DNA of 64,000 nt from Nitrospirota bacterium. GTDB taxonomy: Bacteria; Nitrospirota; Thermodesulfovibrionia; Thermodesulfovibrionales; JdFR-85. A program made the translations under genes and the position numbers. Within the stretch, counting starts at the first letter, position 1. Every line of letters starts with the position of its first letter. Below are positions 1 through 64,000 of the stretch, one piece after another. The notes under the pieces were generated by a model that had not been told where the DNA came from, ran no database searches, and saw only the letters and a list, made by a program, of their open reading frames with translations. The stretch lies in the NCBI GenBank assembly GCA_015484595.1, contig WFMM01000152.1:3842-67841 (forward strand), given 5' to 3'.

Positions 1-1203
1 TCTGAGCCTTTCTGCAATCATGGCTGCATACTTGGAAGAGGTCTGTGGAAGAACTATAACGAACTCGTCACCTCCGTAACGGGCGACGATATCCACGGAG
101 CGTAATCTGCTAAGAAGAAGCTGGGCAATCTCTGTAAGGAGCTTGCTTCCCACCAGGTGTCCATGGGTGTCGTTTACATCCTTAAAGTGGTCAATGTCCA
201 TAAATATAAGAGACACATGGGTGTTGTAGCGGTTTGCCCTTTCAAGCTCAATGTCAAGTGTCCTGTTCAGGTAGCGAAGGTTAAACAGCTTTGTAAGGTC
301 ATCGGTAATTACAAGCTCCTCAAGCCTGAGCTGGAGCATCACCTTTTCCACAGCCACTGAGATGTGCCCAAGTATGTTGCCTAAAAGGAGTAGGTCGTCC
401 TTTGTAAAGTCTCCTTTTCTTTTGTTTATCAATTCAACGACAGCAACCACTGAGTTCCTTCCTTCAACAGGAAAAACCAGCATTGAGTTCGTCTTAAACA
501 CCCTGTGTATCTTCATCTCAGACCTTGCCCTTACATCTCCCACAAGGTCATCAATCACAAGGGGACGCTTCTTTATTGAAACCCAGCCAACCACACCATC
601 ACCAGGCTTTAGCCTCACATCCTTAAGCTCCTTTCTCTTTAAAGATGCACCTGTAAGGACAAATTCATCTGTCTCTATGTCTTTTATAAACACAGCCCAG
701 TTCTTTACATTAAACACTGTTTTTAGGCTCTTCATCATATCGTTAAACAGTGAGTCAAGGTCATCGTGTATCATCATCAGTTTGGTAAGTTCCCTCTGGA
801 TGTTTATCAGTCTGTTAAGCTCTCTGTTTTCCTCTTTAAGCCTGTTGTAATCATTAAGGACATTCCTCAGTAAAAGCACCCTTGAGACCACTGAACATAT
901 CTCTTCAGGAAATGAGATGTAGACAATCTCTACATTTTCACTTTCCTGAAGGTAGGCAGGAACCTTTTCTTTCTTCTCTGACAGTAAAACCAGAAGTGGA
1001 GGTTTTTTGAAGACCGATTGAATCTTTTTAAAAAGCCTTTTATTAAGGTCTTTTCTTTTAACTACGACCAGTGAAGGTGAGCGGTTGAAGGACTCTATTT
1101 CCAACTGGGTCAGGGCATTAACTCTGCCTGTCTTTAGGTTTGACAGGGCATCAAAAAGGGCATCGTCTTCTTTTTTCCCCGTTATATAAAGTATCTCAGG
1201 CAT
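1..1203 (-). CDS. GAF-GGDEF diguanylate cyclase with a degenerate receiver-like N-terminus; its C-terminal end runs off the left edge of the window
   Basis: The ORF track misses it because there is no stop codon inside the window. My minus-strand translation starts at the ATG at 1203-1201 ([14 protein letters not shown]...). Bases 1-200 read [60 protein letters not shown], which contains the GGDEF motif. The start overlaps the secA stop by 8 nt. Confidence 0.8.
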
Positions 1204-3889
1204 TCATTCCACAACACTTCTTATACTTTTTCCCGCTTCCGCAGGGACAGGGCTCATTTCTGCCTATCTTCCTGCCTTTTTTAACAGGTTTTTTCGGGCC
1301 CTCCTGACCATTTCCCCGGTTAAAAACCAGCTTCTGCTCCTGTTTTCTTGATATCCTTTCAGCCTCCTCTTCTGACTGAACCTGTATCCTGAACAGACGG
1401 GTCAGGACCTCCTCTTTGATTCTTTCGGACATCTCGGTAAACATCTCGAAGGCTTCTTTTTTGTATTCCACAAGGGGGTCTTTCTGCCCGTAACCCCTCA
1501 AACCAATTCCCTCTTTCAGATGGTCCATAGCAAGAAGGTGATCCTTCCACTGGTTATCCACTACCTGAAGCATCACTATCCTCTCAAGGTAACGCATCAG
1601 GTCCTGACCTATCTCTTTTTCCTTCTCATCGTAAAAGTGGTTAAGCCTTTTTATTATCTCTTCCTTAAGTGCCTCCTGCCCCTTAAACTCATCAAGACCC
1701 TCTATCTTCAGACCAAAGATACCGTAAATGTTCTTTGAGAGTTCCTCAATTTCCCACTCTTCAGGGTGTCTGTCTTCAGGACAGTAATCATACACAAGGG
1801 CATCGACCACATCCTCTACCATCTCTAAGAGCCTGTCTTTCAGAGACTCGGTGGAGAGTATCTCTTTTCTGAAACGGTATATCTCTGTCCTCTGTTTGTT
1901 CATTACATCATCGTACTCAAGGAGGTGTTTTCTTATTTCAAAGTTGTGAGCCTCAACCCTTTTCTGGGCGTTCTCTATGGCCTTTGTCACCATTCTGTTT
2001 TCTATCGGTACATCCTCATCCATTCCAAGCTTGCCCATAAGACCTGATATCCTGTCAGAGCCGAATATCCTCATAAGGTCATCCTCAAGGGAGAGGTAAA
2101 ACCTTGAAGAACCAGGGTCACCCTGACGGCCTGAACGGCCTCGGAGCTGGTTGTCGATTCGCCTTGCCTCGTGTCTTTCGGTGCCGATTATATGAAGACC
2201 ACCTGCGGCCACTACCTTTTCCCTGTCACGCTCACATATCTCCCTGGCCTTTCTAAGGGCCTCGGCCTTTTCCTCCTCGGTTGGATCGTCCTTGCCCTTT
2301 AGGAACTCCTTTGCAAGCCCTTCAGGGTTACCACCAAGCACGATGTCCGTTCCTCTTCCAGCCATGTTTGTGGCAATGGTTACAGCTCCTGGACGGCCTG
2401 CCTGTGCAATAATCTCTGCTTCCTTTTCGTGATACTTTGCATTAAGAACAGAGTGTTTTATGCCCTTTTTCTTGAGCATCCTGCTAAGAAGCTCGGACTT
2501 TTCTATGGATATGGTTCCAACCAGAACAGGCTGCCCTCTTTTATGACACTCCTCTATTTCCTTTATAACTGCCTTGAACTTTGCCCTTTCGGTCTTGAAA
2601 ATCATATCAGGATGGTCAACCCTGATCATTGGCTTGTTGGTGGGGATGACCACCACATCGAGGTTGTAAATCTTGGCAAACTCCTCAGCCTCAGTGTCAG
2701 CAGTACCGGTCATGCCTGCGAGCTTTTTGTACATCCTGAAGTAGTTCTGAAATGTGATGGTTGCGAGGGTCTGGTTTTCACTTTCAATCCTTACTCCCTC
2801 TTTTGCCTCGATAGCCTGATGGAGCCCGTCAGACCAGCGCCTTCCGGGCATCAGTCTGCCAGTGAATTCATCCACTATCACGATCTTTCCGTCCTTAACT
2901 ACATAGTCCACATCCCTTTTAAACAGATGGTGAGCCTTGAGCCCCTGTAGCACATGATGAACAAGGTCAATGTGGGCGGGATCAAAGAGGTTTTCCACGC
3001 CAAGGAGCTTTTCTGCCTTTATGGCTCCCTCTTCTGTCAGGATTACGGTCCTTGCCTTTTCATCAATAGTAAAGTCCACATCCTTTTGTAGCTTTGGGAT
3101 GATCTTGTCTATCTTGTAGTATTTTCCAACCGACTCCTCGGAAGGCCCGGAGATAATAAGCGGCGTTCGTGCCTCGTCTATCAGGATGCTGTCCACCTCG
3201 TCCACAATGGCATAATTTAGTTCACGCTGGCAGTAGTCGTTTATGTCGTACTTCATGTTGTCTCTCAGGTAATCAAAGCCAAACTCGTTGTTCGTTCCAT
3301 AGGTGATGTCAGCCTGGTATGCCTCTTTTCTGCTACAGGGTCTCAGATGATTGTAGCGCGGGTCGTCAGCCCTGTATTCAGGGTCAAAAAGAAAGGATTC
3401 TTCATGCTGAATCACTCCAACCGAAAGCCCGAGGTGATGATAAATAGGCCCCATCCACTGGGCATCCCTCTTTGCAAGGTAATCGTTGACGGTTACCACA
3501 TGAACACCCTTCCCCTCAAGGGCATTGAGATAGACAGGAAGGGTTGCAACAAGGGTCTTACCTTCACCTGTCTTCATCTCAGCTATCTTTCCCTCGTGAA
3601 GCACTATGCCACCGATGAGCTGAACATCAAAGTGCCTCATGCCAAGGACACGCCTTGATGTCTCTCTTACAACGGCAAAGGCCTCGACGAGGAGGTCGTC
3701 AAGGGTCTCGCCTTTTTCAAGCCGCTCTTTGAACTGCAAGGTCTTTTTAGAAAGCTCCTCGTCAGAAAGCCTTGATATCTCAGGCTCAAGCTCGTTTATC
3801 CTGTGCACTATTGGCCAGAGCCTTTTCAGTTCTCGCTCGTTCTTTGTGCCAAAAACCTTCTTTATAATGGAAATCATCTCTAAGTCCAC
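1196..3889 (-). CDS. secA: Preprotein translocase ATPase SecA
   Basis: 897 aa. It has the DEAD-like motor motifs ([28 protein letters not shown]) and the C-terminal zinc finger [14 protein letters not shown]. Confidence 0.97.
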
Positions 3890-4045
3890 TCTCCTTTAGT
3901 AATTTTTGTCTAAGATCTCCTCGGGTATGCCCCGATAATCCTAAGGGTTGAGCTGTTATTACCTGTCAGGTTTGTACAAGGTCACAATACACTCGCTCTC
4001 CATTTAATCATATATAAACAGAGAGGGTTAATGCAAGGATTGGGG

Positions 4046-5674
4046 TCACAAAATCGCCTGATATTGTTGCCAGAGATACTCCCTGTTTACGCCTGCATCT
4101 ATAAAATCCCAGGGCAGGGTCTCGTCCTTTTTTCTATCTCTGAAAAGGTAAAACTCCGGAGCAAGCCCCTGCTCTTTCATCACACTTTTCCATGAAGCTG
4201 CGTTTTTGCATACTGCAAGAAACTTAGAAAGCCTCCTGTCACCCCTTGCCAGTACTCCCTGAAGATAGGCATACTTTGGTACATCATGTAGCAGGGTTAC
4301 GCCATCCATCGTCTTTACACCGTCCTTGAGTAGTTTCAGTCTCTTTTTAACAGTTTCTTCCTCAGCCATCCTGATCCACTGAAAGGGGGTAAAGGGCTTT
4401 GGCACAAAGGTACTCACACTCAGGGTAATCCTTCCTTTCCTGGAGATTCTCCTTATCTTTTCTGTCAGTCTCAGGATGTCCATTACATCCTCATCGGTCT
4501 CAGTGGGAAGACCTATCATAAAGTAAAGTCTGAGGTTTTTGATATCCTCGGAAAATACCCTCTCTGCAACACCAAGAATGTCATCATCCTTTATTTTCTT
4601 GTTTATCAGGTCTCTTAACCTCTGGTTGCCTGTCTCCGGGGCAAGGGAGATACTCCTTTTCCCTTTAAAAAGGCATACAAGCTCTTCGGTATTCCTGTTA
4701 GCCCTGAGTGAGGTGATAGAGAAGTTTACGCCATCAATCGAAAGTGCCTCCTTTATGTGTTTATAATCCGAAAGAGAGGGCCCAATAAGCCCAACCCTTA
4801 CGCCTATTTTTTTTGCATACTCTATCTGTTTTTTTAAGTCATCCATGCCCCTGCTTCTTGGAGGATTGTATATGTGTCCTGCAAGACAGAACCTGCAACT
4901 GTGCACACAACCCCTCATGGCTTCAATTAGTAACATATCTGAAAACTCTGTCTCTGGGGTGAAGACGGTCTGTTTTACTGCCTGTTCAATAGATTTAAGG
5001 GTTACCTTCTTAATAACCAGGGGGGCATCGTTTAGTGGAATCCTCTCCTTTATGGTTCCGTCTTCTTTGTAAATAACACGGTATCTCGAAGGGACATAAA
5101 AACCCTCTACCTTTGATATCTCATCAAGAAAGTCCTCTCTGCTTTTTGCATTCTTAAAAACATCTACCATGGAAAGCAGTGCTGGCTCAGCCTCTCCAAT
5201 GTAATGGAGGTCAAATACATCTGCGAGAGGCTCGGGATTTGCCGTGGCACAGACACCTCCAAGCAGTAACAGAGGATACCTCTGGTCTCGCTCATTTGAA
5301 AAAAAGGGTATCCCTGAAAGCTCAAGGATTAAAGGGATGCTTAGATAGTCGTTTTCAAAGGAGACGGAAAAGGCAACTACATCAAACCGATTCAGTGGTC
5401 TCTTTGACTCTAAAGAAAAAAGGGGTGAGCCTGTTCTTTTGTGCTCCCTGAGTTCCTGAGCTTCAGGCAAAAAGGCCCTTTCACAGACCACATCGGCTCT
5501 CTGATTTAGAAGGCCATAAACTCCAAGAAAGCCAAGGTTGGACATTCCCACATGGTAGGTATTGGGGTAAACCAGACAGATACTAAGCCTTCCACCGGGG
5601 TCTTTATAAACTGTGCCTCTTTCTCTTTTCAGTAACTCCTCTGCCTTCTGTATAAGCCTCCTGCTTATCATCAC
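4046..5674 (-). CDS. Radical SAM protein, TIGR03960-like uncharacterised family
   Basis: The CX3CX2C motif is present (RGCVHSCRFCLAG). The N-terminus, ICLVYPNTYHVGMSNLGFLGVYGLLN...ERAF, is typical of this family. Confidence 0.75.
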   Translation of the reverse strand: MMISRRLIQKAEELLKRERGTVYKDPGGRLSICLVYPNTYHVGMSNLGFLGVYGLLNQRADVVCERAFLPEAQELREHKRTGSPLFSLESKRPLNRFDVVAFSVSFENDYLSIPLILELSGIPFFSNERDQRYPLLLLGGVCATANPEPLADVFDLHYIGEAEPALLSMVDVFKNAKSREDFLDEISKVEGFYVPSRYRVIYKEDGTIKERIPLNDAPLVIKKVTLKSIEQAVKQTVFTPETEFSDMLLIEAMRGCVHSCRFCLAGHIYNPPRSRGMDDLKKQIEYAKKIGVRVGLIGPSLSDYKHIKEALSIDGVNFSITSLRANRNTEELVCLFKGKRSISLAPETGNQRLRDLINKKIKDDDILGVAERVFSEDIKNLRLYFMIGLPTETDEDVMDILRLTEKIRRISRKGRITLSVSTFVPKPFTPFQWIRMAEEETVKKRLKLLKDGVKTMDGVTLLHDVPKYAYLQGVLARGDRRLSKFLAVCKNAASWKSVMKEQGLAPEFYLFRDRKKDETLPWDFIDAGVNREYLWQQYQAIL

Positions 5675-5736
5675 TTAGTTGACCTGACCGAAAACACTAC
5701 CGTATTTATAGGTCAGGTGTAGTGGCTCGTTAGAAA

Positions 5737-5913
5737 TTAATCTTTTAATTTTTTTAGGATGTGTTTTGCAAGATTTTCATTAATTTCTTTGTGTCTTGGA
5801 ACAGGCTGACAGACCTTGGTCCTTGGATTCTGGTACCAATCGTGTCTGCCTCCATGCCTTATAAATACACAACCCATCTCCTCGAGTTTCTTTATTAATT
5901 CCCTCCGCTTCAC
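5737..5913 (-). CDS. hicA: HicA-family mRNA interferase toxin (58 aa, GTG start)
   Basis: It is shorter than 60 aa and so is absent from the track. My translation reads V/MKRRELIKKLEEMGCVFIRHGGRHDWYQNPRTKVCQPVPRHKEINENLAKHILKKLKD. The GTG start overlaps the hicB TGA stop (GCGTGA). Confidence 0.8.
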   Translation of the reverse strand: MKRRELIKKLEEMGCVFIRHGGRHDWYQNPRTKVCQPVPRHKEINENLAKHILKKLKD

Positions 5914-6113
5914 GCAACCTCAAGCTCTGCTATCCTTCTTACTGATGGTATCTTACCACTGGAGAGGTCTTTATAAAGGTCTCTCAAATTTTCTTTCAGC
6001 TCTTCCAGGGACTCTCCCTGAGTCATATAATCAGGATATTCTTCTAAATAACCAAGCCACCACTTTCCATCTTGCCAATATACAAATCTAACTTTTTCCA
6101 TTACTATCTCCAA
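5910..6113 (-). CDS. hicB: HicB-like antitoxin (short UPF0150-type)
   Basis: 67 aa. The sequence VRFVYWQDGKWWLGYLEEYPDYMTQGESLEELKENL matches the HicB N-terminal fold pattern, and the gene is translationally coupled to hicA. Confidence 0.75.
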   Translation of the reverse strand: MEIVMEKVRFVYWQDGKWWLGYLEEYPDYMTQGESLEELKENLRDLYKDLSSGKIPSVRRIAELEVA

Positions 6114-6233
6114 GTATTGCTTTCTAACTTTGATTTTATTACAGGTATTAAAATAAATGCAACCGATTCACTACACCCCTGCTCCCTCTCTTTATTTTAA
6201 TTCCCCCCTTAAATTGTGATATAGTAAATAACT

Positions 6234-7193
6234 ATGAAGAAACCAGGACCTGTATCACTCAGGAAACTCAAGCGTTACAGCCTCAGGGAACGAACAAGCA
6301 AGGTAAGGGCTGAATGCCTTGGCAGACCTGTCCCGAAGGGGGCAACCCTTTCTGAGTTTGTCAACTCCCTGCCCGATGTGCTGGCGGCAAAGGATATTAA
6401 AGAGGTAGCCAGGGCAGTGGTTGATGCAAAACACAAAAGAAGACCTGTGGTGCTTGCAATGGGTGCACATCCGATAAAGGTGGGGCTTTCGCCTATCATA
6501 ATAGACCTTATGGAGCAGGGCTACATCACTGCAGTGGCAACCAATGGTGCAGCTATTGTTCATGACTTTGAGATTGCCTTTGCAGGGCATACATCAGAGG
6601 ATGTGGCCTCCAGTCTAACGGATGGCTCCTTTGGAATGGCAAAGGAGACAGGCTCAATGCTAAACAGGGCAATAAAGAAGGCATCCCGTGAAGGAAAGGG
6701 TATCGGCCTTGCTGTGGGTGAGTTGATAGAAAGGGGAAAAAACTTTCCCAATCGCCATCTAAGCCTCTTTGGAAATGCCTTCAGACTTGGAATACCTGCC
6801 ACCGTGCATGTTGCCATTGGCACAGACATTATCCACATGCATCCTGAGTGTGATGGCTCGGCAGTGGGAGATGCAAGCTACAGGGACTTCAGGATACTTA
6901 CATCGGTGGTGTCTGAACTTGAAGGCGGGGTCTTTATCAACCTCGGTTCAGCAGTATTAATCCCTGAGGTGTTCCTTAAGGCCCTGACCATTGCAAGGAA
7001 TCTTGGCCACAAGGTGCAGAGCTTTACTACGGTAACCATGGATTTTATGAAACACTACCGCTCAACGGTAAATGTGGTTCAGAGACCAACCATGACGGGT
7101 GGAAAGGGTTATTATCTGATAGGTCATCATGAGATTATGTTTCCACTGCTTGCTGCAATGGTTAAGATAGAAGACGGACACAGGGAGGTCTGA
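6234..7193 (+). CDS. Conserved hypothetical protein, deoxyhypusine-synthase-like (DHS-like NAD-binding fold) by pattern only
   Basis: 319 aa. The segment ITAVATNGAAIVHDFEIA...HVAIGTDIIHMHP resembles the DHS family core. Its stop overlaps the argD start (ATGA at 7193). Confidence 0.4.
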   Translation: MKKPGPVSLRKLKRYSLRERTSKVRAECLGRPVPKGATLSEFVNSLPDVLAAKDIKEVARAVVDAKHKRRPVVLAMGAHPIKVGLSPIIIDLMEQGYITAVATNGAAIVHDFEIAFAGHTSEDVASSLTDGSFGMAKETGSMLNRAIKKASREGKGIGLAVGELIERGKNFPNRHLSLFGNAFRLGIPATVHVAIGTDIIHMHPECDGSAVGDASYRDFRILTSVVSELEGGVFINLGSAVLIPEVFLKALTIARNLGHKVQSFTTVTMDFMKHYRSTVNVVQRPTMTGGKGYYLIGHHEIMFPLLAAMVKIEDGHREV

Positions 7194-8386
7194 TGAAACG
7201 GATACTTGAAGAGTCTGACAGACTCATAATGAACACCTACAACAGGTTCCCTGTGGTATTTGTAAAGGGCAGGGGAACCAGCCTTTATACAGATGACGGA
7301 AAGGAGTTTCTTGATTTTGTGGCTGGCATAGCAGTAAATGTCCTCGGTCACTGTCACCCAAGGGTGGTTGTTGCCATCCAGAAGCAGGCACAGCGTCTGA
7401 TTCACATATCGAACCTCTATCACATAGAGCCTCAGATAAAGCTTGCAAGGATGCTCGTTCAGCACTCCTTCGCTGACAGGGTCTTTTTCTGTAACTCCGG
7501 GGCAGAGGCAGTGGAGGCAGCCATTAAACTTGCAAGGAAGTACGCAAAGGAGCACTACGACGAAAACCGCTACGAGATAATCACTGCTCAGAACTCATTT
7601 CACGGCAGAACCTTCGGGGCAGTAACTGCCACAGGACAGGAGAGGTTTCACAGGGGTTTTGAGCCTCTGGTGCCTGGCTTTAGATATGTGCCCTTTGACG
7701 ACATATCTGCATTAAAAGAAGCAATAAACGAAAGGACCTGTGCCGTGCTTCTTGAGCCCATTCAGGGTGAAGGCGGTGTTAGGGTTCCATCGGAGGATTA
7801 TCTGAAAGAGGTACGGGAACTTTGTGACCACAACGGCATACTTCTGATACTTGATGAGGTACAGACAGGCATAGGAAGGACAGGTCGCCTCTTTGCATAC
7901 GAGCACTTTGGAATAAAGCCTGACATTATGACCCTTGCAAAGGCACTTGGTGGTGGCGTACCCATAGGTGCAATGCTTGCCACTGAAAGGGTTGCCAGGT
8001 CTTTCACACCTGGAAGTCACGCATCTACCTTCGGAGGAAACCCCCTTGCCACAAGGGCAGCACTTGCCACACTGGAGACAGTGCTTGAAGATGGAATACT
8101 GATAAAGGAATGCCAGAGGCTCGGTGCATACTTTATGGAGAGGCTCACAGAGTTAAAAAAACTGTACCCCGAACTGGTCGTTGACATAAGGGGTAAAGGG
8201 CTGATGATTGGCATGGAGCTTTCTGTGCCCTGTGCACAGGTCGTAAAGGAGTGTTTTGAGCAGGGCATACTCATAAACTGCACAGCCGAAAGGGTGCTCA
8301 GGTTTACACCACCCCTGATTGTAACAGAGGAAGAGATAGACAGGGTGGTAAAGACACTTGATGAAATCTTAGGGAGGCTATCATGA
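7193..8386 (+). CDS. argD: Acetylornithine aminotransferase (class III PLP aminotransferase)
   Basis: 397 aa. It shows the class III aminotransferase pattern (NSGAEAVEAAIKLARKY, LILDEVQTGIGRTG, TFGGNPLA) and overlaps argF by 4 nt. Confidence 0.9.
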   Translation: MKRILEESDRLIMNTYNRFPVVFVKGRGTSLYTDDGKEFLDFVAGIAVNVLGHCHPRVVVAIQKQAQRLIHISNLYHIEPQIKLARMLVQHSFADRVFFCNSGAEAVEAAIKLARKYAKEHYDENRYEIITAQNSFHGRTFGAVTATGQERFHRGFEPLVPGFRYVPFDDISALKEAINERTCAVLLEPIQGEGGVRVPSEDYLKEVRELCDHNGILLILDEVQTGIGRTGRLFAYEHFGIKPDIMTLAKALGGGVPIGAMLATERVARSFTPGSHASTFGGNPLATRAALATLETVLEDGILIKECQRLGAYFMERLTELKKLYPELVVDIRGKGLMIGMELSVPCAQVVKECFEQGILINCTAERVLRFTPPLIVTEEEIDRVVKTLDEILGRLS

Positions 8387-9285
8387 AAAGGGACTTTTTA
8401 AGACTTTGGGATCTGTCAGAGGAGGAGATACTGTCCCTTGTTAAAAGGGCTATTGAGCTTAAAGGGGGTGCAGATAAAGGTAAATGCCCGCTTATTGGCA
8501 AAAGCATAGGTCTTATATTTGAAAAACCATCCACTCGAACGAGGGTCTCCTTTGAGGTGGGAATCTACCAGTTAGGAGCCCAGAGCATCTACATGAGACC
8601 TGAGGAGATACAGCTTGGAAGAGGTGAAACCATAGAAGATACGGCAAGGGTTCTTTCAAGATACCTCGATGCGGTCATGATAAGGACCTCGGGGCACGAC
8701 AGGCTTGTCAGGTTTGCTGAAGCAGCCTCTATACCCGTGATTAACGGGCTTAGCGACCTGCACCATCCCTGTCAGGCACTGGCTGATGTAATGACCATCT
8801 TTGAGAAAAAGGGTGACCTTCAGGGCGTCAAGGTGGCCTACATCGGAGATGGAAACAATGTGGCAAACTCCCTTGTAGAGGCATCTGGAAGGCTCGGTTT
8901 TACCCTCACCATGGCAACACCCGAAGGATACGAGCCAGATGCCGAGGTGCTTGAAACAGCAAGAAGCGGCAAAGGTGACATTATCCTTCTTCGCAATCCC
9001 AAAGAGGCAGCAGGTATGGCAGATGTGATATACACGGATGTATGGGTCAGCATGGGTGAGGAGGCCCAGGCAGAGAAGAAGAAAAAACGGTTTGAGGGCT
9101 ATCAGATAAACTCCTCCTTGCTTTCCTGTGCAAAGCCTGATGTAGTGGTTATGCACTGTCTTCCTGCACACAGAGGACAGGAGATAACCGACGAGGTAAT
9201 GGACGGCCCAAACAGCGTGGTCTATGACCAGGCTGAGAATCGTCTCCATGCACAGAAGGCACTGCTTGAGATGCTGCTTGCCTGA
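8383..9285 (+). CDS. argF: Ornithine carbamoyltransferase
   Basis: The STRTR, HPCQ, DVWVSMG and HCLP motifs are all present. Confidence 0.92.
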   Translation: MKRDFLRLWDLSEEEILSLVKRAIELKGGADKGKCPLIGKSIGLIFEKPSTRTRVSFEVGIYQLGAQSIYMRPEEIQLGRGETIEDTARVLSRYLDAVMIRTSGHDRLVRFAEAASIPVINGLSDLHHPCQALADVMTIFEKKGDLQGVKVAYIGDGNNVANSLVEASGRLGFTLTMATPEGYEPDAEVLETARSGKGDIILLRNPKEAAGMADVIYTDVWVSMGEEAQAEKKKKRFEGYQINSSLLSCAKPDVVVMHCLPAHRGQEITDEVMDGPNSVVYDQAENRLHAQKALLEMLLA

Positions 9286-9304
9286 CAGCACACTGCATAC
9301 TTAA

Positions 9305-10954
9305 ATGAAACCACCGCTTAATATAATCCCCCTTGGTGGGGTTGAGGAGATAGGGCTTAACTGCACTGTATTTTACTGTGGCGACGACATACTGGTGGTT
9401 GACGCAGGGCTTATGTTTCCTGAAGACGACATGCCAGGGGTGGACATCGTGGTGCCTGACTTCAGTTACCTTATCGAAAACAAAGACCGCATCAGGGCAC
9501 TTATTCTCACCCACGGACACGAAGACCACACTGGGGCTGTGCCCTTTCTTTTAGAGGAGCTCCAGAGGGAGATTCCCATTTACGGAACCGCCCTTACGCT
9601 TGGGCTTTTAAGGGAGAAGCTCTCTGAGCATTCCCTGAAGGCAGAACTCATTACCGTTAGACCAAGAGACAGAGTAAGTATTGGTTGCTTTGAGGTTGAA
9701 TTCATCAGGGTAACCCACAGCATCGTGGATGGGGTGGGGCTTGCAATAGGCACTCCCCAGGGCTATGTAGTCCACACTGGGGATTTTAAGTTAGACCCCA
9801 CGCCTGTGGATGGTGAGTTACTTGACTTCAACAGGTTTTCACACTATGGAGACAGTGGCACCCTGCTTCTTCTTTCAGACAGCACAAATGCAGAAAAGGG
9901 AGGCTTTACCTATTCAGAAAAGGAGGTAAGAAGGGCACTGGAGGAGATATTTAGTCGTGCAGAGGGAAGGATAATCATTGCCACCTTTGCCTCAAACATC
10001 CACCGAATCCAGCAGATCGTGGATGTAAGCCTTCAGCACGGAAGAAAGATATCCCTCTGTGGTAAGAGCCTGGTCTCAAATGCAAAGATCGCCCTTGAAC
10101 TTGGCTATCTGAGGATGCCAGAGGGTACATGGCTAAGACTACAGGACATAATGTCCCTGCCTGACGAACAGGTCGTTCTTATTACCACAGGGAGCCAGGG
10201 AGAGCCCATGAGCGTGCTTTCAAGGATTGCAATGGATGAGCACAAGGAGATAAAGATAAAACCCAGTGACACGGTGGTGCTTTCCGCAAAGATGATACCA
10301 GGCAACGAAAGGGCGATTGGAAGGATTATAAATCACCTCTTCAAAAGGGGAGCCAGTGTGATATACGAGAAGGTCTCAGAGGTGCATGTATCAGGACATG
10401 CATCAAAGGAGGAGCTAAAGCTGATGATGAATCTCATCCGTCCGCGCTACTTCGTGCCTGTTCACGGTGAGTACAGGCATCTCAGTTACCATGCCATGCT
10501 TGCAAGGAAACAGGGCATTCCACAGGAAAACATCTTTATCCTTCAAAACGGCGATGTGCTTACCATTAACGAAGAGGGAGCATCTGTTACTGGTCAGGTT
10601 CATGCTGGCAGGGTGTTTATCGATGGAAAGGGTGGAATAGAGGACATGGTGCTTCGTGACAGACGCAGACTTGCACACGATGGAATAGTGCTTGTAATCA
10701 TGGGTATGGAGAAGCCAGGCAAGATAGCCATAGGGCCTGATGTAGTATCAAAGGGGTTTGTGCTTGAGGAAAGCTCGCCGGATGTTATCAACGAGATAAA
10801 AGGGGTAATACTTGAACAACTGAAGGCATTGGACAAAGAGGTTCTGGAAGACAGCACCCTCTTAAAGGCCCGCCTGAGAAATAACATAAAAAAATTCATC
10901 CAGAAACGCATGAACAGACGCCCCATGATTGTGCCGATTATATTTGAAATTTAA
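9305..10954 (+). CDS. rnj: Ribonuclease J
   Basis: 549 aa. It has the metallo-beta-lactamase HGHEDH motif plus the beta-CASP layout and a C-terminal domain. Confidence 0.92.
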   Translation: MKPPLNIIPLGGVEEIGLNCTVFYCGDDILVVDAGLMFPEDDMPGVDIVVPDFSYLIENKDRIRALILTHGHEDHTGAVPFLLEELQREIPIYGTALTLGLLREKLSEHSLKAELITVRPRDRVSIGCFEVEFIRVTHSIVDGVGLAIGTPQGYVVHTGDFKLDPTPVDGELLDFNRFSHYGDSGTLLLLSDSTNAEKGGFTYSEKEVRRALEEIFSRAEGRIIIATFASNIHRIQQIVDVSLQHGRKISLCGKSLVSNAKIALELGYLRMPEGTWLRLQDIMSLPDEQVVLITTGSQGEPMSVLSRIAMDEHKEIKIKPSDTVVLSAKMIPGNERAIGRIINHLFKRGASVIYEKVSEVHVSGHASKEELKLMMNLIRPRYFVPVHGEYRHLSYHAMLARKQGIPQENIFILQNGDVLTINEEGASVTGQVHAGRVFIDGKGGIEDMVLRDRRRLAHDGIVLVIMGMEKPGKIAIGPDVVSKGFVLEESSPDVINEIKGVILEQLKALDKEVLEDSTLLKARLRNNIKKFIQKRMNRRPMIVPIIFEI

Positions 10955-10985
10955 GGGCTGATATTTTAAAATTAATGAAACTTCT

Positions 10986-12008
10986 ATGAATGGAAAATCA
11001 AGAAAATACACCCTGCTCAGTCTTATATTACTCACAGCAGCACTGTCTTTAGTCTCATGCGTTGAGATAAAGAAGTCCCGGCCTATCTTAAAGATCAAGG
11101 AATACGAGCGTCTGATTGCAGGCAGGCTTGATGCCCAGTATGTTGGCACAAGGGCATGTCTTAGTGCCTGTCATGCCCACGACGACATAAAAAGGGCCTT
11201 TGACGCAAGCACCATGGGTGCACAGATGAAAGGGAACACTCAAATGCCGATGGTTGATTGTGAGTCCTGTCACGGCCCAGGCAGCCTTGCCATAAAGGGG
11301 ATTACAAAAGAGCTTGTTGAAGAAAACAAAAAAAGAGGAATTAAAACAACCTGTAATTACAAGACCCTGATAGACATTAAAAACCTCCCTGCCCCTGCAA
11401 AGAGCCTTATCTGTCTTAAGTGTCACACTGCAAATGCCACCTTTAACCTTCACGAATGGAACACGGGCATACACGCAATTAACGATGTCTCCTGTCCTGA
11501 TTGCCACAACATACACGGAGGGCCCGACCTTAAGGTAAAGCCCGTTGATACTGCAGAGATGTGTTTTAAGTGTCATCAGGACATCAAGGCTTACTACAAC
11601 ATGCCAAACCACCATCCCGTGCTTGAAAAAAAGGTCTTCTGTACAGACTGCCACAATCCTCACGGAACTACGACAGAGCATCTCCTTAAAAGAGAGACCG
11701 TCAGGCAGACCTGCACACAGTGTCATGGAGAAAAACAGGGCCCCTATCTTTACGAGCACGGTGACCTGACCGAGGAATGCACCACCTGTCATCTGCCGCA
11801 CGGCTCACCCAACAACAACCTTCTTAAGGTCAGAGAGCCCTTTCTCTGCCTTGAATGCCACGAGACCCATCCAGTAAATACCATCACAGGAGAGACCATC
11901 TCTGCTGAAACGAAACAGTACTTCTTTACCCGATGCACTGACTGCCATAGTGCAATTCACGGAACAGACACACCCTCCCCTTCAGGTAAAGGGAGGTTCA
12001 TACAGTGA
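10986..12008 (+). CDS. Decaheme c-type cytochrome lipoprotein, MtrA/DmsE/PioA-like
   Basis: The signal peptide carries the lipobox LVSC. There are nine CXXCH motifs plus one CX3CH (CLSACH). The paired-CXXCH pattern CH.PHG..N.LL....C..CH is present, as is the C-terminal CTDCHSAIHGTDTPSPSGK. Confidence 0.8.
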   Translation: MNGKSRKYTLLSLILLTAALSLVSCVEIKKSRPILKIKEYERLIAGRLDAQYVGTRACLSACHAHDDIKRAFDASTMGAQMKGNTQMPMVDCESCHGPGSLAIKGITKELVEENKKRGIKTTCNYKTLIDIKNLPAPAKSLICLKCHTANATFNLHEWNTGIHAINDVSCPDCHNIHGGPDLKVKPVDTAEMCFKCHQDIKAYYNMPNHHPVLEKKVFCTDCHNPHGTTTEHLLKRETVRQTCTQCHGEKQGPYLYEHGDLTEECTTCHLPHGSPNNNLLKVREPFLCLECHETHPVNTITGETISAETKQYFFTRCTDCHSAIHGTDTPSPSGKGRFIQ

Positions 12009-13942
12009 GGAAGGCCCTGAGGGTTATAAGCACACTTCTAATTTTCTTCTCCTTCGGATTTGTTGCAAGTGCAAAAGAACTGAAACTCCCCACTTACCCG
12101 CCAACATACAGGTTAAGCATCGGGACAAGTCTTAAACATCTTAGTGGAAACCCAAGGGTATCTGAGTACGAGGATATAAGCGACAACATCTACCTATTTA
12201 CAGACACGGCACTCTATCCACTGCCCCACAGGTTTCACCTCTTTGGACACTTCCTCGGTGAACGAGACTACTTTGTTGACACTGGTTATGCCTACAAAGA
12301 CATACTTCTTTCCCGGGTGGTTTCAGTGGGTTTTGTGCATCACACAGACCACTATCCGTATAACTTTAAAGCTCCTTCACCGGTGGAGCTTTATGAAGAC
12401 AGAAACATAGGGGAAGACTACATGCAGAAGGTGCGAAAGACCAGGATGAAGTTAAGGCTTAAATGGCCTGGCTACCCCTATCACCTGTTCCTTGGTTACC
12501 TCAATTACCACCAAACAGGCACTGAGCAGCAGAGGTTTCTTATAGGCTACTTTGGAGATATGAAAAAGGTATCCCAGACGAGGAAGATGACCAAGGATAC
12601 AAAAGAAGTGGTGATTGGGACCAACGGTAATCTTGGCCCGATTGAGATCGAATACAGCCACACAGAAAAGCGATTTGACTCATCAGGGGACACCATCCTC
12701 CGGGATAACTACCCTGAAATTAACATACCACCTATAATCTCAAGACCTGCCGACAACTTTCCACACAACATCTATCCTGACTTTAAAGGTCATGGAGATG
12801 CACTGAAGATACACACCTCATACACGGGCCAGATAGTGGCCTCCTATTCCTTGAAGGGAAATGTGATTAGAAACCTCTACAGTGGAGTTAAAAGAAAGAC
12901 CCTTCGTTCCTCTGCAACCTTTCAATACATGCCCTTTCACGCTTTTTCATTCTTTTTAAGGATGTATTATCTGGATTTGGAGGAATCAAACAGCGATTAC
13001 ACGGTGTTAAGGGGTTTTTCAAACCAGATAAGATACGATGTCAGAAAGTCCATAGATGTAAAGGAAAGAGGACTTCATCTGTCAGCACGCTTAAGGCCCC
13101 TGAAGGAGTTAACCCTGATTCCCTCTTACAGCATAAAGGTAAAGGACAGAACTGACACCGATGGATGGATTTTGGCTAACGGGAATACAACCTCCCAAAC
13201 CTATGAACTCAGGATGCTTTCATCACCTTTAAGAAGGCTTAAGATAAGAGCAGGCTACAGCCATATTCACACCCAGAATCCCCTTTATAACTTTGTACCA
13301 GAGGACAGAGACAGGTTAAAGCTCTATCTATCTTACCTGACCTCACCCCTTCTACAGCTTACACTTTCATATTCATTCACTCATGACAAAAGGGGCAACA
13401 CCAGCTATTATGACCACTTTTCTGAAACCTTCTACAATGGCAAAGACAGAAAGGGCACGCGCCACTTTGTTTTACTGAGTGCGTCATCATCCCCTATTTG
13501 TTCGCTAAACATTACGGCATCAGTGGGTTATTACCGATTAAAAGAGGTCTCAACCTTGACATTTAAACAGCTAAAGGGTGATGGCACTCCTGTATTCGTC
13601 TCTCCCTTTATGGAGCACTCTGTGCCTTATAAAGACAGGGCTATCACATACATGCTGGACATCTTTAGAAAGATTAACCAGAGGTGGGATGTCTCACTAT
13701 CTCTGTCAACCACACACTCAAAGGGATACTTCAGGACATCCACCCAGCCACTTTCGGGGCTTGGTGGGCTTTCAAAAATTGACAACCGTGACAGCTCTTT
13801 AAGGCTGAGCTCCAATTATAAGGTGTTAAAGGATACTTCCATAGGAGTTGAGTTGCTTTACGAATCTTACAAAGACAAAATCAACCCCGACCTTGACGGC
13901 AGGTTATACAGAGGGCTGATAAAGATAACAAAAAATCTTTAG
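12005..13942 (+). CDS. Predicted outer-membrane beta-barrel, MtrB/PioB-like partner of the decaheme
   Basis: 645 aa with the signal peptide ...FGFVASA/KE. It is rich in Tyr/Ser/Thr/Arg with alternating-hydrophobic strand patterns (SLSLSTTHSKGYF, IGVELLYESYKD). Its GTG start overlaps the cytochrome stop (GTGA). Confidence 0.6.
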   Translation: MRKALRVISTLLIFFSFGFVASAKELKLPTYPPTYRLSIGTSLKHLSGNPRVSEYEDISDNIYLFTDTALYPLPHRFHLFGHFLGERDYFVDTGYAYKDILLSRVVSVGFVHHTDHYPYNFKAPSPVELYEDRNIGEDYMQKVRKTRMKLRLKWPGYPYHLFLGYLNYHQTGTEQQRFLIGYFGDMKKVSQTRKMTKDTKEVVIGTNGNLGPIEIEYSHTEKRFDSSGDTILRDNYPEINIPPIISRPADNFPHNIYPDFKGHGDALKIHTSYTGQIVASYSLKGNVIRNLYSGVKRKTLRSSATFQYMPFHAFSFFLRMYYLDLEESNSDYTVLRGFSNQIRYDVRKSIDVKERGLHLSARLRPLKELTLIPSYSIKVKDRTDTDGWILANGNTTSQTYELRMLSSPLRRLKIRAGYSHIHTQNPLYNFVPEDRDRLKLYLSYLTSPLLQLTLSYSFTHDKRGNTSYYDHFSETFYNGKDRKGTRHFVLLSASSSPICSLNITASVGYYRLKEVSTLTFKQLKGDGTPVFVSPFMEHSVPYKDRAITYMLDIFRKINQRWDVSLSLSTTHSKGYFRTSTQPLSGLGGLSKIDNRDSSLRLSSNYKVLKDTSIGVELLYESYKDKINPDLDGRLYRGLIKITKNL

Positions 13943-13956
13943 GGGGCAGAAATTTT

Positions 13957-14895
13957 TTGCGAGTCCTGAAGACCACATTGATGCTGGTTGTTGTTTTTGG
14001 GTTTATTCTTTGCACACCTTTAAAGGATTATCCCAAGAGGGTTATCCGGGTGGGTGTGGTATTTTCCGCAGACATCCCCTACTACAGGGCACTTCACAGG
14101 AGATTTCTTAAGGTTATAAAGGAGAAACTTCCTGGAACAGAGATTGAGTTTTTAGTTCAGAAACCAAACCCCGACCCCCTGGCTTGGACTAATGCCGTAA
14201 GAAAGCTACTGGTTTACGACTCAGAGATAATAGTGGTTTACGGCTCTGGGGCCCTGAAGGCAGCACTTCAGGAGGTTTCCGATACGCCAGTGGTCTTTGC
14301 GGGTACCTTTAATACCAGTGAGCTAACCCAAAGGGGCAAAAGAAACCTTGGTGGCATCTTTTACAAAATAAACATCAACAGCATTATGAGGTATATGAAA
14401 AAGCTAAAAAAGCCAGGCCATGTTGACATACTCTTTTCAGAAATAGAGCCCTCTTCGCAGGAGGAGGCAAAAGCACTGATGAAACAGTGCATGGAGTTTA
14501 GATTTGACTGCTCCCTTCACGGGGTAAGTAACTATGACGAACTTACATACTATGCCGCAGGCGTTGATGCTGACTCGGTTTTCGTAGCTGAAAGTGGCCT
14601 GATCGCAAAGTACCTGTCTGAGTTTCACAAAGGATTTCTCAAAAAAAGGATTCCCCTTGTAACCACCATGCCTGGCCTTGAAGATATGTCTGTCTTTTCC
14701 CTTGAGCCTGACATAAAACACGAAGCCGATGGCCTTGCAGAGTTACTGGCAAAGACAGTTAAAAACAAAGGAAAAACAGGTGGTGTTATGACCATAAGAA
14801 AGACGAGACTCGTATTTAACATGGGCCTTGCAAAAAAATTACAGACAAACATACCCATTGAGCTTATATCCTATGCTGACGAGGTAATAAAATGA
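13957..14895 (+). CDS. Periplasmic ABC_sub_bind-like binding protein (TTG start)
   Basis: It has a signal peptide. The pattern RVGVVFSADIPYY...IIVVYGSGALKAA...TPVVFAG resembles the PF04392-type layout. Confidence 0.5.
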   Translation: MRVLKTTLMLVVVFGFILCTPLKDYPKRVIRVGVVFSADIPYYRALHRRFLKVIKEKLPGTEIEFLVQKPNPDPLAWTNAVRKLLVYDSEIIVVYGSGALKAALQEVSDTPVVFAGTFNTSELTQRGKRNLGGIFYKININSIMRYMKKLKKPGHVDILFSEIEPSSQEEAKALMKQCMEFRFDCSLHGVSNYDELTYYAAGVDADSVFVAESGLIAKYLSEFHKGFLKKRIPLVTTMPGLEDMSVFSLEPDIKHEADGLAELLAKTVKNKGKTGGVMTIRKTRLVFNMGLAKKLQTNIPIELISYADEVIK

Positions 14896-15785
14896 AGAGG
14901 TTTATATTGATAATAGTTTTATCATCAATGCTGATACAGAACGCCTATGCAGAAAAGGAACAGCCCCTTCTTATAGGGTTAATACCAGAGCAGAACATAT
15001 TTAAACAGTTTGAGCTTTACCTTCCCCTTGCGAGTTATCTCAGCAAAAAAACCGGCATAAAGGTAAAGTTTACCATCCTTAGCAGGTATGGAGACATAAT
15101 TGACAGATTCATACAGCGGGGGCTTGCAGGTGCTTTCTTTGGGGACCTGACAGGAGCGATAGCCATAAAAAAGTTATCAGTAGAGCCAGCCGTAACTCCT
15201 ATAACTATCTATGGCTCAAGCACATCCTATGGCTTTATAGTGGTTAGAAAGGACTCTGGTATAACCAAGGTCGAGGACATGCGAGGCAAGATTATGGCCT
15301 TCGTTGACAAGGCAAGTGTGGCAGGCTATCTATTTCCCATTGCCTATCTAAAACGGCATGGGGTCAATGATTACAAAAAATTCTTCAGCGAATATTACTT
15401 CACCGGTGGCTTTGATGCATCTCTTTATGATGTGGTGGACGGAAGAGCCGATATAGGTTGTGTTAAAAACACGGTATTAAATGAGATAATTCGCAAAGAG
15501 CCCTCTGTGATCAAAGAGATAAAGATAATCGCCCAATCCCCACCAATGCCGACAAATGTATTGTGTCTCAGCAAGTCTTTAGAGCCTGAAGTGAAGTCAA
15601 AGATCATAAATGTCTTGCTTGACATGGCAAACGACCCCTTTGGTAAGAACATCCTTAAAAACATGAAGTTCAAAAGGTTTATAAGGGCCTACGAGGATAA
15701 CTTTATGCCGGTCTATCGTTTGTTAGAGGGAATTAAGGAGACACCCGAAACATATAACTACAGGATAGATGATGAGTTAAAATGA
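14892..15785 (+). CDS. PhnD-like periplasmic substrate-binding protein
   Basis: It has a signal peptide (..NAYA/EK). The pattern LLIGLIPEQN...YGFIVVRKDSGI...ASVAGYLFP is the PhnD family layout. It overlaps the previous gene by 4 nt. Confidence 0.7.
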   Translation: MKRFILIIVLSSMLIQNAYAEKEQPLLIGLIPEQNIFKQFELYLPLASYLSKKTGIKVKFTILSRYGDIIDRFIQRGLAGAFFGDLTGAIAIKKLSVEPAVTPITIYGSSTSYGFIVVRKDSGITKVEDMRGKIMAFVDKASVAGYLFPIAYLKRHGVNDYKKFFSEYYFTGGFDASLYDVVDGRADIGCVKNTVLNEIIRKEPSVIKEIKIIAQSPPMPTNVLCLSKSLEPEVKSKIINVLLDMANDPFGKNILKNMKFKRFIRAYEDNFMPVYRLLEGIKETPETYNYRIDDELK

Positions 15786-15797
15786 GGTTTTAAGGGC

Positions 15798-17777
15798 ATG
15801 TTAAAGCGGATTGTGAAAAATCTTTTCGTACTATTTCTTCTGTTCAGTATCGGTGGAGGGGTTGCCATATACTCTCTTTCAAGGGTAACAAGAGAGTTAG
15901 AGACTCTTATAAAACTACACAGAGTGGAGATAATCAGACAAAACCTTATCATAAACCTCAAGACCGTCCAGAGCAATCTCTTTACCCTTGGCACCACCTT
16001 TGGTCCTGAACTGGATGTTATAGTAAAGAATGTTATATCCCTTAACGCTGCTATTAACAGATGCTCTGGGTGCCATCATTCTGAAGAGATTGCCTCGAAG
16101 CTGCGAAACCTGAAAAACCTCATAGAGGATTACAAAGGCGCAATCAGCGTCTTTATAACCACCACTGCAAACCCTCAAAGGGTTAGGCGATTGAAACAGG
16201 CAGCCGTTGATATTGGAGAAATCCTCCTTACAAAGGCACAGGAGATGACCTACATTGCCCATAAGAGACTGCAGCAACGGACTCAAAAGGCACTTAAGGA
16301 AGTGGGGATAATCCGTTACATCCTGTTTTTTAGCCTCCTTGGCACGATGATGATGGGATTTGTCGTTGCAAAAGGACTTACTACCGAGATAGTTACACCT
16401 CTGAAGAAGCTCTCTGAAGCAGCACGGAAACTAAAATCAGGCGTGCTCGGCTATACAGTAAAAATTCAAGATCATACAGAGCTTGGAGAGCTTGCCAATG
16501 CATTTAACGACATGAGTTTATCTATAAAGAAGGGACACGAACAAACACTCAGTTACATGCAGAAGCTAAAGGGACTCCACAACCTTGCCCTATCACTTCA
16601 CATGGTATCAAGGGAATCGGACATCTACAACGAGTTGATACAGGGGCTTTCCGAGATAATCGCTGCCAGAGAATATCTGCTTTACCTTAAGTCAGACAAT
16701 CAGTTTGAAGTGGTAGCATCTCTTGAAAACACTGACAATGTTATGAGATTTAAGGGCAGTTTCCCTGAGGAAACCATCAACAGACTCTTTGACGAAAGCG
16801 GAAAAAGGGCAGTTGTCTCTTACAGGGAAGACCACATATCCCATGCATTGCTGCCTGATGAGCTAAAAGGGTATGAAAGTCTCTGTATAATGTGGATTAC
16901 CGAAAGGAATAATCTACAGGGTTTTCTGCTCATAGCTGATGTTGAAAAAAGCGAGATTACTGAAGATGACATCAGACTTCTAAGCATAATCGTAAATAAC
17001 TTTTCAGTTGCCATGGAAAACATTCGTCTGTACAAAGACCTGATGGTGCAGATGCAGCGACTGAAAGAGGCTCAGGAACAGCTCGTTCAGGCAGCCAAGC
17101 TTGCAGCCATTGGAGAGCTTGCAGCAAATATAGCCCACGAAATAAACAATCCCCTTACCACGATACTTGGCTATACGGAGTTACTGAAGGAGGAGGAAGA
17201 CATCGAGGGAATAAAGAGGGACCTTGAAATAATTGAAAGTGAATCATTGAGGGCAAGAGAGATAGTGCAGCAGCTCCTTGAGTTTTCAAGGAAGCGTCCT
17301 CTTAAAATCGAACCTGTTAACATTGAGGCCCTCCTTGACGACATAAAAAAACTCGTTCTTCCCAAGATGAGAGAAAAACAGATAAAACTCATAGAGGAAA
17401 AATCCCACATACCTGTTATCGAGGGAGACAGGAATCAGCTAAAACAGGTATTTCTGAACCTTATTAACAATGCACTTCAGGCAATGCAAAACAAGGGCAC
17501 ACTGAAGATATCAACCGGTGAAAAGGATGGTTTCGTGTTTATAGAGATAACCGACAATGGCATAGGGATACCTGACGATGTCCTTCCAAGGATATTTGAG
17601 CCCTTCTTTACCACGAAGAAGGAACGGGGAACTGGCCTTGGTCTTCCCATAAGCTACAGGATCGTGGAAAACCACGGCGGAAGGATAGAGGTAAAAAGCA
17701 GGTTAAACATAGGAACAACCTTCAGGGTTTACCTGCCCACTGAGGTTCCAAGTGAGAAGAAGACCCTGAAGGTCTAA
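15798..17777 (+). CDS. Sensor histidine kinase (TM, periplasmic domain with CXXCH, TM, HAMP, GAF-like, HisKA, HATPase)
   Basis: The H-box is IAHEINNPLT, and the N/G boxes are NLINNALQAM and DNGIGIP...GTGLGL. The periplasmic loop contains NRCSGCHH (nt 16062-16076). Confidence 0.85.
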   Translation: MLKRIVKNLFVLFLLFSIGGGVAIYSLSRVTRELETLIKLHRVEIIRQNLIINLKTVQSNLFTLGTTFGPELDVIVKNVISLNAAINRCSGCHHSEEIASKLRNLKNLIEDYKGAISVFITTTANPQRVRRLKQAAVDIGEILLTKAQEMTYIAHKRLQQRTQKALKEVGIIRYILFFSLLGTMMMGFVVAKGLTTEIVTPLKKLSEAARKLKSGVLGYTVKIQDHTELGELANAFNDMSLSIKKGHEQTLSYMQKLKGLHNLALSLHMVSRESDIYNELIQGLSEIIAAREYLLYLKSDNQFEVVASLENTDNVMRFKGSFPEETINRLFDESGKRAVVSYREDHISHALLPDELKGYESLCIMWITERNNLQGFLLIADVEKSEITEDDIRLLSIIVNNFSVAMENIRLYKDLMVQMQRLKEAQEQLVQAAKLAAIGELAANIAHEINNPLTTILGYTELLKEEEDIEGIKRDLEIIESESLRAREIVQQLLEFSRKRPLKIEPVNIEALLDDIKKLVLPKMREKQIKLIEEKSHIPVIEGDRNQLKQVFLNLINNALQAMQNKGTLKISTGEKDGFVFIEITDNGIGIPDDVLPRIFEPFFTTKKERGTGLGLPISYRIVENHGGRIEVKSRLNIGTTFRVYLPTEVPSEKKTLKV

Positions 17778-18433
17778 ACCTTTTTAACGAATATCTCCTT
17801 TGCAATGTCAGGGTCAAGGGCTACGGTTGTTTCTTCTACCTGAACAACCACGGAAGGCCACTTCTGTAAAAGCTTTATCTTTGAGCCAGCATTTATTCCT
17901 ATTGAGTTTAGCCTGTTTAGCCTTGAAGAGTCTGAAGGCACTATGTAGACGATACGCCCTTCCTTTCCAACCTCAAAATCATTCAGTCTCATAACAAGTG
18001 GCCTTATATCAACGCTGTATCTCTTACAGCATTCCCCTCGTGGGATTGGTTTTCCGTGAGGACAGGTTGGGGGGTGACCCAGGAATGTGCAGACGCTGTC
18101 AGTTAACTCCTCACTGAGTATGTGCTCAAGCTTGCAGGCATCCTCGTGGATGAACTCCTCCTTCATATCAAACACATCTGCAAAGAGCCTCTCGGCAAGC
18201 CTGTGTCTCCTGACTATCCCCTTAGCAATCTCTCTGCCCTCAGGTGTGAGTTTTATACTGTCGCCTGAGACCTCTACAAAACCCCTCTTTTGTAATCTGC
18301 TAACTACCGCCTCTATCTCATCATCGTCAGAGTAGCCATAAAGACGCTGAAGCCCGCTTTTTCCCTCCTCCTCTAAAAGCCAGATAAGCTCCAGAGCCTC
18401 CTCTAACCTCTCTTCGTCAAAACTCTTGTGCAT
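17774..18433 (-). CDS. DtxR/MntR-family metal-dependent regulator with C-terminal FeoA (SH3-like) domain
   Basis: 219 aa. The segment RRHRLAERLF...CKLEH...CPHGKPIP matches DtxR metal-site residues, and the tail is FeoA-like (FEVGKEGRIVYI). Confidence 0.8.
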   Translation of the reverse strand: MHKSFDEERLEEALELIWLLEEEGKSGLQRLYGYSDDDEIEAVVSRLQKRGFVEVSGDSIKLTPEGREIAKGIVRRHRLAERLFADVFDMKEEFIHEDACKLEHILSEELTDSVCTFLGHPPTCPHGKPIPRGECCKRYSVDIRPLVMRLNDFEVGKEGRIVYIVPSDSSRLNRLNSIGINAGSKIKLLQKWPSVVVQVEETTVALDPDIAKEIFVKKV

Positions 18434-18471
18434 TTTATAGTTTAAAAATTCTCCACCGATGAAAGCAAATT

Positions 18472-18552
18472 GCGTTAATAGCGTTTATTGAGTTAAATGA
18501 GTTTGTTGGGGGTGGGTGTGTAGTTAGTGTTGAGTTTTGAGTGTTGAGTTAA
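18472..18552. repeat. Degenerate 9-bp tandem array (GCGTTWATN decaying to GAGTT units)
   Basis: The array reads gcgttaata|gcgtttatt|gagttaaat|gagtttgtt|gggggtggg|tgtgtagtt|agtgttgag|ttttgagtg|ttgagttaa. Confidence 0.7.
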
Positions 18553-18592
18553 GGTTTTTTACTAAGCACTAAAAACTATGCACTCAAAACTA

Positions 18593-18616
18593 ATAACTAC
18601 CCCCTACACCCTATCC
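18593..18616 (-). repeat. 7-bp TAGGGNN tandem array, read on the minus strand, flush with the recJ stop
   Basis: The minus strand reads TAA|GGA|TAGGGTG|TAGGGGG|TAGTTAT. Confidence 0.7.
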
Positions 18617-20302
18617 TTAACCAGCTGGTCTCAGGGTCTTCAGTTTTAGTTGAAGGAACCTTCCTCCTTCCCACTCATTCACCTGTGGACAGAACACGGC
18701 ATCCACCCTGCCACAATCTGCCACCTGCATAAATCTTTCAGCCATGTCAAACCCAATGGCGTCAAGCACCACATTCTGGTCTCTTAAAGACATCTTCAGG
18801 TGATTATTCCCCACAACCCTTGCGTTTAGAACCTCGAGACCCTTTGCACCAAACAGGGGGTCAGGATTTCCAGCACCAAAGGGCTCAAGCCTTTCGAGCT
18901 CACTTATCAGCTCAAAGCTTACATCCCTGAACCTTACCTGTGCATCTATGGTAAGGGTGGGCACGAGGTCGTCATCGGTTAGCATTGATGCCACTGTCTC
19001 ATTTATCCTTTCTTCAAACTCTGAAAGCCTCTGTGCCTTCAGTTTCAGCCCTGCGGCCTGCTTATGTCCACCAAAGGCATCAAGCAGGTCTGCACACCTG
19101 CTGATTGCATCGTAGAGGTCTAATGGCGGGATACTTCTTGCAGAGCCCTTTGCATGGCCGTCGGCTATGTTAAACACAAAGGCAGGTCTGTAAAACTGCT
19201 CGGCAAGCCTTGCTGCCACTATCCCCACCACTCCTTCGTGCCAGTCCTGCCTTGCACAGACAATGGCAAAATCGAATCCTCTGTGCTCCACATCCTCCCG
19301 TGCCTCGTTGAGCACCTCTTCCTCGATCTGCTGTCTTCTGAGATTAAGCTCATTGAGCCTTGATGCTATCTCAAGGGCCTCATCGTAATCAGTGGTGGTA
19401 AGCATCCTTATCACATCTCTTGCATGGTCAATCCTGCCAGAGGCATTTATCCTCGGGATAAGGGTAAAGCCAAGAAGCCCTGCGGTGATGCTTCCAGCCC
19501 TGAGCCCTGAGACCTCTGTAAGTGCACGAATACCAGGTCTTTCTGCAGAGTTTATAAGCCTCAGTCCCTCTTTAACCACAATCCTTGCCTCATCCACAAG
19601 GGGTATTATGTCTGCAACCGTGCCAAGCGTTACAAGGTCGAGCATGGGGATTAGCTTCTCTCTTCCGAGCAGTGCCTCGGCGAGTTTAAATGAAACCATC
19701 ACGCCTGACATGGCAGGCATGTCAGGCTGAAGCCTTGGATTAATCACCACATCTGCCTCTGGCAAAAGGGGTGCACCCTGCTCAGTGCGTTTTGGTTCGT
19801 GATGGTCGGTTACGATTACACCGATACCCTCAGCTCGGGCCTGCTTTATGGTATCAAAGGAGGTGATGCCACAGTCCACGGTGATTATTAGGGAGGCTGA
19901 AATCTCCTTTGCAAAGGAAAGTCCGCCCATGCCAAAGCCGTAGCCATCGGAGAACCTGTCAGGGATGTAGTAGTGCACATCTGCACCAAGCTCGCTGAGG
20001 GTGGTTAAGAGAACAGAAGTGGCAGTGGTGCCATCGGTGTCGTAATCACCATGAATAAGGATTCTCTTTCCACTGGATATGGCTGAAAAGATAATCTCCC
20101 TTGCCTCTTTAATGCCCTTTAGCCTGAAGGGGTCTGAAAGGCTGTCTATGTCAGGTGAGAGGAACAGCCTTACTGCCTCTGGGGTCTTGATACCACGGTT
20201 TATGAGTATCTGAGCCAGAGGGGTGGTTATCCCTGCAGCAGAAGAAAGATACCTTATGTACTCAGGGTTTGTCCTCTGAACAAACCATCTACGCTCTGGC
20301 AT
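18617..20302 (-). CDS. recJ: Single-stranded-DNA-specific exonuclease RecJ
   Basis: 561 aa with DHH-family motifs (HGDYDTDG, VTDHH, GGHKQAAG). Confidence 0.92.
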   Translation of the reverse strand: MPERRWFVQRTNPEYIRYLSSAAGITTPLAQILINRGIKTPEAVRLFLSPDIDSLSDPFRLKGIKEAREIIFSAISSGKRILIHGDYDTDGTTATSVLLTTLSELGADVHYYIPDRFSDGYGFGMGGLSFAKEISASLIITVDCGITSFDTIKQARAEGIGVIVTDHHEPKRTEQGAPLLPEADVVINPRLQPDMPAMSGVMVSFKLAEALLGREKLIPMLDLVTLGTVADIIPLVDEARIVVKEGLRLINSAERPGIRALTEVSGLRAGSITAGLLGFTLIPRINASGRIDHARDVIRMLTTTDYDEALEIASRLNELNLRRQQIEEEVLNEAREDVEHRGFDFAIVCARQDWHEGVVGIVAARLAEQFYRPAFVFNIADGHAKGSARSIPPLDLYDAISRCADLLDAFGGHKQAAGLKLKAQRLSEFEERINETVASMLTDDDLVPTLTIDAQVRFRDVSFELISELERLEPFGAGNPDPLFGAKGLEVLNARVVGNNHLKMSLRDQNVVLDAIGFDMAERFMQVADCGRVDAVFCPQVNEWEGGRFLQLKLKTLRPAG

Positions 20303-20309
20303 AAAGAGA

Positions 20310-21224
20310 CTACTTCTTTTTAATCAGCGGCCCCTTACCCTTCCACATCAGCACTATGGGGCTTGCCACAAATATGGATGAATAGGTTCCCACTGTAATA
20401 CCGAGTATCATGGCAAGGGCAAAATCGTGAATTACTGCCCCTCCAAAAAGGAACAATGCCAGGGCCGCAAGTAATGTGGTTATGGAGGTTATTAGGGTTC
20501 GTGAAAGCACCTCGTTGATGCTTCTGTTGAAGACCGCCTCAAGGGTTTCCTTTGAGATAAATCGGAGGTTTTCCCTGATTCGGTCAAAGACCACTACCGT
20601 ATCTGTTAGGGAATAACCAGCAATAGTTAATAGTGCACTTACGAGCACGAGGTTTATCTCTCTGCCCGTTATGTTGAAGATGCCAAGCACGGCAAGCACA
20701 TCGTGAAAGGTCGCAATGGTGGCTCCAACGCTGAAACGGAACTGAAACCGCCAGGCTATGTAAATCAGAATTCCGATAGTAGCAGCCACAATGGCCCACA
20801 TTGCATCTCTGCGGAGTTTTGAGCCCACCTTAGGTCCAATTTCCATCGTGGAATCTACGGTAATCTTATTGTCTTTAAATCCCTCTTTCAAAGAGCTGAT
20901 TATCCTGTCAGAGATAGCACCAAGCTTTTTTTCTTTTTTCTTTATCTTTACAAGCACCTTGTTCACGGTGGGAAAGTCCTGTAACTCAAAGTCTTTCACT
21001 CCTTTAGATTCAAGCACAGCCCTTACCTGCTGAAGGGTAACAGGCTTTTCGAACTTTAACATCACGGCAGTTCCACCGGCGAAGTCAATACCAAGATTTG
21101 CAGTACCGTTGGCAACCTGTATGATACCAATGATTCCCAGTGCCATCAGTATACCTGATATTAAAAAGGCAATCTTTCTAAACCCCATAAAGTCAATGTT
21201 TGTTTTCTTAACTATCTCAATCAT
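20310..21224 (-). CDS. secF: Protein translocase subunit SecF
   Basis: 304 aa with the typical SecF TM pattern. It overlaps the secD stop by 4 nt. Confidence 0.95.
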
Positions 21225-22840
21225 ATGCTCAGCTTCTTAACCTCCCTTCTTGAGTTGATGATGTCAAACACGGTCTTGGTACCCACCAGGGCGGTAAAAA
21301 GGTTTATGGCAACACCAAGGCTAAGTGTGACGGCAAACCCCTTTATGGGGCCTGTTCCAAACTGAAACAGAACTGCAGCAGTTATCAGCGTGGTGACATG
21401 AGAGTCAACGATGGTAATGAAGGCCTTGTCGTACCCTGAGTCAACTGCAGCCCTTGGTGTCTTTCCAGCCCTCAACTCCTCCCTCATCCTTTCAAACATG
21501 AGAACATTTGAGTCAACTGCCATACCAACGGCAAGCACAATACCTGCTATGCCTGGCATGGTGAGGGTTGCATTTAGAAATGCCATTGCTCCAAGCAGAA
21601 GTATAACATTAAGAAGCATTGCAAAGTCTGCTATAAGACCTGAAAGCTTATAGTAAAATGCCATGAACAGGGTAACAAGCAGTATTGCAATAATACCAGC
21701 CTTTTTACCAGCCTCTATGGAGTCCCTGCCAAGTGAGGGGCCCACCGTAATGTTTTGTAGGAGCTTCACAGGTGCTGGAAGTGCACCTGCCCTAAGGACA
21801 ATGGCAAGGTCTTTTGCCTCCTCCATGCTGAAAGAGCCGGTTATCTGTGCGCTACCACCAGCGATGCGTTCCCTTATAACCGGGGCTGAATATACATTGT
21901 TATCCAGTATTATTGCAAGCCTCTTCTGAACATATTTGCCCGTTACCTCTTCGAATATCTTTGCACCTGTTTTGTTAAAGGTAAGAGAGACATAGGGCTC
22001 ATTGAACCTCTGGTCAATGGCCACCCTTGCCTCAGAGAGAAGATCACCTGTAAGAAGCACCTCCTTTTTAAGCAAAAAGGGCTTCTTTTTAACCTCTCCT
22101 GTTTCTCTGTTTACAACCCTTTTAAAGAGGATAATGTCATCCTTCGGGATTTTGTCTTTAAATTTCTTGATAACATCCTGTTCTTCACCGGGCATCACAT
22201 AGGCAGGTAACTCAGCAGCCACGGGAGATTCGTCATCCACCAGCCTGAACTCAAGCTGTGCAGTTTTTCCAATAAGCTCTACCGCCCTTTTTGGGTCTTT
22301 GTACCCGGGAAGCTGAACCACTATCTCGTTTGTTCCCTGTCTGTGTATTACGGGCTCTGCCACACCAAACTGGTCAACCCTGTTTCGAATGGTCTCAAGG
22401 GCCTGCTCGGTGGCGTTGTCTTTTATCCGCCTTACCTCTTTGTCGTTAAGCTTAAACACAAGGGCTTTGTCAGAGGGAACCATGTCCAGAGTGGGATAGG
22501 CATCGAGTATTGCCTGCCTGACCTCAGGCTCTTTGCTGGTAACCACAATCCTTGAGTTTTCAACCTTTATATCAGCACGGAGTTTCCTTTTCTTAAGTAT
22601 CTCCTTCAGTCTGTCGGCTATTCTCTCAAGGGTAATCTCCACGGCCCTGTCACCTTCGACCTCAAACACCAGATGCACACCACCCTTCAGATCGAGACCA
22701 AGTGCTATGCCCCTGTTAGGCATGTTGTCCTTCCACCACTGTGGCATGTACTTAAATACGGGTGTGTTGGGAAGAAAAAATACAAAGGCAAGTAAAACTG
22801 TTCCGATTATAAGTGCTACCTTCCATTTTACTTTCTTCAT
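21221..22840 (-). CDS. secD: Protein translocase subunit SecD
   Basis: 539 aa with a large periplasmic domain followed by the C-terminal six-TM SecD core. Confidence 0.95.
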
Positions 22841-22848
22841 CCTACCTC

Positions 22849-23547
22849 CTACGCCATCCGTGTATTATTAATAAAAAGGTTAAACTCTGACTTCAGCACC
22901 TTTGCTGCCCTGCGGCAGGCCATCATTCTTGAAAGAAATATCTCAAAATACTCTATCACAGGTGACATCCTTGTATCTATAACCAGTGAAAGGATAATCT
23001 TTCTTGCCTCTGGCTCTACTATAAGTTCTGACTTTGTTGCAGCATAATTTACCCTGTCGTGTATGTCCTCAGAGACCATGGAGGGGTTTCTAACCCTGCT
23101 TCTGTGCACATCAGACTTGTCGGCTATCAATAGGGAAGCAGCTATCTCATCCGGAATTGCCCCCTCGCTTTCTTCGTGAACCACAATGGCTGTCATAATC
23201 CTCGTGATGTCTCTGAGTGAAAAACCCACCTCCTCCAGGACCTCCTTTGCAAGTAGGGCGCTCATCTTGTTATGCATGTTACGACCAAGCATATTTCCTA
23301 TATCGTGGAGAAACCCTGCTGCTGCAGCCAGACAGGCAATCCTCTCAGGATAACCTAATTTTTTTATAATCCTATAGGCTGTATTGGAGACAATCTTACA
23401 GTGTCTGAAGCCATGCTCTGTGTAGCCTATGGCCTCAAGATATCTGTCGGCTGCTTCTATGTATAGACGCGCCTTTTCGTTTCTGTACAACCCCTCTATA
23501 TCAGGAAGTGCATCAGTCTTCGTCTGCAGTAGATCTGAGTGTTGCAA
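22849..23547 (-). CDS. HD-domain phosphohydrolase
   Basis: HGFRHC...FLHDIGN provides the H...HD signature. Confidence 0.7.
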
Positions 23548-23854
23548 TGTAGGCCTTCCCCAGTTTTATCTTTGTGTTTTCTGCAATCTTTATGGTAACG
23601 GTCTTTTCTCCTACCGAATCAACCACCCCGTAAATTCCGCCTGAGGTGATCACCTTATCGCCTTTTTTGAGTGAGGCAAGCATCTCCCTGTGTTCCTTTG
23701 CCCTCTTCTGCTGTGGCCTGATCAGCAGAAAGTAGAATATGGCAAAGATGATTATCAGTGGCAGAAAGCTCATAAATACAGACTGCGGTCCACCTGCCTG
23801 CCCTGCCTGCTGTGATGGGGCCATTGCCCATGCAACTGAGTCAAATAACATCAT
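23513..23854 (-). CDS. yajC: Preprotein translocase subunit YajC
   Basis: It has a single TM followed by IRPQQKRAKEH...KKGDKVITSGGIYG. Confidence 0.9.
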   Translation of the reverse strand: MMLFDSVAWAMAPSQQAGQAGGPQSVFMSFLPLIIIFAIFYFLLIRPQQKRAKEHREMLASLKKGDKVITSGGIYGVVDSVGEKTVTIKIAENTKIKLGKAYIATLRSTADED

Positions 23855-23922
23855 TCACCTCCCGGTTTATGTGGAGCCCTCAAGGAGCTCTGACTTTTTG
23901 GCTTTTATTTATAAACTCAAGG

Positions 23923-23988
23923 AACTCAATCAACGCAACGAACGCAATAAACGCGATAAACGCAACAAACGCAATTAACGCAACCAAC
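23923..23988. repeat. 9-bp tandem array, AACGC orientation (about 6-7 units)
   Basis: The array reads aactcaat|caacgcaac|gaacgcaat|aaacgcgat|aaacgcaac|aaacgcaat|taacgcaac|caacc. Confidence 0.8.
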
Positions 23989-24157
23989 CGTCGTAAATTC
24001 GATGAAATTCAGTCTTATATACTACCTATTTCAACAGTTTTTATCAAGTGCTACTCGTTGAGTGTACTAAATGAACAATACCGTCTTTCTTTGACATAAC
24101 ACATATCATTATGTTAAAAAATAAAATTCCAGAAATCTCTTTCTCAAAGGTGCTAAG

Positions 24158-25417
24158 GTGCATTATTTTCGTTACAAAAACAATACACTTTATGCAGAGG
24201 AGGTCTCGGTTGCCTCACTTGCAAAGCAGTACGGCACACCCCTGTACATCTATAGTGCCAGGACTCTCCGTCGCCACATAAAGGCATACACCGATGCATT
24301 AAAAGGTCTCCCCCACATTGTCTGTTACGCAGTGAAGGCAAATTCCAGTGCAGCCATACTCAGGCTACTTGGCTCAATGGGGGCAGGAGCTGATGTGGTC
24401 TCAGGTGGTGAACTCTACAGGGCACTCAGGGCAGGCATACCTGCCCAAAAGGTGGTCTTTGCAGGAGTGGGAAAGACAGACGAAGAGATTGAATATGCCA
24501 TCAAAAAGGGGATCCTCATGTTTAACATAGAGTCCCTTGAGGAGATGGAAAATATAAATCGTATCGCCCAGAGGTTAGGCAAAAGGGCTTCTGTTGCACT
24601 GAGGATAAACCCTGACATCGACCCTGAGACCCATCCATACATATCAACAGGGCTTAAGAAGAACAAGTTTGGCCTCCCCATTGAGAGGGCACTTGAGTTT
24701 TACAGGGAGGCAAGCAGCATGAAGAACCTCAGAGTTGTTGGTATCCACAAACACATAGGCTCACAGATAACGAAGGTAACCCCCTTCGTTGATGCCCTTA
24801 AGAGGGTAATGGTGCTTTTTGACAATCTTAAACAGGAGGGTATTAACATAAAGTATCTGGACATTGGTGGAGGGCTTGGCATTCAGTACAACGACGAAAA
24901 CCCTCCACATCCAAAGGAGCTTGCAAAGAGGATAATACCTGTTATTAAGGGCAGAGACGTCACCCTGATAGTGGAGCCTGGCAGGTCGATTGTAGGAAAT
25001 GCAGGCATCTTTGTAACAAAGGTGTTATATACTAAAGAAGGCGTTGACCGCAGGTTCATAATCGTTGACGGTGGAATGAATGACCTTCTAAGGCCCTCAC
25101 TTTACAATGCCTATCACCACATCATCCCTGTTAAGAGAAGGAGGGTGAAAAAGGTATTTGCAGATGTGGTTGGTCCCATTTGCGAGTCAGGGGACTTCCT
25201 TGCAAAGGGAAGGGAGCTTCCCTCGGTTTCAAGGTCAGACCTCCTTGCAGTGCTAAGTGCCGGGGCCTATGGTTTCAGCATGAGCTCCAATTATAACAGC
25301 CGTCCAAGGCCTGCAGAGGTGCTGGTTGATGGAAACAAACACTACCTGATAAGGAAACGGGAAACCCTTAACGACCTTATCAGAGGAGAAAGGATACCCG
25401 AACACCTGAGGGGATAG
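24158..25417 (+). CDS. lysA: Diaminopimelate decarboxylase (GTG start)
   Basis: 419 aa with the typical LysA sequence (YAVKANS, GGGLGI, EPGRSIV, CESGD). Confidence 0.95.
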   Translation: MHYFRYKNNTLYAEEVSVASLAKQYGTPLYIYSARTLRRHIKAYTDALKGLPHIVCYAVKANSSAAILRLLGSMGAGADVVSGGELYRALRAGIPAQKVVFAGVGKTDEEIEYAIKKGILMFNIESLEEMENINRIAQRLGKRASVALRINPDIDPETHPYISTGLKKNKFGLPIERALEFYREASSMKNLRVVGIHKHIGSQITKVTPFVDALKRVMVLFDNLKQEGINIKYLDIGGGLGIQYNDENPPHPKELAKRIIPVIKGRDVTLIVEPGRSIVGNAGIFVTKVLYTKEGVDRRFIIVDGGMNDLLRPSLYNAYHHIIPVKRRRVKKVFADVVGPICESGDFLAKGRELPSVSRSDLLAVLSAGAYGFSMSSNYNSRPRPAEVLVDGNKHYLIRKRETLNDLIRGERIPEHLRG

Positions 25418-25419
25418 AT

Positions 25420-26307
25420 ATGACCATCAACTTCACCAAGATGCACGGACTTGGAAATGATTTTATCTTAATTGACTCTATAAGTCAGGAGGGGTTAAAC
25501 AATCTGAAGGATGACAGTCTCCGAAAAACCATTGTTTTCCTCTGTAACAGGCGTTTTGGTATAGGTGCTGATCAGCTGCTTATGCTTCTTCCTTCAAAAA
25601 TAGCCGACTTTCGTATGCGGATATTCAATGCCGATGGCTCTGAAGTGGAGATGTGTGGAAACGGGATAAGGTGTTTTGCAAAGTACATATGGGAGCGGGG
25701 AATATCCGAGAAGAACCCCCTTGAGGTTGAAACACTTGCAGGCATTATAAGACCCGAGAAAAAGGGAGAACTCGTGAGGGTTGACATGGGAGAGCCCGAA
25801 TTCAGGCCTGAAAGGATACCTGTGTATGCAGAATATCTCAACAGTGAAAAACTAAAGGAGCCTGACCGGATAATTGGCTATCCCCTTAAGATTGAGGGAA
25901 GGGAGTTTTTGCTTTCCTGTGTTTCAATGGGGAACCCACACTGTGTTATAGTGGTAAACGATACAAAGAGCTTTCCGGTAAGTTATTATGGCCCGTTAAT
26001 TGAAAACCACCAGCTCTTTCCAAATCGCACCAATGTTGAGTTCATAGAAATCATTAGCAGACAGGAGATAAACATGAGGGTCTGGGAGCGAGGTGCTGGT
26101 GAGACCATGGCCTGTGGGACAGGTGCCTCTGCATCAGCCGTGATATCTGCATTAAGGGGACTTACCGACAGAGAGGTGACCGTGCACCTGCTTGGTGGTG
26201 ACCTTCATATTGAATGGGCTCAGGACAATCATGTTTACATGACCGGCCCAGCCACAGCCGTCTTTGACGGAACAATCAATTTGCCCAAAGAGGTAGCAGA
26301 TGCCTGA
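25420..26307 (+). CDS. dapF: Diaminopimelate epimerase
   Basis: FTKMHGLGNDF is present, along with the two catalytic Cys contexts (MCGNG and ACGTG). Confidence 0.95.
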   Translation: MTINFTKMHGLGNDFILIDSISQEGLNNLKDDSLRKTIVFLCNRRFGIGADQLLMLLPSKIADFRMRIFNADGSEVEMCGNGIRCFAKYIWERGISEKNPLEVETLAGIIRPEKKGELVRVDMGEPEFRPERIPVYAEYLNSEKLKEPDRIIGYPLKIEGREFLLSCVSMGNPHCVIVVNDTKSFPVSYYGPLIENHQLFPNRTNVEFIEIISRQEINMRVWERGAGETMACGTGASASAVISALRGLTDREVTVHLLGGDLHIEWAQDNHVYMTGPATAVFDGTINLPKEVADA

Positions 26308-26578
26308 AAGGAGAAGGTTTACGAGGAAGCCTGTAAAAGTAGAGGTTAGATATACAGTTACAGACCTTCAGACCACCTATGCATCTGTGGTTGAGGCAAA
26401 GGGAATAATAGTGGATATTTCCTCAAAGGGCTTTGGCATTGTAACCAGTTATCCTCTTAAAAAGGGACATGTTATAACCATAAGAGAGGGTAAAAGGGAA
26501 GGTCTGCCTGATTACGGAATGGTCAGGTGGTCAGACAGCCATAACAACCTGATAAGGGCAGGATTGACCTTTAGTTGA
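26300..26578 (+). CDS. Single-domain PilZ protein (putative c-di-GMP receptor)
   Basis: 92 aa. RRRFTRKP supplies the RxxxR motif and DISSKG supplies the D/NxSxxG motif. The start overlaps the dapF stop by 8 nt. Confidence 0.7.
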   Translation: MPERRRFTRKPVKVEVRYTVTDLQTTYASVVEAKGIIVDISSKGFGIVTSYPLKKGHVITIREGKREGLPDYGMVRWSDSHNNLIRAGLTFS

Positions 26579-26784
26579 TTCTGATAGGGCGGTTTATCAT
26601 ATAAACATTGTCAGCAAGGAGATTTTAAAGCGAGGTTGTTTGAGGGGCTCTGCCCCTCAAACTCCCCAATATGGTTAAATTATTTATCCTTATTGGGGTT
26701 CCAAAGGGGCGTAGCCCTTTCGAGGCTTCCGCCCCTCAAAAAAAGCCTGTTGAACAGGCTCTAAAACCAAAGGGAGGTAGGACC

Positions 26785-27657
26785 ATGATTCAGGGTTCAA
26801 TAGTTGCAATAGTAACACCCTTTAAAGACGGAAAGGTGGACGAGAAGGCATTTTCTGACCTGATAGAGTGGCACATAGCAGAAGGCACCAATGCAATAGT
26901 ACCCTGTGGAACCACCGGTGAGTCAGCAACACTTGATTACGAGGAGCATTACAATGTAATAAAAATTGCAATAGAGGTGGTCAACAAGAGAGTTCCAGTT
27001 ATTGCTGGCACAGGTGCAAACTCAACAGAAGAGACCATAATGATGACAAAGAAGGCAGAGGAACTGGGAGCAGATGCGGCCTTGCTCGTTGCCCCTTACT
27101 ATAACAAGCCTACTCAGGAGGGCCTTTACAGACACTACAGGGCAGTGGCTGAAAGCGTTGACCTTCCTTTAGTACTATACAATGTCCCTGGAAGAACCGC
27201 AGTAAACATTACGCCCACAACGGTTGCAAGGCTTGCAGAGTTTGAAAACATCGTGGCAATAAAAGAAGCCTCGGCAAACATGCGTCAGGTAAGCGATATC
27301 ATAAGGCTCTGTGGTGACAGGATAACCGTGCTTTCCGGTGACGACTTTACCACATTTCCTTTGATAATGTTAGGTGGTAAAGGCGTCATCTCTGTTTCAG
27401 CCAACATAGTGCCAGCAAAGGTGGCACAGCTATGCCGTCTTGCCAATGAAGGAAAGGTTGAAGAGGCAAGGAAACTGCACTACGAACTCGAGCCCCTCAA
27501 TGCTGCAATGTTTCTTGAAACCAATCCCATTCCAGTAAAAACCGCTCTTTCACTGATGGGAAAGATTAGAGAAGAGTTCCGTCTGCCCCTCTGTGAGATG
27601 TCTGATGCAAACAGGGAAAAACTAAAAGAAGTGCTTAAGGGGTATGGATTGATATAG
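26785..27657 (+). CDS. dapA: 4-hydroxy-tetrahydrodipicolinate synthase
   Basis: I chose the start MIQGSIVAIVTPF because AAGGGAGG sits 7 nt upstream. The track start at 26671 reads through a hairpin-rich leader. The TTGE and YNVP motifs are present. Confidence 0.93.
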   Translation: MIQGSIVAIVTPFKDGKVDEKAFSDLIEWHIAEGTNAIVPCGTTGESATLDYEEHYNVIKIAIEVVNKRVPVIAGTGANSTEETIMMTKKAEELGADAALLVAPYYNKPTQEGLYRHYRAVAESVDLPLVLYNVPGRTAVNITPTTVARLAEFENIVAIKEASANMRQVSDIIRLCGDRITVLSGDDFTTFPLIMLGGKGVISVSANIVPAKVAQLCRLANEGKVEEARKLHYELEPLNAAMFLETNPIPVKTALSLMGKIREEFRLPLCEMSDANREKLKEVLKGYGLI

Positions 27658-27710
27658 CGTTTATCGCGTTAATTGCGTTTATTGCGTTGATAGCGTTAAT
27701 TGAGTTGTTA
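27657..27710. repeat. 9-bp tandem array, GCGTT orientation, starting inside the dapA stop codon
   Basis: The array reads gcgtttatc|gcgttaatt|gcgtttatt|gcgttgata|gcgttaatt|gagttgtta. Confidence 0.85.
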
Positions 27711-27781
27711 TTGAAAACATACTTTAGCTAAAGATAGTCAGGTATGTAGTTTGGAAATTAATATTTAGAGTTTCTTAACTT

Positions 27782-27799
27782 CTCTGTGTTCTCTGTGGT
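27782..27799. repeat. Solo copy of the CTCTGTG 9-bp repeat (two units)
   Basis: ctctgtgtt|ctctgtggt followed by ttt has the same terminus as the right end of the GxxExxY cassette. Confidence 0.6.
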
Positions 27800-27841
27800 T
27801 TTTATATTCTTTGAAATTTATTCATAGTTTCCAATCACGAG

Positions 27842-29638
27842 ATGTCTGTTTATAACGAAAGGCTGGCTGAGGAGGCCAGGAAGGCACCTGACTCGCCAGG
27901 GGTGTACATCTTCAAAGACAAAAGAGAGCGGGTCCTATACATCGGCAAGGCAAAGAATCTGCGTAACAGACTGAAAAGCTATTTCCAGCCCTCAGCAAAA
28001 CTTGATCCCCGACGGCAATCCATGATTAAAAAGGCAGAGAGCCTCTCCTTTATCGTTACTCACACAGAGCTTGAGGCCCTTGCACTTGAGGCAAACCTGA
28101 TAAAGCAAAACCGTCCCAGATACAACATCCTGCTTAGAGATGACAAGAACTACCCCTACCTCAGGCTTTCAAAAAAAGAGCCCTGGCCCACAGTGGAAGT
28201 GGTCAGAAGGATTAAAAAGGATGGTGCCCTGTACTTTGGCCCCTTTATACCAGGCTCTGCAGTCTGGGATACACTTGCCTTTATAAGGAGGCACTTTCAG
28301 ATAAGACCCTGCAGGTACAATCTTGAAAGGGTAAAACGCCCATGCGTTCAATACCAGATGAAGCGTTGCCCTGCTCCCTGTGCCGGAAAGATATCACGCA
28401 AGGAGTACATGGAGCATGTAAAGGAGGTTGAACGATTCTTAAAGGGTGAAAAGCAGGCACTTATAAGGTCCCTTGAAGAGAGGATGTACAGGTTGTCAGA
28501 AGAGTTGAGATTTGAAGAAGCTGCAAAGATAAGGGACCGACTCAATGCAATAAAAAGGGCCTTTGATTCACAGAAGGTGGTATCTCCTGAGCTTGGTAAC
28601 ACCGACATAATCGGACTTTATCAACATGGTAAGCACAGCATGATAAACATCCTAATTGTAAGAAAGGGCCTCATGATAGGAAAAAAGGACTTCTTTCTTA
28701 AAAACACCGGAGGACTCGACCCTTCGGAAATCCTTTCAGATGTGATTAAGTTTTATTACTCCAAGGAGATGGTTTATCCAGCAAAGATAATCCTGAGCAG
28801 TCCACCTGAAGACAAAGAGATACTCCAGAACTGGATAAAGCAGAGGGCAGGGCATGCCGTTTGGATAAGGAAACCAAGAAGGGCCATTGAAAGACAACTC
28901 CTTGATATGGCTGAAGACAATGCCGCAGTGCAGATGAAGAACTACGCTGAGCCCTCTTACCAGGAGGCTTTGAAGGAACTTAAGGAGAGACTGTCCCTGA
29001 GCAGGGTTCCAGAATCCATAGGTGCCTTTGATGTTTCCACCACCTTTGGCACGCAATCAACAGGTGCCTTTGTCTGGTGGGAAGGTGGAGAGTTTGTTAA
29101 GTCACGATACAGGCATCTGAGAATAAAGAGCGTTGAAGGCATTGATGATTACTCAATGATGCAGGAGACCATAAAAAGGGTAACCGGAAGTCTTGATAAC
29201 CTGCCCGACCTCGTTGTAATCGATGGTGGCAGGGGACACCTTGAGGTTGCCCTCAGGGCCTTTGATGAAGTGCTTGACAAAGATACAGAAATTGATATAA
29301 TAGCAGTAGCAAAGGACCCTGACAGGGCTGTTCTTAAAAAGGGGGCTGAGGTGTTGCTTGATGACGGAGGGCATGCATCTTTACTGTTAATCAAGATCAG
29401 AGACGAAGTTCACAGGTTTGCCATATCCTTCCATCGGAAACTAAGGGACAGGGCATTCATGAAGTCTCCTTTGGAGGGGATAAAGGGGATTGGAAAGAAA
29501 AGAAGACTCAATCTGCTTAAGCACTTTGGCTCTGTTGAGGCAATAAGGAGGGCTTCTGTTGAAGAGATTGCATCCGTTAAGGGTATGAACAGAAAGGTTG
29601 CCGAACTCTTAAAGAGGCAATTAAACTCTGATGATTGA
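27842..29638 (+). CDS. uvrC: Excinuclease ABC subunit C
   Basis: 598 aa with an N-terminal GIY-YIG domain (GVYIFKD...LYIGKAKNLRNR), a UVR domain and a C-terminal HhH. Confidence 0.95.
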   Translation: MSVYNERLAEEARKAPDSPGVYIFKDKRERVLYIGKAKNLRNRLKSYFQPSAKLDPRRQSMIKKAESLSFIVTHTELEALALEANLIKQNRPRYNILLRDDKNYPYLRLSKKEPWPTVEVVRRIKKDGALYFGPFIPGSAVWDTLAFIRRHFQIRPCRYNLERVKRPCVQYQMKRCPAPCAGKISRKEYMEHVKEVERFLKGEKQALIRSLEERMYRLSEELRFEEAAKIRDRLNAIKRAFDSQKVVSPELGNTDIIGLYQHGKHSMINILIVRKGLMIGKKDFFLKNTGGLDPSEILSDVIKFYYSKEMVYPAKIILSSPPEDKEILQNWIKQRAGHAVWIRKPRRAIERQLLDMAEDNAAVQMKNYAEPSYQEALKELKERLSLSRVPESIGAFDVSTTFGTQSTGAFVWWEGGEFVKSRYRHLRIKSVEGIDDYSMMQETIKRVTGSLDNLPDLVVIDGGRGHLEVALRAFDEVLDKDTEIDIIAVAKDPDRAVLKKGAEVLLDDGGHASLLLIKIRDEVHRFAISFHRKLRDRAFMKSPLEGIKGIGKKRRLNLLKHFGSVEAIRRASVEEIASVKGMNRKVAELLKRQLNSDD

Positions 29639-29694
29639 TGATATGCCTCCAGATAATGAGACAGGAGTTATGAGAAGAATTTGCAACAACAACT

Positions 29695-32466
29695 TTATTG
29701 TTCTTTTAGATTTATTCCTGTTACGCAGGAACCAAACTTCTGTCTCAAGGCTTTCCCAGTATAGGACTCTTTGCAGTGTTCAAGTGCCTCAGGGGTGCCT
29801 TCAAATAAAATTCTACCACCATCAGGGCCGCCCTCTGGTCCAAGGTCAATAACCCAGTCTGTTGCTCTTATGAAATCAAGATTGTGTTCGATTACCACCA
29901 CTGTGTTACCTTCATCAACGAGCCTCTGTAAGACCCTGATGAGTGAAAGAATATCAAGGAAGTGAAGGCCCACTGTGGGTTCATCAAGTATGTAAAGATA
30001 GTTTTTCTTTTTCCCATTTGTAAATTCAGCACATATCTTAAGCCTCTGTGCCTCACCACCTGAAAGCGTGTTGGCAGGCTGACCAAGCCTCAGGTATCCA
30101 AGTCCCATGTCTTTTAGTATCCTTAGTCGTGAAAGGATCTTCTCCTCAGAAGCGAAAAACTCCATTGCCTCGTCTACGGTCATCTGTAAGACATCGTAGA
30201 TATTCCTGTCCTGATAGGTAACCTTAAGTGCCTCTTCGGAGTATCTCTTACCGTGGCAATGTTCACACCTTACATAAAGGTCTTCGAAGAAGTACATCTG
30301 TAATTTTTCATATCCCTCACCCGAGCAACGCTCGCACCTTCCACCTGGGACATTGAAGGAAAAGAACCCCGGGGTATATCCATGCGCCACTGCATAGGGC
30401 TGTTCAGAAAAGAGCTTTCTGATAAGGTCAAATATCTTAAGGTAGGTTGCAGGGTTTGAACGGGGCGACTTCCCGATAGGGCTCTGGTCAATAAGCCTGA
30501 CACCCCTTAACCGCTCAAGCCCGCTTAGTGAGTCAAAGGGTAGAGGTGTTTCAAAGGATAGCCTGAAGTGTCGTGCCACTGCCCTGTAAAGGGTCTCAAC
30601 AATTAATGAACTTTTCCCTGAACCAGAAACCCCTGTTACTGCCACGAGGCTTCCTGTGGGTATCTTCAGGTCAATGCCCTTTAAGTTATGCCCCCTTGCG
30701 CCTTTTAGCACAATAGGTGGGTTGTTTTTTACAGGTCTGTACCTTATTAGGGATTCCAGCCTGTACTGAAATTCGCCCTTTATGTACATTGCTGTCAAAC
30801 TGTCTTCCTTAAGGAACTGCTCGTAGGTGCCAGAGAAGACCACCTTGCCACCTTTGTGACCACTTCCAGGACCCATCTCAACCACCCACTGGGCACTCCT
30901 TATTACCCTGTCGTCATGCTCTACCACAAGCACGGTGTTTCCGTCAGAGACCATACCCTTAAGTATAGTGAGTATCCTTTCTGTATCCCTTGGATGAAGA
31001 CCAATGGTTGGCTCATCAAGCACATATAAAGTGCCCGTAAGTCGGGAAGCAATCTGATTGGCAAGGTTTACCCTCTGATACTCACCTCCAGAGAGGGTCT
31101 TCCCGAGCCTGCTAAGGGTCAGATAACCAAGCCCCACATCCTTGAGGAACTCAAGTTTCATCCTTATCTGCCTGAGTATATCTTCTGATATTGAGTATTC
31201 GTGAGCGCTGAGGGGAGGCTCTTTGAAAAACTCATAAAGCTCATCAACCGACCTGTCAGAGAGCTCCCCTATGTCAATGCCTCCAATCCTGTAGGAAAGG
31301 GGTTCCTTTCTCAGCCTTTTCCCCTTACATGCCGGACATAGAACTGCTGTCCTGTATCTGCTTAGGAAGACCCTTACATGAAGCTTGTACTTTTTCTGTT
31401 CAAGCTCCTCAAAGAAGTCATCTATCCCGTAAAAGTGCGAACAGCCCTTAAATACAAGCTCTCTTTCATGCCTGGTAAGTTCTGAATAGGGCTTTTCCAC
31501 ATCTATACCAGCCCTTGAAGCACCCTTAAGGAGTTGCTCCTTCCACCATGATGCAGCAGGCTTTTCCCACGGTGCTATTGCGCCCTGTTTTAATGAAAGC
31601 CCGGGGTCGGGGATGATCAGGGATTCGTCGTATCTCAGTATGTTGCCAAAACCATTACATTCAGGACAGGCACCCAGGGGATGATTAAATGAAAAAAGTA
31701 GTGGCGTTGGTTCTGGCAACTCAATGTTACACCTGTCGCATACCCTTCCGCTTCTGAACACAGTGGGTCTTATGTTGAGCTCATTACCCTTTTTACTGAA
31801 TATAAAGACCTTCATCGTCCCCTTACCCTCTCTGAAGGCAAGCTCAACGGAGTCAGAAAATCTCTGCTCAGCCCTTATCACAGTGCGGTCAACCACAATA
31901 TCGATAGGGCCTTCTTGCGGCTCTGCCTCGTCAAGCTCTCTTACCTCGTTTGATGAAAAGTATCTGTAAAAGCCTCTCTTTTTAAGTATTGATCGATCCT
32001 CGTCTGATGGGAAGGTAATAACGCAGCGGCCCTGATTAAACTCGGAAAGGAGATAGCTGATTATGGATGATGCACTCCAGAGCTTAATCTCCTCACCACA
32101 GGATGGGCAGAATGGGTGAGCAACCTTGGAGTAAAGAAGACGGAGCAGGTCATAAAGCTCCGTAAGGGTTCCAACAGTGGAGCGGGAGCCCTTTACGGGA
32201 TTTTTCTGTTCAAGTGCTATTGCAGGGCGGATGTTCTGGATGGTGTCCACATCAGGCCGGTCAAGTTTTTCAAGAAACAGTCTTGCATAGGATGAAAGGG
32301 ACTCAATGAAACGCCACTGTCCCTCGGCAAAGATGGTGTCAAAGGCAAGGGAAGATTTACCCGATCCTGAAAGACCGGTTATCACGATCAGGTTATTGTG
32401 AGGCAAAGTTAACGATATGTTCTTTAAGTTATTTTGCCTTGCACCTTTAATGATTAAAGAAGACAT
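29695..32466 (-). CDS. uvrA: Excinuclease ABC subunit A
   Basis: 923 aa with two ABC ATPase modules (GLSGSGKSS and GVSGSGKSS; LSGGE signatures) and zinc-finger Cys pairs. Confidence 0.95.
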   Translation of the reverse strand: MSSLIIKGARQNNLKNISLTLPHNNLIVITGLSGSGKSSLAFDTIFAEGQWRFIESLSSYARLFLEKLDRPDVDTIQNIRPAIALEQKNPVKGSRSTVGTLTELYDLLRLLYSKVAHPFCPSCGEEIKLWSASSIISYLLSEFNQGRCVITFPSDEDRSILKKRGFYRYFSSNEVRELDEAEPQEGPIDIVVDRTVIRAEQRFSDSVELAFREGKGTMKVFIFSKKGNELNIRPTVFRSGRVCDRCNIELPEPTPLLFSFNHPLGACPECNGFGNILRYDESLIIPDPGLSLKQGAIAPWEKPAASWWKEQLLKGASRAGIDVEKPYSELTRHERELVFKGCSHFYGIDDFFEELEQKKYKLHVRVFLSRYRTAVLCPACKGKRLRKEPLSYRIGGIDIGELSDRSVDELYEFFKEPPLSAHEYSISEDILRQIRMKLEFLKDVGLGYLTLSRLGKTLSGGEYQRVNLANQIASRLTGTLYVLDEPTIGLHPRDTERILTILKGMVSDGNTVLVVEHDDRVIRSAQWVVEMGPGSGHKGGKVVFSGTYEQFLKEDSLTAMYIKGEFQYRLESLIRYRPVKNNPPIVLKGARGHNLKGIDLKIPTGSLVAVTGVSGSGKSSLIVETLYRAVARHFRLSFETPLPFDSLSGLERLRGVRLIDQSPIGKSPRSNPATYLKIFDLIRKLFSEQPYAVAHGYTPGFFSFNVPGGRCERCSGEGYEKLQMYFFEDLYVRCEHCHGKRYSEEALKVTYQDRNIYDVLQMTVDEAMEFFASEEKILSRLRILKDMGLGYLRLGQPANTLSGGEAQRLKICAEFTNGKKKNYLYILDEPTVGLHFLDILSLIRVLQRLVDEGNTVVVIEHNLDFIRATDWVIDLGPEGGPDGGRILFEGTPEALEHCKESYTGKALRQKFGSCVTGINLKEQ

Positions 32467-32557
32467 CCTTATATTTTACCTTTATCAGTTCGATTATGTC
32501 CCTTTATTCCACCTCGTAGGTGGAATAAAAGGGTTGGGCTTTTATAAAATAAAAAGC

Positions 32558-33010
32558 ATGGCGATAAGAAGGATAATCGCTGTAATAGGTGGCCGCGATG
32601 CCACCAAGGAGCAGCTAAGGCTGGCTGAGGAGGTTGGACGTGAGATTGCCCTGTCAGGTTCAGTGCTTCTAACAGGTGGTCTTTCTGGCGTTATGGAGGC
32701 AGCATCAAAGGGCGCAAAGGAGGCAGGCGGCACTGTGGTGGGTGTCTTACCCCAGGATGAGAAAGGATGGGCAAATCCCTATGTTGATATACCAATAGCC
32801 ACTGGACTGGGAATCGGAAGAAATGTTATCATAGCACGCACTGCAGATGCATTGATCGCTGTAGGTGGAGGGTACGGAACCCTCTCAGAGATTGCCTTTG
32901 GATTGCAGCTGGGTAAGCCCGTTATAGGGCTTCAGAGCTGGGAGATAAAGGGAGTTATAAAGGCCAGAACACCCAAAGAGGCCGTATCTCTTTCAGTAAC
33001 TAAAAACTAA
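32558..33010 (+). CDS. TIGR00725/LOG-like Rossmann-fold protein
   Basis: The start is taken at MAIRRIIAVIGG. The GGGYGTLSE motif is present. The track's 47-aa upstream extension overlaps uvrA and a hairpin. Confidence 0.7.
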   Translation: MAIRRIIAVIGGRDATKEQLRLAEEVGREIALSGSVLLTGGLSGVMEAASKGAKEAGGTVVGVLPQDEKGWANPYVDIPIATGLGIGRNVIIARTADALIAVGGGYGTLSEIAFGLQLGKPVIGLQSWEIKGVIKARTPKEAVSLSVTKN

Positions 33011-33037
33011 TAATTATTAACTAACAACTCCATATCC

Positions 33038-33114
33038 GCCCCCTTAGCTCAGTAGGATAGAGCACAGGATTCCTAATCCTGGTGTCAGAGGTTCGAATCC
33101 TCTAGGGGGCACCA
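33038..33114 (+). tRNA. tRNA-Arg (anticodon CCT), CCA encoded
   Basis: I folded the cloverleaf by hand. The acceptor stem is GCCCCCT/AGGGGGC and the D stem is GCTC/GAGC. The anticodon stem is CAGGA/TCCTG with loop TTCCTAA. The T arm is AGAGG-TTCGAAT-CCTCT, and the 3' end is ACCA. Confidence 0.9.
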
Positions 33115-33123
33115 TATTTTATA

Positions 33124-33158
33124 TAGGGTGTAGGGATTAGGGTGTAGGGGGTAGTAAA
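33124..33158 (+). repeat. 7-bp TAGGGNN tandem array (five units); it contains a canonical G-quadruplex motif
   Basis: The array reads tagggtg|tagggat|tagggtg|taggggg|tagtaaa. Confidence 0.85.
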
Positions 33159-33239
33159 TTAATTAACCCAATTAACCAAACACACTTTTTTTCTTTAAAA
33201 TCACAGGGAAAGTTTATTGATAACCATTGACTATTGAAT

Positions 33240-33290
33240 AATAAGTTTTTTTTATTTGACCAAATAGGCAAGACTGTATTATGGTTTAAT
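33240..33290 (+). promoter_or_regulatory. Candidate dsrA promoter (A/T UP-like tract, TTGACC, TGTATTAT)
   Basis: The sequence is AATAAG-T8-A-TTTGACC-N15-TATTAT, about 60 nt upstream of the dsrA ATG. It is nearly identical in layout to 44228-44278, upstream of dsrC. Confidence 0.5.
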
Positions 33291-33351
33291 GCTTTTGTTT
33301 TTAAAAGACTGAAAAAGATTAAAATGAAAATCTTACAACGAGGAGGAGATT

Positions 33352-34551
33352 ATGCCACAGAAACATCCAACGCCACTAATTGACGAGCTGGAAAAGGGCG
33401 CTTTTCCAAGTTTCGTCAAAGAGATCAAGAGGGCAGCTGAAAGCAGCAATGTTCAGGACAACAACTACGCTCAGGACCTTCTTGGTCAGTTGGAACTCTC
33501 CTACAAGGAGAAAAAGACACACTGGAAACACGGTGGTATCGTAGGTGTCAGGGGTTACGGTTCTGGTGTTATCGGCAGATACTCTGATATTCCTGACCAG
33601 TTCCCTGGTGTTGCACACTTTCACACAATCAGGGTTAACCAGCCAGGTGGATTCTTCTACACAACCGAGGCGCTTCGCGAGATCTGTGACATCTGGGACA
33701 AGTACGGAAGTGGTCTTACAAACATGCACGGCTCCACAGGTGACATAATCCTTCTTGGCACCAAGACAGACAACCTGGAGCCTGTCTTTGCAGAGCTATC
33801 CTCAAGGGGCTGGGACCTCGGTGGTTCAGGTTCAGCAGTGAGGACCCCAAGCTGTTGTGTTGGCCCAGCAAGGTGTGAGTGGGCTTGCTATGATACCCTT
33901 GAGCTTACCTACCAGATAACGCAGAGGTTCCAGGATGAACTTCACAGGCCAATGTTTCCATACAAGTTTAAATTCAAGATGGCAGGATGTGCAGTGGACT
34001 GCATTGCATCCATTGCCCGTGCTGACATGTCAATAATCGGTACCTGGAAGGGTAACATCCAGATTGACCAGGACGAGGTCAGAAATTATGCCAAAAATGG
34101 CATGGACATACAGGCAGAGATCGTTGACATGTGTCCAACTGGCTGCATGAGCTGGGATGGAAATGAGCTTAAGATCAACGATGAAGACTGTAACAGGTGC
34201 ATGCACTGTATTGCCAAGATGACCAAGGCCCTCAGACAGGGTGAGGAAAAGGGTGCAACCATCCTGCTTGGTTCAAAGGCACCAATCGTTACAGGTGCAC
34301 TCATGTCATGGGTAATCGTTCCATTTATCAAGCTTGAGCCACCCTATGAGGAGCTCTTTGACCTGGTCGAGAGGATCTGGGAGTTCTGGGATGAGCATGG
34401 TAAGAACCGTGAAAGGGTCGGTGAGCTTATAGAGAGGATGGGCTTTCCTGTATTCCTGAAGGAGACCGGAATCGAGCCGCATCCTGCAATGGTGAAAGAG
34501 CCAAGGCGTGACCCATTCTTCTTCTGGTCAGAAGAGGATGTAGAGAAGTAA
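33352..34551 (+). CDS. dsrA: Dissimilatory sulfite reductase alpha subunit
   Basis: 399 aa with siroheme/FeS Cys clusters ([14 protein letters not shown]) and a ferredoxin insert (CPTGC...CNRCMHC). dsrB follows with strong RBSs. Confidence 0.95.
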
Positions 34552-34582
34552 AAAATCAATTTTATAATATAAGGAGGTTATT

Positions 34583-35656
34583 ATGTCAGAATTACCACAG
34601 AGACAAACAGACATTGGACCACCGCATTATAGTAAGTTTTTACCACCTGTTATAAAGGAAAACTATGGTAAGTGGAGATATCACGAGATCTTAAGCGCTG
34701 GTGTAATGGTCCATGTTGCAGAAAGTGGTGCAAAGGTATGGACTGTCAGGGTTGCTTCACCAAGGCTTGTTTCAACTGACTTTATCAGGGACATCTGTGA
34801 GATCGCTGACAAGTACTGCGATGGTCATCTCAGGTTCACCACAAGGCACAATGTGGAGTTTCTCGTCTCTGATGAGAGCAAGGTTGACCCACTGGTCAAC
34901 GAGCTCAAGGAAAAGGGTTACATGATTGGTGGTATCGGTGACAGGATAAGTAATGTCGTCCATACCCAGGGCTGGGTGCACTGTCATTCAGCAGCAACCG
35001 ATGCTTCAGGTCTTGTTAAGGTGATGATGGATGAGCTCCATGAGTACTTCACAGAAAAGGAGCTCCCAGCAAAGGTAAGGCTTGCAGTTGCCTGCTGCGT
35101 TAACATGTGTGGTGCAGTTCACTGCTCAGACATAGCCCTTGTGGGTGTTCACAAAACACCACCAAGAATCGAGCACGATAAGGTCAAGAACCTCTGCGAG
35201 ATTCCATCAACCGTTGCATCCTGTCCTACCAGTGCTATCAGTCCTGATCCAGCAAAGAAGAGCGTCAAGATAAAGATTGAAAAGTGCATGTACTGTGGTA
35301 ACTGCTACTCTGTCTGCCCTGCAATGCCGATTTCTGATCCCAAAAACGACGGTGTTGCAATAGTGGTAGGTGGTAAGGTCAGTAACCTCAGGTCAAATCC
35401 AAAGTTTTCAAAGCTTGCTGTGCCGTGGCTTCCAAACAATCCACCAAGATGGCCTGAGGTGGTTGAGAATGTAAAGAAGATCCTCAACGCCTACATAGAG
35501 GGTGCAAAGAAGCATGAAAGGCTTGGTGAGTGGGTAGAGAGGATCGGATGGGAGAAGTTCTTTAAGGTAACAGGTCTTCCATTCCAGCTCCAGCACATCG
35601 ATGACTTCACCTTTGCCCGTGAGACCTGGAGAATGGCAGCCACCTTTAAGTGGTAA
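34583..35656 (+). CDS. dsrB: Dissimilatory sulfite reductase beta subunit
   Basis: 357 aa containing HTQGWVHCHSAATD, ACCVNMCGAVHC and CMYCGNCYSVCP. Confidence 0.95.
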   Translation: MSELPQRQTDIGPPHYSKFLPPVIKENYGKWRYHEILSAGVMVHVAESGAKVWTVRVASPRLVSTDFIRDICEIADKYCDGHLRFTTRHNVEFLVSDESKVDPLVNELKEKGYMIGGIGDRISNVVHTQGWVHCHSAATDASGLVKVMMDELHEYFTEKELPAKVRLAVACCVNMCGAVHCSDIALVGVHKTPPRIEHDKVKNLCEIPSTVASCPTSAISPDPAKKSVKIKIEKCMYCGNCYSVCPAMPISDPKNDGVAIVVGGKVSNLRSNPKFSKLAVPWLPNNPPRWPEVVENVKKILNAYIEGAKKHERLGEWVERIGWEKFFKVTGLPFQLQHIDDFTFARETWRMAATFKW

Positions 35657-35665
35657 AATAAAACA

Positions 35666-35694
35666 CAGAGGGGCAGCGTTGCTCTGCCCCTCTG
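35666..35694 (+). other. GC-rich intercistronic stem-loop between dsrB and dsrD, with no U-tract
   Basis: CAGAGGGGCAG-cgttgct-CTGCCCCTCTG gives an 11-bp perfect stem. ATTAAC follows it. Confidence 0.6.
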
Positions 35695-35716
35695 ATTAAC
35701 AGAGAGGAGTGAGGAG

Positions 35717-35935
35717 ATGGATAGAGAGGAACTGAAAAAGATCATTTATGAGTTGGTTGAAAAGTCTATGGGAAAGAAGCTTTACAAGCCTGGTGATCTT
35801 TTTAAGAAGCTTGAAAAGGAACACGGTGTTTCAAAGGCAGAGGCAAAGGCTGCACTTCGTGAGCTCATGGACGCAGGCACACTTATTTATTCATACAAGG
35901 GTGGAAGCTATGTAGAGATTCCACCAAAGGAATAA
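35717..35935 (+). CDS. dsrD: DsrD (small winged-helix activator of DsrAB)
   Basis: 72 aa in the typical position after dsrB. The sequence KLYKPGDLFKK...AKAALRELMDAGTLIYSYKGGSYVEIP fits DsrD. Confidence 0.9.
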   Translation: MDREELKKIIYELVEKSMGKKLYKPGDLFKKLEKEHGVSKAEAKAALRELMDAGTLIYSYKGGSYVEIPPKE

Positions 35936-35954
35936 GATCTAAACAAAAAACTCG

Positions 35955-37355
35955 GTGACTTACAGAATACCAAGGGTGGTTATAGCAGGGCTTCGTGGAG
36001 GCTCTGGTAAAACCACCCTTTCTGTTTCTTTATGCAGGGCCTTTACGCAAAAGGGCAGGAAGGTTACTGCCTTTAAAAAGGGGCCTGACTACATTGATGC
36101 AGGCTGGCTTTCAAAGGCAACGGGGAGGGATTGCTACAATCTTGATACCTACCTCATCCCAGAGGAGACGGTCTTTAAATCATTCCTTTACCACAGCAAA
36201 AACTCAGAGCTTTCTATAATCGAGGGTAACAGGGGGCTCTTTGATGGCCTTGACGCAGGCGGCACATTTAGCACGGCAGAACTCTCAAAGCGTCTTAAAG
36301 CACCGGTGGTAATAGTTGTGGATTGCACAAAGGTTACGAGAACCATTGCTGCCTTGTTAAAGGGGGTAAGAGAGTTCGACCCAGAGCTGATGCTTGAAGG
36401 TGTTATCCTTAACAACATAGCAGGCAAAAGACACGAGATGGTCATCAGGGAGGCTATCAAGGAGTATACGGACCTTAAGGTGATTGGTGTGGTAAAGAGG
36501 CTTAAGGATGTAGACCTCATTGAAAGGCACATGGGATTGAAGCCATACCAGGAGCATGATGATGTGGAGGGTATTATCGAAGGTCTAACAGAGCAGATTA
36601 CGCCTTCCATAGACCTTGAGATGCTTTTTAAGATTGCACATAGTGCCCCTGAGCTTATCCCTGATGAAGAGATCTCGCCTTACAGGGAAGGAGCATGTGA
36701 GGAACATCAGAGGGTGAGGATAGGTGTAATAAGAGACAGGGCCTTTCAGTTTTACTATCCCGAAAACCTGGAGGCACTTAAAAAACTCGGAGCTGAACTG
36801 ATTGAGATTGATGCCACCAGGATGGAAAACCTCCCCGAGATAGATGCACTTTACATTGGTGGTGGCTTCCCCGAAACCAATGCGATAGAGCTTTCCAGGA
36901 ACCGTAGCTTTATGGAAAGCCTGAAAGACAGGGCAGACTCTGGTCTGCCAGTTTATGCCGAGTGTGGTGGTTTGATGTATCTTGGCAGGGAGATACAATA
37001 CCTGGGGAAAAGCTACCCTATGACCGGAGTTCTACCACTTTCCTTTGAGCTATTTCAGAGACCGGTTGCCCATGGTTACACCGTTGTTGAGGTCACAGAG
37101 GAAAACCCCTTTTATCCGGTTGGCACGGTGATAAGGGGACACGAATTTCACTATTCAGCAGTAAAAGGTTATAATCAAGGTATAGAGTTCAGTTTCAGGA
37201 TGCTAAGGGGTAAGGGTATCAGGGATGGTCTTGATGGGGTTGTTTACAGAAATGTGCTTGCCACCTATACCCATGTGCATGCCCTTGGCGTGCCCCAATG
37301 GGCAGAGGGGCTGATAAATGCAGCAAGGAAGTACAGAGATGAAAGGAGCAGTTAA
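35955..37355 (+). CDS. dsrN: Cobyrinic acid a,c-diamide synthase-like amidase (DsrN, siroheme amidation), GTG start
   Basis: 466 aa with a P-loop (GLRGGSGKTT) and a C-terminal glutaminase Cys (YAECGGLMYL). It sits after dsrD. Confidence 0.8.
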   Translation: MTYRIPRVVIAGLRGGSGKTTLSVSLCRAFTQKGRKVTAFKKGPDYIDAGWLSKATGRDCYNLDTYLIPEETVFKSFLYHSKNSELSIIEGNRGLFDGLDAGGTFSTAELSKRLKAPVVIVVDCTKVTRTIAALLKGVREFDPELMLEGVILNNIAGKRHEMVIREAIKEYTDLKVIGVVKRLKDVDLIERHMGLKPYQEHDDVEGIIEGLTEQITPSIDLEMLFKIAHSAPELIPDEEISPYREGACEEHQRVRIGVIRDRAFQFYYPENLEALKKLGAELIEIDATRMENLPEIDALYIGGGFPETNAIELSRNRSFMESLKDRADSGLPVYAECGGLMYLGREIQYLGKSYPMTGVLPLSFELFQRPVAHGYTVVEVTEENPFYPVGTVIRGHEFHYSAVKGYNQGIEFSFRMLRGKGIRDGLDGVVYRNVLATYTHVHALGVPQWAEGLINAARKYRDERSS

Positions 37356-38022
37356 AAACAGGTTTCAGCTTAAAAAGCTCATACAGGATGCCCTCAAACA
37401 GAGAGACCTGGACCGTGTTGCAGAGTACGCCCTTGAAAGCCCCCGTACCGTGGGCATTCTTTTTAATCTTAGCTATGACAAGGACTCCATAATTACCTGG
37501 CGTGCAGTGGAGGCAATGGGAGAGGTAGCAAGGGTGCTTACCTATAGGTCTAAAGAGGAGGGCAGGGAGCTAATGAAGAGGCTTCTGTGGTCAATAACAG
37601 AGGAGTCCGGTGGGCTTGGATGGTCTTCCATTGAGATGATGGCAGAGGTGGTGGTGAGGTCACCCGAGGTCTTCAGCGACATACCGCTTCTTCTTCCTGA
37701 GTACTACGATGAGCCTGTGTTCAGGGACTCGGTGCTTTATGCACTGTGGCGGATTGGCTCGACACACCCTGAGCTGCTTTCTCCTAAAGATGTAAAGGAG
37801 GTGGTGCTTCAGGCACTTAGGTCAGAAAGCCCCTATCAGAGGGCCCTTGCACTTATGATAATTGAGGCAACAAGAGAGACTATAGACTACAAAGACATTG
37901 AGATAGACAGAGAGGTCTTCAACGATGATACACCTGTGAGGATTTACATTGATGGTCAGTTCGTCACGAGGCCATTAAAAGAACTCGCAGGTGCCCTTGA
38001 ACTTCCTGTCAGGAAACAATGA
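37339..38022 (+). CDS. Hypothetical alpha-helical (HEAT-like) protein
   Basis: About 227 aa from MKGAVKNRF. The start overlaps the dsrN 3' end and the stop overlaps the kinase start (ATGA). I recognised no catalytic motif. Confidence 0.45.
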   Translation: MKGAVKNRFQLKKLIQDALKQRDLDRVAEYALESPRTVGILFNLSYDKDSIITWRAVEAMGEVARVLTYRSKEEGRELMKRLLWSITEESGGLGWSSIEMMAEVVVRSPEVFSDIPLLLPEYYDEPVFRDSVLYALWRIGSTHPELLSPKDVKEVVLQALRSESPYQRALALMIIEATRETIDYKDIEIDREVFNDDTPVRIYIDGQFVTRPLKELAGALELPVRKQ

Positions 38023-39461
38023 GACTTACCATATTCAGCCGTCTCAGTTTTGGCTACCTCGTCCTTTTCCTGTTCGTCTTTTCAATAGGTGCCTTTTCAA
38101 TCTACCAGATAGAAAGGGTTAAGCTTAAGACCGCAAGGGTCATTACCAGCGACAGTCAGCTTATAGAGATTAACAAAAAACTGATTGACACCATCCTGAG
38201 TGCTGAAAAAAACGAAGAGAAGTATTTACTCATCGGCGATGATGCCTTTCTGAGACAGTACAGAATGGATACAGAGGAGTTCGAAGACAATCTTCAAAGA
38301 ATAAATGCCCTCACTGAAAACAGGGAGGTAAAGGTAATCATCGATGAAATAAAGGCTGCCTTCAGGAAGTACAGGGAAGTCTTTGACGAGGAGTTAGGGC
38401 TTATAAAGAGCAGGCTAAAGTACAACAAAAACATATACAAGTCAATGAAGGAAGAGCAGATCTCTGCGGTTCTCAGGGGTATTAATCGGCTCAAGGCAGT
38501 AAGCCGTCAGCACATCATAAGGACCCTCAAGGCAATCGATAGAGATGAGGAGTCTGTGGAGAGGTTGATCCTCATTGTTACGGCGTGGTTCCTGATAATA
38601 GGTGTGGTGCTTGCTGGTGTGATTACCAGAGGCATAGTAAAACCCCTTTCCATGATAAAGAGAAAGACCAGGGAGATTGCAGAGGGAGACCTTGAGCCAA
38701 ACCTTTCACTTAATGGGCCACCTGAGATAACAGAGGTTGCCCAGTCTATAAACTCCATGTGCGAAAAACTAAAGGAGATTGATAGACTGAAGGCAGACTT
38801 CTTCTCCGTTATGTCCCATGAACTCAGGACCCCTCTTACGGCAATAAAGGAAGGGGTGAGTCTGCTTAAGGAGGGTATCTGTGGCCCAACGAATGAAAAA
38901 CAGCAAAAGATACTGAACATACTGTCTGATGAGAGCAAAAGACTGGTAACGCTGGTTGACAACCTGCTTGACCTGTCTAAGATGGAGGCAGGAATGTTAG
39001 AATATAACTTCGAGGAAGTAAACATCAGTACACTGGTTAATCAGGTTGTTAAAGAGCTGTCTCCAATTGCGGAGGGTAAAGGGGTAAGCATCAGTGTAAG
39101 GGGGGATGTGCCTTCAAAGGTAAGGGCTGACAGCGAAAGGCTCCTTCAGGTGCTCAGGAATCTTATTGGAAATGCCCTTAAGTTCAGTCCCGAGGGCTCT
39201 GAGGTGTTGGTAGGGATTGATGCTGAATCATCAGGTGTGATGGTTTCCGTATCTGACAGGGGCCCTGGAATCCCCGAGGAGTACAGAGAGAAGATATTTG
39301 ACAGGTTTCAGCAGGCAAGGCTTCCAAACTCAAGCCTTTACAAGGGAACGGGGCTGGGTCTTTCAATAGTTAAAAACATAATAAATGGACATGGAGGAAG
39401 GGTATGGGTGGAAAGCAACGAAGGTGGTGGAAGCACCTTCAGGTTCTGGTTGCCTCTTTAG
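38019..39461 (+). CDS. Sensor histidine kinase (two TM, helical periplasmic domain, HAMP, HisKA, HATPase)
   Basis: The H-box is SVMSHELRTPLTAI, the N-box is NLIGNALKF, and the G-boxes are DRGPGIP...GTGLGLSIV. Confidence 0.85.
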   Translation: MRLTIFSRLSFGYLVLFLFVFSIGAFSIYQIERVKLKTARVITSDSQLIEINKKLIDTILSAEKNEEKYLLIGDDAFLRQYRMDTEEFEDNLQRINALTENREVKVIIDEIKAAFRKYREVFDEELGLIKSRLKYNKNIYKSMKEEQISAVLRGINRLKAVSRQHIIRTLKAIDRDEESVERLILIVTAWFLIIGVVLAGVITRGIVKPLSMIKRKTREIAEGDLEPNLSLNGPPEITEVAQSINSMCEKLKEIDRLKADFFSVMSHELRTPLTAIKEGVSLLKEGICGPTNEKQQKILNILSDESKRLVTLVDNLLDLSKMEAGMLEYNFEEVNISTLVNQVVKELSPIAEGKGVSISVRGDVPSKVRADSERLLQVLRNLIGNALKFSPEGSEVLVGIDAESSGVMVSVSDRGPGIPEEYREKIFDRFQQARLPNSSLYKGTGLGLSIVKNIINGHGGRVWVESNEGGGSTFRFWLPL

Positions 39462-39877
39462 TGGCACTTGTGTTTATACAGGGCTGTCTTCCCACTGTGG
39501 AGGTAAAAAAAAGGGCTGGCATGATGGCAAAAGGGGAAGAAAAAAACAGTAAGCCGGTGCTTAAGTGGGAAGAAAGGATGAAAAGCGGAGAGTATGATGA
39601 GTTTATGAAAGAGGCACAGGGTGTATACCAGAGTGCAGAGGATCCTCAACTGAAACAGAAGGCCCTTTATTACATGGCGCTAACACAGATACACCCTGAG
39701 AATCCATCAAGGGACCTGAAAAGGGCTGAGGGCTATTTCAGAAAGCTTATAGTCCTGTATCCTGATGGCATTTATGCTCAGGAATCAAGGGTCTGGCTCG
39801 GGCTTATCTCTATTATTGAGAAATCCAAAAAGATAGACATTGAGATAGAAAAGAAAAAGCAGGAGTTTTCCAGATAA
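39404..39877 (+). CDS. Lipoprotein with TPR-like helical repeat
   Basis: The N-terminus MGGKQRRWWKHLQVLVASLVALVFIQGC has a basic n-region, a hydrophobic core and a lipobox. It overlaps the kinase 3' end by 58 nt. A GTG at 39461 is an alternative start. Confidence 0.5.
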   Translation: MGGKQRRWWKHLQVLVASLVALVFIQGCLPTVEVKKRAGMMAKGEEKNSKPVLKWEERMKSGEYDEFMKEAQGVYQSAEDPQLKQKALYYMALTQIHPENPSRDLKRAEGYFRKLIVLYPDGIYAQESRVWLGLISIIEKSKKIDIEIEKKKQEFSR

Positions 39878-39878
39878 C

Positions 39879-41234
39879 ATGGCCAGTGCTTCGGTTTTGA
39901 TAGTGGACGATGACCTTAATCTTCTTGAGATCATGAAGATGAGGCTTGAGGCCTCAGGGTTTGATGTCACCACTGCCCGTGATGAAAACGAGGCAAGGGC
40001 CTTTATTAAGGAGAAGGACTTTGACCTTGCAGTGGTTGACCTTCAGCTTGTGCAGACCGACGGTATTACCCTTATGAGAGAAATACACGAGATTTATCCA
40101 CTTATGCCCGTGATTATCCTTACTGCCCACGGAAGCATTGAGAGTGCAGTTGAGGCCATGCGCAGGGGTGCCTTTAACTACCTTACAAAGCCCTTTGATG
40201 CAAGGGAGTTGATCGTCCAGATTGAAAGGGCACTTCGTAGCAGTGAGCTTGAGAAAGAGGTTCAACGGCTAAGGGACTTTCTCAAAGAGGAGTATGACTT
40301 TAAAAATATTATAGCCAGAAGCTCAGCAATGAAGAAGGTGCTTGAGCAGGTTTCAAGGATTGCCCAGGTTGACTCATCAGTTTATATTCATGGTGAAAGT
40401 GGAACCGGAAAGGAGCTCATTGCAAGGGCCATTCATCTTGCAAGTCCAAGGAGGGAGAGACCCTTTGTGGCAATAAACTGTGCTGCCCTTCCTGAGGGTG
40501 TGCTTGAGAGTGAGCTGTTCGGTCACGAAAAGGGTGCCTTTACAGGGGCGGTAAGGACGCTGAAGGGGATATTTCAGCGAGCAGAGGGAGGCACCGTTTT
40601 TTTAGACGAGATAGCAGACATGCCCCTTTCAATACAGGGGAGGTTCCTCAGGGTGCTTCAGGAAAGGCAGTTCTATCCACTGGGAAGTGACAGACCCGTC
40701 AGAGTAGATGTAAGGGTCATCGTGGCAACCAACAAGGACCTTGCAGAGGAGGTGAGGGCTGGCAGGTTCAGAGAGGACCTCTTTTTCAGGATACATGTGA
40801 TTCCTCTGAAGCTGCCCCCTCTGAGGGAGAGAAAGGAGGATATCCCCCTTCTGGTAAACCACTTTATAAAGAAATTCAGTGAAAAGATGAAAAAGAATGT
40901 CAACGGCATCAGCTCACGGGCACTTAAGAAGCTTATGCTTTACGACTGGCCTGGAAATGTAAGAGAGCTTGAAAATACCATAGAGTACGCCGTGGCAATG
41001 GCAAGGTCACAGACCATAGAGGATGACCTCATAACCGTAACCCCTGCCTCCACGATAAGCTCCCTGAGACCCTTCGATGAGGCAAAGAGTGAGTTTGAAA
41101 GGGAATATCTTATTAACCTTCTCCGACACACAGGGGGCAATGTCTCAAGGGCAGCAGAGATAGCAGGACGCTACAGGGCTGACCTCTATAACCTCATGAA
41201 AAAACACGGTATAAACCCAAAGGACTATAAATAG
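39879..41234 (+). CDS. Sigma-54-dependent response regulator (REC, AAA+, HTH; NtrC family)
   Basis: The receiver Asp sits in the context DLAVVDLQL. The Walker A is GESGTGKE, the GAFTGA loop is present, and the C-terminus is a Fis-type HTH. Confidence 0.92.
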   Translation: MASASVLIVDDDLNLLEIMKMRLEASGFDVTTARDENEARAFIKEKDFDLAVVDLQLVQTDGITLMREIHEIYPLMPVIILTAHGSIESAVEAMRRGAFNYLTKPFDARELIVQIERALRSSELEKEVQRLRDFLKEEYDFKNIIARSSAMKKVLEQVSRIAQVDSSVYIHGESGTGKELIARAIHLASPRRERPFVAINCAALPEGVLESELFGHEKGAFTGAVRTLKGIFQRAEGGTVFLDEIADMPLSIQGRFLRVLQERQFYPLGSDRPVRVDVRVIVATNKDLAEEVRAGRFREDLFFRIHVIPLKLPPLRERKEDIPLLVNHFIKKFSEKMKKNVNGISSRALKKLMLYDWPGNVRELENTIEYAVAMARSQTIEDDLITVTPASTISSLRPFDEAKSEFEREYLINLLRHTGGNVSRAAEIAGRYRADLYNLMKKHGINPKDYK

Positions 41235-41238
41235 CTTT

Positions 41239-41256
41239 TGTATGGAAATTCATACA
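41239..41256. promoter_or_regulatory. Candidate activator-binding palindrome (UAS)
   Basis: TGTATG-N6-CATACA is followed by a half-site-like TATACA. It lies about 90-100 bp upstream of the -24 element. Confidence 0.35.
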
Positions 41257-41341
41257 GTTTATACACTTTTTTCACGCCATTTACACCCCTCAATTAATTA
41301 AAATTCTTTTAAAAACAATAACTTACCCATCCACCAAATTC

Positions 41342-41356
41342 TGGCATCATTATTGC
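41342..41356 (+). promoter_or_regulatory. Sigma-54 (-24/-12) promoter
   Basis: TGGCAT-cattA-TTGC has GG-N10-GC spacing that matches TGGCAC-N5-TTGC. It lies downstream of the sigma-54 activator gene and upstream of the multiheme cytochrome. Confidence 0.6.
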
Positions 41357-41433
41357 GTAATAAATATTCAGTGTATACAAGATGTAAAGATGGCAGATTT
41401 TTAAAGATATAGAGAATTTGCAATCTGAATAAC

Positions 41434-41485
41434 TGGATTTTGGACTTTGTTTAGGATTTAGGAATTAGAATTTAGAGTTTAATCT
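41434..41485. repeat. 7-bp tandem array (TTAGGAT family) in the cytochrome leader
   Basis: The array reads tggattt|tggactt|tgt + ttaggat|ttaggaa|ttagaat|ttagagt|ttaatct. Confidence 0.7.
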
Positions 41486-41528
41486 TAAAAAGCTGGAGGT
41501 GATAAGCAGACAAAAAGGGAGGAAAGAG

Positions 41529-41708
41529 ATGGAGATACTGAAGCTTATAACTGCACTCCTTCTGATTGCAGGGGTGCTTCAGGGTATATCCTATCTGACA
41601 TGGAGTATTAAAGAGCTGCATCGGGATAAATTAAAGAAGGAGGTTAAGGTTTATGAAAAAGGCTCGAATAATGCTTATAGTTGCGGTAATACTCATGATT
41701 GTTTTTAG
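41529..41708 (+). CDS. Possible small single-TM protein (about 59 aa)
   Basis: GGGAGG sits 6 nt upstream of the ATG. MEILKLITALLLIAGVLQGISYL is a TM helix. The 3' end overlaps the cytochrome start by 56 nt, so coding status is uncertain. Confidence 0.3.
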   Translation: MEILKLITALLLIAGVLQGISYLTWSIKELHRDKLKKEVKVYEKGSNNAYSCGNTHDCF

Positions 41709-43746
41709 CCTATCGCAGGCATGGGCAGACAGAGGTAAAGAAAAACATCAAAGGCACCACAATGACAGAGAGCTAAAGATTCAAAAGGCAAAGCACAAAA
41801 GACATAAGGAAAGCTTTGTTATTAAGGATACACAAGATGATGACCGTGATGGAGATGAGCCCCAGACTGGTGGTGGCATAAATCAGCCCATTACAGGCCC
41901 AGGGTTTCAGGTGCTTGCCTTTAACGACCTTGGAATGCACTGTTATGACAAAGACTATTCAGTCTTTTCCATCCTGCCCCCCTTTAATGTCATCCACGCA
42001 CAGGTGGTGAAAAAGGGTGCTGAGCCAGAGGTGCTTGACGACAGCCAGGTTGAGGTCTACTACTCAGCGGTGGAGGACACTAAGGGCTCAATCAACACAA
42101 CCAGTGCTGGAAAGACGAATTTCTGGGATTATGTATACGAGCTTTTTGGTGTTTCACCTTCACCTGACGAGGGCCTTACCGGAAACAGGATGCCTGGTGA
42201 CAGAAAGACCTGGAGGATTTTTGCCGAGTACAATCCTGACAAAAAGTGGTTTACTGCCTCGGGAATACCGATTACTGCAACAGATGACAGCGGGGCAAAG
42301 AACCACTACCCCATGATGAGGATAACCGCAGTTGATAAGTCCACAGGACAGGTGCTTGCCTACACTGACATAGTGCTACCTGTATCAGATGAGATGCACT
42401 GCAGTGACTGTCACTCAACAGGTTGTATGGCAGCAAACCAGAGCACTGCAAAAAGGTACTCAATAGGTGCATGGAGTGATGGAGGAGGTGACCCGGAGAT
42501 AGAGTACAGGGAAAACATCCTGATACTTCATGATGCAAAACACGGAACAAACCTGCTTGGTTCAACGCCTGTGCTCTGTGCATCCTGTCACTACTCTCCT
42601 GCCCTTGACCTTGCTGGTAAAGGACCACAGGGGCCGCAGGTGGGGCTTCCACTTCTTTCTGAGGCAATTCACGGAAGGCATGGAAGGACAATTAACGATG
42701 AGCTTCCGTCAAACCCTGAGGATGCAATTATCCCGGATACCGCTGGAACAGGTGCCTGCTACTACTGTCACCCTGGAAGTTCAACTAAGTGTCTAAGGGG
42801 TGTTATGGCAGAGGCTGGTCTTGATTGTCAGAACTGCCACGGTGGTATGTTACAGGTGGCTGGTGAGTTTTCACAGAGGATGCCCTGGGTTGATGAGCCA
42901 AAGTGTCAGTCCTGTCATACAGGGGATGCAGTAAAAAACAATGGTGTAATAAGGGAGACAGTGGCTTACGACAGCTCTGACCCTGCTGCCCTGCCACGAC
43001 AAAACCCATGGAGCAGGTTTGCTGAAAATAACGATACCCTTTACAGAGACAGCCTTGGTCATGGTGGGCTTGCCTGTGAGGCCTGTCACGGAAGCACTCA
43101 TGCCATATGGCCAAGCAGGGAGCCTAACGACAATGTTTCAGCCACTGAGATACAGGGACATCAGGGTGTGATTATAGAATGCAGTGCCTGTCACGGAAAT
43201 AACCTTGCACCTACAACCGATGGTCCCCACGGAATGCACAATGTCAATGACCCTGTGTGGAACAAGGAACACGGAGATTTTTATGAGCAAAATGCCAGAA
43301 CCTGTAAAAGTTGCCACGGCCAGAACCTCCAAGGCACCGAGCTTTCCGAGACCCATGACGACAGGGTGCTTTTTGACAAAAGGGGTAACAGGATAAAACT
43401 TTCAAAGGGAACACAGGTGAGTTGCTCAATCTGTCACGAAAACCCTGAAACCGGAACCATGAATGCACCACCAACAGTGCCTGTGCAATCTCCCACACAG
43501 CCATCACAACCCACACAGCCTTCTAATCCTTCACAGCCAATGCAGCCTACAACGCCCACACAGCCTGACGGTGTAGCCCTTTATACTCAGAACTGCTCAG
43601 GCTGTCACGGACCTCTTGCACGCTCGTCTAAACGAGGCGCCACTGCCTCACAGATACAGAATGCCATTAACAAAAACTTCGGTGGTATGGGCAGGTTTAA
43701 GAGCCTGACCACCGCTGAGATAAATGCCATAGCCTCCGTCCTATAA
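41653..43746 (+). CDS. Ten-heme c-type cytochrome: a nine-heme body, a P/T/Q linker, and a C-terminal class-I monoheme domain
   Basis: The RBS GGAGG precedes the signal peptide ..LSQAWA/D. The ten CXXCH motifs are CSDCH, CASCH, CYYCH, CQNCH, CQSCH, CEACH, CSACH, CKSCH, CSICH and CSGCH. Confidence 0.85.
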   Translation: MKKARIMLIVAVILMIVFSLSQAWADRGKEKHQRHHNDRELKIQKAKHKRHKESFVIKDTQDDDRDGDEPQTGGGINQPITGPGFQVLAFNDLGMHCYDKDYSVFSILPPFNVIHAQVVKKGAEPEVLDDSQVEVYYSAVEDTKGSINTTSAGKTNFWDYVYELFGVSPSPDEGLTGNRMPGDRKTWRIFAEYNPDKKWFTASGIPITATDDSGAKNHYPMMRITAVDKSTGQVLAYTDIVLPVSDEMHCSDCHSTGCMAANQSTAKRYSIGAWSDGGGDPEIEYRENILILHDAKHGTNLLGSTPVLCASCHYSPALDLAGKGPQGPQVGLPLLSEAIHGRHGRTINDELPSNPEDAIIPDTAGTGACYYCHPGSSTKCLRGVMAEAGLDCQNCHGGMLQVAGEFSQRMPWVDEPKCQSCHTGDAVKNNGVIRETVAYDSSDPAALPRQNPWSRFAENNDTLYRDSLGHGGLACEACHGSTHAIWPSREPNDNVSATEIQGHQGVIIECSACHGNNLAPTTDGPHGMHNVNDPVWNKEHGDFYEQNARTCKSCHGQNLQGTELSETHDDRVLFDKRGNRIKLSKGTQVSCSICHENPETGTMNAPPTVPVQSPTQPSQPTQPSNPSQPMQPTTPTQPDGVALYTQNCSGCHGPLARSSKRGATASQIQNAINKNFGGMGRFKSLTTAEINAIASVL

Positions 43747-43766
43747 ACCCCCAGCCCTCCTTCAAA

Positions 43767-43799
43767 GGGAGAGACTGTTGTCTCTCCCTCTCTTTTTTA
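43767..43799 (+). terminator. Rho-independent terminator after the cytochrome gene
   Basis: GGGAGAGAC-tgtt-GTCTCTCCC gives a 9-bp stem, followed by TCTCTTTTTTATTT. Confidence 0.7.
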
Positions 43800-43800
43800 T

Positions 43801-43830
43801 TTGACTTTATCGGTTATGTCTTATTATAAT
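43801..43830 (+). promoter_or_regulatory. Near-consensus sigma-70-type promoter
   Basis: The pattern is TTGACT-N18-TATAAT. The -10 element ends 14 nt before the ATG at 43845, and no SD lies in between. Confidence 0.5.
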
Positions 43831-43844
43831 TTTCTATTCATCAA

Positions 43845-44225
43845 ATGAAGTACAGAGAAGACAAGAGCACACTATATGAGCCACGGTGTCCCTTTTGCAG
43901 GGATTTTTTTTCAAGACCAGTAGATATAGATACCGATTTCGGGGCCTTTTCAGGAGGGGTCTGTAGCTGCGGCGCTGTGTATGCCTTTGACCCAACAGGT
44001 AGAAACCTGGGGGAGACCTTTATGGATGCCCTCTCATACGCCTGTGGTGGTGATTACGAAAAGGCGGTGAGTCTTGAGGCAGGAGTGGATTACGAAGAAT
44101 ACATATTACAGTACAATTACAGAACCCATAGCATCTCTCCAGGAAGGGCCTACAGTTTATTCGATAGAAGAGCAAGGGGAATGCTTTACTTTGTAAAATT
44201 AAAAAATATTAAGGCCACTGATTGA
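43845..44225 (+). CDS. Cys-rich hypothetical protein (putative zinc ribbon)
   Basis: 126 aa. CPFC-X24-CSC suggests four Cys ligands near the N-terminus. I recognised no family. The gene lies between the cytochrome terminator and the dsrC promoter. Confidence 0.5.
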   Translation: MKYREDKSTLYEPRCPFCRDFFSRPVDIDTDFGAFSGGVCSCGAVYAFDPTGRNLGETFMDALSYACGGDYEKAVSLEAGVDYEEYILQYNYRTHSISPGRAYSLFDRRARGMLYFVKLKNIKATD

Positions 44226-44227
44226 AA

Positions 44228-44278
44228 AATAAGTTTTTTTAATTTGACCCTAAAATAAAAACTGTATTATTGTTTATA
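44228..44278 (+). promoter_or_regulatory. Candidate dsrC promoter, paralogous in layout to the dsrA promoter
   Basis: The pattern is AATAAG-T7-AA-TTTGACC-N15-TATTAT-TGTTTA. It shares the outer blocks AATAAGTTTTTTT, ATTTGACC and ACTGTATTAT.GTTTA with 33240-33290. Confidence 0.5.
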
Positions 44279-44345
44279 GCCTGTTTAAAAGAGATATGTC
44301 AGTTAAGGGAGTTTTCCCATAAAAAACAAATCAAGGAGGTTTAAG

Positions 44346-44681
44346 ATGCCAACATTAGAATTCCAGGGCAAACAGATCGAGGTCGATGAGGAAGGTTATC
44401 TCCAGAACCTTGATGACTGGACTCCTGAGCTTGCTGCCTACATGGCTCAGCAGGATGGTCAGGAACTGACAGACGAGCACTGGGAGATCATCAACTTTCT
44501 GAGGGATTATTATCAGAAGTATCAGATTGCTCCAATGATCAAGATTCTGGTTAAGGAGATCAAAAAGACCATGGGACCTGATAAGGGTAACACCAAGTAT
44601 CTCTATCAGCTCTTTCCAGATGGTCCAGCAAAGCAGGCCTGTAGGTATGCAGGACTGCCAAAACCAACAGGTTGCGTATAA
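44346..44681 (+). CDS. dsrC: DsrC
   Basis: 111 aa. The C-terminal arm CRYAGLPKPTGCV carries the two conserved Cys residues, and the N-terminus has the TusE-like pattern. Confidence 0.95.
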   Translation: MPTLEFQGKQIEVDEEGYLQNLDDWTPELAAYMAQQDGQELTDEHWEIINFLRDYYQKYQIAPMIKILVKEIKKTMGPDKGNTKYLYQLFPDGPAKQACRYAGLPKPTGCV

Positions 44682-44695
44682 TCCTTTCTGATAAG

Positions 44696-44730
44696 GGCAC
44701 CCCGACTTTTAAGGGGTGCCTGATTTTTAT
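44696..44730 (+). terminator. Rho-independent terminator after dsrC
   Basis: GGCACCCC-gacttttaa-GGGGTGCC is followed by TGATTTTTAT. Confidence 0.7.
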
Positions 44731-44748
44731 CAGGACTAATTAAAAAAG

Positions 44749-45267
44749 ATGGGGATAAGGGAACAACTAAAAGAAAACAGGGAAAAGATACTGAGCAGAT
44801 GGTTTGAAAGTATTTTAAAGACCTATCCAGCAGAGACAGTCAGGTTTCTTAAAAAAACAAAAGACCAGTTTCACAATCCTGTAGGACAAACGATAAAAGA
44901 AGGTATAGAGGGTATATTATTTGAGCTAACCGGGGAAGGGGAGATAGAAAAGATAACCCCCTTTCTTGACAGAATTATCAGAATCAGGGCAATTCAGGAC
45001 TTCACTCCATCAGAAGCAGTTGCTTTCATCTTTCAGCTAAAGGGTATTATCAGAGAGGAAATTGATTTGGACAGAATCGGCTCTGAGGAGCTTCTGGGGC
45101 TGGATAAAAAAATAGACGAGCTGGCATTGAAGACCTTTGATATCTACATGGGATGTAGAGAAAAGCTCTATGAACTAAAGGCCACGGAGCTAAGGAACTG
45201 GACATACAAACTGCTTGAGAGGGCTAATCTTTTAAAAGAGTTTGAAGAGAATTTCAAATCAAAGTAG
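44749..45267 (+). CDS. RsbRD-N-terminal-like helical protein in the DsrT position, upstream of dsrMKJOP
   Basis: 172 aa. The N-terminus, ENREKILSRWFESILKTYPAETVRFLKKTKDQFHNPVG, looks like RsbRD_N. The DsrT assignment comes from position and from my recollection of the family, so it is tentative. Confidence 0.5.
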   Translation: MGIREQLKENREKILSRWFESILKTYPAETVRFLKKTKDQFHNPVGQTIKEGIEGILFELTGEGEIEKITPFLDRIIRIRAIQDFTPSEAVAFIFQLKGIIREEIDLDRIGSEELLGLDKKIDELALKTFDIYMGCREKLYELKATELRNWTYKLLERANLLKEFEENFKSK

Positions 45268-45290
45268 TGTTTCTTAAAAGGAGGTTATAA

Positions 45291-46334
45291 ATGGGAGCAT
45301 TGTTATCCTTTGGAGCTGTTGTGGTTCTTTTGCTTATCCCTGCCATCGGTGCTGGTGCCCTCAAACTCCACTCTCTGTTTGGTGTGGTAATTCCCTACCT
45401 GGCTGTTATAGTTTTTCTTGTAGGACTGATAAACAGGGTAATCGGCTGGGGAAAGGTGCCTGTGCCTTTCAAGATTCCGACCACCTGCGGACAGCAGAAA
45501 TCACTCCCCTGGATTAAGCACAGCAGGCTTGAATCTCCAGCAACCGGTGGTGAGGTGTTCTTGAGGATGGTTCTTGAGGTGTTGTTTTTCAGGTCACTGT
45601 TCAGGAATCTGAGAACCGAAAAGGCTCCTGGTGACCGCGTGGTTTACGGCTCTTCAAAGTGGTTGTGGGTAGCAGGGCTGGCCTTTCACTATTCCTTCCT
45701 TATTGTGTTTCTGAGGCATCTGAGGTTCTTTAAACAACCCACACCAAAGATAATAGGGATTATTGAAAGCTTTGATGGCTTTCTGCAGATAGGCTCACCA
45801 CACCTCTTAGTAACAGGGCTTGTGCTTTTTGGAGCGGTTTTTTATCTCTTTTTAAGAAGAATCTTTGTCCCCCAGGTTCGTTACATCTCGCTTCCTGCTG
45901 ACTATTTCCCGCTGTTTCTGATAATGGCAATAGCTGGCACAGGTATGTTGATGAGGTATTTTCTGAGGGTTGATATTATAAAGGTCAAAGAGCTTACCAT
46001 GGGGCTTGCCACCTTTCATCCAAAGGTGCCTGAAGGTATTAGTGTTATCTTTTACATACACCTCTTTCTTGTTTCAACCCTTTTTGCATATTTCCCCTTC
46101 AGCAAGATGGTTCACCTTGGGGGTGTTTTCCTGAGTCCAACGAGAAACTTAGCTAACAACACCCGCATGGTCCATCATCCAAACCCCTGGAATTATCCTG
46201 TGAAGGTTCATACCTATGAGGAGTACGAAGAGGAGTTCAGAGACAAGATGATAGCCGCGGGTATACCTGTTGAAAAACAGCCTGAACCAAGGGAAGAGGA
46301 ACAACCCACAGAAGAAAGCGAAGGAAAGGAGTGA
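45291..46334 (+). CDS. dsrM: DsrM (NarI-like membrane dihaem b subunit)
   Basis: 347 aa, multi-TM with conserved His in the helices. It is the first gene of the MKJOP order. Confidence 0.9.
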   Translation: MGALLSFGAVVVLLLIPAIGAGALKLHSLFGVVIPYLAVIVFLVGLINRVIGWGKVPVPFKIPTTCGQQKSLPWIKHSRLESPATGGEVFLRMVLEVLFFRSLFRNLRTEKAPGDRVVYGSSKWLWVAGLAFHYSFLIVFLRHLRFFKQPTPKIIGIIESFDGFLQIGSPHLLVTGLVLFGAVFYLFLRRIFVPQVRYISLPADYFPLFLIMAIAGTGMLMRYFLRVDIIKVKELTMGLATFHPKVPEGISVIFYIHLFLVSTLFAYFPFSKMVHLGGVFLSPTRNLANNTRMVHHPNPWNYPVKVHTYEEYEEEFRDKMIAAGIPVEKQPEPREEEQPTEESEGKE

Positions 46335-46338
46335 TACC

Positions 46339-47970
46339 ATGTCAAAACAGCCAAAGCCACCAAAGCCCGACGAATTAGCAAAGTCAATAGAATACAAAAC
46401 TCCTGAAACTCAATGGATGGAAACCCCTGTAAAGTTTAAACCTGGTATGTGGTGCTATGGCTCAAGGCCAAAGTACCTTGAAGAAGTGGGCATGCCTAAC
46501 CCAAGGGAGTGGTCACCCGCAGATGACGATTGGAAGCTACCTGAGAACTGGAAAGAAATCGTGCTCGACGGGATGAAAGACCGTCTTGGCAAGTACAGGA
46601 CCTTCAAGCTCTTTATGGACATATGCGTTCGTTGTGGGGCCTGTGCTGACAAGTGTCACTTTTACATAGGATCGGGTGACCCAAAGAACATGCCTGTATT
46701 AAGGGCAGAGCTAATGCGGTCTGTTTACAGAAAGTACTTCACCACTGGCGGAAAACTATTTGGAAAGACCGCAGGTGCCCGTGAGCTTACAGAGGATGTA
46801 ATAAAGGAATGGTGGTATTACTACTATCAGTGCACCGAGTGCCGTCGTTGTTCTGTTTTTTGTCCCTATGGTATTGACACGGCTGAGATAACAATAATGG
46901 GCAGGGAGCTTACCAATCTCCTGGGTCTTCAGACCGACTGGATAGGCGGTCCAGTGGCAAACTGCTATCACAAGGGTAACCACCTCGGGCTTGAGCCCCA
47001 CACGATACAGAGCAACATAGAGATGATGTGTGATGATATAGAGGAGATAACAGGTATAAGGATTGAACCAACTTTTAATCGTAAGGGAGCTGAGATACTC
47101 TTTGTAACACCCTCTGGTGACCTTTTTGGTCTTCCTGGAATTTATACCTGTATGGGATACCTGATGCTCTTTCACGAGCTTGGTCTTGATTACACATGGA
47201 GCACCTATGCCTCTGAGGGTGGTAACTTTGGCTTCTTTACATCAAACGAGATGGCCAAGAGGCTTCATTACAAGATATACGCAGAGGCAAAGCGTCTTGG
47301 CGTTAAGTGGATACTGGGTGGTGAGTGTGGTCACATGTGGAGGCTCGTTCATCAGTATCTGAACACCTGGTGGGGACCACCGGACTTTCTTGAGGTTCCA
47401 AAATCTCCAATAACTGGTACTGTCTTTGAAAATGCCAAAAGCACAAAGATGGTCCATGTTACCGAGTTTACGGCTGACCTCATCAAGCACGGCAAGATAA
47501 AACTTGACCCAAGTCGTAATGATCATCTGAAGATAACATTCCACGACTCCTGTAACACATCCAGAGGAATGGGTATCTTTGAAGAACCCCGTTACATCAT
47601 AAAGCATGTGGCAAGGCATTTTTACGAGATGCCTGAGAATACCATCAGGGAGAAGACCTTCTGCTGTGGAAGTGGTTCAGGATTGAATGCTGGTGAGAAC
47701 ATGGAGCTCAGGATGCGTGGTGGATTCCCGAGGGCCAACGCTGTCAGGTATGTCCACGAAAAATACGGCGTAAACATGCTTGCCAATATATGTGCAATTG
47801 ACAGGGCAGCACTTCCGACCCTGATGCAGTACTGGGTACCCGAGGTTGATGTCTGCGGTGTTCACGAACTGGTTGGTAATGCACTGGTGATGACCGGAGA
47901 GAAGAAGAGAACCATGGATCTCAGGTTAGAGCCGCTTCCTGGAATGGAAGATGAGGAAGAGGAGGAATAA
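46339..47970 (+). CDS. dsrK: DsrK (HdrD-like FeS/CCG-domain subunit)
   Basis: The start is taken at MSKQPKPP, with AAGGAAAGGAG upstream. It has the ferredoxin motifs CVRCGACADKC and CTECRRCSVFCP, and the CCG motif FCCGSGSG. Confidence 0.92.
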   Translation: MSKQPKPPKPDELAKSIEYKTPETQWMETPVKFKPGMWCYGSRPKYLEEVGMPNPREWSPADDDWKLPENWKEIVLDGMKDRLGKYRTFKLFMDICVRCGACADKCHFYIGSGDPKNMPVLRAELMRSVYRKYFTTGGKLFGKTAGARELTEDVIKEWWYYYYQCTECRRCSVFCPYGIDTAEITIMGRELTNLLGLQTDWIGGPVANCYHKGNHLGLEPHTIQSNIEMMCDDIEEITGIRIEPTFNRKGAEILFVTPSGDLFGLPGIYTCMGYLMLFHELGLDYTWSTYASEGGNFGFFTSNEMAKRLHYKIYAEAKRLGVKWILGGECGHMWRLVHQYLNTWWGPPDFLEVPKSPITGTVFENAKSTKMVHVTEFTADLIKHGKIKLDPSRNDHLKITFHDSCNTSRGMGIFEEPRYIIKHVARHFYEMPENTIREKTFCCGSGSGLNAGENMELRMRGGFPRANAVRYVHEKYGVNMLANICAIDRAALPTLMQYWVPEVDVCGVHELVGNALVMTGEKKRTMDLRLEPLPGMEDEEEEE

Positions 47971-47996
47971 TCTTATGAACAGGAAGGAGGTCAACC

Positions 47997-48404
47997 ATGT
48001 ATGACGGTGGAAAGATAATAGCAGGGATAATAATCTTCCTGGCCTTTGCCTTGTTCCCCTTTTATTCTAACATCGGCAAGGCCGATATAAAGCCTCCAAA
48101 GCCGAGCCTCGACACTCCTGTTATCAAGGCACTGAAGGTTAAGAAATGTGTTGAGCCAGAACAGTATATGAGGGAATCACACATGCAATTACTCATAAAA
48201 TGGAGAGATTCAGCTTTGAGGCATGCTAAGAGGGTATATGTAAATTCAAATGGTGAAGAGTATGTGATCAGCCTTCAGAAGACCTGTCTGAGGTGTCACT
48301 CAAACCGTTCGGAGTTCTGTGATAGGTGCCATAAGTATGCAGATGTTGACCCCTATTGCTGGGACTGTCACTTTTCCAAAGCCAAACAGGAGGAGCAGAG
48401 ATGA
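47997..48404 (+). CDS. dsrJ: DsrJ (membrane-anchored trihaem cytochrome c)
   Basis: 135 aa with an N-terminal TM and three CXXCH motifs (CLRCH, CDRCH, CWDCH). Confidence 0.9.
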   Translation: MYDGGKIIAGIIIFLAFALFPFYSNIGKADIKPPKPSLDTPVIKALKVKKCVEPEQYMRESHMQLLIKWRDSALRHAKRVYVNSNGEEYVISLQKTCLRCHSNRSEFCDRCHKYADVDPYCWDCHFSKAKQEEQR

Positions 48405-49198
48405 GCATAAACAGGAGAGAATTTTTAAAATACGCTGGTCTTACCTGTATAGGTGTTGGTGTGGGTGGTGCCCAGTTATTTGTAACGAGGGTAAAGCCAG
48501 CATTCTCTGATTTTAAACCTGCTGACTATGCCCTTAAGGCCAAACGCTGGGCAATAGTGATTGACCTCAGGAAGTTTAAGACTGAAGAGGACTACAAAAA
48601 GGTTATAGAGGCCTGTCACAGCATTCACAATGTTCCTGATTTTGGTGATGACAAGCAGCACGAGATAAAGTGGATATGGACAGAGGATTTTGAGCACTCC
48701 TTCCCTCACCAGCAAAACAAATTCATTCCAAAGACAGTTGAGGAAAAGCCAGTGCTTCTTCTCTGTAACCACTGCACCTATGCTCCATGCACAAGGGTCT
48801 GTCCAACAAAGGCGACCTTTAAGCGTCCTGATGGTATAACTGCACAGGATTATCATCGCTGCATTGGTTGCCGTTTCTGTATGGCAGCCTGTCCCTACGG
48901 TGCAAGGAGCTTTAACTGGCTTGATCCAAGACCTCACATAAGGCATGTAAACCCTGAGTTTCCTACCAGGACACCAGGTGTGGTGGAGAAGTGCAACTTC
49001 TGTGTTGAAAGGCTTGACCTTGGCAAAGGACCTGCCTGCGTTGAGGCATCAGAGGGTAAGATGATGTATGGTGACCTTGCAGATCCCAACTCTGAAATAA
49101 GACGCTACCTTGATGAGAATTTCAGTATCCGTCGTAAACCTGAGCTTGGAACACAACCAGCTGTGTTTTACATAATAGGAGGTGAAGAAGATGCTTGA
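48401..49198 (+). CDS. dsrO: DsrO (Tat-exported 4Fe-4S ferredoxin-like subunit)
   Basis: The start is at MSINRREFLKYAG, a twin-arginine signal, with AGGAGG upstream and an ATGA overlap with dsrJ. Multiple CxxCxxCxxxCP clusters are present. Confidence 0.9.
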   Translation: MSINRREFLKYAGLTCIGVGVGGAQLFVTRVKPAFSDFKPADYALKAKRWAIVIDLRKFKTEEDYKKVIEACHSIHNVPDFGDDKQHEIKWIWTEDFEHSFPHQQNKFIPKTVEEKPVLLLCNHCTYAPCTRVCPTKATFKRPDGITAQDYHRCIGCRFCMAACPYGARSFNWLDPRPHIRHVNPEFPTRTPGVVEKCNFCVERLDLGKGPACVEASEGKMMYGDLADPNSEIRRYLDENFSIRRKPELGTQPAVFYIIGGEEDA

Positions 49199-50369
49199 GA
49201 AGGCACTAAATGGTGGTAAGAGATACTGGACTCTGATTTTTATACTACTTGGTATATCGGCGGTAGGCTTTTTTACTTACCTGTATCAGTTAAAGACAGG
49301 ACTGGGTATTACAGGTATGAGCAGGGATGTTTCATGGGGATTTTATGTTGGCCAGTTTACCTTCCTTGTTGGTGTTGCTGCATCGGCAGTGATGCTGGTG
49401 ATACCCTATTATCTGCATAACTATAAAAAGTTCAGTAAGATCGTCATACTTGGAGAGTTTCTGGCTGTATCAGCGGTTACCATGTGTCTGCTCTTTATCT
49501 TCGTGGATATGGGCCAGCCCATGAGGATATTCAATGTTATAATCCATCCAACACCCCACTCCATACTTTTCTGGGATGCTATAGTTCTTAACGGTTATCT
49601 CTTTCTTAACATTGTGATTGGCTGGAATACGCTTCAGGCTGAGATAAAGGAGGTACCACCACCAAAGTGGGTAAAGGCACTTGTTTATGTGTCAGTTCCC
49701 TGGGCAGTTAGTATTCATACGGTAACGGCCTTTATTTATGCTGGTCTGCCTGGCAGGGAGTTCTGGCTTACTGCTATCATGGCAGCACGATTTCTTGCCT
49801 CTGCATTTGCAGCAGGCCCTGCATTGCTGATAATACTTGCCATGATAATAAGAAAGTACACCAAATTCGACCCAGGTTATGAGCCTATACAGTCTGTGGC
49901 TAAGATAGTTGCCTATGCCATGTGCGTAAACTTCTTCTTTATATTGCTTGAGCTCTTTACAGCTCTTTACAGTAACATTCCTGGTCATGTGCTTCCCTTT
50001 AAATATCTGTTTTTTGGTATCAATGGGCACATGAGGCTTGTTCCACTTATGTGGCTCAGTATATTCTTCTCTCTCTTTGCTATTTTCCTTCTGGTATGGC
50101 CACCTACAAGGCGCAATGAGACCACCATGCTTTTTGCCTGTATAATTGGTTTTATCTCCCTTTGGATAGACAAGGGTTTTGGGCTCGTTATTGGTGGTTT
50201 TATTCCTAACCCCTTTGAGAAGGTATTTGAATACTGGCCAACTTTTCCAGAGCTTGTTATTACCATTGGTGTTTATGCGGTCGGATTCTTAGTGTTAACC
50301 ATACTTTACAAGGTGGCAGTAAGTATCAGGGAGCAGCAGGCTGAGTCAGGAAGCGAGCCCGTGCACTAA
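49191..50369 (+). CDS. dsrP: DsrP (NrfD-like integral membrane subunit)
   Basis: About 392 aa with roughly 10 TM helices. ATG 49191 has GGAGG about 9 nt upstream. A GTG at 49182 is an alternative start. Confidence 0.9.
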   Translation: MLEKALNGGKRYWTLIFILLGISAVGFFTYLYQLKTGLGITGMSRDVSWGFYVGQFTFLVGVAASAVMLVIPYYLHNYKKFSKIVILGEFLAVSAVTMCLLFIFVDMGQPMRIFNVIIHPTPHSILFWDAIVLNGYLFLNIVIGWNTLQAEIKEVPPPKWVKALVYVSVPWAVSIHTVTAFIYAGLPGREFWLTAIMAARFLASAFAAGPALLIILAMIIRKYTKFDPGYEPIQSVAKIVAYAMCVNFFFILLELFTALYSNIPGHVLPFKYLFFGINGHMRLVPLMWLSIFFSLFAIFLLVWPPTRRNETTMLFACIIGFISLWIDKGFGLVIGGFIPNPFEKVFEYWPTFPELVITIGVYAVGFLVLTILYKVAVSIREQQAESGSEPVH

Positions 50370-50405
50370 AAAGTCATAGAAATAAACAACTTATTGTAGA
50401 GAATG

Positions 50406-50438
50406 GGAGGACACAAAGCTGTCCTCCTTTTTTTATTT
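50406..50438 (+). terminator. Rho-independent terminator after dsrP
   Basis: GGAGGACA-caaagc-TGTCCTCC is followed by TTTTTTTATTT. Confidence 0.7.
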
Positions 50439-50489
50439 GTCTTAAATTGCAAGATATAAGATTGCGAATAATAAATAATGGTGGGTTTA

Positions 50490-51077
50490 TCAGTAGTTCT
50501 TTTTAAGCTCCTTAAGTACCTGCTTTCCCACATCCTTGAGGGTTTCAAAGACACCCTTTCCCTCGGTAGCCACAGCCTCGTACCAGGGGACATTATCAGG
50601 GTTTAAAACCCTCTGCATCTCCTCAACCGGAACCACATTGGGCAGGTCTCTTTTGTTGTACTGTATGGTAAAGGGGAGTTTTTCAAGCTCAAAGCCATAC
50701 TCGGCAAGGTTTATCTTCAGGTCTTCAAGGCTTTCTATGTTTGCATCCATTCGCTCTATCTGTGAGTCAGCCACAAAGACCACTCCATCAACGCCTTTGA
50801 GGATTAATTTTCTGCTTGCTGCATAAAAGACCTGTCCAGGCACGGTGTAGAGGTGAAACCTTACCCTGAATCCCTTGATGTCACCAAGGGCGAGGGGAAG
50901 GAAGTCAAAAAACAGTGTTCGCTCAGTCTCTGTAGCAAGAGAGATGAGTTTTCCCTTCTGCTCAGGGGCGGTGCTACGGTAGATAAACTGCAGGTTCGTG
51001 GTCTTTCCACAAAGACCTGGCCCGTAGTAGACTATCTTACAGTTAATCTCCCTTGTTGAGTAATTTATAAAAGCCAT
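50490..51077 (-). CDS. mglA: Ras-like small GTPase MglA
   Basis: 195 aa. KIVYYGPGLCGKTTN is the P-loop, FLPLALG...HLYTVPGQ is present, and the length is the typical MglA length. Confidence 0.9.
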   Translation of the reverse strand: MAFINYSTREINCKIVYYGPGLCGKTTNLQFIYRSTAPEQKGKLISLATETERTLFFDFLPLALGDIKGFRVRFHLYTVPGQVFYAASRKLILKGVDGVVFVADSQIERMDANIESLEDLKINLAEYGFELEKLPFTIQYNKRDLPNVVPVEEMQRVLNPDNVPWYEAVATEGKGVFETLKDVGKQVLKELKKNY

Positions 51078-51087
51078 AACTTTTATA

Positions 51088-51115
51088 CAGGGTGCAGGGG
51101 GTAGGGTGTAGTAAA
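51088..51115 (+). repeat. 7-bp TAGGGNN-family array in the mglB-mglA spacer
   Basis: The array reads cagggtg|caggggg|tagggtg|tagtaaa. Confidence 0.75.
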
Positions 51116-51149
51116 AAAACTTCTAACCCCATCCCCAATAACCATTAAC

Positions 51150-51177
51150 TAATACACCAATACACCAATATACAATC
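51150..51177. repeat. 8-bp tandem array (CAATACAC)
   Basis: The array reads taatacac|caatacac|caatatac|aatc. Confidence 0.7.
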
Positions 51178-51179
51178 TT

Positions 51180-51665
51180 TTATCCAAACAATTTATCTAT
51201 ATCCTCATCTGTTATCTCAGCAAAGGGTGATGTGTCAGCTGCTGTCTTTTTTTCAGCCTGTGCCTTACGGTCAAGCTCAATAAATATCTTCTCCAGTGTC
51301 TGGGTAGATTTTTTTACCCTGAGTCGCACAAGACCAAGAGAGGTCCTCTGGTCAAAGACGACCACGAGTATTACCCGGTTTGCAATCAGTGATATGTGAA
51401 TGTTGTCCCGTTCCCCCTCGTGAAAGAGTATGGAAAACTCCTTCTGACCAAGAAGCTTTGCAATTCCGCCTGTGGCTGCAATGTTTCCCGCTGTAAGGGA
51501 TGCAAGGGCAGTTGTGTCAATGTCGTGTGTTTCTCCTGCTGAGGCTATGAGCTGTCCGTTTTTGTCCACCAGGAAAACAAGCTTTGCATTGGAGAGTTGA
51601 TGAAGCTTTTTAAGCTCCTCATCAATCCTCCGAAACTCCTCCTCGTACATTACGATCTCTGACAT
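51180..51665 (-). CDS. mglB: Roadblock/LC7-domain protein MglB (GAP of MglA)
   Basis: 161 aa. The LC7 pattern is present (KLVFLVDKNGQLIAS...ALASLTAGNIAATGGIAK), and the gene is upstream of mglA on the same strand. Confidence 0.8.
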   Translation of the reverse strand: MSEIVMYEEEFRRIDEELKKLHQLSNAKLVFLVDKNGQLIASAGETHDIDTTALASLTAGNIAATGGIAKLLGQKEFSILFHEGERDNIHISLIANRVILVVVFDQRTSLGLVRLRVKKSTQTLEKIFIELDRKAQAEKKTAADTSPFAEITDEDIDKLFG

Positions 51666-51713
51666 ATTCCCACCTGTAAAATATTAATTCCAAATACTAA
51701 AAAATCCAAGTAA

Positions 51714-51769
51714 AATTCTAAATCCTAAATTCTAATTTCTAAACAAATCACAAATATTAAATTCCAATT
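51714..51769. repeat. 7-bp tandem array (AAATTCT, the complement orientation of the TTAGGAT family)
   Basis: The array reads aaattct|aaatcct|aaattct|aatttct|aaacaaa|tcacaaa|tattaaa|ttccaat. Confidence 0.7.
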
Positions 51770-51819
51770 TTTCAAACAACATCATTTAAAATTGGTTACT
51801 AAATCATTAAGTCATTATC

Positions 51820-52773
51820 CTATTCCCCCTCCTCTGCCTTCCACATCCTTTCTTCCCTTAAAAGGTCTTCCCACTCTTTATCGACCAGTTCCTGTGCCTT
51901 CTTGAGTAGATGCTCGTTTTCTGGTGAAAAGAGGTGTTTAAACCTGCCCTGGGTTTTGAGAAACTCAACAACTGGTTTCTTTTCCTTTGGTTTCTGGTTT
52001 ATAGTAAGTTTACCATTTTCATACTCATAGAGGGGCCAGAAACAGGTCTCAACGGCAAGTTTACAGTCCTCTATTGCCCTGTCCGTTGGGGTTCTCCATC
52101 CACGGTTACAGGAGGAAAGCACATTAATAAAGGCAGGCCCGTCCACCTCAAGTGCCTTACGAACCTTTGTCATAAGGTCACGCCAGTGGGCAGGTGTTGT
52201 CTGTGCAACATAGGGGATACCGTGGGCTGCCATTATCTTTGTGAGGTTTTTCCTTGGCTGCAGTTTACCCGGGATTACCTTTCCTGCTGGGCTTGTGGTG
52301 GTGTTTGCACCAAGTGGAGTGGCACTTGAACGCTGTATGCCTGTGTTCATGTATGCACCATTGTCATAGCATATGTAAACTATGTCGTGGCCTCGCTCCA
52401 TGGCACCTGAGAGGCTCTGGAATCCGATGTCGTATGTTCCTCCATCACCACCAAAGGCGATAAACTTTATTCTCTCTTTGATCTTGCCCTTTTTCTTCAA
52501 TGCCCTGTACATGGCTTCAACCCCTGAGAGCGTGGCTGCTGCGTTTTCAAAGGCAGTGTGTATCCAGGGCACCTTCCATGCTGAATAGGGATATATGGTT
52601 GTTGATACCTCAAGACAACCAGTGGCATTTGCCACCACAACAGGCATCTCTGCAGCAAGCAGCACCTGCCTTATAGCAATTGGTGCACCACAGCCTGCAC
52701 ACATCCTGTGGCCACCTGTAAGAAGGTCTTCTTTCTTTGAAAGCTCCTTTAATCTTAATGGTGTTGTACTCAT
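51820..52773 (-). CDS. porB: 2-oxoacid (probably pyruvate):ferredoxin oxidoreductase beta subunit (TPP-binding)
   Basis: 317 aa containing GCG...CAGCG and the GDGG..DIG TPP motif. It is the last gene in the G-D-A-B order. Confidence 0.85.
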   Translation of the reverse strand: MSTTPLRLKELSKKEDLLTGGHRMCAGCGAPIAIRQVLLAAEMPVVVANATGCLEVSTTIYPYSAWKVPWIHTAFENAAATLSGVEAMYRALKKKGKIKERIKFIAFGGDGGTYDIGFQSLSGAMERGHDIVYICYDNGAYMNTGIQRSSATPLGANTTTSPAGKVIPGKLQPRKNLTKIMAAHGIPYVAQTTPAHWRDLMTKVRKALEVDGPAFINVLSSCNRGWRTPTDRAIEDCKLAVETCFWPLYEYENGKLTINQKPKEKKPVVEFLKTQGRFKHLFSPENEHLLKKAQELVDKEWEDLLREERMWKAEEGE

Positions 52774-52793
52774 AACCCAACTCCTTTCATAAA

Positions 52794-52837
52794 GCGTTTA
52801 TTGCTTAAATGCATTTATAGCGTTACTTGCGAATTAT
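52794..52837. repeat. 9-bp GCGTT-family array filling the porA-porB intercistronic gap
   Basis: The array reads gcgtttatt|gcttaaat|gcatttata|gcgttactt|gcgaattat and overlaps the porA stop. Confidence 0.7.
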
Positions 52838-54012
52838 TCCCTCACTCCTAAGTAGTCTTTATAAAGCTTTACCTTGCCTGTCTCTGCAATCTCTTTCAGT
52901 TCGTCAATAACCATGGCGGCATGCTCGGGCATGAAGTCTCTGCCACCAAGACCATAGATTTTATTTATCATTATTGGCTTTGAGCCATTGGTCATCATGG
53001 CTGAGGCAATCTCCATGTACATTGGGCCAAAGCCACCAAAGCTCTCTGCCCTGTCAAGCACACCAATAACCTTAACACCTGAAAGTGCCTCTGCAACCTC
53101 TTCGTAAGGGAATGGTCTGAAGAGCCTTGGCTTTAAAAGACCCACCTTTATGCCTCTGTCTCTGTACTCGTCTATCACATCCTTACAAGTTCCAGCAGCT
53201 GAGTTAAGGACCACTATGGCAAGCTCAGCATCATCAAGCCTGTAGGCCTCAAAAAGCCCGTAACTACGGCCTGAGACCTTTTCAAACTCCTTTGCAACCT
53301 CAAGCACCACATCCTTGACATGAAGCATTGCCTCATGCTGCTGACGCTTAAACTCCATGAAGTAATCTGGCAGAACCAGTGGCCCCATGGTTACGGGGTT
53401 TTCTATATCAAGTAATGGGTTTTTGGGTTTGTATTCACCAATAAAGTCTTTCACCACATCATCTGGTAAAAACTCCATGCTCTCTATTGAATGGCTGATA
53501 ATAAAACCATCCATGTTAACCATGGCTGGCAGTCTTACATCCTCGTGCTCGGCAATTCTTATTGCCTGAATCAGGTTGTCATAGGCCTCCTGGCCATTTT
53601 CAGACCAGAGCTGTACCCAGCCACAGTCCCTTGCACCCATACCGTCAGAGTGGTCGCCATGGATATTTATGGGAGCTGAAAGAGCCCTGTTCACAAGGGT
53701 CATAACTATAGGCATCCTCATTCCAGATGCAATATGAAGCATCTCCCACATAAGTGCAAGACCCTGCGAACTTGTAGCCGTCATTACACGGCCTCCTGCA
53801 GCAGAAGCACCAATACAGGCACTCATTGCACTGTGTTCACTCTCAACAGTGACAAGTTCTGTGTCAACCTTTCCGTCTGCCACAAAGGCAGCGAAACGCT
53901 GCATTACCTCGGTTGAGGGAGTAATAGGGTATGCAGCACAGACATCGGGGTTTATCTGTCTCATGGCCTCTGCAATGGCCTGATTACCTGTAACAGCAAG
54001 TACCTTTCCCAT
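52834..54012 (-). CDS. porA: 2-oxoacid:ferredoxin oxidoreductase alpha subunit
   Basis: 392 aa with the typical PorA N-terminus (GNQAIAEA...AAYPITPSTE). Confidence 0.85.
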   Translation of the reverse strand: MGKVLAVTGNQAIAEAMRQINPDVCAAYPITPSTEVMQRFAAFVADGKVDTELVTVESEHSAMSACIGASAAGGRVMTATSSQGLALMWEMLHIASGMRMPIVMTLVNRALSAPINIHGDHSDGMGARDCGWVQLWSENGQEAYDNLIQAIRIAEHEDVRLPAMVNMDGFIISHSIESMEFLPDDVVKDFIGEYKPKNPLLDIENPVTMGPLVLPDYFMEFKRQQHEAMLHVKDVVLEVAKEFEKVSGRSYGLFEAYRLDDAELAIVVLNSAAGTCKDVIDEYRDRGIKVGLLKPRLFRPFPYEEVAEALSGVKVIGVLDRAESFGGFGPMYMEIASAMMTNGSKPIMINKIYGLGGRDFMPEHAAMVIDELKEIAETGKVKLYKDYLGVRE

Positions 54013-54013
54013 C

Positions 54014-54298
54014 TTATTTGCCCTCCTCTTCCATTACTATTGCCTTTTTGCCCTTTTTCCCTGGACACTCCATAGCGCAGATACCGCAGCCTTTACAGTG
54101 CATGTAGTCAAACTCGCCACGCTTTCCGTCTTTAACAGTGATTGCAGAATCAGGGCAGTATATCCAGCAAAAAAGACACTGTATACAGTTTTCCTCAATC
54201 CATACAGGTCTGAAGGCACGCCAGGAACCTGTATTATACTCATCAGCACTTCCTGCCTTTGTTAAGGCACCTATTTCAAGTTCTTTCCAGCCTTTCAT
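54014..54298 (-). CDS. porD: 2-oxoacid:ferredoxin oxidoreductase delta subunit (2x[4Fe-4S] ferredoxin)
   Basis: 94 aa with the CIQCLFCWIYCP and CKGCGICAMECP clusters. Confidence 0.85.
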   Translation of the reverse strand: MKGWKELEIGALTKAGSADEYNTGSWRAFRPVWIEENCIQCLFCWIYCPDSAITVKDGKRGEFDYMHCKGCGICAMECPGKKGKKAIVMEEEGK

Positions 54299-54870
54299 CC
54301 TTCCTTTACCTCCTCATATCCTCTTCTTGTTGCCTCAAGGTTGGCGGTAATAATCTTTTCAGAAAACTTACTTCCAAAGCTACCCTTTACATCTTCCAGG
54401 AGAGTGTCAAGGTCTACCAGTCCTGATGCCTTTGCAAGGGCTCCAAGCATGCAGGAGTTAGGCAGAGGTCTGCCAATGGTCTCAAGGGCAATCTTTGTTG
54501 CATCCACTGTATAGACCTTCTGGGTGTCTTTAAGCTTCATCTTCTGTCTGATCTCAGAGGGCTCCTTCCCTGTGTTAACCACAAAAATGGCATCATCCGG
54601 TGCGCCCTCGGTTACATCGATGCTGTCAAGCAATGTGGCATCAACCACAGCAACGATGTTAGGCTTTGTAACAGGGCAGTGCATTCTGAGGGGTTTGGAA
54701 CTGATGCGGTTATAGGCCCTCAGAGGAGCTCCAGCCCTTTCAGGACCGTATTCTGGGAATGCCTGAACATGCCTTCCACCGCTTAAGCAGGCATCGGCAA
54801 GCACCTTTGCTGCAGTAACCGTGCCCTGCCCGCCACGGCCATGCCATCTTATCTCAACTGTTTCTGCCAT
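54295..54870 (-). CDS. porG: 2-oxoacid:ferredoxin oxidoreductase gamma subunit
   Basis: 191 aa with the EIRWHGRGGQG signature. Confidence 0.85.
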   Translation of the reverse strand: MAETVEIRWHGRGGQGTVTAAKVLADACLSGGRHVQAFPEYGPERAGAPLRAYNRISSKPLRMHCPVTKPNIVAVVDATLLDSIDVTEGAPDDAIFVVNTGKEPSEIRQKMKLKDTQKVYTVDATKIALETIGRPLPNSCMLGALAKASGLVDLDTLLEDVKGSFGSKFSEKIITANLEATRRGYEEVKEG

Positions 54871-55168
54871 AGAATGCCTCCTGATAAAAATTTCTTTTTA
54901 ATTCAGGCATTATTTTATTCTATTGTATGTCAATATTGCAAGAAAATTGGCTATTTATAAGAAAATGTTATACTTATAAGAGGCTGTTCAAGAAAACTGA
55001 GGATATACACTGGGGCTTCGCCCCCAGACCCCCCGAAAATAGTATATTTTTGGTGTTTAGATACTGGGGGTAAAAGATTTTTAGAATAAGGAAATTTTGA
55101 TTAAAAATCAGTAAGTTAGAGCCTGTTGAACAGGCTCCTTATAAATTATGAAGGTAAGATATCGTGCT

Positions 55169-56002
55169 CTAAACCTTTTCTACAACATCTCCCTTTTCAT
55201 TAAACCGACAGGCTCTGAGAAATGGGTCATGATAAAACAGGAACCATGCTCCCCTTTCAATCCCTGCCTTTTCGTATTTTTCCTTTAGTTCAATCACCTC
55301 AAGAGGGTAGTTGTCATAAGCCATCACCCAGAGAGGATTGAAGTGCACATGGGTTGGCAGAAGGTCACCAAGATGAATGGCAGTCTGGCCGTTGCTTTCT
55401 ATCCAGACTATCTGGTGTCCCCGGTTGTGCCCTCCGGTGAGCTGAAGCCTGATACCTGGTATAAGCTCGTGGTCGCCATCGATTAACATGAGGTTTCCAC
55501 TTTCTTCAATACCTTCAAAATTAATGCTCCAGAAACTGTGCACCGAGCGTTTATTGGGGTTTTTCACATCTTCCCATTCTCTTTTCTGGATAACATAACG
55601 GGCCTTTGGAAAGGTTGGCTTGAGGTTATTCTGAATTTTTGAGACCAGACCACCGGCATGGTCAAAATCACAGTGGGTAAGGACTACATAATCTATCTCT
55701 TCAGGGCTTATGCCAATCCGACTGAGGTCCTCAGGAAGGAGCCATTCTTCTTTCAGGTTGTATATCCTTTTCTGTTTGTCAGTAAGTTTATTGCCAAGGC
55801 CGGTCTCGATTATAAGCTTTGCCTGAGGTGTAATGAGGAGCATGGGATGGTTAAAAAGCAGGATGTTGTTATCCGTTGATGGTGGATACCTTTTTTCCCA
55901 GAGCACCTTAGGCACAGGGCCAAACATGGTGCCTCCGTCAAGCTCAAATACTCCACCTCTTAACCAGTGTATCTCAACCTCTCCTATCCTGAGAAGTGAC
56001 AT
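55169..56002 (-). CDS. MBL-fold metallo-hydrolase
   Basis: 277 aa. VVLTHCDFDHAGG is a variant of the HxHxDH motif, and downstream His and Asp ligands are present. Confidence 0.75.
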   Translation of the reverse strand: MSLLRIGEVEIHWLRGGVFELDGGTMFGPVPKVLWEKRYPPSTDNNILLFNHPMLLITPQAKLIIETGLGNKLTDKQKRIYNLKEEWLLPEDLSRIGISPEEIDYVVLTHCDFDHAGGLVSKIQNNLKPTFPKARYVIQKREWEDVKNPNKRSVHSFWSINFEGIEESGNLMLIDGDHELIPGIRLQLTGGHNRGHQIVWIESNGQTAIHLGDLLPTHVHFNPLWVMAYDNYPLEVIELKEKYEKAGIERGAWFLFYHDPFLRACRFNEKGDVVEKV

Positions 56003-56010
56003 CCTTAACC

Positions 56011-56235
56011 CTACCTTTTGGTTTTATGACACTTAAAACAGGCAAACTTTGGAGGGTGTTTTTTGCTTAAAGGGTTTTGAGCATCTTTTCCATGACATTC
56101 AAGACAGTCTTTCTCTAATAGGACCTGCCTGTGACTTTTGTCCTGAGGAATGGCAGGCACAGGCCTTCGGGGAAGAAGAAACAAAACCACTATTACTGCA
56201 AGCACAAACAGAACAAAAAGGGCAGTGTTTTTCAT
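56011..56235 (-). CDS. Small membrane-anchored dihaem c-type cytochrome
   Basis: 74 aa with an N-terminal TM (ALFVLFVLAVIVVLFLL) followed by CLECH and CFKCH. Confidence 0.6.
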   Translation of the reverse strand: MKNTALFVLFVLAVIVVLFLLPRRPVPAIPQDKSHRQVLLEKDCLECHGKDAQNPLSKKHPPKFACFKCHKTKR

Positions 56236-56256
56236 TTATATTAGTATAGCACAAAG

Positions 56257-57396
56257 CTAATCCTCAAAGGCATGGCACTTGTAGAGGTCCTTGCCCAAAG
56301 GGTCTCCAAGGAGTTCTGCCCTGAAGCGGCAGCCACCACGGCACTCGTCCAGGAAGGCACATCCCTGGCATTTAAGCCCCTCAAGCCGAACAGGTGGGAT
56401 TCTCTGCCAGCATGTCTTTAGCCCCTCAGATATGTGGCCCACCGGTCTTTCAGCATAGAAGGCACATTTTGCCACAGAGCCATCAGGAAGCACCGAGCAA
56501 AGGTGAAGCCCGCAACCATAACCCTCACCACCACCGTGAAAGCCACCTCCAAAACCATATCTAAGGTATCTGCCTGCTACCTCTGGTGGCAGATAAAGAG
56601 AATGGTTTTCCTTCATTCTACCCCAGGAGCAGGGCACATCAACGGTCCATTCCTTGATGCCGAGGTCTTTAAGAAGTTTCTCCATATCGTCGAACTCATC
56701 AAGGTTTCCAGGATGAACCATGGTTGACACAGACACCGTAAAGCCAGACTCCTTTGCCCTTTTAAGGGCTGCTACGGTGGGTTCAAAGGTGCCCTGTCCT
56801 CGAAGGCTTTCGTGGCCTTTTTTCATCCCATCAAGGCTTATCTGGATCTCCTCTACATTGAGGCTTTCAAGCCTCTTTGGCGTAAGCAAAAGGCCATTTG
56901 TAAGTAGAACCTTTCTTAAGGGATAGTGCTTAAGAAAATCGTTCATTCTGTCAAACTCCCGATGCATAAGTGGTTCACCACCTGAGATGAGCACCCTGAG
57001 CCCCTGCATCTCTTCAAACTCCTCAAGCACCTTAAGGATCTGCTCAAAAGAAAGCTCCATTGCCTCTGGCTCACCCACATAGCAGTGACGGCAGCGGAGG
57101 TTGCATCGGTCGGTTATCAGAAGTTCAAGGTATCTTAGAGAAGGCTCAGGGCTTGCCTTGATGTGATGCCTGAGGGTCCTTGCAGGTTCGGTAACCAGTA
57201 TTCCTTCTTCGAGACAGTATTCAAGGAAATCCCTTTCATCGGTGTAACAACCCTGGGATTCGTAGCAGTTTTTTAGAAACTCAAAGGCCCTCTCATCAAG
57301 TTCGTAGAGTTCATCGGTTTTTATATTGTAAACCGAGGGGTGTTCCAGAAGACGCAGGATTACATGGGGGCCAAAATAGTATCTCTCAGTCTGAAT
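56257..57396 (-). CDS. Radical SAM/SPASM enzyme with a PqqD/RRE-like N-terminal domain; start codon unresolved (ATT proposed)
   Basis: The track ORF (56257-57078) starts at a GTG immediately after the CX3CX2C motif. My upstream translation reads ...SLRYLELLITDRCNLRCRHCYVGEPE. The frame is open up to the TGA at 57426-57424. The SPASM motif CQGCAFLDECRGGC is present at the C-terminus. Confidence 0.7.
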   Translation of the reverse strand: MQTERYYFGPHVILRLLEHPSVYNIKTDELYELDERAFEFLKNCYESQGCYTDERDFLEYCLEEGILVTEPARTLRHHIKASPEPSLRYLELLITDRCNLRCRHCYVGEPEAMELSFEQILKVLEEFEEMQGLRVLISGGEPLMHREFDRMNDFLKHYPLRKVLLTNGLLLTPKRLESLNVEEIQISLDGMKKGHESLRGQGTFEPTVAALKRAKESGFTVSVSTMVHPGNLDEFDDMEKLLKDLGIKEWTVDVPCSWGRMKENHSLYLPPEVAGRYLRYGFGGGFHGGGEGYGCGLHLCSVLPDGSVAKCAFYAERPVGHISEGLKTCWQRIPPVRLEGLKCQGCAFLDECRGGCRFRAELLGDPLGKDLYKCHAFED

Positions 57397-58387
57397 AGTA
57401 AAACTCCTCCTTTGGTGTTCGGGTCATCAGTTCCCTGACAGCCTCTAAGGGGGCCTTACCGTGATGAAGCACCAGATAGACCTGCTCTACAATGGGCATC
57501 TCCACGGACATCTTTTTAGACAGTTCATAGGCAGAGACCGATGTCTCCACACCTTCAGCCACAGCGGTCATGCCAGAGAGAATCTCATCAAGGGTCATGC
57601 CTTTGCCGAGTTTTACCCCAACAGTGTAGTTTCTTGAGAGTGCACCTGTGCAGGTTAAAACCAGATCTCCTATACCGCTTAAGCCAGAGAAGGTCTTCTC
57701 CTCAGCCCCCATCTTTACACCAAGCCTTGTTATCTCGGCAAGCCCTCTTGTGATAAGGGCTGCCCTTGCATTAAGGCCAAGACCAAGGCCATCAGAGATA
57801 CCCGAGGCAATGGCTATTACATTCTTTAATGCACCACCAAGCTCAACACCAAGCACGTCATGATGAGTGTAAACCCGGAAGTAATCGGTATTGAAGATCT
57901 CCTGAAGCAGGAGTCCAAGAAAACGGTCCTTCACAGCAAGTGTCAAAGCGGTGGGGAGTTTCCTTATTACCTCTCTGGCAAAGCTTGGACCTGATAGCAC
58001 TGCCACAGGGTGATGGGTAATCTCTGAAAGCACTCCTGAGACAGTAAGCAGGGTCCCCTTTTCTATACCCTTTGAGGCACTTATAATTACGGCATCCTCT
58101 TCCAGGTATTTTGTTGCCTCTTTGAAAACAGAACGGACATACTGGGTGGGCACAACGCAGAGGACATATCGGGTTCTGTAAAGGGCCTCTTCAAAGCTAT
58201 AGGTGACCTTTATGTTATCAGGAAGTTCAACATCGGGAAGATAAACCCTGTTGAGGCGTGTCTGATGCATCTCTTCGGCAAGCTCTTTTTCATGAACCCA
58301 GAGGGAGACATCATAGCCCTTTTCAGCAAGCAGCACCGCAAGTGCCGTGCCCCAGCTTCCAGCACCTATGACAGCAATATAACTCAT
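57386..58387 (-). CDS. gpsA: NAD(P)H-dependent glycerol-3-phosphate dehydrogenase
   Basis: 333 aa with an N-terminal GAGSWGTALA motif and the typical GpsA core (GALKNVIAIA). Confidence 0.93.
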   Translation of the reverse strand: MSYIAVIGAGSWGTALAVLLAEKGYDVSLWVHEKELAEEMHQTRLNRVYLPDVELPDNIKVTYSFEEALYRTRYVLCVVPTQYVRSVFKEATKYLEEDAVIISASKGIEKGTLLTVSGVLSEITHHPVAVLSGPSFAREVIRKLPTALTLAVKDRFLGLLLQEIFNTDYFRVYTHHDVLGVELGGALKNVIAIASGISDGLGLGLNARAALITRGLAEITRLGVKMGAEEKTFSGLSGIGDLVLTCTGALSRNYTVGVKLGKGMTLDEILSGMTAVAEGVETSVSAYELSKKMSVEMPIVEQVYLVLHHGKAPLEAVRELMTRTPKEEFYYSD

Positions 58388-58388
58388 C

Positions 58389-58607
58389 TCATGCAGTTAT
58401 TTCTTTGAGTTCTACGGGGAGTTTTTCAATGATTAGTTTTTTCAAGGACAATTTCTTGCTTGCATTATCTATATCTATTCCAACAATATTACCATTTTCG
58501 TCGTAATCAATAACTATGCCTTCTGCAACATCTTCGCTGATCACACTGTTTTTTTCAGATAAATCAATATATAACGAATCAGTTTCAGGATAGTATTTCA
58601 GTCTCAT
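58389..58607 (-). CDS. DUF2283-domain protein
   Basis: 72 aa with the family pattern YYPETDSLYIDLSE...IVIDYDENGNIVGIDI. Confidence 0.7.
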   Translation of the reverse strand: MRLKYYPETDSLYIDLSEKNSVISEDVAEGIVIDYDENGNIVGIDIDNASKKLSLKKLIIEKLPVELKEITA

Positions 58608-58810
58608 TTTTTTCTTACTGCTTCTCCACCTCTGTTGAGTTTTAATAATTCTAAAGCACCACTCTTTTTAATTACAATGACCCTTGCCGAAAGCCCCGAC
58701 ACCTCTATCCCAAAAGTCGGGGATGAAGGCAAGAATAATAATAAAAAATTTTTCATTATCCTTGCATTGGAAGCCCCGACCTCTGGTCGGAGAGCTTCAC
58801 TTTAATAATA

Positions 58811-59134
58811 TCACACTGATGAGATTATTTTACCCTTATTTTTAATCTCCCAGACTAAAGGATCATTATCATTAAAATCTTCAGGTCTGAAAGGAACCGG
58901 TTCTATTCTTTTGTCAATCTTTGAGGCTATCTTCATCAGTCTGAGCCTTTCCTTGTATCTATTTTCAGTAAAGTCAGGAGAAACTACAGCAATGTCTATA
59001 TCACTAAATTCATCTGACTCTTTTGATGCATAAGAGCCATACAGGTAAACTTTATTTATTTTTATGCCTTCCTTCTTAAGATAATCTATAAACTTTTTAA
59101 TTACAATTATAGTTTTATCTTTCCTTTCAGCCAT
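58811..59134 (-). CDS. Minimal nucleotidyltransferase (MNT), HEPN/MNT module
   Basis: 107 aa with the pol-beta NTase motif YGSYASKESDEFSDIDIAV. Confidence 0.8.
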   Translation of the reverse strand: MAERKDKTIIVIKKFIDYLKKEGIKINKVYLYGSYASKESDEFSDIDIAVVSPDFTENRYKERLRLMKIASKIDKRIEPVPFRPEDFNDNDPLVWEIKNKGKIISSV

Positions 59135-59499
59135 TGGTATATCCTTTTTATATCATTTAGTTTTTCTTCAGTAAAATTTTTTGTGCAAATCTTTCTAAAA
59201 GTTCTTTTTAAATCTGGATATCTTGCTTCAATATTAAAGGATGTTATCTCTATCATTTTATCAGATAGTTCAGTTGAGAGTTCAATTTTTGCAAGTTCAG
59301 CAAGCCTTGTTAAGTTATGTATAGGTGGTGCATGTTTTTTGTTTTCTAACACATAAAGTGCCTTAAGGAGTTTTTCAATACACAGGTGTCCGAAAAATAA
59401 TGAATAAGAATAGTCACCTTTTTCATAAAGATGCTCGGCAACCTTGAGTGCATCTTCTGACTCATTTAACCAGTATTTAACAATTTCTTCTGTATTCAT
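59107..59499 (-). CDS. HEPN-domain protein (toxin partner of the MNT)
   Basis: 130 aa. It is a helical HEPN pattern ending ...FNIEARYPD and overlaps the MNT gene by 28 nt. Confidence 0.8.
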   Translation of the reverse strand: MNTEEIVKYWLNESEDALKVAEHLYEKGDYSYSLFFGHLCIEKLLKALYVLENKKHAPPIHNLTRLAELAKIELSTELSDKMIEITSFNIEARYPDLKRTFRKICTKNFTEEKLNDIKRIYQWLKGKIKL

Positions 59500-59501
59500 T
59501 A

Positions 59502-61178
59502 TTAAGAAATCTTAGATTTTATCTTCTTCCATGTATCCCTGAGGGTTACGGTGCGGTTGAAGACTAATTTTTCCTCCGAGGAGTCAAGGTCAACTGCGAA
59601 ATACCCAAGCCTTAAAAACTGAAACCTCTCACCAGGGCGGGCGTTTTTAAGGGATGGTTCAGCCTTACAGTTCGTAAGTATCTTAAGGGAATCGGGATTA
59701 AGACAGTCTATAAAATCAGGGCATTCCTTTTTGTCATCAGGGTTTGGCACCCTGAAAAGCCTGTCATAAAGCCTTACCTCTACATCCATGGCATGTCGGG
59801 CAGATACCCAGTGAAGGGTTGCCTTTACCTTTTTCTGCTGGTTTGAGCCACTTTTTGATTCAGGGTCATAAGTGCAGTAAAGAGTGGTAATACGGCCTGT
59901 CTCAGGGTCTTTTTCATAGTCTTCACACTTTATTATGTAGGCATGTTTTAGCCTTACCTCACGACCAGGTGCGAGTCGATAGAATTTTTTAGGCGGCTCT
60001 TCCATAAAGTCGTCTGCCTCGATATAAAGCTCTCTTGAAAAGGGCACCTCCCGTGTTCCTGCAGTCGGGTCTTCAGGATTGTTAATGGCCTCTACATACT
60101 CAACTCTGTCTTCTGGATAGTTGGTGATAATCACCCTTATTGGGTTCAGAACCACCATTACCCTTGGGCATCGTTTGTTAAGGTCATCTCTGAGGCAGTG
60201 TTCAAGGAGTTCAAAATCCACGATGCTGTTTGCCTTGGCCACACCTATGCGGTCACAGAAGTCCCTTATAGCCTCCGGTGTATAACCCCTTCTACGCATC
60301 CCTGCTATGGTTGGCATCCGGGGGTCATCCCAGCCAGAGACATGACCTTCTTCAACCAGACGGGTGAGTTTTCTCTTGCTAAGCACTGTATAGCTCAGGT
60401 TAAGTCTTGCAAACTCTATCTGCTGAGGATGATAAAGCTCAAGCTGGTCAAGAAACCAGTCGTAAAGAGGACGATGGTCCTCAAACTCAAGGGTGCATAG
60501 CGAGTGCGTAATTCCTTCAAAGGAATCTGAAAGGGGATGAGCAAAGTCATAGGTAGGGTATATGCACCATCGGTCACCAGTTCGATGGTGTGGTTTTTTG
60601 ATAATGCGATAAATTACAGGGTCGCGCATGTTTATATTGCCCGAGGCCATATCTATTTTTGCACGAAGAACCTTCTGCCCTTCATCAAACTCACCTTTAC
60701 GCATCCTTTCAAATAGATCCAGATTTTCCTCTACCGAACGGTTACGGTATGGGCTTTCCTTACCAGGTTCAGTAAGGGTGCCACGGTATTTGCGTATCTC
60801 TTCGGCAGAGAGGTCGTCCACATAGGCCTTTCCCTTTTTTATCAACTCCACAGCGCATTCGTACAGTCGTTCAAAGTAGTCAGAGGCATAGTAAAGGCGG
60901 TCTTCCCAATCAAAGCCAAGCCAGCGAACATCCTCTATTATGGCACGAACATATTCCTCTTCTTCCTTTTCAGGATTTGTATCATCAAATCTGAGATTGC
61001 ATAGTCCACCGTATTTCTCAGCAATACCAAAGTTCAGACAGATAGACTTGGCATGCCCGATGTGAAGATAGCCATTGGGTTCTGGAGGGAAACGGGTATG
61101 AACCCTGCCACCGTATTTGCCGGTTTCAAGGTCTTCTTCGATTATTTTTTCTATAAAGTTTTTTGTTTCCTTTTCCAT
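59502..61178 (-). CDS. glnS: Glutamine--tRNA ligase
   Basis: 558 aa containing [17 protein letters not shown] (the HIGH motif) and VLSKRK, with a GlnRS-type C-terminal anticodon-binding barrel. Confidence 0.95.
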
Positions 61179-61195
61179 AGTTTTTAATATTAAAC

Positions 61196-61222
61196 CACAG
61201 AGAGCACAGAGTTCACAGAGAG
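61196..61222. repeat. 9-bp CACAGAG tandem array (left arm)
   Basis: The array reads cacagagag|cacagagtt|cacagagag. Confidence 0.85.
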
Positions 61223-61310
61223 AAATTTTTATAGTTTACATTTTAGTTTTAAATTATTAATCTTTTAATTCCATCTTTAAGCATTTTTACATTGAAGTTT
61301 ATAATCAGTC

Positions 61311-61646
61311 CTATTTTTTATTCATTGCTTTTAAATATGTTATAAGTTGAGCTTCGTGTATCCTCTGTATTGATTCTATAGCCTTTAATTCTAATACTAC
61401 TTCATTTTCTACCAGAAAATCTATTCTATGATTGCCTATTTTTTTCCCTTTATAAAACAGGCTTATCTCTTTTTGTCTTTCAAAAATAATTCCTCTTATT
61501 GAAAATTCATGTGATAATGCATCTTCATAAACTTTTTCAAGTAAACCTGGGCCTAAAATAGCATGAACCTCAATTGCAGAAGAAATTATCTTATCGGTTA
61601 TTTCTTTTAAAGGATATTTGTCATTTCCTTTTAAATTAGACTCCAT
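61311..61646 (-). CDS. GxxExxY protein (PD-(D/E)XK nuclease-fold family)
   Basis: The start is taken at MESNLKG. GLLEKVY is the GxxExxY motif, and RIDFLV...VLELKA is the D...ExK motif. The track's 34-aa N-terminal extension reads through the repeat and into gltX. Confidence 0.8.
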   Translation of the reverse strand: MESNLKGNDKYPLKEITDKIISSAIEVHAILGPGLLEKVYEDALSHEFSIRGIIFERQKEISLFYKGKKIGNHRIDFLVENEVVLELKAIESIQRIHEAQLITYLKAMNKK

Positions 61647-61650
61647 AAAA

Positions 61651-61677
61651 CTCTGTGCTCTCTGTGTCCTCTGTGGT
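61651..61677. repeat. 9-bp CTCTGTG tandem array (right arm, inverted)
   Basis: The array reads ctctgtgct|ctctgtgtc|ctctgtggt and abuts the gltX stop codon. Confidence 0.85.
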
Positions 61678-63096
61678 TTAGTTGTTTTGTGCAATCTTAA
61701 TCGCCCTCTGAAGTCTTCTAAGGGTTTTATCTTTCCCAATGATCTCAATTACCTCAAAGATACCCGGGCTTGCGGTGCCGCCGGTTAAGGCTACACGCAC
61801 AGGCTGGGCAACATGGCGGAGTTTGGTCTGGTGTTTTTCAACAACATTCTTAAAGAGTTTCTCAAGGGCCTCTTCAGAAAACCCTTCCATATTTTCGATA
61901 CCCTCTTTGACCTCCTTCAGGTAGGGCAGGTACTTTTCCGTCAGAAACTTATTACTGGCCTTTTCATCAAACTCTACATCCTCGGTAAAATAGTAACGCA
62001 TGCTTCGGGCAAACTCCTGAAGGGTTTTGGCCCTCTGTTTGTAAGACTCCACTGCCTTAGTGAGCCAGGCTCTCTCAGGCATTTTCTCATCACTGATTAA
62101 TCCTTCTTTTTTCAGGAAAGGAATCACAAGGTCAACCAACTTTTCTGTTGGTGTCTGCATGATGTACTGGGAAGTAAGCCACAGAAGTTTTTCAGGGTTA
62201 AAAACTGCAGCTGTTTTAGCCACACCCTCAAGTGAGAACTTCTCTATCAGTTCTTCCTTTGAAAATATCTCCTGATCACCATAAGACCAGCCAAGTCTCA
62301 CAAGATAGTTAACCATTGCCTCGGGTAGATAGCCCATCTCCCTGTATGCCTGCACACTTGTGGCACCATGGCGCTTGCTTAAACGGGTCTTATCAGGGCC
62401 AAGGATCATGGGTATATGTGCGAATTTTGGTATTTGAAAGTCCAGTGCCCTGTATATCTGGATCTGCTTTGGTGTGTTGTTAAGGTGGTCGTCACCTCGT
62501 ATTACATGGGTAATACCCATCTCCACATCATCAACAACCACAACAAAATTGTAGGTTGGAGTGCCATCTGAACGCATTATGATAAGGTCATCAAGCTGGT
62601 CGTTTGGATAGGAGACATTTCCTTTTATAAGATCCTGAATAATTGTTACCCCTGCATCTGGCATCTTGAACCTTACAACAGGTTTTCTATCTGATGGTGG
62701 GTTTTTCAGATCAAGACAGCGACGGTCATATTTGATAATCCCCTTTCCTTCTTTCATTGCCTGCTGACGACGCTCTTCGAGTTCCTCTGGTGTGCAGTAG
62801 CAATAGTATGCCTTCCCTTCGTCAAGAAGCCTCTGCACATAACGCTGATATATCTCCATTCGGTCGGTCTGACGATAGGGGCCTTCATCCCAGTCGAGTC
62901 CAAGCCATTTCATTCCATCAATGATTGCCTCAATATACTCTTCTGTAGACCGGCTGCGGTCTGTGTCTTCTATTCGTAGAATGAATGTCCCTTTGTGCTT
63001 ACGGGCAAAGAGCCAGTTAAAAAGGGCTGTTCTTGCTCCTCCAATATGAAGATAACCTGTTGGGCTTGGTGCAAACCTTACTCTAATCTCAGACAC
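61678..63096 (-). CDS. gltX: Glutamate--tRNA ligase
   Basis: 472 aa containing [18 protein letters not shown] (HIGH-type) and the KLSKR motif. Confidence 0.95.
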
Positions 63097-63126
63097 TTTA
63101 TCAAACTCCTTTCCGTGCTATAGAAA

Positions 63127-63951
63127 TTATAGATATTCTTTCAGTTGGTTAAATCTATTAATTTTGTATGTGCCACTGCTATCAAAAGGAGATTGGTTAT
63201 AAATTCGTAATAGTTTTTTATTATTAGATATTTTAGATTTAAGCCTGCCACTGTTTTCAATTAATTTTAGTTCGCTAAATAAAAACCATTTTTTAAGCAA
63301 TCCAATATATTCCTTTGTTTCTCTTTTAGAAGTGTCATTTAAGAATTTATAGTTATTATAAAAATCAGGAGTAGCTATTGTGTTAATTATAGATAGGATG
63401 ATTTCCATTGTATTAGGATAGCCAGATAAAAAGTTCCATAACTCTGATGCCAAAAGAATCTCATCAGGGGCAAAATACTTCTCAATATTAATTATTGATT
63501 TCATAAAATTCTTTTTATTGTATCCAGTAGGAGTATCATTCGTTGGGTCAAAAGGAAATCCAAGATAGAAAAAGATATTTTTATCAGGATATTTGCATTT
63601 TAGAGCTGCTTTACCTTCAAGAATTTTGTGTTTTTCCCCCCTCATTTCTCCTGAGTTTGGTTTAACGGTTTTAAGCTCAATTGCAATTATTTTATCAGTT
63701 TCTTCGTAAAAAACATCTGCTGAAAAATCAATAGCATTTATAAATTCTCCTTTTGAACAATTAAAGATTTCATGGTTTTCTTTTTGGAGATTCGGTTTCC
63801 TTTTGCTATTACTTAAGTCTGTGACTATATTGTTAATATTTTCTTTTTGTTCTCTGGTAATTCGCAGATTCCCAAGTTTTTTTGATGTATATTCTCTCTT
63901 TTCGCCACCTGATAAAATATGTGAAATTTTTTCAAAAAAGGATTGTCCCAA
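63127..63951 (-). CDS. Putative PD-(D/E)XK restriction-endonuclease-like protein; the 5' end may lie beyond the window
   Basis: The segment AIDFSADVFYEETDKIIAIELKTVKPN gives a D-X16-E-L-K pattern. The gene is markedly AT-rich. The track start is a TTG without an SD, and the frame stays open to position 64000. Confidence 0.35.
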   Translation of the reverse strand: MGQSFFEKISHILSGGEKREYTSKKLGNLRITREQKENINNIVTDLSNSKRKPNLQKENHEIFNCSKGEFINAIDFSADVFYEETDKIIAIELKTVKPNSGEMRGEKHKILEGKAALKCKYPDKNIFFYLGFPFDPTNDTPTGYNKKNFMKSIINIEKYFAPDEILLASELWNFLSGYPNTMEIILSIINTIATPDFYNNYKFLNDTSKRETKEYIGLLKKWFLFSELKLIENSGRLKSKISNNKKLLRIYNQSPFDSSGTYKINRFNQLKEYL

Positions 63952-64000
63952 AGTAGTATTTAGTCCATGTAGCCAGCTGCTCAGACTAATAAAAAAAGGA

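Follow-up and report, generated by a model that had tools for sequence, protein, structure and literature searches.

What kind of machine is an exported cytochrome in which nine hemes form a chain and a tenth hangs on a tether? The question is raised by a gene at 41653-43746 (plus strand, as are all features given below) in the window analysed here, a 64,000-nt stretch from a sulfate-reducing Nitrospirota bacterium (GCA_015484595.1, WFMM01000152.1:3842-67841). A first-pass annotation had described its product as having an unusual domain layout, namely a catalytic or substrate-binding N-terminal module wired through a heme chain to a tethered, mobile monoheme docking domain.

Layout of the protein and its N-terminal remnant

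The ORF encoded a protein of 697 aa and was preceded by an AGGAGG ribosome-binding site. The protein comprised three units, a beta-sandwich (aa 80-245), a nine-heme chain and a tethered monoheme domain, together with an N-terminal remnant. A Sec signal peptide (aa 1-25, 41653..41727) was recognized from the sequence, with cleavage after AWA (before D) and without a lipobox, and the AF2 model displayed a helix at aa 2-24. All four sequence features singled out by the annotation were present in this ORF, two of them with smaller dimensions: the heme-free region covered about 166 aa (aa 80-245) instead of roughly 200, and the nine CXXCH motifs spanned 346 aa instead of about 400. The low-complexity linker (aa 606-638) and the C-terminal monoheme domain (aa 639-697) were found as described, and every CH dipeptide fell within a CXXCH, in line with the stated absence of CX15CH. 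These features were not due to chance, since all nine core CXXCH motifs were 100% conserved over 231 homologous cores and the linker with its monoheme domain recurred across independent assemblies.

The basic His/Lys-rich stretch (DRGKEKHQRHHNDRELKIQKAKHKRHKESF, aa 26-55) and the acidic DDDRDGDE patch (aa 62-69), both real, were located in a disordered remnant (aa 26-79, 41728..41889) delimited by AF2 pLDDT and by DNA alignment with the related locus L001; pLDDT was below 50 at aa 26-43 and aa 57-79. The same alignment displayed a 213-nt (71-codon) in-frame deletion with its scar at nt 41827/41828. The 71-aa Ig-like domain missing from the window protein was retained in 94%-identical (P0270) and 88%-identical relatives, and comparison with close relatives gave an identity of 70% in the remnant vs about 98% in the core. 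As judged from the alignments with L001 and P0270, the basic and acidic patches emphasized by the annotation are the flanks of a recent deletion rather than a designed module. An assembly artefact was rejected as the origin of the deletion, the same allele being found again in an independent ENA assembly (P0273).

A decaying gene, in which the loss of the N-terminal domain and the His-rich remnant would reflect gene loss and leave the layout functionally meaningless, appears highly improbable. The 71-codon deletion relative to close relatives and the low identity of the remnant would fit such decay, but the deletion is in frame and the ORF, signal peptide, ten heme motifs and every invariant residue are intact, as are the ribosome-binding site, promoter box and terminator. 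The recurrence of the allele in independent assemblies, and the natural absence of the small N-terminal domain from many family members, also argue against it.

A widespread core: beta-sandwich head, nine hemes and their candidate ligands

Homologs of the core (aa 80-600) amounted to 6323 matches, grouped into 585 clusters at 50% identity (E <1e-30) and originating from at least 563 species; the window protein was 50-65% identical to hundreds of them over these residues. The core layout was thus common, and only the C-terminal fusion was rare, so that the layout can be called unusual in that respect alone. On sequence criteria, the core constitutes a large, uncharacterised family, here named the "NDLGMHC" nonaheme family. 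Its members are defined by a beta-sandwich with an N-x-x-G-M-H-C-x-D loop, nine CXXCH at conserved spacing, the motif CxxCHPGxxTxCxRGxM and eight invariant distal His, and the window protein carried every one of the family-defining residues.

Family hosts were concentrated among sulfur-cycling bacteria (Thiodiazotropha, Beggiatoaceae, Sedimenticola, Chromatiaceae, Desulfobacterota, Thermodesulfovibrionales), and also encompassed Planctomycetota (including anammox bacteria), Myxococcota, Acidobacteriota, Nitrospirota, and lucinid and tubeworm symbionts. All members were exported; about 29% displayed a lipobox, around 35 of 231 carried Cadherin/Big_9 adhesin-like tails, and some harbored Ig-like N-terminal additions. 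Full-length homologs therefore exist in number, none of them functionally known: the family was nowhere described in the literature searched on nonaheme or nine-heme cytochromes and on the multihemes of Thiodiazotropha, Beggiatoa and Thermodesulfovibrionia, which held no experimental data on any member. The Ferrigenium membrane nonaheme, the MtrA-DOMON nonaheme of Mtr clusters, the pentaheme MccSep and the Allochromatium pyrite cytochromes were considered as literature counterparts and proved to be different proteins.

The family-defining, heme-free beta-sandwich (aa 80-245, 41890..42387) was modelled with AF2 pLDDT >90. Its loop N91..G94-M95-H96-C97..D99 (M-H-C at nt 41935-41943) was highly conserved, M95, H96 and C97 being kept in 96-97% of the 231 cores, and Arg382 and Lys154 were invariant in the family alignment. 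Cys380 (nt 42790-42792), located 7 residues past the proximal His of heme 3, co-occurred with Cys97: both were present in 221 sequences, neither in 8, and a single one in none. Joint loss occurred in several independent events, with His96 also gone in six of the eight sequences. Conservation of this kind suggests that Cys97 and Cys380 lie close together, as a disulfide or a shared thiol/metal site that would link the head to heme 3. The strict joint retention or loss of the two residues thus bears out a contact between the N-terminal module and the heme domain. A catalytic or substrate-binding role for that module gained no such support: the beta-sandwich matched no Pfam family, Foldseek of the full AF2 model against the PDB returned no significant fold match for it, and the sequence gave no positive indication that any heme is open.

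The nine-heme domain (aa 246-600, 42388..43452) carried CXXCH motifs starting at aa 250, 309, 369, 392, 418, 475, 510, 551 and 591 (nt 42400, 42577, 42757, 42826, 42904, 43075, 43180, 43303 and 43423, respectively). A motif scan of the window protein displayed neither CXXCK nor CX3-4CH, and an MccA-like CX15CH was ruled out by the lack of any CH dipeptide outside CXXCH. Eight His residues (293, 340, 343, 470, 483, 526, 529 and 540) were invariant over the 231 cores, while Met385 (nt 42805-42807) was 99% conserved and replaced by His in two sequences. These Met-to-His swaps and the alignment register with NrfA make Met385 a candidate axial ligand. Eight core hemes are probably bis-His ligated and one His/Met ligated (Met385), as conservation suggests; candidate distal ligands thus equal the core hemes in number, and the sequence gives no positive sign of an open catalytic heme. 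Such a count may mislead, since OcwA has open hemes although its His residues suffice for bis-His ligation, and a catalytic heme may yet be present.

Family members matched Pfam models of two known groups of cytochromes. The MtrC/MtrF domain II/IV model (PF22113) was matched by 55 of 70 members, with a best E of 1.6e-15 and several above the 30-bit cut-off, and the match covered hemes 4-9 in most of them; the NrfA model (PF02335) was matched by 4 of 70. The window protein itself matched no MtrC or NrfA Pfam model at E up to 1. Both hhalign and phmmer aligned hemes 4-5 with hemes 4-5 of NrfA, at an hhalign probability of only 13%, and R382-K428 aligned with E. coli NrfA 272-324 at the same spacing, with Met385 opposite NrfA His275. 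Foldseek of the full model against the PDB gave no fold match for the heme core, the remaining matches being weak and non-specific, and the core alone, in a second AF2 model (pLDDT 78), had no match at E <1; heme-less models of multiheme proteins are ill suited to 3Di search. Sequence searches of the core against the PDB (phmmer and family profile) returned nothing. In the fold search of the full model, which the annotation had put forward as a check, PgcA domains were thus the only specific match.

Compared with the outer-surface decahemes of Shewanella (MtrC, OmcA, MtrF, UndA), the family shared the PF22113 match over hemes 4-9, a heme-free, beta-rich domain ahead of the hemes, a conserved Cys pair involving the beta domain, and many members that are lipoproteins or carry adhesin-like domains. 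The redox-active disulfide of MtrC has reportedly been proposed to gate flavin binding. In contrast to that group, the window protein would combine one MtrC-like module with an NrfA-like part and holds nine hemes in this core instead of 5+5; it has one beta domain and not two, the I-II-III-IV layout being absent, and its Cys pair spans the beta and heme domains, whereas that of the MtrC group lies within domain III. Genes for an mtrAB-type porin or partner were absent near the window gene and none was conserved in 83 loci, and the Foldseek match of the window protein to MtrC was poor (E 0.012, rmsd 21 A), with PF22113 not reached.

Likeness to NrfA consisted of the alignment of hemes 4-5 and of the 4 of 70 members passing PF02335, and likeness to OcwA of a beta domain and a set of nine hemes, one of them probably His/Met ligated, in both. 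Unlike the NrfA superfamily, the window protein lacked CXXCK, CX15CH and any signal of the C-terminal three-helix bundle, and the catalytic heme 1 of NrfA, with its CXXCK (or CXXCH) motif and His/Tyr/Arg pocket, had no counterpart in the aligned register, which covers NrfA 272-324 only. Solved members of that superfamily gave no significant sequence or fold match, and chains of OcwA, a nonaheme reductase with two five-coordinate hemes, no match (phmmer, profile and Foldseek in both cases). MccA sulfite reductase binds its eighth heme through CX15CH and has a Cu site made by two Cys; CX15CH was absent from the window protein and no PDB sequence matched.

An enzyme, essentially as the annotation had it, is a possible though rather doubtful reading of this core. 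The head with His96, Cys97, Cys380 and Arg382 would form an active site on or beside heme 3, acting on a soluble sulfur or nitrogen compound (e.g., polysulfide, thiosulfate/tetrathionate, sulfite, nitrite or hydroxylamine), while the other hemes and the tethered domain would feed or drain electrons. The invariant His-Cys...Cys triad was lost as a unit with the nine hemes kept, which is typical of a dispensable active site; Arg382 and Lys154 were invariant, the heme 3 motif was in register with the active-site His region of NrfA, and the family was concentrated among sulfur-cycling bacteria. MccSep offers a precedent for a Cys at a multiheme active site, and OcwA for hemes left open despite sufficient His. 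Against these points stand a conserved set of nine candidate distal ligands, enough for every core heme, the absence of both CXXCK and CX15CH, and the lack of detectable similarity to OTR, ONR, HAO, MccA or OcwA in sequence or fold. Hosts among Planctomycetota, Myxococcota and Acidobacteriota and the adhesin-like tails would better suit a surface electron conduit, and no accessory or maturation genes were conserved nearby.

A more speculative possibility, which we consider unlikely, is that His96-Cys97...Cys380 with Arg382 and Met385 beside heme 3 would form an undescribed thiol-based redox or catalytic site. The family would then act on sulfur species as an oxidoreductase of the periplasm or cell surface, widespread across more than 560 species of sulfur-cycling bacteria, and in the Nitrospirota clade it would be plugged into Dsr with a tethered carrier of its own. 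The sulfur species considered for such a site were polysulfide, elemental sulfur and thiosulfate/tetrathionate.

The tether and the tenth heme

The nine-heme chain was followed by a Pro/Gln/Thr/Ser-rich tether (PPTVPVQSPTQPSQPTQPSNPSQPMQPTTPTQP, aa 606-638, 43468..43566), recognized by composition (12 Pro, 7 Gln, 6 Thr and 4 Ser among 33 residues) and by its AF2 pLDDT of 33-35. At the DNA level it contained a weak 9-nt repeat. Its length varied between close relatives: the 33 residues compare with 21 (12 fewer) in P0270, which is 94% identical, and the relatives P0004 and P0006 have a (PT)5 instead. The linker could not be an assembly artefact, as linker and monoheme domain were present in independent assemblies.

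Beyond the tether, aa 639-697 and the stop codon (43567..43746) encoded a monoheme cytochrome of the PgcA domain I/II type, identified by phmmer, Foldseek and PF13442 (33.3 bits). The last 61 aa matched PgcA domains 1 and 2 (8qj6 and 8qjg) at phmmer E of 2.6e-13 and 1.9e-10, respectively, and Foldseek against domain I/II gave TM 0.84-0.90, rmsd 1.0-1.4 A and 48-50% identity; the domain displayed the same four-helix fold of about 60 aa. The heme motif CSGCH was located at aa 648-652 (nt 43594-43608), and Met679 (nt 43687-43689) was the predicted distal ligand. In the sequence register, His652 and Met679 (in GGMG, at +27 from the proximal His) aligned with His365 and Met392 of PgcA domain II, so that His652/Met679 ligation is predicted. 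Ser659 aligned with the acidic Glu281/Asp372 (+7), which hydrogen-bond the proximal His in PgcA domains I/II. Homology to PgcA with its His/Met register, the low linker pLDDT and the variation in linker length together bore out the tethered, mobile monoheme domain of the annotation.

PgcA of Geobacter sulfurreducens (8qj6, 8qjg; PMC11520253, PMC10570954) is a triheme cytochrome with monoheme domains on (PT)x linkers, and these linked domains were shown experimentally to exchange electrons via tethered diffusion (PMC11520253). The C-terminal 59-61 aa of the window protein share with it the fold, the CXXCH His with a Met 27 residues on, and attachment by a proline-rich, low-complexity, protease-resistant-looking linker, down to the (PT)5 of P0004/P0006. 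The window protein differs in having one tethered domain instead of three, joined to a rigid nine-heme protein where those of PgcA are joined to other free domains, and a PQ/PT/PS-rich linker instead of a strict (PT)n. Ser659 replaces the acidic residue, a lipobox and the bis-His mineral-binding domain III are lacking, and the host is a sulfate-reducing Nitrospirota bacterium.

The survey of homologs proposed by the annotation returned the linker and monoheme fusion in 5 of 231 core proteins, and the fusion also occurred in a Desulfobacterales protein. Among core proteins, it appears to be found only in a Nitrospirota/Desulfobacterales lineage. A relative of the core, P0245, harbored three copies of the monoheme module at its N-terminus, and the module was also found in tandem proteins of 5-11 copies. 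At least two independent events have thus joined the monoheme module to a core-type protein, one at the C-terminus (window protein) and one at the N-terminus (P0245).

Small cytochromes on flexible linkers serve as mobile carriers for larger redox modules in cytochrome-fused copper nitrite reductases, cellobiose dehydrogenase and quinohaemoprotein alcohol dehydrogenases. The window protein follows the same design principle of a built-in mobile electron carrier, but its larger module is a nine-heme chain and its tethered domain is of PgcA type; none of these enzymes is homologous to its core.

Gene context and proposed electron flow

Upstream of the cytochrome gene, NCBIfam/Pfam models identified a sensor histidine kinase at 38019-39461 and, at 39879-41234, a sigma-54-dependent response regulator. 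The third ORF of this two-component block, at 39404-39877, was small and lipoprotein-like and matched TPR weakly. The block (38019..41234) likewise preceded the cytochrome ortholog of L001, L002 and L004, and is the probable regulator of the gene. A sigma-54 (-24/-12) promoter-like box (TGGCATCATTATTGC, 41342..41356), with one mismatch to TGGCAC-N5-TTGC, was identical in these three loci despite diverged flanking intergenic DNA. Upstream boxes of this type occurred in 5 of 77 family loci vs about 0.09 expected; with so few loci carrying one, family-wide dependence on sigma-54 was rejected. A small ORF of 59 aa (MEILKLITALLLIAGVLQGISYLTW..., 41529..41708), with a strong GGGAGG ribosome-binding site and one hydrophobic helix, overlapped the start of the cytochrome gene and matched no Pfam family. 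Its first 29 codons displayed, in L001, synonymous changes and two conservative substitutions only.

Downstream, an intrinsic terminator (43766..43799; 10-bp stem with 6 G-C pairs, and a T-run) closed the cytochrome transcription unit, and an 11/12 sigma-70-like promoter (43801-43830) preceded the next ORF. The gene was located between dsrABDN and dsrC-dsrMKJOP, a position retained in 88%-identical relatives. Its promoter and terminator motifs indicate a sigma-54 unit of its own within the dsr locus, apart from the dsrC/dsrMKJOP transcripts. The neighbours in the window were the two-component system and dsr genes, with no secretion or porin partner evident. Across the family, gene neighbours clustered over 83 loci displayed no universal partner and only lineage-specific synteny; two-component genes were near a family member in 23 of the 83, and 5 Desulfobacteraceae loci shared a gene for a small outer-membrane beta-barrel.

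The position within the dsr locus raises the idea that, in the Nitrospirota clade, DsrJ of DsrMKJOP has this cytochrome as the redox partner it lacks in the periplasm. With its tethered heme docked on DsrJ, the cytochrome would connect the sulfite-reduction machinery with a periplasmic donor or acceptor. We regard this reading as quite unlikely. Besides the location of the gene and its retention in the 88%-identical relatives, the presence of Dsr systems in many other hosts of the family, as the taxa concerned suggest, would be in its favour. Adjacency by itself is weak evidence, however: the gene appears insulated, a sigma-54 unit that ends in a terminator of its own and is followed by a gene with its own promoter, and outside the Nitrospirota clade the family was not beside dsr genes and had no conserved neighbour. 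The monoheme fusion, moreover, was also found in a Desulfobacterales protein.

The reading preferred here, to which we give a probability of about 50%, is that of an exported decaheme electron-transfer protein made of a head, a rigid nine-heme chain and a tethered monoheme acting as mobile carrier. The Met95-His96-Cys97 loop of the head would be coupled to Cys380, either by a disulfide or by sharing a thiol/metal site with it, and in the rigid chain an NrfA-like segment around hemes 3-5 would be joined to one that resembles MtrC domain II/IV over hemes 4-9. Heme 9 lies 11 residues ahead of the linker. From the length of that linker, the monoheme would swing within about 100 A and shuttle electrons between heme 9, where the chain ends, and a partner beyond the reach of the rigid core; along the nine hemes, the electrons would pass to or from a site near the head. 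The adjacent kinase/regulator pair would drive expression of the gene as a sigma-54 unit complete in itself. The domain homologies, ligand spacing, Cys co-occurrence, deletion, linker polymorphism and promoter and terminator motifs were observed, whereas heme ligation, the chemistry of the disulfide or site, the partner, the substrate and the way in which electrons flow are what we infer in this mechanism.

In 2024, PgcA was introduced as the first protein to rely on tethered diffusion of its hemes and not on a packed chain; in the window protein, a module of that type is grafted onto a packed nine-heme chain. To this extent the layout joins known parts in a new way and does not amount to a new kind of machine. 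Since the grafting occurred at least twice independently, the tethered heme can be seen as a portable "extension lead" reused by evolution. Natural alleles, with linkers of 21 and 33 residues and with the Ig-like domain present or absent, provide ready-made test constructs, and the co-occurring Cys pair with its adjacent His is a concrete site for mutation in a very widespread exported cytochrome of which no member has been studied.

The N-terminus and a recent deletion

The cytochrome is most likely an exported electron-transfer protein, a reading to which we give about even odds (roughly 0.5). Its ORF at 41653-43746 (+) is real, encoding 697 aa behind an AGGAGG ribosome-binding site and starting with a Sec signal peptide that ends in AWA, followed by D. 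Ten CXXCH motifs start at aa 250, 309, 369, 392, 418, 475, 510, 551, 591 and 648. No CXXCK or long-spacer heme motif was found in the protein and each CH dipeptide sits within a CXXCH, which bears out the absence of CX15CH noted by the first-pass annotation. The other layout features lie where that annotation placed them: a basic stretch (aa 26-55), an acidic patch (aa 62-69), a heme-free region (aa 80-245), nine hemes, a Pro/Gln/Thr/Ser linker (aa 606-638, nt 43468-43566) and a terminal monoheme domain (aa 639-697). Two lengths were revised: that of the heme-free region from about 200 to 166 aa, and that of the stretch with the nine CXXCH motifs from about 400 to 346 aa.

DNA alignment with an 88%-identical relative (L001) displayed a clean in-frame gap of 213 nt (71 codons) in the window at nt 41827/41828. 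What the gap removes is a small two-Cys beta domain, which homologs P0001-P0004 and P0006 and numerous others in the family carry; one source labels it IPT/TIG, and no Pfam model matches it. It is retained by P0270, 94% identical to the window protein overall and about 98% in the core. The deletion allele was found again in P0273, from an independent ENA assembly and differing by C258G only, and the window protein itself was recorded from both NCBI and Logan assemblies, so that an artefact was ruled out and the deletion is a real, recent allele. The N-terminal remnant has diverged to 70% identity and gained extra His residues, and aa 26-43 and 57-79 are predicted to be disordered (AF2). The basic and acidic patches thus exist, but as flanks of the deletion in a drifted remnant they do not form a functional module. 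Gene decay, of which such a loss and drift might be a sign, is very improbable, the deletion being in frame and the ORF intact. Cys258 (nt 42424-42426, CSDCHSTGC) was found in the window sequence only, P0273 and nearly all family members having Gly or another residue there, and is probably a strain-level substitution rather than a functional Cys.

A core family with a co-occurring cysteine pair

The core (aa 80-600), made of the heme-free head and the nine-heme domain, belongs to a large family, with 6323 of 8000 candidates at E <=1e-5, 585 clusters at 50% identity (E <=1e-30) and members in at least 563 species-representative genomes. Hosts include Nitrospirota, Thermodesulfobacteriota, Planctomycetota (with an anammox MAG), Acidobacteriota and Myxococcota, as well as many sulfur-oxidising Gammaproteobacteria (Thiodiazotropha, Sedimenticola, Marithrix, Thiomargarita, Parabeggiatoa, Chromatiaceae and tubeworm symbionts). 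Sources name the members only "cytochrome C" or "hypothetical", no description was found in the searched literature, and the family is uncharacterised.

The beta-sandwich head (aa 80-245) was modelled at pLDDT >90 (AF2) and had no Pfam family and no significant fold neighbour in Foldseek. For the heme part, no relative was detected among solved structures by sequence, profile or Foldseek searches. PF22113 (MtrC/MtrF domain II/IV) matched 55 of 70 core family members from heme 4 onward, and PF02335 (NrfA) matched four of the 70 across hemes 1-5. Both phmmer (Geobacter lovleyi NrfA) and hhalign (family profile against E. coli NrfA) aligned R382-K428 with NrfA 272-324, at low support (hhalign probability 13%); this low-probability register pairs hemes 4 and 5 with the hemes of the same number in NrfA and puts Met385 at NrfA His275. 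Defining features of MtrC/OmcA, NrfA, MccA and OcwA were looked for and not found, and membership in each was rejected.

Over 231 full-length cores, the nine CXXCH motifs were 100% conserved, eight further His (293, 340, 343, 470, 483, 526, 529 and 540) were near-invariant, and Met385 was 99% conserved, with His instead in two sequences. Judged by conservation, these nine candidate distal ligands would probably give the nine hemes eight bis-His and one His/Met coordination.

The strongest new observation is the joint pattern of Cys97, part of the head's M95-H96-C97 loop, and Cys380, seven residues past the heme 3 proximal His. In 221 sequences both were present and in eight neither, while none carried a single one (Fisher p = 6e-15). 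Each pair-less sequence was nearer to a pair-bearing protein than to the other pair-less ones, so the pair was lost several times, with all nine hemes retained at every loss. Being kept or lost jointly, the two Cys indicate that the head is coupled physically or functionally to the heme 3 segment. Candidates for this link are a disulfide, a pair of redox-active Cys and a small metal site; His96 was missing in six of the eight pair-less sequences and in no other sequence, which speaks against a link that serves as a structural staple alone. A serious, though less probable, rival is that the protein is an enzyme with its active site at this His-Cys...Cys cluster. With nine candidate ligands for nine hemes, the sequence gives no pointer to an open catalytic heme, although OcwA, which has two open hemes even with enough His, cautions against ligand counting.

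Most core family members extend only a few residues past heme 9. Lipoboxes occur in about 29% of members, and cadherin-like/Big_9 Ig-repeat C-terminal tails of 200-1170 aa in about 35 of the 231 cores (P0142-P0231 and others), with the repeat pattern RIVSQPxHGTVxLxGxxATYxPxxGFxGTDxF (e.g., P0146 aa 567-653); some members carry Ig-like N-terminal additions. Others had acidic Asp/Glu tails, or an ASH/DUF1573 or CarboxypepD_reg domain at the N-terminus. The tails and added domains suggest a cell-surface location, and together with the lipoboxes and the MtrC-like module hint at a cell-envelope or surface role in many hosts. The window protein itself has a plain signal peptide only.

A tethered PgcA-type heme

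The last 61 aa match domains 1 and 2 of PgcA, the triheme cytochrome of Geobacter sulfurreducens, by phmmer (E 2.6e-13 and 1.9e-10) and Foldseek (TM 0.84-0.90, rmsd ~1 A, 48-50% identity). The His652-Met679 spacing of 27 is that of His365/Met392 in PgcA domain II. The domain belongs to the PgcA domain I/II kind, save for the lipoprotein anchor and the acidic residue that H-bonds the proximal His in PgcA, where the window protein has Ser659. In PgcA, (PT)x linkers connect domains that tumble independently of one another, extend over up to 180 A and transfer electrons through tethered diffusion, with domain Em of -48 to -106 mV (PMC11520253). The window linker is disordered (pLDDT 33-35, AF2), its DNA holds a weak 9-nt repeat, and its length exceeds that in the 94%-identical P0270 by 12 residues and that in P0001 by 6; in P0004 and P0006 the linker is (PT)5.

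Fusion of the C-terminal monoheme was rare: five of 231 cores had it, their hosts being Nitrospirota and one Desulfobacterales MAG. Fused lineages were interspersed with unfused ones in a neighbour-joining tree without support values. P0245 (737 aa, from a 3950-nt Logan contig) has three tethered monoheme domains ahead of a core relative with only six heme motifs, retains the GMHC loop and the partner Cys, and is flanked by hydrophobic helices at both termini; it represents an independent N-terminal fusion of the PgcA-type module. Tandem proteins with 5-11 PgcA-like His/Met monoheme domains on PT/PS-rich linkers, some with lipoboxes, were also found (P0165, P0172, P0202, P0207, P0209, P0214, P0223, P0228, P0249, P0257 and P0268), such "hemes on a string" far exceeding the three of PgcA. 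Together with P0245, they make the monoheme module a portable unit.

Genomic setting and proposed role

The cytochrome gene lies within a dsr locus, after dsrA (33352-34551), dsrB (34583-35656), a dsrN-like amidase (35955-37355), a DVU0298-family protein (37318-38022), a histidine kinase (38019-39461) and a sigma-54 response regulator (39879-41234), and before dsrC (44346-44681), an RsbRD_N protein (44749-45267) and dsrMKJOP (from 45291). Synteny of the entire arrangement extends to L001, L002 and L004, the last an uncultured Nitrospirota MAG and the closest genomic relative (88% identity). A small lipoprotein-like ORF (39404-39877, +; lipobox-like FIQGC, weak TPR match) overlaps the kinase gene end by 58 nt, is conserved in L001 (165 aa) and may be an accessory part of the sensor. 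The dsrK ORF as mechanically called (46270-47970, +, 566 aa) has a TTG start overlapping dsrM; the DsrK model match begins at residue 68 and the L001 ortholog was called at 543 aa, the true start probably lying ~23 codons downstream of the TTG.

A sigma-54 -24/-12 box (TGGCATCATTATTGC, 41342-41356, +) lies between the regulator and cytochrome genes, and is identical in L001, L002 and L004 despite diverged DNA around it. Such boxes preceded family members at five of 77 loci against ~0.09 expected (at -262 in L001, L002 and L004, -64 in L013 and -133 in L071), the five including a further Thermodesulfovibrionales locus and a Deltaproteobacteria locus. A conserved 59-aa ORF (41529-41708, +), with one hydrophobic helix, a strong GGGAGG ribosome-binding site and no Pfam match, overlaps the cytochrome start; in the 88%-identical L001 it is kept, its first 29 codons showing only synonymous changes and two conservative substitutions. 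Downstream, the cytochrome is divided from the next ORF and dsrC by a strong terminator (43766-43799), followed by an 11/12 sigma-70-like promoter (43801-43830). That promoter belongs to a 126-aa Cys-rich ORF (CPFC...CSCG; 43845-44225, +), which matched no family and has the same position and length in L001.

Location in this locus might make the cytochrome a dedicated DsrJ partner. Set apart by its terminator and the following promoter, its position does not imply co-transcription, and no conserved neighbour of the core family was found elsewhere among the loci compared; we consider such a partnership possible, yet doubtful. Five Desulfobacteraceae/Desulfatiglandales loci carry, ~160 nt upstream of the cytochrome and on the same strand, a gene for a ~274-aa outer-membrane beta-barrel-like protein ending in Phe (L024 3071-3895, L029 1215-2039, L042 2191-3015, L048 3050-3604, L074 4733-5557).

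As an exported electron-transfer protein, the cytochrome would use its rigid chain of nine hemes, which is NrfA-like in one part and MtrC-like in another, to connect the head-proximal Cys/His site with heme 9, and the PgcA-type His/Met heme, with a tether reaching at most ~100 A, would shuttle electrons between heme 9 and a partner, in either direction. Joining a packed chain of this sort to a tethered heme of the PgcA kind is a new combination. The function is putative, but the protein provides definite sites for testing, as well as alleles that vary in nature.

Follow-up and report, generated by a model that had tools for sequence, protein, structure and literature searches.

A radical SAM/SPASM gene of an uncultivated Nitrospirota bacterium, known from sequence alone, is very probably functional and translated from an ATT codon at 57396-57394, to which ribosomes would be directed by the sequence AAGGAGGAG within the end of the upstream gene gpsA. 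The gene is a new conserved instance of the ATT starts known from infC and pcnB, and it brings no new mechanism to light. Its features within the window, by which we mean the whole 64,000-nucleotide stretch of DNA that was analysed, are collected in Table 1.

The radical SAM frame is read on the minus strand behind an in-frame TGA (57426-57424), after which 115 sense codons (57423..57079) contain no ATG, GTG or TTG. A preliminary description had claimed that no such codon precedes the catalytic motif; this was borne out, and all its coordinates check. The first canonical start is the GTG at 57078, right behind CNLRCRHC-Y, and a product begun there would indeed lose the radical SAM site, being left without all three cluster cysteines. 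ATG, GTG and TTG together make up 5.0% of the internal codons in the long ORFs of the window, a frequency from which p ~0.003 follows for a given stretch of 115 codons without any of them. The run is unremarkable in itself, because 8 of the 51 long ORFs of the window somewhere go 105 codons or more without such a start; the telling point is its place at the 5′ end, with the in-frame stop on one side and the catalytic motif on the other.

Near-cognate codons in this stretch are the ATT at 57396, an ATC at 57360, CTG at 57357 and 57348, an ATA at 57324 and more downstream. We confirmed that the ATT follows AAGGAGGAG by 7 nt and falls among the last codons of gpsA, as had been described. The spacer reads TTTTACT (57403-57397), and with the gpsA stop TGA at 57388-57386 the ATT is 11 nt inside gpsA, the 3′ end of which carries both the ribosome-binding site and the proposed initiation codon for the radical SAM gene. 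The upstream gene was identified by the Pfam domains NAD_Gly3P_dh_N, NAD_Gly3P_dh_C and GPD_NAD_C_bact. Seven contiguous bases of AAGGAGGAG are complementary to the canonical anti-Shine-Dalgarno sequence, which we take as a stand-in for the 16S 3′ end of the host and which may differ from it. RNA folding round the radical SAM start gave nothing significant: predicted structure did not exceed that of shuffled sequence (z = +0.99), and the fold predicted leaves the ATT unpaired. An out-of-frame ATG-TAA at 57365-57360 is found in the closest relatives only (as ATG-TAG in L003); it was considered as a start-stop element and set aside, no Shine-Dalgarno-like sequence being seen on reading the stretch.

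Table 1. Coordinates of the gpsA-radical SAM region in the window
Feature	Positions	Strand	Basis or remark
gpsA, NAD(P)H-dependent glycerol-3-phosphate dehydrogenase, upstream gene	57386..58387	(-)	Pfam and ORF list
AAGGAGGAG, extended Shine-Dalgarno, equal to gpsA codons Lys-Glu-Glu, 7 nt upstream of ATT	57404..57412	(-)	
ATT, proposed initiation codon	57394..57396	(-)	Sole ATT/ATC/ATA/CTG between in-frame stop 57426-57424 and RYY motif
gpsA/radical SAM overlap, 11 nt	57386..57396	(-)	..TAT TCA GAC TGA versus ATT CAG ACT GAG
Full-length radical SAM/SPASM CDS (proposed)	56257..57396	(-)	ATT start, 379 codons, TAG stop 56259-56257
Winged-helix (RRE-like) N-terminal domain, residues 1-63	57208..57396	(-)	AlphaFold2 model, structural matches
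CNLRCRHC, radical SAM CX3CX2C [4Fe-4S]/SAM-binding motif, residues 98-105	57082..57105	(-)	Regular-expression match
GTG, miscalled start, really an internal Val codon	57076..57078	(-)	First canonical start codon in frame
SPASM cysteine motifs	56329..56514	(-)	Regular expression; CX10GX4C 56464-56514, CX2CX5CX3C 56329-56370

The proposed protein, of 379 aa, has a predicted RRE-like winged helix ahead of its radical SAM core and SPASM domain; its orthologs have 375-385 aa and cover ~96% of the open frame in the window. The core was recognised by Pfam PF04055 (E = 5e-25, 89 bits versus a cut-off of 29.5). A regular expression for the SPASM seven-cysteine motif CX9-15GX4C...CX2CX5CX3C...C matched residues 295-311 and 343-356, with the final Cys at 374, and the corresponding fold matched anSME, SuiB and PqqE as a SPASM/twitch fold. 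As the Pfam SPASM model gave no match at E <= 0.1, SPASM membership rests on the motif and the fold matches. Residues 1-106 had no Pfam match. In the AlphaFold2 model the N-terminal domain comprises strands at residues 6-8, 12-16, 20-24 and 29-32 and helices at 35-44 and 55-63, with pLDDT 80-93, and it would be absent from any product starting at GTG 57078. The best sequence and structure matches were RRE-containing radical SAM/SPASM RiPP maturases, and a structure search matched the model to SkfB and SuiB over its full length. The protein shares with SkfB (6efn), SuiB (5v1t), AlbA and PqqE the order of its domains, a predicted N-terminal winged helix first, then the CX3CX2C core and last the C-terminal auxiliary-cluster cysteines, but its identity to them is just 14-21%. 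NCBIfam gave no family-level assignment (matches of ~90 bits versus cut-offs of 265-850), and an exact look-up of the 273-aa ORF product of the window found nothing on record.

Start codons were compared across 163 loci of the family, 162 of them with an upstream in-frame stop; all relatives compared are metagenome assemblies or MAGs and none are isolates. A canonical start stands at the position of the ATT in 152 of the 162 loci (ATG in 145, GTG in 7). A canonical start is missing from ten loci, each of which presents an in-frame ATT 4-7 nt past AAGGAGGAG within the overlapping gpsA tail, at the position seen in the window or one codon upstream; ATT is the only near-cognate available in them, apart from one ATC. 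The same placement was found in L164 and L165, two contigs of one lineage that came to light apart from the survey, and a metagenome scan, in which the relatives among the matches listed were all at <=62% identity, added one ATT locus (L083). The gene gpsA is upstream in 14 of the 163 loci and overlapped in ten of these, all ten without a canonical start, and clade members linked to gpsA without overlapping it start at ATG, GTG or TTG. One of these codons, a TTG 3 nt past the gpsA stop, opens P0001, the closest relative called full-length. The gpsA-linked loci form one clade in a neighbour-joining tree of the 60 best-scoring loci (L039 and L059 left out). An alignment of orthologs, the check that the preliminary description had proposed, places the N-termini of six ATG/GTG orthologs (P0003, P0004, P0007, P0008, P0013 and P0015) exactly in the ATT column.

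This preponderance of ATG and GTG at the homologous position fits a reading in which the start is damaged, an ancestral ATG having mutated to leave a dead gene or one that yields only a shortened product without the cluster, from GTG 57078. Truncated calls by gene callers fit it as well: the close relative P0002 has the same 273-aa call in public data, and P0006 (349 aa), P0014 (373 aa), P0017 (369 aa) and P0035 (355 aa) are also shortened. We nevertheless regard a pseudogene as highly improbable. The start-less state is common to eight lineages at 59-96% amino-acid identity, and their 106 N-terminal codons contain no indel, frameshift or stop. Purifying selection acts on this N-terminal region, with dN/dS of 0.15-0.22 for residues 2-106 versus 0.09-0.13 over the remainder of the gene. 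The N-terminal domain is moreover predicted with high confidence, and the product from GTG 57078 is the one that would miss the cluster cysteines. A canonical ortholog start at this position had been put forward as the mark of a pseudogene, a rule that does not hold here, where many orthologs do have ATG or GTG and the gene is still intact.

An error of sequencing or assembly that hides a canonical start would have a natural site in the C5 homopolymer and out-of-frame ATG at 57369-57363. That ATG runs straight into a TAA, however, and its frame relative to the downstream gene is not repairable by an upstream indel. The start-less open frame recurs in two independent contigs (95% amino-acid identity) and in seven more distant lineages (59-89%) with the same architecture. 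L001 (ENA) and L002 (Logan), from different samples, are identical in Shine-Dalgarno and ATT, their differences being mostly synonymous, and the 89%-identical L003 has the same bases from Shine-Dalgarno through ATT and the same frame as the window. The chance of such an error is negligible. The two alternatives first offered for this gene, a non-canonical start or a damaged one, thus fare differently: comparative evidence supports initiation at the ATT, and damage, as pseudogene or as sequencing error, is contradicted by the independent assemblies and the eight lineages.

The first alternative had also allowed for a CTG or ATC downstream of the ATT, and this part of it did not stand. ATC 57360, CTG 57357 and 57348 and ATA 57324 are all in frame and would yield a protein 12-24 residues shorter, but when the stretch was read by eye none had a Shine-Dalgarno-like sequence at suitable spacing. 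Upstream of them lie the N-terminal motif conserved in the family, (R/K)Y(Y/F)(L/F)(S/G)P, to which orthologs add 1-4 codons before its residues, and the first predicted beta-strand (residues 6-8). Nor are these codons kept as near-cognates in L004, L011, L039 and L059. Initiation at any of them is very unlikely.

The evidence for the ATT extends to the coding sequence of gpsA. AAGGAGGAG encodes the Lys-Glu-Glu of a conserved gpsA C-terminal motif, LKEEFYY, and recurs unchanged in 11 of 11 loci of the ATT type but is degraded (GAA) in four of five relatives with ATG, GTG or TTG (Fisher p 0.003-0.007, a value that ignores phylogeny and rests on few lineages, 8 and 5). Lys-Glu-Glu is written AAG GAG GAG in all eight ATT lineages, with a joint chance of ~0.009 when each gene's own codon usage is applied and phylogeny ignored. 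AAAGAAGAA is a synonymous counterpart that likewise encodes Lys-Glu-Glu. The Tyr codons of the tail that create the ATT are TAT in L039 and L164, genes that elsewhere use TAT for none of ten and one of ten Tyr codons, respectively; in L059 Tyr-Tyr is gone and ATC ATT is kept. From these comparisons, synonymous sites of the gpsA tail appear to have been selected to preserve GAG GAG, for the ribosome-binding site, and TAT, for the ATT, the latter in genomes that write Tyr as TAC otherwise. Conservation of the ATT comes partly from gpsA coding, because the codon lies in the Tyr codons of the conserved motif, and at typical codon usage an ATT would be expected in the gpsA tail with a probability of ~0.5-0.8 per lineage.

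The same stretch of gpsA could in principle host a prfB-like programmed +1 frameshift at GAG-TTT-T (57406-57400), stimulated by the Shine-Dalgarno-like AGGAGG and producing a GpsA-radical SAM fusion. The element lies 2 nt upstream, the +1 frame stays open from 57423 onwards, and a TTT followed by T stands in the gpsA frame of the window, L001-L003 and L004, where tRNA-Phe could re-pair. Only two of the eight lineage groups have TTT-T, however; L011, L020, L039, L059, L083 and L164 read TTC-T and all still lack a canonical start. The A-site would hold an ordinary Tyr codon, neither a stop nor rare, no GpsA fusion occurs in orthologs outside the clade, and 149 of the 163 loci have no gpsA nearby. 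We reject a frameshift because TTT-T is not conserved, and consider its probability very small.

Initiation at the ATT would then be directed by the extended Shine-Dalgarno AAGGAGGAG, doubling as gpsA Lys-Glu-Glu codons. The two genes, probably co-transcribed and overlapping by 11 nt, suggest two routes: ribosomes might enter straight at the internal ribosome-binding site, held unfolded by gpsA translation, or re-initiate on completing gpsA. In ATT loci the gap from Shine-Dalgarno to ATT is N4 or N7 (N7 in the window), the ATT of different lineages standing one codon apart (6 or 9 nt past AAGGAGG), and in L011, L020, L083 and L164 the start and stop codons are interlocked as ATT-ATT-GA. It is the distance to the Shine-Dalgarno that is conserved and not that to the stop, which favours Shine-Dalgarno-directed initiation over stop-proximal re-initiation. 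Re-initiation coupling has also been reported to be weaker at spacing such as an 11-nt overlap (PMC12548453). We infer initiation at the ATT with fMet, low IF3-dependent expression and coupling to gpsA; the radical SAM enzyme would be constitutively low relative to GpsA and sensitive to initiation-factor status, AUU being in other bacteria a weak start against which IF3 discriminates. Whether the ATT is more than a tolerated accident of gene overlap is a separate matter, and it seems to us rather unlikely that it is a selected expression throttle, with the LKEEFYY codons under dual selection, both for the GpsA protein and for ribosome binding and initiation at the following gene.

To our knowledge, well-supported bacterial cases of the ATT type are few: infC, pcnB and some Firmicutes genes. 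AUU starts were verified for E. coli infC and pcnB, AUU yields ~1-2% of the output of AUG, and the inefficient, IF3-discriminated AUU limits expression of both genes (bioRxiv 10.1101/063800); AUU-limited expression is likewise attributed to Binns & Masters 2002 where PMC13009471 cites that work. The present gene resembles infC and pcnB as a functional conserved gene in which AUU is the sole usable start, and in its sequence we found no canonical start, an AUU at functional spacing (taken as ~4-10 nt) behind a Shine-Dalgarno, and conservation under purifying selection. It differs in encoding a radical SAM/SPASM enzyme of an uncultivated member of the Thermodesulfovibrionales, in having start and Shine-Dalgarno embedded in the coding sequence of an upstream gene, and in showing no evident counterpart of the autoregulatory logic of infC. 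In S. aureus, conserved AUU/AUA starts all have extended Shine-Dalgarno motifs and reach ~10% of AUG output (PMC13009471). The S. aureus/B. subtilis cases (cvfC1 AUU, ccpN AUA, infC AUA) similarly pair a weak start with an unusually long Shine-Dalgarno and are conserved between species, although they concern another phylum and other genes, and the Shine-Dalgarno described here is constrained as gpsA Lys-Glu-Glu too. Coupled overlapping pairs (NTGA -4, -1 and -8 nt) are likewise co-directional, with the downstream ribosome-binding site inside the upstream ORF (PMC12548453), but here the start is ATT, not NTG, and the window's two genes overlap by 11 nt.

The truncated calls amount to an annotation error that recurs systematically in public databases. 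Gene finders that permit only ATG, GTG and TTG cut this gene short, and the models are therefore wrong for a whole clade in public protein databases: the calls for the window and P0002 lose the whole [4Fe-4S] motif, and those for P0006, P0014, P0017 and P0035 lose part of the N-terminal domain. P0088, considered as another truncated ATT-type case, was discarded, because its DNA has an ordinary upstream ATG and lacks gpsA. A comparison of gene neighbourhoods identified no precursor peptide gene near the radical SAM gene, and no conserved partner or small neighbour gene in the gpsA-linked clade. A downstream 74-aa CXXCH ORF, seen in the window and in L001, was not called in L002, L163 and L164; the commonest neighbour elsewhere in the family is a divergent ~120-aa Cys-rich ORF.

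These results add a conserved ATT-initiated gene from outside the model organisms, with an unusual form of support, in that comparison shows signs of selection at synonymous sites of an overlapping gene. Within one clade, paired orthologs with ATT and a full Shine-Dalgarno versus ATG, GTG or TTG and a degraded one provide a natural test case, and could show how Shine-Dalgarno strength compensates weak start codons. Should the ATT after all be a selected throttle, a low ratio of radical SAM enzyme to GpsA, responsive to IF3 and growth state, would have been kept from the shared ancestor of a thermophilic Thermodesulfovibrionales clade onwards, and might hint at a functional link of this RRE-radical SAM-SPASM enzyme to glycerol-3-phosphate or lipid metabolism.

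On the minus strand, the frame of the radical SAM gene opens after an in-frame TGA at 57426-57424 (read from the sequence) and runs on through 115 sense codons, none of them ATG, GTG or TTG. Its first canonical start is the GTG at 57078, immediately 3′ of CNLRCRHC-Y, and a product begun at this GTG would be without all three cluster cysteines. Our reading of the strand bore out the whole observation of the preliminary description: this start-free frame ahead of a GTG that follows the cysteine motif, and an ATT lying 7 nt 3′ of the Shine-Dalgarno (SD) sequence AAGGAGGAG in the final codons of gpsA, whose 3′ end reads ..AAG GAG GAG TTT TAC TAT TCA GAC TGA. Within the window, 5.0% of internal codons are ATG, GTG or TTG (p ~0.003 for a given 115-codon stretch without them), and 8 of its 51 long ORFs contain, at some point, a run of 105 or more codons free of these starts; it is the 5′ location of the run that counts, not its length. 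Out of frame, an ATG with TAA as its next codon, forming a one-codon start-stop, lies at 57360-57365 (-), within the radical SAM codons Pro-His-Val-Ile. The related locus L003 has ATG TAG at this site, and L004 and more distant relatives have neither; no SD-like sequence was seen upstream on reading the stretch.

Features around the start in the window, and start regions of related loci (L-handles)
Feature or locus	Position	Strand	Detail
CX3CX2C motif (CNLRCRHC)	57105-57082	-	motif match
gpsA	57386-58387	-	upstream of the radical SAM gene; Pfam
gpsA stop TGA	57388-57386	-	sequence reading
SD AAGGAGGAG	57412-57404	-	within last gpsA codons
Spacer TTTTACT, 7 nt		-	between SD and ATT, within last gpsA codons
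ATT, proposed start	57396-57394	-	within last gpsA codons
DUF2283 protein	58389-58607	-	between glnS and gpsA
Nucleotidyltransferase	58811-59134	-	ORF overlaps HEPN ORF
HEPN protein	59107-59499	-	between glnS and gpsA
glnS	59502-61178		far side of HEPN/nucleotidyltransferase/DUF2283 from gpsA
Window, L001-L003			radical SAM frame at start: ACT ATT CAG
L004			radical SAM frame at start: TTT ATT ACG
L011, L020, L083, L164			radical SAM frame: TCT ATT ATT GAG, interlocked with gpsA TGA
L039			radical SAM frame at start: TCT ATT ACT
L059			radical SAM frame at start: TCG ATC ATT CAT
L005			ATG, 4 nt past gpsA stop
L007			ATG after spacer
L088			GTG ~90 nt downstream
L163			TTG, 3 nt past gpsA stop

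A search of 5.8 billion proteins with the open frame as query matched radical SAM/SPASM proteins of Nitrospirota/Thermodesulfovibrionales, 375-385 aa long and covering ~96% of the frame. When ortholog N-termini were aligned, as had been proposed, six database proteins (P0003, P0004, P0007, P0008, P0013 and P0015) began in the column of the ATT codon, P0008 with GTG, and the others started a few residues or less away. Conservation in the family begins at (R/K)-Y-(Y/F)-(L/F)-(S/G), corresponding to window codons from 57384 on, and the ATT is the sole ATT/ATC/ATA/CTG codon between the in-frame stop and this motif. A start there gives a 379-aa protein. Initiation at a downstream near-cognate codon, the CTG or ATC also put forward earlier, is unlikely: these codons have no SD, are not conserved and fall inside an N-terminus that is conserved and structured.

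The closest database protein, P0002, is 96% identical over the covered part; its annotated model, too, begins at the GTG and is a fragment of 273 aa. Two contigs from separate samples carry it (L001 from ENA, L002 from Logan); their SD, spacer and ATT are identical to each other's and to the window's, the frame is open without a canonical start, and the differences from the window are mostly synonymous. A sequencing error hiding a canonical start is therefore extremely improbable. We classified 163 loci, 160 fetched from genome and metagenome collections plus the window, L001 and L002. A canonical start coinciding with the conserved motif or shortly ahead of it was found in 152 (145 ATG, 7 GTG) and none in ten: the window, L001, L002, L003 (89% amino acid identity to the window), L004 (69%), and L083, L059, L020, L011 and L039 (59-61%). 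The loci of protein P0035, L164/L165, add one more such lineage. No indels or stops were found in the N-terminal region of the ten or of L164/L165. Over the 106 codons from the ATT to the GTG, dN/dS (Nei-Gojobori) was 0.15-0.22, and 0.09-0.13 in the remainder of the gene in unsaturated comparisons. With such constraint and an unbroken frame in all start-less relatives, a pseudogene is very unlikely. The AlphaFold2 model has a mean pLDDT of 85 and a pTM of 0.87, with residues 1-63 forming a beta-sheet and helices (pLDDT 80-93). Of the two alternatives originally posed, the non-canonical ATT start is thus the best supported and the damaged start falls, given the open frames, purifying dN/dS and independent contigs; the gene is neither a sequencing error nor a pseudogene.

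Database models in the ATT clade are all 5′-truncated to the first internal ATG/GTG/TTG: P0002 (L001/L002) to 273 aa, with the CX3CX2C motif wholly lost, P0006 (L004) to 349, P0014 to 373, P0017 to 369 and P0035 to 355. P0014 and P0017 were matched to L059 and L011, respectively, by N-terminal sequence only.

Only 14 of the 163 loci have gpsA upstream of the radical SAM gene. A neighbour-joining tree of the 60 best-scoring loci, from which L039 and L059 were left out, placed the included ATT genes in one 12-member clade together with L005, L006, L007 and L088. The GpsA C-terminus, ...L-K-E-E-F-Y-Y, is conserved, and the radical SAM frame of every ATT-type locus reads AGG AGG AGT T(T/C)(T/G), then ATT. 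The ATT is kept 4 or 7 nt 3′ of AAGGAGGAG, whereas its distance to the gpsA stop is variable, which favours SD-directed initiation over stop-proximal re-initiation. Non-overlapping clade members (L005, L007, L088 and L163, the locus of the closest relative with a full-length call) have canonical start codons; L006 overlaps gpsA, yet has a GTG two codons past ATT ATA. A prfB-like +1 frameshift at GAG-TTT-T could in principle join GpsA and the radical SAM protein into a fusion in the window, where AGGAGG-AG-TTT-T in the gpsA frame (57400-57412, -) leads into the radical SAM frame. However, the slippery TTT-T is not conserved, being TTC-T in most ATT lineages (L011, L020, L039, L059, L164), and no such fusion occurs elsewhere among the loci surveyed, so that this route has very little probability.

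Synonymous sites in the gpsA tail also appear to be under selection. The Lys-Glu-Glu codons are AAG GAG GAG in 8/8 ATT lineages (11 loci), versus AAG GAA GAA or AAG GAA GAG in 4/5 canonical-start relatives (Fisher p 0.003-0.007 for GAG GAG against start type, 8 lineages/11 loci versus 5 relatives, phylogeny not corrected for). Given how each gene itself uses its Glu codons, GAG GAG would arise in all 8 lineages together with a probability of ~0.009, likewise without phylogenetic correction. For the ATT in all seven lineages with a Tyr-Tyr tail the joint probability is ~0.002, a rough hand estimate, not phylogeny-corrected, from the TAT fractions per gpsA and an assumed ~0.3 for a T at the following position. 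Between most ATT-clade lineages, synonymous divergence has reached saturation. Elsewhere in gpsA, TAT accounts for 0/10 Tyr codons in L039 and 1/10 in L164 (otherwise TAC); both use TAT in the C-terminal Tyr-Tyr codons, creating the overlapping ATT, and appear as a clear example of a synonymous site set by a neighbour's start codon. In L059, Tyr-Tyr is swapped for Asp-His and ATC ATT is retained in the other frame.

The protein has a radical SAM core (PF04055, E = 5e-25) and all seven cysteines of the SPASM pattern (CX10GX4C, CX2CX5CX3C and one last Cys). Its N-terminal domain is a predicted winged helix resembling the RRE of RiPP maturases (AlphaFold2 model and structure matches), and structural alignment to the maturases SkfB and SuiB extends across the entire model. 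By sequence, the nearest solved relatives are SkfB, BlsE, MoaA and PqqE (E 1e-14 to 1e-9). Since these are only distant and all NCBIfam equivalog scores are far under their cut-offs, the protein belongs to an uncharacterised radical SAM/SPASM subfamily. A conserved precursor gene was looked for and not found.

Starting 21 nt past the radical SAM stop, a 74-aa ORF (56011-56235, -) combines a hydrophobic helix at the N-terminus with a pair of CXXCH motifs (CLECH, CFKCH), with Pfam Paired_CXXCH_1 at 18.3 bits, just under the cut-off of 20.6; it could encode a small membrane-anchored dihaem cytochrome c. An equivalent is called in L001, and not in L002, L163 or L164. Family members beyond the gpsA-linked clade most often have as their neighbour a divergently transcribed ~120-aa Cys-rich ORF (L009 2109-2477, -), in equivalent position in ~105 of the 163 loci at a median distance of ~105 nt, with motifs such as C..FC.YFKP, C..CPFY...CDF and PCGGF. 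Pfam gives no match to this ORF, the window contains no homolog, and it is a possible functional partner or substrate of the family. The HEPN, nucleotidyltransferase and DUF2283 genes (58389-59499) look like an inserted toxin-antitoxin-type cassette; in L164, a tRNA-synthetase gene directly adjoins gpsA.

As the mechanism best supported by the data, we propose that gpsA and the radical SAM gene would be co-transcribed, that the extended SD within the Lys-Glu-Glu codons would place the ribosome on the ATT, that gpsA translation through the site would hold the SD/ATT region unstructured, and that ATT initiation would give a low yield of protein. Folding of the local RNA around the start shows no stability beyond that of shuffled sequence (z = +0.99) and leaves the ATT unpaired. 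The infC and pcnB genes of Escherichia coli have confirmed AUU starts, and output from near-cognate ATH codons is ~1-2% of that from AUG (bioRxiv 10.1101/063800). In S. aureus, cvfC1, ccpN and infC have conserved AUU/AUA starts, all with extended SD motifs, working at ~10% of AUG and modulated by IF3 (PMC13009471). ATG-to-ATT changes reduce translation of Listeria RsbW (PMC13068326), and larger gene overlaps reportedly go with weaker translational coupling (PMC12548453). For the radical SAM gene we infer ATT decoding, low output and a relevance of IF3. It would work like the infC/pcnB and cvfC1/ccpN class, with an AUU/AUA start and a strong SD; every sequence-level property of this class open to testing was found in it and, judged on its sequence, it is a further case in this known class. 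What sets it apart is that the start and ribosome-binding site lie entirely within the conserved C-terminal codons of another gene, that this arrangement is maintained across a clade, and that automated annotation systematically truncates the gene.
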